DNA of 64,000 bases from Chrysomallon squamiferum (taxonomy: Eukaryota > Animalia > Mollusca). Position 1 is the first letter of the stretch. Every line of letters starts with the position of its first letter. The notes beneath the pieces were generated by a model that saw only the letters and a program-made list of their open reading frames with translations, was not told the DNA's origin and ran no database searches. A program made the translations under genes and the position numbers. Where the stretch lies: contig CM022665.1 of assembly GCA_012295275.1 (NCBI GenBank), positions 40,238,001 to 40,302,000 of the forward strand. Direction: 5' to 3'. Shown piece after piece: positions 1 through 64,000 of this stretch.

Positions 1-483
1 GAAGAAGAAAGTAGGAAAGAAGAAGAAAGTAGGAATGAAGAAGAAAAATGAAACAAAGAAGAAGAAAAATGAAATAAGAAAGATGAAGGAAGAAGAAGAA
101 GAAAAACAAGAAAGAAAAACAAACCAAAAATAATCCAAGGCGACAGGAATGAGGACATATATCATTTTCTGAGTCCGTGAGGCAAGAAATAAAACAACAA
201 AATATGAAAGTTTCATTTATTTGAGCAAGGATTTTCAATAATCCACAAGAAATGTTATTGACTATTTTCGTATTTTGTCACCCCAGTGCAAGGTTGTTTG
301 GAAAAAGAGACAGCTAAATTTGTCACCTTCTAACGTCTCCTGATAATTAGTTGTTGGCAGAAAGGGCGAAAGATAAGCTCTGACAAAAAACAAAATGAAT
401 TTTTGTTTTGGTTATTCTTGTTCGGTTTCAGTGTTATGTGTTTAAACTGATTTCTTTATTTGTTTGTTTGTTTGTTTGCGTTT

Positions 484-699
<216 letters not shown>

Positions 700-3559
700 A
701 CCAAAACAAAAATCCAAGTTAATGGATAAAATAATTTATTTATCAGTTAATTTAGTTTGCATAGTTGCGTCGACATTTTAGAAAAGTAATTAATTATTAC
801 CGATAAATATATTAAAATATTTTAAACTATTATAAAAAAAAAAATTAATAAATTTTGTAAGTAAACGAAAAATGGGGTAAGTAAATAAGTAAGTAAGTAA
901 GTAAGTAAGTGAGTAAAATTTAAAATAAGTTAAAACGTATTTCAAACATTCCACTACTAATAACATTTGGTGTGTGTCTCGGGTGGTGGGGGGGGGTAAG
1001 GCATTCCACTCTTTCCATATTTCACCCTTCTTCCCTAGCACATCAATATCGCTCGGCTTAAGCCATGTGACTTAAATAAATAATAATCCCATAGAGATAA
1101 CTCAAACGTGGGTTTAAATCCACGTGCTCTTAGTCCGCGATATCAATCGACATTAAAACAAACGGGACGGATTCCAGGGCCGAGAGGAAAAAATCGATGC
1201 GGATCGGCTTAAAACGTCGTCTGGGAATTAAGCAATAAACATCAAATCTCTTCACAAACATTTAACATGTATAGAATAATTGTAGCATGACGAGGATGGA
1301 TCCAGCCCATCAGAAAGGGTGGTGATCCTTCGCTGTGGTAAGTGTCAGTTTTTCGAGATAAACATAAGTTTTAAGATTAAAAAAGAAAGAAAGAAAGAAA
1401 GAGAGAAATAAAGAAAAATCAGAGATCCGTAAAAATGAAGAGTTCGACCCACCCCCCACCAAAAAAGTTGAGGCCTTCTTGAAACAGGTAATGATAATAA
1501 TGGCTCTCAGTGTTTGTCAAGAAAGAAACTCCTTTTTTTAAATTGCCAGGTTTTAAACGGTGGACAGAATTTGTTACAAAAAAAACAAAGATACAAAAAC
1601 CTATAATTGCATAATAAAACCACTTTCATTAATAAAATGAATATATTACATTGTCGTGTCTCCTGTTAAATCGAATGTTGGATAAATCAAATTCGTTGTA
1701 AAGGAAAAGCCTGCTTATTTGGGACATCCGAAACATTAATATTCCATCAGGTTTCGATGATTTGGGATATGTAAAACTTTAAAGTTTCATACTGCAAAAC
1801 GTTAAATAAAGGTAATAGTTACATAATAAACTAAGAAGGACACCTATAGCTTTGAATTTGCTATGAAGTGATTTTCATAGACAATATAGATAACCACATT
1901 TTAAAACAGGCAAAAGGAAAAGCTCTCTTTTTTCTCTCTCTCTTTTTATTTCTCTTTTAATTTTTCTGGTTGGTAAATAAAAATGATAATACATGTACCG
2001 GACCAATTATCCAGCGTCCTGAAATCATGAAAGTTTTTTCCTGACGCTATTTTCAGCTGTATTGCTTCCAGCATTTTGGCTTTATTACTGGTATCATGTC
2101 AGGTATTTAGAAAAAAAAAAGTCAGTTTGGTAAATGTTATCACAATCATCACAGTCCTCATCATAATAAAATCAAAATCAACAATCGATTTGTTATCTCT
2201 GTCTGACACTCTACGCCCGATATGTCTGTTGTGCAGGTGTGTCTTTAAACATCTATTCATTCATGCATTCATTCATTCATTCATTCATATGATCGTGTTC
2301 CTGTATTTCTCCATATTAAATTTTGATTTGTCGTCATCCGTAACACTAGCTGATATATCTGTTTTATAAAGTCTGAAACAGTTTTAAAAAAAAGATAAAA
2401 AAATGAAAAAGAAAAGAAATTAAAATGAATGAAAAATGAAAGACTTATTTCAAAGAATTTATATTCAGATTTTTCCATTTTATTAAAATAATAATTATTC
2501 AAGTTCGTCTTATCTTCTTTCTTCTTGTTCTTTGTGTGCCTTTGTGTGTGTGTGTTTATGTGTGTGTGTGTATGCATGCATGTATGTATGTTGCTATGTA
2601 TGTGTGTATGTATGTATGTATGTATGCATGTATGGATGTTTGTACGTACGCACGTATGTATGTATGTGTGTTTGTGTGTGTGAATGTGTTTGTATATATA
2701 GATAAGTATGATTGTATGTATGTATGTATGTATGTATGTATATATGTATGTATTTAATTTTAACACTGAACACTTGAAAATCTAAAGATCCACAGTGTGA
2801 GTTAAAATCTAAACAGGAGTCAATAAAGCTTTAATGCTACAAGCTGCTATGGGCGTTCCCATACACAGCAACAAAGATACGGTAAGGCCACGACTTCGAT
2901 CTTCAATTACATAATGTGGATATTTCCTTCTCGTTATGTACCGTTAGATACCGCTGTTTACACCATCTGTGTGCGTTACCAGTCTCCGCTAACAAGTAAA
3001 ACAGTTTATTTTTGTTTGTATGGAAAACACACAAGGAAAAAAGGGTTTGGTATCTGTTTGATAAGGAAGTTGTCATTACGTATTCCTTCAATTTGCGTTT
3101 CCTTGCCACAGACAAAGTAAAATTTTTTTGTAAAAGTCCACACTGATCGAATGCCTACCAGGCCCTGCCCCATTTTAAGTGAATGTATCAGTTCATGATT
3201 TTGTATTACATAATATTATATAGACCCGTCAATTATTATTATTATTATTTTTTTATTATTATTTTTTTTTAAATCTGATTTACTTTAATCAATATGAATG
3301 GAACTCTGCTCAAGGATAATTTACTTACTATGAATGGTAGAATGTTTTGGTCACGGGCATTAGTGGGATGAGAAAAATTTGTTCTTAATACATCATATTC
3401 AAATTGTCTTCATGTGGAGCATACGACCCATATTTGGAAACACTAATATAACATGTATTTCCTTACATACGAATATGCTTAACTTTTAAAACTTTCAGAC
3501 ATAGAGATATAGACATATTAATTTATTTTGTTTAATAGCAGGATAATTCTATAAATGTC

Positions 3560-3643
<84 letters not shown>

Positions 3644-3999
3644 CGCACACGTACATACAAAAACACATATATAAACATACATACATACATACACATATAT
3701 ATATATATATACACGTGTGTATAAATATGGAAGTGTACGTACATATGTTATTATAGGTGTGTGTATGCACAATTGTGTTTGTAATTTTTAATATATCTAT
3801 AAAACAAAGTGATTGATGCGTGCATTTTATTCATAGATCAGCGTGTCTGTCTTTCTCTCTCTATATATTCAAACAATAGACCAATGTGCATTTGTACTGG
3901 GAATTTATATATATGTAAATATTTTAACCTTACCGCCTTTGTCCGTGAGAAGAATTAATATAAACTTGTAATTAATATAAAGATATAGGCCCAAATATT

Positions 4000-4036
<37 letters not shown>

Positions 4037-4484
4037 CACACACAAAAAAACAAACAAACTTATCAGCTGCAACGTTGTTTAACAAATCTCACACAAAAAA
4101 GGGGCAAAGATCTTTTAAACAAAACAAAAAACTGTTCAGTTTGGCCAATGCCGCGACGTCGCTGACATATATTTATGCATACATATGTGAAGTAAATCAA
4201 ACAGAGAGCTGGGTGTGTTGATTGAATGCACAGTACGTGTTGACTCTGCAGGGAAACAAACGTTAATGCGAAATTGCGACCTTGTTGCGATTTGCGAAGA
4301 GTGCGGGAGTTAATTTACCAAGCTGCACAGTTACGTAGAAATCTCTGCTAAGCACAACGCATGTTTAAACTTGAGCTGGAGTACCGATGGAGCCTTCGAG
4401 TTCGCTTGAAGATTTCTGAAAAAACAAATGTTATATTAAAATATACGTGACAATGTTAATACAACAGTGAAAAAAGATAGACAG

Positions 4485-4516
<32 letters not shown>

Positions 4517-4718
4517 CAGAAACGTCATCCAGAAAAGAACATTAATTCACCATGTAATATTCTGTCTGAAGAAAGATTGAAGAGAAATACATCGATAGAT
4601 GGATATACAGACAGACTGACAGAAAGGAAGAAAGAATGAAAGAAAGAAAGATAGAAATATAGATGTATTTGGATATTATAATAATTACTTAAAAATACTT
4701 CTTTTTTCAATTTTTAAA

Positions 4719-4821
<103 letters not shown>

Positions 4822-5539
4822 TTTGTGTGTGTGTGTCTAACTGTATATCATTAAATCTATCAAGTTAGTATAAGAATTATTCGGAAATAAGTATCTAGAA
4901 GCAATATATATATATATATATATTTTTTTTTTTATAATGCAACTTGTCTATTACCAATGCCAAATATAAAACATTAACAAGACTTGATTAAAAACAAGTT
5001 CATATCAATTATTTGGTAAACAGCATAATACAATGAAGTCATAATTGAATTCAGTAAGTAGTTTTAACTTATTACAGAATAATAAAATTAAAAAAACGAA
5101 TAGAAATTCATAGCCTGTATTAACGAAATACACAAGCTCTTTAAGTGCTGTTCTCATTTCATTCTTTATTGTTTTCTGATTCAGAGTACAGTATTTCAGC
5201 TATGCGAATATTGTCACTGTCAGCTTAATTTATTTGCTAAGTACCTATTATTATTCTGTATGATATGTATATAAACTAAAAATGTCATTTTTCCGAAGCC
5301 AAGTCAAACATAGATCATGTATAACGAAATAACTTTAATGTAGTCTAAGCTTCGCATCGTCAGAATGTGTACATATGATTTGTTTTCTTTCTTACGACGA
5401 AAATGATACATCTCGTAAAGTCACACACTTTGCGATATGAATAAAGACCGTTTTAATCTACGATAAAATACCGATGATTCCTTCCTTCTTTATACAAACT
5501 ATATTATACACACAATTCACGTTGTTCGGTCGTTTCCCT

Positions 5540-5577
<38 letters not shown>

Positions 5578-6066
5578 CTTCTTCTAAACTCCAAACTAAA
5601 TATGTATTTAATTGTCTATCCGTTATTTGAATAAGTTTTCTGTCATCTGTGTCAACAGACAGCTGGTAATCTGTGCCTATGTATCTCCTTCCGGTCAAAC
5701 TAAGCCTCGGTTATCTATGTACACGATATATTTGTCTCGGAGGTTCGGGCCTGTTGATTGAGTCGTCCCGGAAACTGTTGCTAATGACCAGACATTTGTC
5801 AGCTTCAAATAAGGAAAGGAAAGACGTGTTTGTTTACACCTTGGTGTGTTATCTGACCACTCGTTGTCACAGAACGGTTATGTGATATTAATTAACAAGT
5901 GGATGTATTTATTACAAAAAGAAAATGCGAGACATGGAATGATCTTTGACACCAGCACGCACACACACACACACACACACACGTACACATATAGAGATAG
6001 AGAAATAAACTGAGGGGGGATAGGGAAAGAAAGAGAGAAAGAGGGAGAGACTGAAACAGAAATAGG

Positions 6067-6154
<88 letters not shown>

Positions 6155-6379
6155 CAGAAAGCGAGACAGACAGACATACGAACATACGGACATACATTCT
6201 CGATAAATAGATATATAGACGACATATACCTTTCTACGTACTACCTACCTACCTACATATATACATACATACATAAACAGAGAAACAAACAGACATACAG
6301 ATAGATAAGCAGACAATCAGACAGAGATAGACGTACAAATATACAGATAGACAGATAGATAGACAGACAGACAGTTAGA

Positions 6380-6410
<31 letters not shown>

Positions 6411-6474
6411 TTAGATAGATAGTTAGATAGACTGATAGACTGATAGACAGGTATATATATACTTATTTCTTTGG

Positions 6475-6551
<77 letters not shown>

Positions 6552-6843
6552 GCCAAAGAAATAAGTAAAAGGATATGTAGATAAGTAGGTAAGCAGATGA
6601 AAATTAATAAAATAGTGAGATAAGACATTGTTTCGAGGGGTCAACGCAGAAAGCTACTTAAACCAGTTTTCATGTTTAGATCTCACGTTATCCACAGCAT
6701 TTAGTGTGTCAGCATATGTTTATAGCAGATATTTCATAACAGTTAAAATACAATCAGTTAAGCAATGCAGAAAATAATAATATATCATTTATCGTACACA
6801 TAACTGACAAAGATTCATCTTCATTTCGTGCTTACAAAAAAAA

Positions 6844-6891
<48 letters not shown>

Positions 6892-7205
6892 TACTTTACA
6901 TCTATCGGTATTAATCCGGTGAAATATATTGATTTGGATCTGCTAAAAACGAAACTAGGGCAGTTTCCGGGCTGATGGAGATCCCTGGTAAAATAACAGC
7001 GCCTGCTTACACTGAAATGTGGGTGTTTGTCGAAATACATGAGTGGTAGAGGAGTAAGCTATAAAGTGTTTCTAACACGATCCGTCCACAGTTTGATAAA
7101 TTTACACGAGATTACAGTGGCTAAATTGGTTTAAGTCCTCAAAGGTATTAAAACGCATTCGTGTGAGTGTGTTGGTGTGTGTTTGTATATGTGGGTGTGT
7201 GTGTG

Positions 7206-7291
<86 letters not shown>

Positions 7292-8557
7292 CCTTAAAGG
7301 AATTTACAATGACAACCATTTTGTGTAATAAATCAAAACGTTTTGTAAAAAAGATAATAAAACATTATTTAGTTAATTTTTTTTAGTTTCTCTAGGTGTC
7401 TGTGTGTGGATTCAAAGAAAAACAAATTTCATCATAAAAATGCACGGTAAACACTGATATTATTTGATTTTCGCTCATTTGACGTTTGATAACTGCACCA
7501 TCTGTAACTAATTTCATCTTAAAATCATCGATTAGTTTCAGTCAGAATTCTTTTCCAGAAACATGCAAACATTTATGCCATGAAATGAATTTCGATAAAC
7601 ACAAAACTGTATTTGAACGAAAGAAAGAAAGAAAGAAAGGAAGAAAAGAAAGAAAAAACAAAAACAAAATTGCGATAATGATAAAATACCAGTCAAAACA
7701 TTTTGTCGTCTGTATTTGGAGAGTGAAGCGTAACAATGTGAGGGATTACCAGACGCGAAAGAAAAATTTGCCGCCAAAAGCCGAGAATTGTGACTGAAGA
7801 CTGAGAAACTCTTTAAAAACTGGTAAAATGTTGATTCTCACTTGGGTATTACCCTTACAAGTGTAGCAGAGGAATTTGTTCTGTACAATTCTGCGGCTCA
7901 CTGTTAACGCTTCTTACGTAAAATGTTGCAAAAAAAGATTAAAATCTTCTAACAGTCGGAGGTGAGTTGGCGACAAATAGCTGTGCACCTGTTATTATGT
8001 TACAAAAAAAAAAAATAAAAATAAAAAATAATAAAAAAATAAAGATGCGTCGAAAACAAAGAGGTCAGCGAACAAACACTGGACAGTGGTATGTTTATAT
8101 AAAATACGGATGAGGATTTTTATTTTTTTTAATTTTTTTTTTTCATATGGTCACTGGCCGAAAATGTAATACTTCAATCAAATTATCAACGAAGTATTCA
8201 ATAAACGTTCATATTTGCCTGGGTCGAACACATTAACCGATTTCTCATATCAGATCTGTGCAAAGCTGGGAAGAACTTATTATAAAGATAATAAAATTGA
8301 ATATTGGCTAATGATAACAACAACATGAGTTACTGACAGGATAATTAATGTAATATGAATTATTATAAAAGAAAGAAAAAGAGAAAAAATTGCTGAAAAA
8401 TATATTTTTAAACAGTCAATCTATTTAAAACATGTCAGTTTTTACACACAGTCGTAAGTTTAGTTAATATTAAGTGATAGAAGATTATAAAAACTGAGTG
8501 TATAGTGAGGTTACACTTTCCCAGTATCTTTTTTCTTTTTATTTATTTTGTGTGTGT

Positions 8558-8615
<58 letters not shown>

Positions 8616-9113
8616 TCAGTAAGTAATTCCAGGCATTACAATCAGTTTAAGCACAATTATAAAAGTAAGGCATTTAACATTAATTTTCTGCGCTTCTCGG
8701 TAAACTACAGCAAATCACTCGGAGCTGCGAAATAAAACATATATTTATTAATTAATGAGCGTCTGTATTAATTTCTTACTATTCTCTGTTTGATTTAGAC
8801 TGAGAAACATCTCAGCAAAACAAATAATTTAAAAAAAGATAAGAACATAAAAAAAAAAAAAGTCGAACAGAATTAACAAAATAAAATTCCCAAAGTTGAG
8901 CCAGTATGATATATTTCCGTGTTTCCTTCATTAACGTATGTAAATACCGTCATAAGAAGATAAGCATTTTAAGGAATTTAAATTACTTACATCTCTTTTT
9001 TTTTTTTTATATAGTATGCCAAGATAAAAAAATATTAAGTAAATAAATATTTGAATGAATGAATAAATATTTGGAGCAGATGGGAATGTTGTTTAACATG
9101 GTATAAACTCGTC

Positions 9114-9187
<74 letters not shown>

Positions 9188-10168
9188 AACAATTTTGTTT
9201 CCGATTCTCTCAGTTTCATTAACTATATATCGTTTTGTTTATATATACATACATATATACTAGAATACAAACATACATGCACCTATCTACCTACTTAAAT
9301 ACATATATGTATACACACACATATATATAGACATACATATATCTGTCTATCTATCTATCTATATATATATATATATATCTACACAATACATACTCAGATA
9401 CATACATACATATATACATACATACATACATACACACGTACATACACACATACACACGTACTAGTATACTGACATTAAGTACATGTTACAACACAACCTA
9501 ACGCAGGTGTTAAAAGCCGCATCAAACCCGACCTGCCTCCTCCGTAGCTGATGAATTCAACATCAAACATCAGAGACGTTGTCGACATACAACGAACGAC
9601 ATCAGGGCAGGTGTTAGATGTTTGCATTACGTCATCGACAACGTTGCAAAAATACTTGCACTTGACCTTGATGGCACCCGTTCCAAGATCGATCTGGTTT
9701 CTGTGTGACACCAAACAGAACATTCTTAGTATGCATTAACACGTGACTGTTACTTCAGTCCCGAGCTTTCAGAGTTTTGTGAACAAGTCATCCCGCGCTA
9801 ACCTCAAAGAGAAACAAGAAAACGATTATGCATTGTCTTCGTGTGTCCCATTGCACATGATTTAGTTCCTCTTTGCCTTGCAACCTTGATGGGTTATTAG
9901 AAACAGACAGAGAAGAATCTGTGACAAAATAATTTCAAAAAGAAAGATGACTTTAGCATTGCATGATGATGAAGATCCTTCTGGAAAGTTCTAAAAACCT
10001 TTAGAAGTGATACATGGTTAGTCTGTGTCCTGGGCAGGAACTTTTGCAAAAATGACATACGTAGATGAGATTCACCCTGCAGAGTTAAAGTTCCTTCTCC
10101 CCCCCCATCAATCTTTAAAGGTCAAATGGTCACCCTAACTCGTTGGTAAGGATCTCAGCAGAAAGGTT

Positions 10169-10200
<32 letters not shown>

Positions 10201-11709
10201 TTTTAAAATGTATGAATGTTTAAATGTAAGTAATTTTGCAACAATCTTTCTTTTTTTTTTTAAAAGAAAAAAAAAGATAGAGGCCGGCTAGTATTTTATT
10301 CTATGTCAGACAACTTTCATTGTTTTCTCAGAGAGACAATGAGAATGTGATATGAAGAAAATAAAAATAAAATGTCTGTAATTGTGATACTTTTCAGATT
10401 ACGTCATTACGCATCTATAGTCAAGAATCATTTAAAGATATGACTGGTTACGTTATTATTCTGAACATACTTCAACAAAATGTAGACAGAAAGGTAAATA
10501 ATTACTATTTTCAGACAAATTGGGAATAGTTTTCTGAATGTCTTGATAGTTAGACCAATTTTATAAAAAATTACTAAAACGTGAAGACAGAAAAGAAAAA
10601 GAGAAATAACGAAAGAGAGGTATATGTCGGTTGAAACAAATAACAAACAAACGAACGAAACCAAAAATAAATAAATAAATAAAGAAATAAAGAAATAAAT
10701 AAATAAATAAAGAAAGAAAGAAAGAAAGAAATGAAGAAAAAATAAACAAAATACAAAACAATAAAGAAATAAATAAATAGTTAAGAAAGACCGAAAAACA
10801 GACAATTGTGAAAGAAACAAATAACTTAAAAGTTAAACATACACTTCAGTTTTGTCAAGTTCCCGAAAAAGTACCAAACTATACAATTTGATTTTCACTA
10901 TATACTAAAAAAAACCAAACAAATAACTGACTTCAGGCCTCCTTAAGAAAAGTTCAAAATCAGGTTATTGGTAACAACATGATTTATTCCTGCAGTTCAT
11001 CATTTTCTTTGTATTTTATATTGCAAACTGGGGCTAACATAGAAATAAAACAAATACTTGCGTACAAAATCTTTCCTACGATCAAACCTAGTTTTTTTTG
11101 TTTTCGTTTTTTTCCATTAATTTTACCAATATCTGTTTTTTGATGCAAATTCTAACGTTATGAGTGATTTATACATATGTTACTTTTTCACTAATAACAA
11201 TACAATAAAAGCAATATATTCATATGAAAATAAGTCTTGATAATATAAGATAATTATTTTTATTTTTCGTTTTATTTCATTTGTTTTCACATTTTAATAA
11301 AAACACTGTAACCTTTTTCTTTATTAAATGTAATTTTTTTAGAACAGTTTTTAATTGTTGCAAGAATAGTGATATATAAGATATTTTATCACCTTTAATT
11401 CGATTTAATATCTTTAATAATTAATACGAAAGGAGAATCTGTATTTATTTACTTAAAACAAGCCAACTTTACTCATTTAAATAAATTTCCAAGCACTCGT
11501 AAATTGTCTTTTGTTACAAGACATTTTGAAAACCAAATCTCTTGTGGATTAAATTAAATTAAAAATAATAATAAAATGAAAACTTCTCTAAAGAAATTGC
11601 TAATTAATCCTATTTAAAATACATCTTCATTTGTACAAACGAAAATTTAAATATTTTCTCTGAAGAATAAAAAATATACCATGAGCATATTATTTTAGTT
11701 AAGGATATT

Positions 11710-11985
11710 CGAACGTTTTAAAAATATACATGTGAACACAATCTTCATCTGGAATATATTACCAACAGTCTTTCTAATGTTTTAAAAATATACACCAACA
11801 TTTGAAATACATTTCTTTCTAATGTTTTAAAACTATACACCATACAAAATCTTTATTTGAAATACATTTTCTTTCTAACGTTTTAAAAATATACACCATA
11901 TAAAATCTTTATTTGAACTACATTTCTTTCTAAAGTTTCAAAAATATACACCATACAAAATCTTTATTTGAAATACACCATACGG
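11710..11985. repeat. Tandem minisatellite, ~56-bp unit, about 5 copies
   Basis: Recurrent TTTCTAATGTTTTAAAAATATACACCATACAAAATCTTTATTTGAAATACA. Confidence 0.8.
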
Positions 11986-12390
11986 ACATTCGGTTTAAAA
12001 TGATACGGTAAATCCTGGACTATATTCATAAAGTCGTGTGAATTGTATCTCAAGGAAATGTCTGCCAAGTGAAAAAAAAAAAAAAAAAAAAAAAAGAAAG
12101 AGAAGACGAGGTATTATCTTAGCATAATCAGATAAGGCGAGAGATTTAGCTTTTTTGAAAAATCCACGACGCACTCGAAATCATAGTGAAAGCTGCGCCT
12201 CTAACTGGTGTTAAGCCGAGTTTGTTTCTCTAATACAGCGGGCCATTTTGCGCTTATCAGATCGCTAAATAGTGGATACATTGTCCAAATAAGCGAAATC
12301 CTGTCAATCTTACGAGTGAAAAAAAAAAAAAATAAAAAAAATAAAAATCTTGGAATACCACAGACCTGAATGCTAAGAGAGGATTTCGCT

Positions 12391-12607
12391 CCGATTGGAA
12401 ATCTTGTTTGCTTTTGCAATTTGCACAAACCAAGGTTTCTTGCGGTTCTGGCCAATAAGAGTTCAATTCTGGGGCACATAAAAAGGCAAGACGTCCACCG
12501 ATGAGGTCAATCACGTCGTAGTCTTCGAAGAGCTCAGCACCTGTCGTTGTCGTTGTTGCCGTCGTTGCGATTGTTTAGGATAAGGATAAGAGGAACTGAA
12601 CGCAGAG
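12391..12607 (+). promoter_or_regulatory. Candidate chitinase promoter and non-coding first exon
   Basis: Inverted CCAAT (ATTGG near 12394), GGCCAAT near 12450, TATA-like CATAAAAAG 12477-12485, CpG-rich ~100-nt segment ending in strong donor GAG|gtgagt at 12607/12608; the next coding exon needs an upstream exon. Confidence 0.6.
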
Positions 12608-12749
12608 GTGAGTGTGTTAATACGTCTTGATTCAGTTTTATTTTCTTACAGTAACAGTTTCTGTTGTCATGGCTCGTTTCAGTACTAAGTACTGAATTTT
12701 AAAATAATGTAGTTTGATGCTTTTTAATTTACTGAACTGGTTATTGCTT

Positions 12750-12802
<53 letters not shown>

Positions 12803-15800
12803 TATTTAATTAAGACTCAATTTTAATTTAATATTAATATCAAACTTAAAATCGCTTTATTTCATTCTATATTTTATATCTACTGTATTGGAATGTTTTA
12901 CTGAGATACTAGTTATATTAAATATTAAATATATTAACTATGATTCTACATTACCGTGAAATAATTACTACCCGTATTAATTAATATAACACAGTACAAA
13001 GAAAAAAACATTATTTAATTGTAACGTTTTTGACACGTTTTAACTGAGGTATTGCTTGTACATCATATAAATAAAAATTAAGTAAAAGCTTTATTACTTG
13101 ATTCTATATACTTTTATTAATATTTAATTTTTCTGCAGAAATATTTTAAATTAAATTTAACTGTTATTGTAAAAAAGTTAACTTTTTAATATTTATGATA
13201 TTTTAATATTTATATATTTTTTTCCGGCTAAAATTTTGTTTCGTATAAGTACTACAAATGAAATATATTATTTAGAAAATTTTAAGTTTAATTTTATAAA
13301 ATATCGTAAATCATCGTTTAATCATTTCAAGAATCTATTATGGTAATATTCTTAGTTAAATTTAACTTAATTATAATTGTACATACTCATTTAATTTTGT
13401 AAAGATTGTTGTCCTATAAATGCTGTTATCGTTATTGTTAATTTTGTTAAAATAAAATAACAATAACAATAAATATTAAAATAACAATAAAATAAAATAG
13501 GTTTATATTATAATCTAGAGCTTTGCTAGAATTAATTACGGAGGGAAATGCCTTAAATATGTGTAGGTTTCATTTATTTATATTACAGTTTTTAATTTTT
13601 AATTTTTTTATTCATTATGTACTGATGTATCTTTGTTACAGTAACATATGCTTTGTATTTATGTGACTTAAATATTTACTAGTAAGAATTACAACATTTG
13701 ATGAACTGATTCACTGTTCTTAATCAGCAGAATTCCGTGCTTAAACAGATTAATTCATTTTCATATTTTGTTGTATTAACATGTATAAGTTGTACATATT
13801 ACACTGTATGTGCTATGGAGAAATAAAAATATAAATAAAATAAAATAAAATAAAATATGCATACAAAATTTAAATAATTAACATCAAGAACATTTTATTA
13901 CAAAAGTAAAAATGTTCTTTTTTTAATTATCATAATTAATTTTAAAAAATGACAGAAAGAAAGAAAAATTTGAAAAGGGAATAATTATAGTTTACCTTTT
14001 CACAATTATCTCTCAAAAATTAATGCCATCAAATATATACAAGTTGTGTTTTTAGGATTTTTATTACTATTACTATTATTATTAATAATATTATTAAAAT
14101 ATTGTTGTATGTGTTGTTGCAACAGCCAGTCTAAAGCTATATACCATATCAACAAAAAACAATAACAGTTTATAAGAAATAATAATTTAAAAAAAATTAT
14201 TTTCAAATTTTATTCAGTTCAGAAAAATTTTTTTACGATGGACTGACGAGTAACGGGCAGATTTTATTTATTTATTTTTTTTTTATTCACTAGTTCCATC
14301 ACACTGGATTCAAGTTTTTGAAAAAGACACAAAGATATACAAATTATTCTTAATATATTCGCATTACATATAAATTTCATAACATTAGCATTATGCTAGG
14401 TTATCCCAAAGCGAGCATTCTTATGGACAATCGTGGATTTCTGATACATTTGCTTCATTAAGTGTTTTAAAGAAAAGTAGACCAACCAGAGCAGATCCTG
14501 CGACCATTAATACGTAAATCTATGTTTTATTTTTAACAGACTGAGTCTCTCGGTGATCACATATAAGTTATTTGAGTTATTTTGTATTTCCCGTAACCGA
14601 TTTAAAAAAAAAAAAAAAAAAAAAAAAACAATGTTTAATATAATTTATTATAGCTACTCCTCACTTATATGAATTGGTTATCAACGGCAGCCTATAAAAC
14701 CTGATTTCAAATCAAACTGTAACTTTAATTTAAACATTAAAATTTATTTAAAATTTGTATTTATTTATTTATTTATTTTAAAATTTTACTTCAGTATTGT
14801 GATAATTATTAAAGCTGCCCGCAGTCTGCAAAGTTTCTTGTTCATTTATATATATATAATTAATATTACATGAATGAAATTATTGGTTAATTGCTCTGTA
14901 CGAGGAAAAAGGCCAGAAAATAAATTCTGTTTTAAGACTGTAATGTGTTAAGGAAACTCTATCACGATTTGGAAATCGTCTTATCTGTGAACTTCTAAAG
15001 CCTGTTAACACGATTACGTAATACTATTAACACTTTCTTGTACTTTGTTAACATATTTCATTACAGTCTACAAGAAAATGCTGTTGTTGTAGGTGATGAT
15101 GAAGTGAGCAGAGGCTGTTTGTTTTCTTATATACCAGACAAACATCAAAATGCTCATATACACACTAAACAAACACAAAGACACACACACATACATACCA
15201 AACTCACTCATATACACACCAAACACACACAACATTAGATAAACATAAATAAATATGCAGACACCAGACAAACAAAAAATCACAGACACCAGACTAACAC
15301 GATATTCACACACAAACATGCACGCTCATAGACATACAGAGACACATACACAGACACAAGAACACACAGAGTGACCAAAAAGGCAATGTCAAAAACAGCG
15401 TTCATAAAAAAAAAAACATAAAAAAAAAAGGATGAACAATAAAACGAGGAGAATAAAAAAAAAAACTCTGCACAAAAAAAAAACAAGATGAACAAAAAAA
15501 AACGAGAAGAAAAATTAAAAAATTTTTTTTTTTTTAAAACAACGAAACTTAAAAAAAAAAAAAAGAAAAAAAATAATTAATAAAAAAAAAAGAATGAACA
15601 ACAACAACAACAAAATTTAATAATAAAATAAAAAAATAAATAAAAAAATTCCTCTCTGCCAAAGAGCATTATTAAACAATTGCGCTCATGAACGTCTTTT
15701 GTTTCCGTCAAGGGTAAAAACGTCACAGTCTATCCTCCAACATTGATTTAATGAAGAAGAAATAATTTAATTTCTCACAGTGCAAATTTGGTTTGTGTAA

Positions 15801-16078
15801 AGCCAATGCTTATAGGAATCCCGGAATGCAGGTGTCAACACGTCGTTTACGTTGACACAGTCGTTGTATGGTGATGACAGATGCATGTGCATATATTAGA
15901 TCTGTGGCCGATTCACACGACGTCGTGCAGGACAAAGGTTTTGGAGAGAGAACACAAACAGTTGCAACTCACTGAACATATTTGAAGAATGTCAACTCAG
16001 CCTCACTGAAAGTCACGAATCTTTCAAGATTCGGGATTAGTTTAATGACTGGTAGAAAAGAAAAAAATATACTCAAAC

Positions 16079-16124
<46 letters not shown>

Positions 16125-18148
16125 AAGATAAGAAAAGAAGGAGACGAAACGAATTTAAAGTTAGAAACGATCAGCTTGTCAAAGAAGAAAAAAAAAAAAA
16201 TTGAAATATTAATTCTTTTTGCACGAGCAATGATTTGAAATCAAAATGGCAGAATCTTTTGATACTGTTTTGTCCTGGATCTCCGTGGACAAAGACTATT
16301 TTAATTTATAGCAACAAAATGTTTGTTTATTCATTTTTATTTATTTATTTATTTATTTATTATTTTTATTTATTTTCTTTCTTTTTTCTTCTTTTGATTT
16401 ATAAAACTTATTTTTTACTCACATACAAAAATATGTAATAATAATAATAATAATAATAATAATAGTTTAGTCATTGCTGTTTTTATTATTTATCTGTTAA
16501 TTAATTAATTTATTTATTTATTTATGTAAGGACTATTAATTCCCTATTAACGACACGAAGTAATAAGTTTAAAACAAAATAAAAATTATATGCATCGTCG
16601 ACCAAAGTGGACAGAACCTATCACTTTTATAAATCAGACACTGACACCATATTTGGAAAATGAAATAGTTAACATATTTCGATGTTCTCTATATGTAATA
16701 AGATTTTCGAGTCTTTCTTTAATCTGCCTAATCTGAGATCTGATCATGATGATAATGATGATGTTAATCATTATTATGCTTTTGTTGGCGATCATAATGG
16801 TGATGGTAGTTATGCAACTGTTGGCGATGATGATAATGATGATGATGATTTTGGTTATGCTGTTGTTAGTTATGATGATGATGATGATGTTTATTCTACT
16901 GTTCATGATAACGACGTCATTTATGTTCTTGGCGATAATGATGATGATGATGATGATGATTCCGCTAAGGAAGTCACATTCCCAATAAGAATGTTACACT
17001 TAACCTACAAATCATTTAGCGTCAAGGATGAAACAAAAAAAAACTATTTTTATTCGAAAAAAAAAAAAAAAAAATCCTCCCCCCACACACACTAAAAAAG
17101 AGTATCCGGTTTCATAACGTCTGTTACGACGACGTCGACAACATCGTATCCTATCAGTCTTTTTTTTAAAGTTTTCCCCCCACAAACTGGTTTAGATTTT
17201 AACCTCACACTGTCCGAGCCAGTCACGCAAGAACATGACGATCTCGAGATTTTCAGTGTCTCTACATCCTCCCTGACTCACGACGGTGACAGGGCGGCCA
17301 AGTTTGAGACCAAGCTACTACACACACAGTTCGTAACGCGAGAGAGAAAAACATTCTTTTGCAAAAAGTCGTCGAAGAAAACTTCTTTCTTTTTGAAAAA
17401 GATGACATTTTTGTGTTCGCGGGTTTTCGACGCTGAATCTGTTACCTACACAATGATCTAGAGGCTCAAAAAATTGAGGGTAACCACCACCATCATCATG
17501 GCAAATGCAACGTTGTAAACAGTTTGTTTAGGAAACGAAGGTGACGAATTTTTTAAAAGATGGACGATGTTTTTTTTTTTTTTATAAATCTTGTTTCGAA
17601 GAGGATTTTAGAAGTGTAAGAATGTATATGCTATTGGTATAATTATATTTAAAGAAAAAGAATATTTTTTAAAAATTGGAATTTCGAAGGTTGTGTATAT
17701 TTTCAGTAATCTCCTGGAACGTGTTAAAGAAATTAATTAAATTTTAGAAATGAATTTTACAATAGTATGAATCTGAATATTAGTGCTATATAGAACTGGA
17801 TTAGAATTATATATTTTCTGTAAACAGCAAACAAAAAAAAAAAAACAAAAAAAAAAAAAAAAAATAAAATGACATAAATAAATAAATAAATTAATAAGAA
17901 GAAGAAGAGAAAAAAGAAGAAGAACGAAACCTAGATATCCAGAACGAGATTTTAAAACCCCAAGTACGCGAAATCTATCGGAATATATTAAACCAATTAA
18001 CCAGACTCCTTCACTACATTACATGCTACAGAAGCTCAATTTGAACAAAGACTATTTAAATAATACATACATCTTTAAAAGGATTATGAAAATATGTGTC
18101 ACGCGCACATTTTACTGGATTGTCGTTTGTTTTTGCTATTTCAGAAAG

Positions 18149-38822
<20,674 letters not shown>

Positions 38823-38920
38823 CGTGAGGTCTCGTCATAGTGACTCGATATTACTGAAACGGTGACTTTTGAAAACTAGTTACCGTCTTTATTTGGTCCG
38901 ACCTAAGTAAACGATGATAT

Positions 38921-38926
38921 AATAAA
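38921..38926 (+). terminator. Candidate polyadenylation signal of the chitinase
   Basis: First AATAAA, about 100 nt after the stop codon; others occur further downstream. Confidence 0.45.
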
Positions 38927-38944
38927 ACCGTATGGAGACGGTTT

Positions 38945-39510
38945 ATTAATTTCAGAAAATACTCAGTATAGTGAATACAGTGTTAATAGTTTTCAAGTTC
39001 TTTATTCAAAATATTCAGTATACTGAAATAATTTTCAGGTTTTTTTTTTTTTTCAAAATACTGAATATACTGAATATAATATTAATAATTTCCAAGTTCT
39101 TTATTCAAAATACTCAGTATACTGAATATAATATTAATAATTTTCAAATTCTTTTTTCAAAATACTCAATATACTGAATACAATGTTAATAATTTCCAAG
39201 TTCTTTATTCAAAATACTCAGTATACTGAATATAATATTAATAATTTTCAAGTTTTTTTTCAAAATACTCAATATACTGAATACAATGTTAATAGTTTTC
39301 AAGTTCTTTATTTAAAATACTTAGTATACTGAATATAATTTTAATTTTCAAGTTTTTTATTCAAAATACTCAATATACTGAATATAATATTAATAATTTT
39401 CAAGTTCTTTATTCAAAATACTCAATATACTGAATATAATATTAATAATTTTCAAGTTCTTTATTCAAAATACTCAGTATACTAAATATAATATTAATAA
39501 GTTTCAATAT
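38945..39510. repeat. 52-bp minisatellite, about 10-11 copies, downstream of the chitinase stop
   Basis: Unit AATTTTCAAGTTCTTTATTCAAAATACTCA(G/A)TATACTGAATATAATATTAAT; 52-nt period seen at 39362/39414. Confidence 0.92.
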
Positions 39511-39873
39511 GATAAATGTCTTCTCAAAGTAGTAATTAATTTTCCGAATCAGTGTATATGAAAATGATATTTAAAATTACGGTTATTAAAAATATATATA
39601 TTTTTTGCAATGTTATGAATATAAGTGTAAAAACATTCAAAATGTTTGCGTAAAACCTGAGAAATTGAGGTTTTTAATGAAAGATCTAAAATTTACTTCG
39701 ATAGATGATTACTTTTATTAATTAGAACTTCTGAAAAAATAAGAATTCATTTAAAACATTTTGAAAATCTTAAACATGAAATAATGACTGATATTTTCAT
39801 AATTTGATATCACTTAATTAATTTTCATGTTTTTATAGTTTTTTAATTTTGAATTTTGAATTTTGTTTTTAAT

Positions 39874-39905
<32 letters not shown>

Positions 39906-39915
39906 AATTTTTAAA

Positions 39916-39962
<47 letters not shown>

Positions 39963-40977
39963 CGGATTTGTTATTTTCTTTACTCTACTTTATTTTAACA
40001 AATCAGTTAAATCAATAAAACGGTGACAAGAAAGGATGTAAATATTTAAAATAATAAGTAAACTACAGGGACATATTAATGACTGCTTATAGGTATGACG
40101 TCACTGTTGAGGTACTCAAGGTTCTGCCTTCTTCAAGATCTCGTTAAAAACTTTAATATTCGTACTTTTGTAATTGGTTTCAGTATTTAAATGTTGAAAA
40201 CATTCAACAATAGCCGCCCCCCCAAGTCAATTTTATTAGACCCTTAAAAACTGGTTATAACGTACAAGTGTATATATATATATATATATGTACGTGTGCG
40301 TATGTGTATGTACATTATGCATGTACATGTATCTATATCTATCTATATATATATAAACACATAGATACACATATATATGTGTCTGTGTGCGCGCGTATAT
40401 ATACACATATACATATATATACAAATTATAGCTATATATATTTATGTATATGTGTGTGTATATATATATATATATATATAGATAAAAATGCACATACAAT
40501 ATACAACTTGGGTCTCATTTGTATCATTTCTGTACGTGTGTGTGTGTGTACACATACCCACTCACTCACAAAATGGCACGTATTCATGTATATATGTAAA
40601 TATGAAATGTATTTTTGGAATAGATATATGGAACAATTGTTGCAATTATTATCATATCTGTTTTATTACATATTATAAGTCTCAACTTTTTTTCTGTATA
40701 GAAAATAATGAAAAGGACAAAAATAATGTGATGATAATATGATAAATAGGTATGTGTCTTAAGTAACAGCAAAGAAGAAATTGGGTATAGTTAATTAAGT
40801 AAAATAAAAATAAAATAAAAATACTGTATGCTATGCAATCAATACAACAAACGACAATAATATTAATAATATATTTAATATTTCACTAATTTAATGGTAG
40901 CATAGTTTATATTAATTGTTATTTTTTAAATATTTTTTTTATTTTTATTATTTTTTTTTTTTATGTTGTAGTTGTCA

Positions 40978-41036
<59 letters not shown>

Positions 41037-42104
41037 GTAATTTTATAGTTTTGAAAGGTTTCAAATGATTTATATGCTAAACAAATGTATGGCGAAACCA
41101 AAAATCACTGGCACAAAAATGAATACGTTTTACTGTTATCTTTATATTTTATAGTTTCAGATACAAAATTATTATTATTATTATTATTATTATTTTTTTT
41201 TTTTTTGTCTCAATAATATTTCATATCTTCGTATTATAATTAAGCAATGTTTCTTGTTTAGTTTAATCTCATAACTTTATACCAAACATTTTTATTTCAT
41301 AATTTGAAATTTTCATCTATTTAAATTCCGTTGATATTTTTAATAAATTTTATATTTGTGAACTGAAAGATACATTTTTTTTTTTTTAACATTTTCTACT
41401 TTGTGTATCATGTAGATGGGTTTTTTTTTAATGATATTTGTAATACCTTTCTTTATTCTACGATCTCTGAGCACCATCAAATGCGAGTGCATATTAAATT
41501 TACACACAAAAACAACCAAAGGTGTAAATTCACTTGCTATTTTCAAAAGCATTTATTACCATAGCGACTCTAAAATATTTTCTACTGTTTTTACGTTTCT
41601 AGGTATTTTGCTATTGTTGTTTTTCTAAGACAACGCCTGATTTATATTTATATATATATATATAAAAAAAAAAAAAAAAAAAAAAAAGTAATCTATATTA
41701 TATATAGAGATTATGTATGTTTCTAACATATGATTTACTTAATAACTAAGTGTAGGCCATTCGGGTGATAAACCGCTATGTATTATTTGTATGTTGTATG
41801 TATATATATATATTAATAAACTTGTATATTATGTTCATTGCTTTCTGTTGTGCTTGTAAATCTATACCTGTTTTGTAATCTTTATTTTCATTTTCTCTTT
41901 TTCTCTGTTTCTTATGCTCGCATAACAATATTTTATATATATGCAGATGTAAGATTGTTTGTGTGCTTAGGTACGTATGTATGAATGTGTGTGTGTGTGT
42001 GTACCTATGCGAGTCTGTATGCATGTACGTGTGTTGTGCATACGTCTGTCTGTCTCTTTATGTATGTACGAGTGTGTGCCGTCCCCATAATTCACCCATT
42101 AATC

Positions 42105-42219
<115 letters not shown>

Positions 42220-42422
42220 ATGTTAAGACAAAATATGCGACTGATCTAAAATAAAACAAAAACTAAACTGACGTTCATATTCAAGTTGCCGAAGCGAGTG
42301 TGAACATATATAATATATAATATATGATATTAATAATAATAATAATAATAATTAAAAAACCCCAAAACTTAACAAATATTAAACAAATAAAATTAAAAAA
42401 TAACAATAATAAAATAAAATAA

Positions 42423-42460
<38 letters not shown>

Positions 42461-42673
42461 AAAAAATAACATAACATAATAAAAAATATATAGTTATGCT
42501 CATTATTTTATTGTATTATTTTACAACACATCATCATTGACATTATTTTTTTTTTTTTTTTTTTTTTTTTTGTTTTTTTTCTGCGAAATAAAACTTTCGT
42601 TTTCGTTAAGAATGATAATATAAAGTTAGGACGCTATACGTCGTAAAGGTTCTTCGTTTTTTTATTATTTGTT

Positions 42674-43001
42674 TCAGTGGAAGGGAGTCTTCTGTGAGTC
42701 TTCTGTGTATCTGACAACAGAGTCTAAAATACCACTGCATGTCTGAGCGTGTTTTATTATCTTCCTTTTTAAATTATCTTCTTCACATTTCAGTCGATCT
42801 CTTTGTTCTATTAGCAGTTTTTTTTTCAACTGAAGATTTTCTGCTTTCTGGGAAAAAAAAAAAAAAAATAAAAATAAAATAAATAAATAAAAAATAATAA
42901 TAACAATAAAGTAATAATAAAAAACCCCTCCCAAAAACCCCCAAAATAAACAACAAAACAACCACAACAAAAAACAACAACAACAACAACAATAATAATA
43001 A

Positions 43002-43067
<66 letters not shown>

Positions 43068-43122
43068 TGGTGATAAATGCATATATGTCAGACTGTCTGT
43101 TTGTGTCTGCCTGTTTGTATGA

Positions 43123-43175
<53 letters not shown>

Positions 43176-43180
43176 TATAT

Positions 43181-43220
<40 letters not shown>

Positions 43221-43665
43221 GTGTGTAAATGTGTGTTGTTGTTCGGCAGATCTCTAAATAAACATTTCCGTGTATGCGTTCCTACACGATATGTAATTAA
43301 ATCACGTGTACCTTCTGCAGATTTGACAGTGTCATCGTTTTGTGATATCTGAATTTCTTCGCAGGCATTTGTTTTCTTTGTCCTCGAATTCCAATAACCT
43401 ACGGTAACAGCAACAATAATAACAGAATTAAAAAACATTTGCAATGACACGATCACATTAATTTAATCATAGTCACGAATTCCCTTAGTCACATGCACGT
43501 GCACAGATCTGCTCGGAACAGTAATAATGTTATGATGGTGCACAGTTGTTCGCTAATTTTATAAAAATAAAGACAAAGTTTGGAATTATCTTATGTTTGA
43601 TGTAACTAATAAATGTTACAAATAGATAATAATAATAATGATAATAAATATAATAATAATAATAA

Positions 43666-43696
<31 letters not shown>

Positions 43697-43857
43697 AAGA
43701 AGAAGAAGAAGAAAAGAAGAAGAAGAAGAAGAAGAAGAAAATTAAAACCAGCATCATGCACTAAATAGCACGAGGTTCTTAGCTGTACAGTTCCAACCAA
43801 CTGATAAATTATTTTAGTATGTATGCGTTTATGTGCGTATTTATATCTGTGTATATG

Positions 43858-43925
<68 letters not shown>

Positions 43926-43953
43926 TGTATGTATGTATATGTATGTATGTATG

Positions 43954-43991
<38 letters not shown>

Positions 43992-44302
43992 TGTATCTAT
44001 GTATGTGTATCTATGTATGAGTGTGTATGTATATATGTATGTATACTGTGTATGCATATATGTAGTAAGTATATATGTATATACGATATATGTATTTATG
44101 TATGTATGAATATGTGTATATGTCTATGTATGTATGTATGTACGTATGTGACTATGGACGTGTATTATATGTGTAGATTATGTATGAATTTACATATGTA
44201 TTAATAAGAAGAAAATATACAGCAGTTAACACCCAATAATTACATATAACATAGAACGTGTCTTACCTCGTTGTCAGCGGAAAAACTAGATGATTTAACC
44301 AT
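42674..44302 (-). CDS. Small ATF3/Fos-like leucine-zipper protein with degenerate basic region, paralogue C (98 aa)
   Basis: Exons 44302-44267 ([12 protein letters not shown]|gtaaga), 43398-43312 (tag|[29 protein letters not shown]|gtacac), 42847-42674 (cag|[37 protein letters not shown]...PFH-TGA); all phase 0, no stops or frameshifts. Confidence 0.75.
43815..44200. repeat. (AT)n/(GTAT)n compound microsatellite in bZIP C intron 1
   Basis: Direct reading. Confidence 0.9.
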
Positions 44303-44520
44303 AGTTCTAAAAATAGTCGACTGAGTCCGCGAAGTTTTGTTCAAAAGTCGAGCGCAGTGTTTCGACACTTCTTATAAATACTGTCAAAATACCGGTAACT
44401 ATGATGTGGCAAAAAAGGACAGCAATGACAAATAACTAAAAATATGGCTGTGGTGTATCTATTTTTAGACTCAATATCACGGCAAACAAAAGTTTCGTTT
44501 CCTGTATCAACGTGTGGCTA
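44303..44520 (-). promoter_or_regulatory. Candidate promoter/5' UTR of bZIP C
   Basis: CpG-rich leader, minus-strand TATTTATAA 44380-44372, GGAAACGAAACT (IRF/ETS-IRF-like) 44502-44491. Confidence 0.45.
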
Positions 44521-45435
44521 TTTTTAGATATTCCGCTTTATTAACTATTGTACTTGAAAGTAGAAGTTTTAAAGTTTTGTTGTTGTTCTTTCTTTCTTTC
44601 TTTCTTTCTTTATTTATTTATTTATTTATTTATTTATGAGCAATATTATGTGGTATACTTAATAACAAAACATTTTTATTATATTTATTTCTACCACAAT
44701 ACTGTAAAAGCAACTGACATAATAAATGATTTTACTTTGCAATTTAAATCTGCTGTGATATTAAGTATATAGTATGTATATATGTACGTACGTACGTATG
44801 TATGCATGAGTGAACTAAAGTATGCTTATTTACATAGTAATATACATATATATATATATTTACATATAAATATTAAATGACGTAGCTTTTATTATTAATC
44901 AAAATTGTTCATATCTAGGTATAACATGATAAAAGAAATGTATATCGTATTTTATATAGGTGTTTTTTAAACCTGTTTTTGGGTGTGTTTTTTTGAGTAC
45001 TTGTGACTTCTTACTGGTTAACATTATCAGTTTTATACAGCCTAGATGTAAATATGTGTAGTATTTCAGATAAGTAAGTATGTAAATAATGAATGCTATG
45101 TACTATATTTTAAGATATACTATATATATACGTGACATTTTGCAGGTAAATATGTTTATGTGTGTGTGTGTATGTATGTATGTACGTATGTATTCATGTG
45201 TGCATGTATGTATGTATGTATGTATGCATGCATGTATGCATGTATACATGTATGTATGTATGCATGTACGTGTGTATGTATGCATGTAGGCATGCATGTA
45301 TGTATGTATGTTTAGATGGAATGGAATGGAAAACATTTAACGTGCTAATCAGAGCGAGCTATAGTGAAGCACTATGTTTAGATTCTTGTCATACGTCTTT
45401 ATATTTCTAGTTTTACGTTTGTGTTTTAGTGTGTG

Positions 45436-45666
45436 TTTCCGAGGAATTGTTCTGTAATATTATCATTTTATTATCCTGTATGTTTGTGTCAGTGTAAATA
45501 CAGTATTAGTAACAATGCAACATACAACAAATTGATACGTAAACCATACATCTAAATAAATATATATATATATATTAACAAATAAATCAACATTTTAAAT
45601 CAAGTATATTTTTGTTGTTATTTTATTTATTTTTCTCTTCTTTTTTTTTAATTTTTTTTTTTTTTA

Positions 45667-45715
<49 letters not shown>

Positions 45716-45799
45716 TTTAGTTTTACAAAATTATATTTTTGTTGTTATTTTATTCATTGTTCTCGTCTTTTATTTTTAATTTCTGAGGTTTTTGTTCTG

Positions 45800-45898
<99 letters not shown>

Positions 45899-46392
45899 TT
45901 ATTTATCTGAAAGTTATAGCCAATATAATATGAAAGTGATACTATGGACCCAATCCAAGTCATAATACAAAAGTCGTATTTCTGGGAAATTACGTTTGTT
46001 TCGAAAGTTGAATACAAACTGATCTCATATGTAAAAATAGAAGTTCTATTGTAATGTACCTGTTACCAAGTCAGTTCTGACGTGACTTAAATCAGATATA
46101 CTTACCTGCAGTTTTAAACAGTCTGAAACAAGGTACTAGGCAATTTTAATAATATTTTTCTATTTATCTGATAAGTCTGATATGAACCAAGCTAAGATAA
46201 AAACCAAGAGGGTTATGTTGTTGTGTACCTGTTTTTGTGTTTGTTTTTGTTTTGTACCGTGGCGTTTTTATTTTCTGTTTCTTTTTTTTTTGTTTCTTTT
46301 TTTGTTTTTTGTTTTTTTGTTTCGTGTTCTTTTTTTTTTTTTTTTTTTTCTTTTTTTTCTAGTTATTGTAGGGTTTTGGTGAGGTTTTTATT

Positions 46393-46450
<58 letters not shown>

Positions 46451-47157
46451 TATTATTTTACTATAATTATTTATTTATTTATTCATTTGAAAGTTATAAC
46501 CAATAAAATATGAAACTGATGCTATGAACCCAATCCAGGTGATAATACAAAACTCCTGAAGCGGTATTTCTGAGAAATTCTGTTTGTTTCCTAAGTTTCA
46601 CAAAAGATGAATACAAAATGACCTCATGTGTAAAAATAGCAGTTCTTCTGTAATGATTTCCACGTATTACGGTATCCATCCTGAGTGAGACATATCTCTA
46701 ACGTGACTTAAATCAGATGTACTTACCTGCAGTTTCAAATACACTGTAATAAGGTACCAGGCAATCAGAAACCTACAGGGAATATTTGATCTCTCGTGGA
46801 TGTTCTGCCGGAGGGACCAATAGATGGATGGATGGGTGGATGGAGATGGACAGACGGACGGAATGATGGACGGATGGATGAATTTATAAACTAACGGAGA
46901 GACAGACGGTTACCCGTTTCCGAGGAACTGTTCTGTAATATTATCATTTTATCATCCTGTATGTTTGTGTCCGTGTAAATACAGTGTTAGTAACAAATTG
47001 ATACCTAAACCATACATCTAAAAAATAAATATATATATATATACAAATAAATAAACATTTTAAATCCACACTTATATCACAAAAGTATATTTTTGTTGTT
47101 ATTTTATTTATTTTTCTCTTTTTTTTAATTTCTTTTTTTTTCTTTTAAATAATAATG

Positions 47158-47228
<71 letters not shown>

Positions 47229-48190
47229 TATTATTATTATTATTATTATTATTTTTACTTTTACTGTTGTTGCTAGTATTCTTCTTCTTATTATTGTTGT
47301 TGTTATTGTTTTGCTATTTTATTATTTATTTAATTTGTTGTTGTAATTGTGTCTTTGTTCTGTATTTTAATAATACATATTATTTTTATGTGATATTTTT
47401 CTTTAAGTACGATAAGTCTGATATGAACCAAGCTAAGATAAAAAAAAAAAGCGTTATGTTGTCGTTTAGCTGTTTTTGTGTTTGTTTTGTTTTGTTTCGT
47501 TTTGTTTTGTTTCGTTTCGTTTTTATTTTGTTTCTTTTTTTTTTGGTTCTTATTGTAGGGTTTTGGTGAGGGTTTTTTGTTTTTTTATTATTATTATTAT
47601 TATTGATATTATTATTATTATTATTATTATTATTTTATTATTATTATTATTATTATTATTGTTATTATTATTATTATTTTATTTTATTTTATTTATTTTA
47701 TTTATCAATTTATTTATTTATTTATTTATTTATTTAATTATTTATTTAATTATAAAATATGAAACTGATGCTATGACCCAATCCAAGTGATAATACAAAA
47801 CTCCTGAAACGGTATTTCTGAAAAATGACGTTTGTTTCCTAAGTTTCACAAAAGATGAATACAAAATGACCTCATGTGTAAAAATAGCAGTTCTCCTGTA
47901 ATGATTTCTACGTATTACGGTATCCATCCTGACAGAGACATATCTCTAACGTGACTTAAATCAGATGTACTTACCTGCAGTTTCAAATACACTGTAATAA
48001 GGTACCAGGCAATCAGAAACCTACAGGGAATATTTGATCTCTCGTTATAATTTCTCTCTCGTGGATGTACTGCCGGACGGACTAATGGATAGATGGATGG
48101 ATGGATGGATGGATGGATGGATGGATAAACGGAATGATGGACGAATGGATGAATTTATAAACTTACAGACGGACAGACAGACAGTTATCC
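45436..48190. repeat. Complex local segmental duplication (one block x3, two blocks x2) between bZIP C and B
   Basis: Block ATATGAAA.TGAT.CTATG..CCCAATCCA...TACTTACCTGCAG near 45910, 46490, 47755; block TTTCCGAGGAA.TGTTCTGTAATATTATC near 45436 and 46917; block GATAAGTCTGATATGAACCAAGCTAAG near 46170 and 47411. Confidence 0.9.
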
Positions 48191-49316
48191 GTTAAATATG
48201 TTACCATACGACTAACAGTTATTTGTAAATATCGTTTTGACTTAATAATATTTATACGTTTACTACCGCAATTTGTTTTTAATCTCTCTCTCTCTCTCTC
48301 TCTCTCTCCCCCCGTTCATGTAACAGTAATAATGATAATAGTAATGTTGATGATGATTATGATTATGATGATGATGATAACGATATTAATAATAATGGAG
48401 GTTTAGTTTTGTGGGCATTATAGTCATACTTGTTATTCATTAAGTCTAAAATATTTTTAAAAGTAAAATCGCGATGATTGTTAATTAATTAATAATTAAT
48501 TAATTCGGTCATTCGTTAAAGCAGTTTGCGATCAAATTATTAAAGAAAAGCTATCTTCAGTAATAATAATAATTAAATACAAAAGTAAATACAAAATTAA
48601 ATTCACTTGGAAGTTTAATCTAGGAAATAGTTTGGTATAAATGTATAAATTAAGAAATAGACCAACTCTGATTTTGTTTTTGAGGTAGATGATTATGGAC
48701 TAAATATCGTAAATGGGAATTATAATCGAAAGAGTTATTGGTGTCGTTTTTAGTTTAGTATCAGAAATTTTTAATGTAATAATATTTATTCGTTGTAATT
48801 GTTATCATCTTGTTGAAAGGATATGAAATTATTTATTCATTAACTGTAAGCTGTTATAATTTGTACACACACAAACACACACACACGAAACCCACGTTAT
48901 AATAACGAGAAACCAAATTTTATAATTATTAAAAAAACAACAACATTTAATTGAAATAATTAGTAATAAAACTATAAAAAAACAAAAAAACAATAATATC
49001 GAGCAATGCTTTTCTTCAGCACTAGAAACAAAAATTTACAATATAAGCATTTACATAACAAAACATGCGTCTAACAAAATAAATTCACTAAACATTTAAA
49101 CGAGCGTCACAATCCAGAAATAATTCGATACTCTGAATTTATTATTATTATTATTTTTTGTTTTTTTAAAACATGTTCATTGATGCTGGTTTTTTTGTAT
49201 AAAGTTTCAATAAAACATTTCTCAAAGTATTGTAATTGTGTTCCCAAAAAAGAACGTGATAAGTGATGTTAACAACATCGTCACCGGCCATTACATATTT
49301 CAGTTTCAGTTTCCGA

Positions 49317-53956
<4,640 letters not shown>

Positions 53957-53959
53957 AAC

Positions 53960-54480
53960 GGGTCTTGATTTCAGATTCACTTTCCACACAAAGAAAACTG
54001 AAACTCGCTTGAAGTATTTAAAGTGGTTTAAATCGCCAGGTCCAGCATGTACGGGCTTGTCGCTAAGGGAGGTAAATATAATCGGCTGCGACAGTTTAAG
54101 TAGGCCACGTGTTCCAGTTTCGACAGAAGCGTGCGATGAATTTCGCAACGCGATGAAACTGAGTTTACATCGAATTGTCTGATCAGATATGCACAGATGA
54201 TTTTTAAATTTTATTTTATTTCAAAATATGCACATGTGCTTTGTGTATTAACTGTTGTAATTCGCAAAACAGAAAATATTTTACGAAACCAAATAAATAA
54301 TAGCACGTGTGAGGAAGTGACGATATGGTTATTTTTAGTTGGGGAATTCCCATTCAGTTTTCCTATAAATGGCGACGACATTTAGGTCAACGTGATGTTT
54401 GGGGGGGGGCCAATACATTACGAAACAAAATATATTGATTATAAAATTTATAATTAAGTACGGACCTGACGTAAACAATA
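53960..54480 (-). promoter_or_regulatory. Candidate promoter region of bZIP B
   Basis: CpG-rich; perfect kB palindrome GGGAATTCCC 54342-54351, GAGGAAGTG 54311-54319, two CACGTG E-boxes, GGCCAAT near 54408, TGACGTAA 54467-54474; lies upstream of donor AAG|gtaaat at 53943. Confidence 0.5.
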
Positions 54481-54992
54481 TGCATGTTTTAAGATATCGC
54501 TGATATATAATATTATTAATTAAGACAATTTTTTTTTTTATCATTAAATTATTATTGTACTGATACACGAAGTATAACGGGAATATATAACATTTTCAGA
54601 ATATATATGTATGTATGTACATATAGGTATATCTATGTATGTGAATACACATATATATTATATATTCATTATTATTATTATTATTATTACTATTATGATT
54701 ATTGTTGTTGTTGCTGGTGCTGTTTTTGTTACTGTACTTAATTAATTAATCTGCTGCTATAAGTACGACTATGGCTACTAGAAGTTGTGGTAGTAACAAC
54801 AGCAACAATTTTTAATAATAATGATGATGATACTAATAATTATTATTACTGCCATCATCATTATTATATTTTTGTTTCTATTTAAAAGTATAGTAAATAA
54901 TCAATCATAGTAAATATAATTATAAACATGCATATTTCACACGCACACAAACACACACATACCCACACCCACAATGACGCGCATTTTGCGTG

Positions 54993-55049
<57 letters not shown>

Positions 55050-55639
55050 GTACACGCATGTATCATGTTATATTCACATTTCTTCCATCGTAGCTAAATC
55101 TAACGATTACCTCAACAATATTATCAACACTCTCTTGGCACCACCCCCTTTCTACAGAAAACCACGCCCCTTACTGGACTGGCCGTTTGACCATGAAATG
55201 CAAAATGAAGCTGCCGACACGCCCTATTTTTTTTTTTTTTTTTTTTTTTACCAGTAAGATGACGACAAACTCTTTTGTTAAATACATATGACATAAGATC
55301 TAAATTTTACTCCGACTGAATATTATTTATATAATGACGGCAAACGGGAGCAATAATTGTAATTCATTTTGACAGATACGAGTGTTAAGTATTACTCATG
55401 ACAGTTGTGAAGTTTGTAAACGTTTTCGGTCCATTGGAGTCATCTATATAATCTAAAAGCGCGCTCATGTTGCAGTAGTTCATGTTCCTCGACTGCACAA
55501 ACAGTGTGACCAGAAATGCTGGGTTCTTAACGGTTCCTCAAATTTGATTAAATTATATGATTATAAATTTATTATTATTATTATTATTATTATTATAATT
55601 ATTATTGTAATTGCTATTATTTTTATTATTACAATTACA

Positions 55640-55693
<54 letters not shown>

Positions 55694-55733
55694 TTTATTT
55701 TATTTTATTTATTTATTTATTTATTTGTAATTA

Positions 55734-55771
<38 letters not shown>

Positions 55772-56041
55772 TATTTTTTTAAATTTCAAATTAAAAAGAG
55801 CCAAATTCATGGCGAATAGTTTTACTTTATATAAAAATATCGAATTTCTTTGTTTATTAAAACATGACTGATAAGTATTATATTTCAAAGAATGAAAACA
55901 ATAAAAAATAAAATGAGTAGAAAAACAAATAAAATACAAGTTTTAATCTAACGGTATTTTTATTGAATCATGAATTACGTATATATATATATATATATCT
56001 ACAACGATATATATCAAGTTTAAATACATATTATTACTTAG

Positions 56042-56110
<69 letters not shown>

Positions 56111-57090
56111 CTATTTCTGTTTTCCTCTTTATTTATCTGTAAACATAAATGAGCATTTTAATTAAAATAACACAAAAATAGAAGAAGAAAAAAACATTAG
56201 TACAGTATAGGTGTACACATCTATGTAAACAGACACTAACAGTTCATAAAACAAATCTACACACACTATTATTTACAAATAAATTACATGAGTTAATATT
56301 CGATTGGTAATTAAATTATAATAATTACAATACAAAATATTTTAAAAATGATTAAAAAAAAGAAAGAAAATATTATAAATTAGTACCCGTGCAAAATACG
56401 ATCAAAAAAAAAAAAAAAATTGTTTTAGCTAATACTGCATAGAATTATATGCTCATAACATACAACATTACATATAATGTGTATTTGTAAAAGTGAGCTT
56501 ATTAATATTATATAAATATATACAAATCCATACACACGCACGCACACACACACAAACTCACACACACACACACACATATACATAAATATATACAGAGGTC
56601 TATGCGTATTATTAATTATTACAAAATTAAAATTATTAATAATTAAGATTTTCAAAAATTATCAAAAAAATAAATAAAAAATAATTTGATGACTCTATGA
56701 AATGTGACTATGACAGATACACAGGTGAGATTTAAAATCAGTCAAATTAAGTGAAGGAAAATCGATTATATTCATGACTCAGAATCAGAAATCAATCATT
56801 TTAATGACTACAAATCAATCAAAATATTAGTAACTAGATGTGTAAGTGACAAAACAGGATATGACTAAATATATCAAACTTATCCCCCCGTTTCCTATAA
56901 AAATAATATCAAATGTATTTTTCTTCTTTTCATCATTTTCCTTCTTTATAATACTGAAATTAATCAGTTTATTTTTATTATTATTGCAATATGAAATAAT
57001 TCAAATTAATGTAAAAGGTTTACTTTCTTTTTTTTGTCTTTATCTATTTATTTATTTTATTTTTTACTTAACTATTTATTTCTTCTTCTT

Positions 57091-57121
<31 letters not shown>

Positions 57122-57139
57122 TTATTATTATTATTATTA

Positions 57140-57480
57140 GTTGTTTTAGTATATTATCATAAACGTACATTTCACTTTTTTAAAAGTTAAATATATTGAT
57201 TAAAGAATAACACATGCAAATGATCAAATAAATAAATAAATAAATTATTATTATTATTTGTTTTAGTATATTATCATAAACGTACATTTCACTTTTTTAA
57301 AAGTTAAATATATTGATTAAAGAATGACACATACAAATGATCAAATAAATAAATAAATAAATTATTATTATTATTTGTTTTAGTATATTATCATAAACGT
57401 ACATTTCACGTTTTAAAAAAATTAAATATATTGATTAAAGAATGACACATGCAAATGATCAAATAAATAAATAAATAAAT
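57140..57480. repeat. Tandem repeat, ~117 bp x3, downstream of bZIP A stop
   Basis: TTGTTTTAGTATATTATCATAAACGTACATTTCAC...CAAATGATCAAATAAATAAAT near 57140, 57258, 57375. Confidence 0.9.
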
Positions 57481-57535
57481 TACTACTGTTACTACTACCA
57501 ATACTACTGCGTTTAATAATAATAACAACAATAAA

Positions 57536-57597
<62 letters not shown>

Positions 57598-57993
57598 TAA
57601 TTATGTTTATTTAGTTATATCTACCTTACTGTCTTTAATTCTAATTTCTAATTATCATGTCAAAGTTTGTAATTAGCGTAAATTCACTTGGAATTTTTCC
57701 AAGTTATTGTTTTATACCAAAAGGTTCATAGTCTGAACAGTTTTATCTTCTTAAATCGGCCAAAGTGTAACAGCAAACTCGGCGGCTAATCAACGAAATG
57801 ACACAAGTTCCTGTTCAGAAATCAAAATATCAGGGTGCATGAGCCAGTCAATAAATAACTGCAACCAACTTATTCGTTTTCTTTCTTCCCCTAATGAAAT
57901 AAACTGCATATTAGTTTCCATTCTTATCACAAAGAGGCATTTGTTTCTTTTAAAAAGGTTCGCTAATGGGATATATCTACTTCTTGCGACGAT

Positions 57994-58946
57994 TTACAAG
58001 TTCATGTAATCTTTATTTGAATCTTCTTCGGTGACGTTGAAGTCAAACAACTGCTGGAAATGAGGTAAAGCGTTATTAGACAGCCCGCAGTCGAAACCAT
58101 TTGAGAAATTTCCATCGGCCAAAGGAATGACGCCGAGACCGCACTGAGCGGAATCCTCAGGTTTCACTGACCATTCGTTATTTTTGACTGGGACTGTGTA
58201 ATCGTATCCGAAAAACGTACCTTCATCAGTGCAACTTGCAGACGACATGACCTGAAATCCCGCGCTTGCCGGCGGTGATGACGTCGATTCAGAATGATCC
58301 TCTTCCTCGAAGAGATTTGAATTACTTTCAAAAGGAAGTAAAGTCGAACTGTTTATATCTGTAAGAAAATGTTCAAGATTTGCAAGAGCATCACTAGGTA
58401 TACTGAGCTGTCGACAAATCTGTTTCGGTCTTTCTATTATCGGATCGCTGTCATCCTCGTTTCCAGAGCACGTGACCAATGGCTGTTGACCAATGAACTG
58501 GGTTCTTTCAAAACCCGGATCCTTGTCAGCCCAGTTAGAATAAGCGATTCCTTGCTCTTGACCAGTCAAACTGTTCTGTCCTTCAGATGCCGGAATATCC
58601 AGGTTAGCGAAAGGAATCATTTCAGGTTGTTCAGTCTGGCATGCAGCCCGTGGATTTCCTGACTGGCTGAGAAAAACACACTTGTCCGAACGTACGTGTT
58701 TTTGAACGATTTCTTTCAGGGCGGTTTTCTCACGAAGCAGTTGTTTTATCTCTGTCTCAAGTTGCAGGTTCTGGATAGAGTATTTTTGAAGCTGCTGAAA
58801 TTAATAAATTCTTAATCAGTTATTGTAATCGCAATGAATGCTTATTAATGTCTTCACATGCAAGACTATCGTTATGATCATATACAAAAGAAAAATATTC
58901 ATACACAAACACACACACACACACACACACACACATCCACACGTAT

Positions 58947-58997
<51 letters not shown>

Positions 58998-59521
58998 ATG
59001 CACATGCACACATATAAATACACACACAAATAATAGTAATAATAAAATAAATTAAAAATAATAATAATACATACGCACCTTCAGATTTCTTGAAGTAGAC
59101 AATTTCTTTTTCATTCGAAAGCGTCGAGCGGCTTCTCGGTTTTGTTTACGTCGTTTGTCTCGTTTGGCTAAATCTTCATGAGACAGCTGAAATGAAAAAC
59201 CCGGTTAATGAAATCAAATTATATATATATATATACTACTTCTGTTAATACTACTACCTCTACTTCTGCTGCTACTACTACAGGTCCTACATCTACTGTT
59301 AATACTACTTCTACCACTACTATTTTTACTACTACTGCTACTATTAATACTATTAAAGTTACCATTACTGCTTCTACTACTACTACTACTACCACTACTA
59401 CTACTAACTCAACCATTTTTGTACTACTACTAATAGGTAGTATTACCGCTGCTGTTACTACCAATATTATTAAAACTGTTGTTTTAAAAATTATTACTGA
59501 TATTATTATTATTATTATTAT

Positions 59522-59552
<31 letters not shown>

Positions 59553-59837
59553 TGTAGTTGCTGTTAATATTACTGTTGTTATTATTATTATTGTTATCAT
59601 TATTACATTATTATTATTATTATAGTCATTATTATTATCATTAACATTATCATTATTATTATCATATCAATATTATTATTATTATTGTTTATCCTTATTA
59701 TCATTATCATCATCATCATTATTATTATCATTAACATTATCATTATTATTATTATCATTATTATCATTATTATCATCATATCAATATTATTATTATTATT
59801 GTTATCATTATTATCATTATCATCATCATCATCATCA

Positions 59838-59874
<37 letters not shown>

Positions 59875-59989
59875 CCTCATATTTTTTGCATTCTTTAAAT
59901 TCAACTTTTATCTCGCCTTCGCCTCGTTCGCGTCTTTTCGACAAAATGGATGTTTTTAGACTTTCTTTTACTTTCTGTACGACGGCCAT
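57994..59989 (-). CDS. ATF3/Fos-like bZIP transcription factor, paralogue A (~340 aa)
   Basis: Exons 59989-59876 (MAVVQKVKESLKTSILSKRRERGEGEIKVEFKECKKYE), 59186-59079 (LSHEDLAKRDKRRKQNREAARRFRMKKKLSTSRNLK), 58794-57994 (zipper ..LETEIKQLLREKTALKEIVQKHVRSDKC plus acidic Ser/Pro tail); both introns GT-AG, phase 0. Confidence 0.9.
59230..59872. repeat. (ACT)n/(ATT)n/(ATC)n trinucleotide field filling a bZIP A intron
   Basis: Direct reading. Confidence 0.9.
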
Positions 59990-61003
59990 TTTGGAATCGG
60001 TTTCAGAAATTTACTTCTTTCGATAACCTCTGGAAAGAGAAAGCAAGAGAGAAATATATAAGCATTTTCTTAGATCGGTAATATCACAGAAGACAAATAT
60101 AAAACGTTGGTTCGATATATTTTTTTGTGCCCGTCGAAATAATTATTAGCGATCAATCTTGGCTAACAATAAAGTATGATACAATACAATAAAGTAATGA
60201 ATTTAATATATAAATATACAGTTAATATGATACAATATAACAAAGTAATGGATTTAATATATAAATATATATCTGTGTGCATATGTCTATATCTATATGT
60301 ATATTCATGGAAAATGACTAAATTCAAGTTAATTTTTTTATGTCTATTTTCTTTTTTTTTTCTTTTTTTTAATTAGCTTAAAATTATATATTTAAATTAA
60401 ATTTAAAGAATGTAATAATTATATGGTTTTGTTTAACATTGTACTTAAAAGTAATTAATATTTATTGATTTATTTATTTGTTTGTTTGTTTGTTTATTTA
60501 TTATTTATTTTGATTTTGATTTTATTTTAGTATTATTTTATATTTATTTATTATTACTATTATTATTATTAATTATTATTATTTTTATTATTATTATTAG
60601 TATGAATTATTATTATTTTTGTTATTATTATTATTATTATTATTATTTTATTTTTGATTTTTGATTTATCTCTTCTTTTTTTGTATGTATTCGTTGTATT
60701 TTTTTATTTTTTATTTTTTTTAAATGAATTATAATTATAAATAATTATAAACTAAATTACTTCCTGATAAATAAAATCAAACAATAATCAGAGGATGGAG
60801 ATTTTTTCTTTGTTTTAATGTTAGAAGTGTTTAATTAATTATCAAGTAAATAAATAAATAAAATTACTGTTAATCTATAGTTTTCTCTGCTGTTAAGAAA
60901 TAACATATATATAATGAAAAGGATTTAAATGTAAATAATTTGATACAAAAATTATTGACCGCATTTGTATTAATAAAACAACAACATGAAACAAATAAAC
61001 AAA

Positions 61004-61069
<66 letters not shown>

Positions 61070-61969
61070 AATAAAAAAAATAAAAAAAAATAAAGTAAGT
61101 AAATAAATAAATAAATAATAAAAAAGAAAAGAAAAAAGAAAACTATATACCTTTTCACTTTTTGTATTAGTTATTAAAGAACAGATAAAAAATAAAAAAT
61201 AAAAAATAAAAATAAAAAATGCGCAATCGTGCCAAATGTTACTGGTATTAGCTTCATGTTGGGCAATTCAGGAATTGAAAACCATGAGACGTTATTATTA
61301 CCTGTGACTAATACAGCCACGCCAAAAAACTAGGTCAGAGAGACGTAGATAAACACAAATGTACTTGTTGTATGAATACATTATACTTTGTTCCTCATAA
61401 TATAAACACGCATAACGAAACACAGATCGTATATATGACAGATTACAGATATTAAAAAAAAAGATAAAAAAATAAAATAAAAAAAAAAATAAAAAAAAAA
61501 ATGTAGAGAAGAGAACAATAATAATCTAGGCTGTTAATCAACCTGCAGTGACAGAGGAGAAGAAAAAAAAGCTTCGATCTGGGTAATGTACTTGCGTAAC
61601 CACGTACCGTGAAGTACATTTAAACTTGAAGCGACAAACAAACGGCTCACTTGACTAACAATATCTGCAAACGGTTAGAACAACTGTCACTGGAACAAGT
61701 AGGCAACATTGATGAAATTCCAGACGTATCGATCGCATAAACATCGATCCCCCGACCTGGAATCCAGTTCATTCGTTACGTAGTGAATAATAACACACAA
61801 TTGCACTGTTTATATGTGTTATGTACAGCTGTAGCAGCGTATCAAATCTTTCGATAAAAATAGTGCGATGATGAACATAGCCAGGTGTTGAATGTTAGTA
61901 TGACTATTTAAACATAACGTACGCCTACAAGCACACACCTCTATATATATATATATATATTATAAGGTT

Positions 61970-62003
<34 letters not shown>

Positions 62004-62110
62004 TTAGTTAGTATGTTTGTATATGTGTGTAAGTTCGTACGAGCGACTGCTTGTGTGAATGTCTGTGTTTTAGTAAAGATAAATAATTTAAAAAAAAAAA
62101 AATATCATAC

Positions 62111-62320
62111 CATTTTTTAACCGCTAAAGAGGTCCGAACCGAACAAAATTCACGACGAAACTGGCAAGTCATTGCGGATGTCAGGTCTATTTTTTATACA
62201 CCTTGACACACCAGAGCCGGGATTTTCCAGCTACGTAGTCAGTGACTGACCAATGAAAAAGCAGGAGGGGAATTTTCTTTTACAAAGGAAGTCTGCGAAT
62301 ATTTGATTTCCCGGGAAAAG
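62111..62320 (-). promoter_or_regulatory. Candidate promoter and first exon of bZIP A
   Basis: Minus-strand TATAAAAA 62198-62191; short exon ending ATG|gtatga at 62111; kB-like GGGATTTTCC 62219-62228 and GGGAATTTTC 62268-62277; CCAAT near 62250; ETS-like AGGAAGT near 62286; palindrome TTCCCGGGAA 62308-62317. Confidence 0.65.
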
Positions 62321-62635
62321 GTTTTTCTTACAGTGAAAGAATGCGTTGTCCTTGTTTTCTTAGATTTGTAATGCCTTATGTAAATAATAAGCCTCGAAAG
62401 TATGAAAGAGAAGATAATTACTAATGTTATATATTGATTTAGTACATAACTTATTGTTTTCGATGTGTGTTTTTTTATTTTATTTTTTTTTTATTTTTTT
62501 TTTAATAAAAGATGTATTTATGTATTTGTTCAAGTATGTGTCTGAATATTATACATGGTTGTGTGTGTATGTTTAACCAGTATTTTCATACATTTGTGTA
62601 TGTGTATGTTTGCGAGTGTTTATGCGTATGTGTGA

Positions 62636-62674
<39 letters not shown>

Positions 62675-63063
62675 CGCGCGCGCACGCATGTCTGTCTCTA
62701 TTACTAAGAAGTTAAATGATTCACTCTGTGGTTTGGTGTGTTGTAATTTCTCTCTCACTTCCCTGCAGCGACATCTAAAACACACGTTTTAGATACACAC
62801 TCATTTACAACAGCCGCTGTTCACTGTTCTCTGTGTCGTATGGATTATTACTCATATCACATCTTTAGTAATGTGAGACGTGTGTTACTACACAGATGTG
62901 TGTTATTACCGTGCTTAATTTATAAGACCGTGGCAAGAACGTGTTTGTGTGTGTGTGTGTACGTGTGTGTGTCTGTGTGTGTGCGTATGTGTGTGTTTAA
63001 GTTGGTCGAGAAGTAAATAAATATAAATTAGCTTATAAGATTTTAAAAAATAAATAAATAAAA

Positions 63064-63094
<31 letters not shown>

Positions 63095-64000
63095 ACAAAT
63101 AAATAAATAAATAAATAAATAAATAAACAAACAAATAAATAAACAAACAAACAAACAAATAAATAAATAAATAAATAACAGAACAGAACAGAACAGAACA
63201 GAATAAAAATAACTTAACATAATATAACACGGCGCAACATAACAAGACATACGACATGTAACAAAGAATGAATGGATTAATCATGAAAAGTGAAAGTTGG
63301 AAAGAAAAAGTAAGAACAAAAATGAGATCTTAGAAAACAAAAGGAGAAAGAAAGAAAATGAAAGAAAAAGAAGAAAGAAAGGAAAAGAAGCAAATGTTAA
63401 AGAAAGAAAAAAAAAAACGAAGAAATAAAAAAAAAAAAAAAACCGAGTAAGGAAAAAAAAAAAACAGATCAGTAATTTTACCTGTATCAAGGAACTACAA
63501 GGATCTAACCTATTCGTAACAACTATTACTAATAGTCAGCCCATTCTGCGTGTTTACCTCTTTATGTTATTCTTCCTTCTTTTTCTCTTCTTCCTATCTC
63601 GTTTTATTAATTCTCCCGTTTATATATTCCCTTTAACTTTATCACATAACATTCATAATACCTGGCTTTCTGCGCAGTAATGATCGGATCGGCTCGCGTC
63701 TACTTTCGGTTACGGATGATTTGTATTCTATGTGTTTTTTTACGTAGTATGTACGTATGCATTTCTGTGTATGTGTGTGTGTGTGTGTGAGTGGGTGTAT
63801 GTATTTTTTTTTTTTTTTATGTATGCGTGTGTATATGTATGTGTGTATGTAGACGTGTGTGTGTGTGTTTTGTGTGTGTATGTGTGTGTATATATAAATA
63901 TATTTATGTATGTATGTATGTATGTATATAGACAGCTGTGCGGGTGTGTGTTGTGTGTGTGTGTTGTGTGTGTTGTGTTGTGTATGTGTTGTCTGTGTGT

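What the first reader, a model, noticed from the sequence alone, without database searches (positions are those of the whole stretch)
42674..44302. A 98-aa zipper-only bZIP paralogue: candidate built-in dominant-negative microprotein of an ATF3-like cluster
Seen: three exons splice cleanly (all phase 0, same intron positions as neighbours A and B) into [78 protein letters not shown]... The zipper is the best of the three paralogues: Leu at five consecutive heptads ([35 protein letters not shown]) followed by HxxxC as in Fos/ATF3. The basic region is broken: RKQNREAARRFR in A becomes [10 protein letters not shown], a 2-aa deletion that loses the invariant Asn and adds a helix-breaking Pro. The N-terminal KEELR motif and long acidic tail are absent. 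Established: the N-x7-R motif is required for bZIP base contacts; CHOP/DDIT3 (Pro/Gly in the basic region) and the Id proteins act as dimerisation sinks. Inference: C sequesters A, B or Jun/C-EBP partners; charged 'a' positions (K, R, E) would disfavour homodimers. The supplied ORF track misses this gene.
Basis: partly seen in the sequence, partly recalled or inferred. Interest (0 to 1): 0.82.

Follow-up and report, generated by a model that had tools for sequence, protein, structure and literature searches.

The report
Spliced zipper-only ATF3-like decoy gene
Beside two ATF3-like transcription factor genes of what is likely a gastropod mollusc lies a third, spliced copy whose 98-residue reading frame keeps the pairing zipper but has lost key DNA-reading residues, so it likely acts as a built-in brake by pairing with working factors.

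Summary
The gene model is right and the gene is transcribed. Public run contigs join exon 2 to exon 3 at the predicted base in 4 of 6 runs (2 studies). Exon 1 joins exon 2 in 2 of 4 runs laid there. C is the third of three tandem bZIP genes; B matches Haliotis ATF3-like proteins. C keeps Leu at five d positions plus His, but only 2 of the 5 base-contact residues. Three charged a positions make the zipper imperfect. Its basic flanks suit neighbour A better than Jun (inferred). Rough simulations make long neutral decay unlikely, both located coding variants are synonymous, and the promoter has TATA and three MEF2-type sites. No orthologue was found, so dN/dS could not be computed; protein, dimerisation and repression are untested. 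Best reading (0.55): a DNA-binding-defective dimer partner that inhibits other bZIPs, in the manner of CHOP, Zhangfei or Id. This is a known strategy in a new, compact, lineage-restricted form.

The parts
44267..44302 (-). Gene C exon 1, coding part (12 codons from the ATG; no likeness to the KEELR exon of A/B). The transcript reaches at least about 44325.
   Evidence: (X1 loose end of 59 letters matches exon 1)
43312..43398 (-). Gene C exon 2: degenerate basic region and hinge (29 codons; Asn absent, Pro at the first Ala, second Ala and Arg kept)
43399..43410 (-). 12 intronic bases that align with the first four codons of exon 2 of A, B and Haliotis; inferred remnant of an acceptor shift
   Evidence: inferred
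42674..42847 (-). Gene C exon 3: leucine zipper (four Leu d positions, His, Cys), short tail and stop
42575..42673 (-). 3' UTR covered by run contigs; a 2-nt deletion at 42657 in X3, X4 and X5
44373..44380 (-). TATA-like box of gene C
   Evidence: consensus match only
44307..44527 (.). Three identical MEF2-type 10-mers (44307-44316, 44459-44468, 44518-44527) and an ISRE-like 12-mer (44491-44502) around the start of gene C
   Evidence: motif names recalled; function untested
49317..52145 (-). Neighbour B, 231 aa, exons 52145-51972, 51346-51239, 49730-49317; KEELR exon, intact basic region, acidic tail
   Evidence: splicing not tested with RNA
57994..59989 (-). Neighbour A, 340 aa, exons 59989-59876, 59186-59079, 58794-57994; divergent KEELR-type exon, intact basic region, long acidic tail
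   Evidence: splicing not tested with RNA

Best explanation
Gene C is a transcribed, spliced third copy in a tandem cluster of ATF3/Fos-like bZIP genes; its 98-codon frame keeps the leucine zipper but lacks the N-terminal exon, the acidic tail and the invariant Asn, and the protein likely works as a DNA-binding-defective dimer partner that would sequester working bZIP factors. Shown: gene structure, splicing, the lesions and the retained heptads. Inferred history: duplication, then loss of the KEELR coding exon with a start codon taken from an upstream exon, then a 12-nt in-frame acceptor shift and a 3-codon deletion in the recognition helix. Inferred mechanism: charged a positions (K, R, E) would disfavour C-C pairs. 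Lys-rich g/e flanks would favour acidic zippers such as A. A C-containing heterodimer would have only one intact basic arm and one activation tail, so it would bind AP-1/CRE-type sites poorly and lower output. MEF2-type sites suggest stimulus-linked or muscle/nerve expression (untested).
For: Spliced contigs in 4 of 6 runs from 2 studies. Homology to the family: 0 of 4000 shuffles reach C's profile score, and intron 2 is at the same place in A, B and C. Basic region identity is 12/16 for A-B but 4/16 for A-C and 5/16 for B-C (Fisher p 0.012 and 0.032), while zipper identity is the same for all pairs, 7-9 of 37. C keeps 2 of the 5 base-contact residues listed in PMC4736632 section 7 and has 7 Lys/Arg where A has 13 and B 12. 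Five Leu plus His fall in the register seen for FosB. Neutral simulation: losing 7 or more of the 12 A/B-shared basic residues has probability 0.04 at 0.15 substitutions per site and 0.40 at 0.3; keeping exons 2-3 stop-free with all six d residues then has probability 0.019 and 0.0008, before frameshifts. Both located coding variants are synonymous (43345 in X1, 43336 in X6; chance about 0.05). g-e pairs: C-A 4 attractive and 0 repulsive, C-C 2/0, C-B 2/0. Promoter: 3 of the window's 4 strict MEF2-type sites lie within 221 bp of C's start. Precedent: CHOP (PMC5712004 passages) and Zhangfei (PMC3796484 passages).
Against: No orthologue in four searches with exon 3 or a profile that included it, so there is no cross-species evidence of constraint. 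With the best gapped alignment (7/16) the basic-region contrast is not significant (p 0.15). Zipper identity is near saturation for all pairs, so it has little power, and C is a long branch (1.86). Three consecutive charged a positions may make the zipper weak with any partner. Pfam finds no bZIP family in C's exon 2 or exon 3. Contig depth is low (3-18), and 4 of the 6 runs belong to one study. Six further 'other letters' in X2-X5 were not located by the tool, so the variant count is incomplete. The simulation assumes C's present d residues are ancestral, picks features after the fact, and ignores that only surviving frames get noticed. C still has a second Ala, the Arg and a basic patch, and CHOP heterodimers do bind a variant site. 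The looser MEF2 consensus occurs 64 times in the window. No protein-level evidence exists.
Confidence: 0.55

Rival explanations
1. C is a functional heterodimer partner that redirects rather than blocks: the partner reads one half-site and C's residual basic patch grips the backbone or a variant half-site, as CHOP-C/EBP does.
For: The second Ala, the invariant Arg and the Arg-to-first-Leu spacing of 10 are kept (spacing rule in PMC5662769 passages). Seven Lys/Arg remain. CHOP, despite Pro and Gly in its basic region, binds a unique site as a heterodimer.
Against: The Asn is deleted rather than substituted, about one helical turn is missing and a Pro sits at the first Ala. The upstream basic residues are replaced by Val, Ile and Gly. 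The basic patch could be kept for nuclear import alone (inference).
Confidence: 0.2
2. C is a transcribed relic: a duplicate under relaxed or no selection whose frame has survived by chance or because the damage is recent.
For: No orthologue found. Long branch. Loss of an exon, an acceptor and helix residues. Charged a positions. Low contig depth.
Against: All three lesions keep the frame. Simulated survival of frame and d residues is 0.02 or less at the divergence the basic region suggests. The first ATG has a good context, the splice sites are used, the promoter motifs are clustered, and both located variants are synonymous.
Confidence: 0.15
3. C encodes a small coiled-coil protein kept for a partner that is not a bZIP, or for a role unrelated to transcription-factor sequestration.
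For: The a, e and g positions have moved far from A and B. Exon 3 is predicted to form one long helix, which many partners could use.
Against: The His and Cys after the zipper and the exact bZIP heptad register are kept, which points to a bZIP-type partner.
Confidence: 0.1

Closest known systems
ATF3/Fos-like bZIP factors (Haliotis XP_046559830.1 and XP_067682116.1; Bradybaena BsWGS_15497; FosB)
   Same: B's first exon is 58-60% identical to the Haliotis proteins. The Atlas places the Haliotis protein nearest a mollusc bZIP cluster (0.95) and a cluster named ATF-3 (0.93). C shares the heptad register, the five Leu plus His, and intron 2 with its neighbours.
   Different: C lacks the KEELR exon, the Asn, the first Ala and the long tail. 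Its g/e flanks are Lys-rich, whereas the FosB zipper printed is Glu-rich.
CHOP/DDIT3 (C/EBP family)
   Same: Pro in the basic region, intact zipper, and a described dominant-negative effect by sequestering partners (PMC5712004, passages).
   Different: CHOP is 169 aa with N-terminal regulatory domains, has substitutions rather than a deletion, still binds a variant site as a heterodimer, and belongs to another subfamily.
Zhangfei/CREBZF/SMILE
   Same: Its basic region lacks the conserved Asn, and it suppresses other bZIPs through its zipper (PMC3796484, passages).
   Different: It is a larger protein with HCF-binding and nuclear-receptor motifs and can homodimerise (PMC9917820, search listing only). 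No relationship to C was tested.
microProteins (LITTLE ZIPPER in plants; Id proteins in animals)
   Same: Short single-domain proteins derived by domain loss that sequester larger relatives (PMC4807768, passages). C's size and anatomy fit.
   Different: Their targets are HD-ZIP III and bHLH factors (recalled), not bZIPs. Their inhibitory action is proven, C's is not. C keeps a degenerate basic stretch.

Membership tests
bZIP superfamily (by descent) | Leucine heptad repeat in register with a basic region | tested here: met
   L at +18, +25, +32, +39, +46 and H at +53 from the Asn position; profile score above 4000 of 4000 shuffles
bZIP superfamily (by descent) | Pfam bZIP_1 or bZIP_2 match | tested here: not met
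   No family for C exon 2 or exon 3 scanned separately; exon 2 of A and of B both match. The joined protein was not scanned.
DNA-binding bZIP transcription factor | N-x2-A-A-x2-S/C-R base-contact motif | tested here: not met
   Asn absent, first Ala is Pro, Phe at the S/C place (as in A and B); second Ala and Arg kept
ATF3/Fos-like subfamily | Zipper ending in His-x3-Cys with five Leu d positions | tested here: met
   FosB L/H pattern seen; the Cys as an ATF3/Fos mark is recalled
ATF3/Fos-like subfamily | KEELR-type N-terminal segment | tested here: not met
   Present in B, divergent in A; no remnant near C among tblastn hits seen (output partly cut). The motif as an ATF3 mark is recalled.
ATF3/Fos-like subfamily | Phylogenetic placement with ATF3 rather than Fos | tested here: inconclusive
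   Six-sequence tree unresolved, no named ATF3 or Fos rows in it; the Atlas lead concerns the Haliotis relative of B
Dominant-negative microProtein | Short protein with only the interaction domain of a larger relative | tested here: met
   98 aa against 231 and 340 aa; spliced transcript
Dominant-negative microProtein | Physical binding to the full-length relative | not testable with these tools
   Needs co-IP or biophysics; only charge counting was informative here
Dominant-negative microProtein | Inhibition of the partner's activity | not testable with these tools
   Needs EMSA and reporter assays
Dominant-negative microProtein | Purifying selection on the interaction domain | tested here: inconclusive
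   Simulation and two synonymous variants point that way; no orthologue for dN/dS

The most novel reading that the evidence does not exclude
C is a naturally evolved, separately encoded animal bZIP microprotein: an Id-like sink for the AP-1/ATF3 network, born inside an ATF3-like tandem cluster. It lost DNA binding while its zipper flanks were re-charged to prefer its own acidic neighbours, and it has its own MEF2-type promoter, giving the cluster a built-in off switch.
Probability: 0.3. Interest if true: 0.72.

Novelty: new variant of a known kind. Interest (0 to 1): 0.5.

Why it matters
Dominant-negative bZIPs known from animals (CHOP, Zhangfei) are larger proteins with extra domains. A 98-residue, separately encoded, zipper-retaining copy sitting beside its likely targets would be the bZIP counterpart of Id proteins. 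The steps of its origin can still be read in the DNA: exon loss, acceptor shift, in-frame deletion. It is small and directly testable. It is also the kind of gene that annotation misses, since it has no Pfam hit and no database record was found, so similar genes may be overlooked elsewhere. The regulatory principle itself is well known and the gene may be confined to one lineage, which limits the surprise.

Tried and rejected
No whole genome is held, so other paralogues and the true Jun or C/EBP partners could not be examined.

Orthologue searches were empty or unhelpful. Exon 3 against proteins of 101-2000 aa: 0 of 20 candidates. Against 1.84 billion representatives: one hit, a 487-aa repeat protein matching only the post-zipper tail, taken as chance. 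A five-row profile search ran only on proteins of 390-2000 aa and gave one Bradybaena bZIP. Proteins of 100 aa or less were never searched at the 90% cluster level. Metagenome contigs: 0 of 375 and 0 of 515 pattern matches confirmed.

Run X6 has a different organism label but is near-identical, so it is not an orthologue. X5 has no contig over exon 2; the tool warns that such a hole proves nothing.

Co-folding of the exon-3 zippers of A and C gave no verdict (score 0.22, mark 0.34); it is used neither for nor against binding. The AlphaFold model of exon 3 (one helix, residues 2-37, pLDDT 94) carries little information.

The tree could not tell whether C came from A or B (AU p 0.39 for B+C, 0.24 for A+C). 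DNA alignment of exon 3 was no better than codon shuffles (12 and 30 of 300 reach the score). The upstream regions of A, B and C show no alignment above shuffles.

An alternative nearby acceptor was rejected: the next AG upstream is at 43485 and the contigs use 43398. The Atlas gave no usable hit for B exon 1. Alignments A2 and A4 misplaced the zipper exons and were not used.

Four look-ups of earlier findings returned nothing. Literature searches for a prior description of this gene or of a mollusc ATF3-like expansion and of basic-less bZIP microproteins listed none; the library holds open-access papers only and no supplements were read.

Full report
Setting. The window is AT-rich, repeat-laden eukaryotic DNA; no whole genome is held. 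Three bZIP-type genes lie in tandem on the minus strand: A (340 aa), B (231 aa) and C (98 aa), each with three phase-0 coding exons. Exon 2 of A and of B match Pfam bZIP models; C's exons 2 and 3 match none. B's first exon finds two Haliotis proteins at 58-60% identity, and a profile search adds a Bradybaena bZIP with the same N-terminal segment, so the organism is likely a gastropod. The Atlas places the Haliotis protein nearest a mollusc bZIP cluster and then a cluster named ATF-3. 'ATF3-like' is therefore a fair working label; ATF3 against Fos was not resolved here.

Is C real? Yes, as a spliced transcript. Six public runs hold exon 3: four on record as RNA from one study, and two of unrecorded kind from two others. 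Laid on exon 2 (runs X1, X2, X5, X6), contigs of X1, X2 and X6 stop at 43312 with loose ends equal to the start of exon 3. X1 and X6 stop at the acceptor with loose ends equal to the end of exon 1. X2 ends inside exon 2 and X5 does not cover it. Laid on exon 3 (X3, X4, X5, X6), X3 and X6 carry exon 2 as their loose end, X4 stops aligning at the junction, and X5 reads on into the intron, so it is DNA or unspliced RNA. The X1 contig spans start to stop. Depth is 3-18 for spliced contigs, and contigs cannot give expression levels. The two coding differences that could be located are both synonymous (43345, 43336). Six other single differences in X2-X5 were not placed by the tool.

Is C a bZIP by descent? 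A profile of A, B and the three database proteins scores C at 17.5 bits; no plain shuffle (0 of 2000) or heptad-preserving shuffle (0 of 2000) reaches this. Intron 2 falls at the same codon in A, B and C, and the first Leu is ten residues after the invariant Arg, the standard spacing (PMC5662769 passages).

The basic region. Five residues, Asn, Ala, Ala, Ser/Cys and Arg, determine sequence-specific binding, and Asn and Arg are nearly invariant across 896 bZIPs (PMC4736632 section 7). C keeps the second Ala and the Arg; Asn is gone and Pro stands at the first Ala. A scan of gap sizes against five relatives favours a 3-codon deletion (score 170; 104 for two codons, 44 for none). That model also accounts for the 21-nt shorter exon: 9 nt deleted plus 12 nt moved into the intron, where the bases still read like the first codons of exon 2 in the relatives and the old AG is now TG. 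DNA identity alone does not separate one from three codons (95 against 94), so the exact lesion is likely, not certain. Over 16 basic positions A and B share 12 residues; C shares 4 with A and 5 with B ungapped (p 0.012, 0.032), or 7 with B gapped (p 0.15). Hinge and zipper identities are equal for all three pairs.

The zipper. C has Leu at five d positions, then His and Cys, the register of FosB; A and B each miss two of these six d residues. The a positions are less good: K, R and E in three consecutive heptads. From general coiled-coil knowledge (recalled) this disfavours homodimers and may weaken any dimer. The g/e positions carry five Lys and one Glu. Counting g-e pairs (method as) gives 4 attractive and 0 repulsive for C-A, 2/0 for C-B and C-C, and 2/2 for B-B; A's Lys also faces C's Glu at one a position. 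This is a crude count without a statistical control. It favours A over a Jun-type partner only if Jun's flanks are basic, which I recall but could not test.

Selection or decay? Without an orthologue I used the basic region as a clock. Under neutral substitution, keeping 5 or fewer of the 12 A/B-shared residues has probability 0.006, 0.04, 0.14 and 0.40 at 0.1, 0.15, 0.2 and 0.3 substitutions per site. Keeping exons 2-3 free of stops with all six d residues has probability 0.07, 0.019, 0.007 and 0.0008 at the same distances, before any frameshift. No distance makes both likely. The test assumes the A/B residues and C's d residues are ancestral, chooses features after the fact, and is subject to survivor bias, so it lowers the relic reading without excluding it. 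The promoter adds modest support: a TATA-like box, three identical MEF2-type 10-mers within 221 bp (3 of 4 strict matches in 64 kb; the total of 4 is what chance gives, the clustering is not) and an ISRE-like site (2 in the window, 0.15 expected). The looser MEF2 consensus occurs 64 times, and the motifs were chosen after seeing the sequence.

Mechanism. Shown: structure, splicing, loss of the Asn and of the flanking domains, retention of the heptads. Inferred: translation, nuclear entry through the residual basic patch, heterodimerisation with A or another acidic zipper, and reduced DNA binding and activation by such dimers. I put this sequestration model at 0.55, a CHOP-like change of specificity at 0.2, a transcribed relic at 0.15 and a non-bZIP partner at 0.1.

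Comparison. It would work like CHOP (PMC5712004 and PMC5718554, passages), Zhangfei (PMC3796484, passages) and microProteins (PMC4807768, abstract and passages); it belongs to none of those gene families. It fails the test for a DNA-binding bZIP and passes the test for bZIP descent. In Ciona each AP-1 member is a single gene (PMC8369891, passages), so a three-gene ATF3-like cluster is itself a lineage feature. Six searches listed no paper on this gene, on a mollusc ATF3-like expansion or on a basic-less animal bZIP microprotein. That library is open-access only, I saw only listings for those hits, and I read no supplements.

Verdict. Observation confirmed and strengthened by RNA evidence; interpretation plausible but unproven. 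New variant of a known kind; interest 0.5.

Noticed in passing
window 62198-62317 (- strand): The region upstream of gene A has a TATA box (62198), a kB-type 10-mer (62228) and a palindromic GAS/STAT-type site (62317), suggesting immune or stress induction. A probable non-coding first exon ends near 62111; B has a likely counterpart ending near 53943. Motif names are recalled and there is no RNA test.
   Followed up: partly
window 45435-48193: Non-coding tandem segmental repeats between B and C, units about 1.25-1.5 kb apart, up to 96% identical over 270 nt. A 69-nt core occurs three times and each copy has a consensus splice-donor-like site. No bZIP remnant among the tblastn hits seen.
   Followed up: partly
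window 59079-59186 and 51239-51346: A and B both have Phe where most bZIPs have Ser or Cys before the invariant Arg (Haliotis His, Bradybaena Cys), which may change their DNA specificity. A also lacks Leu at the first two d positions.
   Followed up: no
window about 18200-24530 (+ strand): Exons of a glycosyl hydrolase family 18 (chitinase-like) gene, Pfam PF00704 at 19107-19457 and 22894-23157, followed by Ser/Gly-rich and Lys-rich frames out to about 36 kb that may be linker exons.
   Followed up: partly
window 42657: Three runs (X3, X4, X5) lack two bases in an A run of C's 3' UTR: an allele or an assembly slip in the window.
   Followed up: no
window 49302-49314: A second ISRE-like site lies just after the stop codon of gene B.
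   Followed up: no
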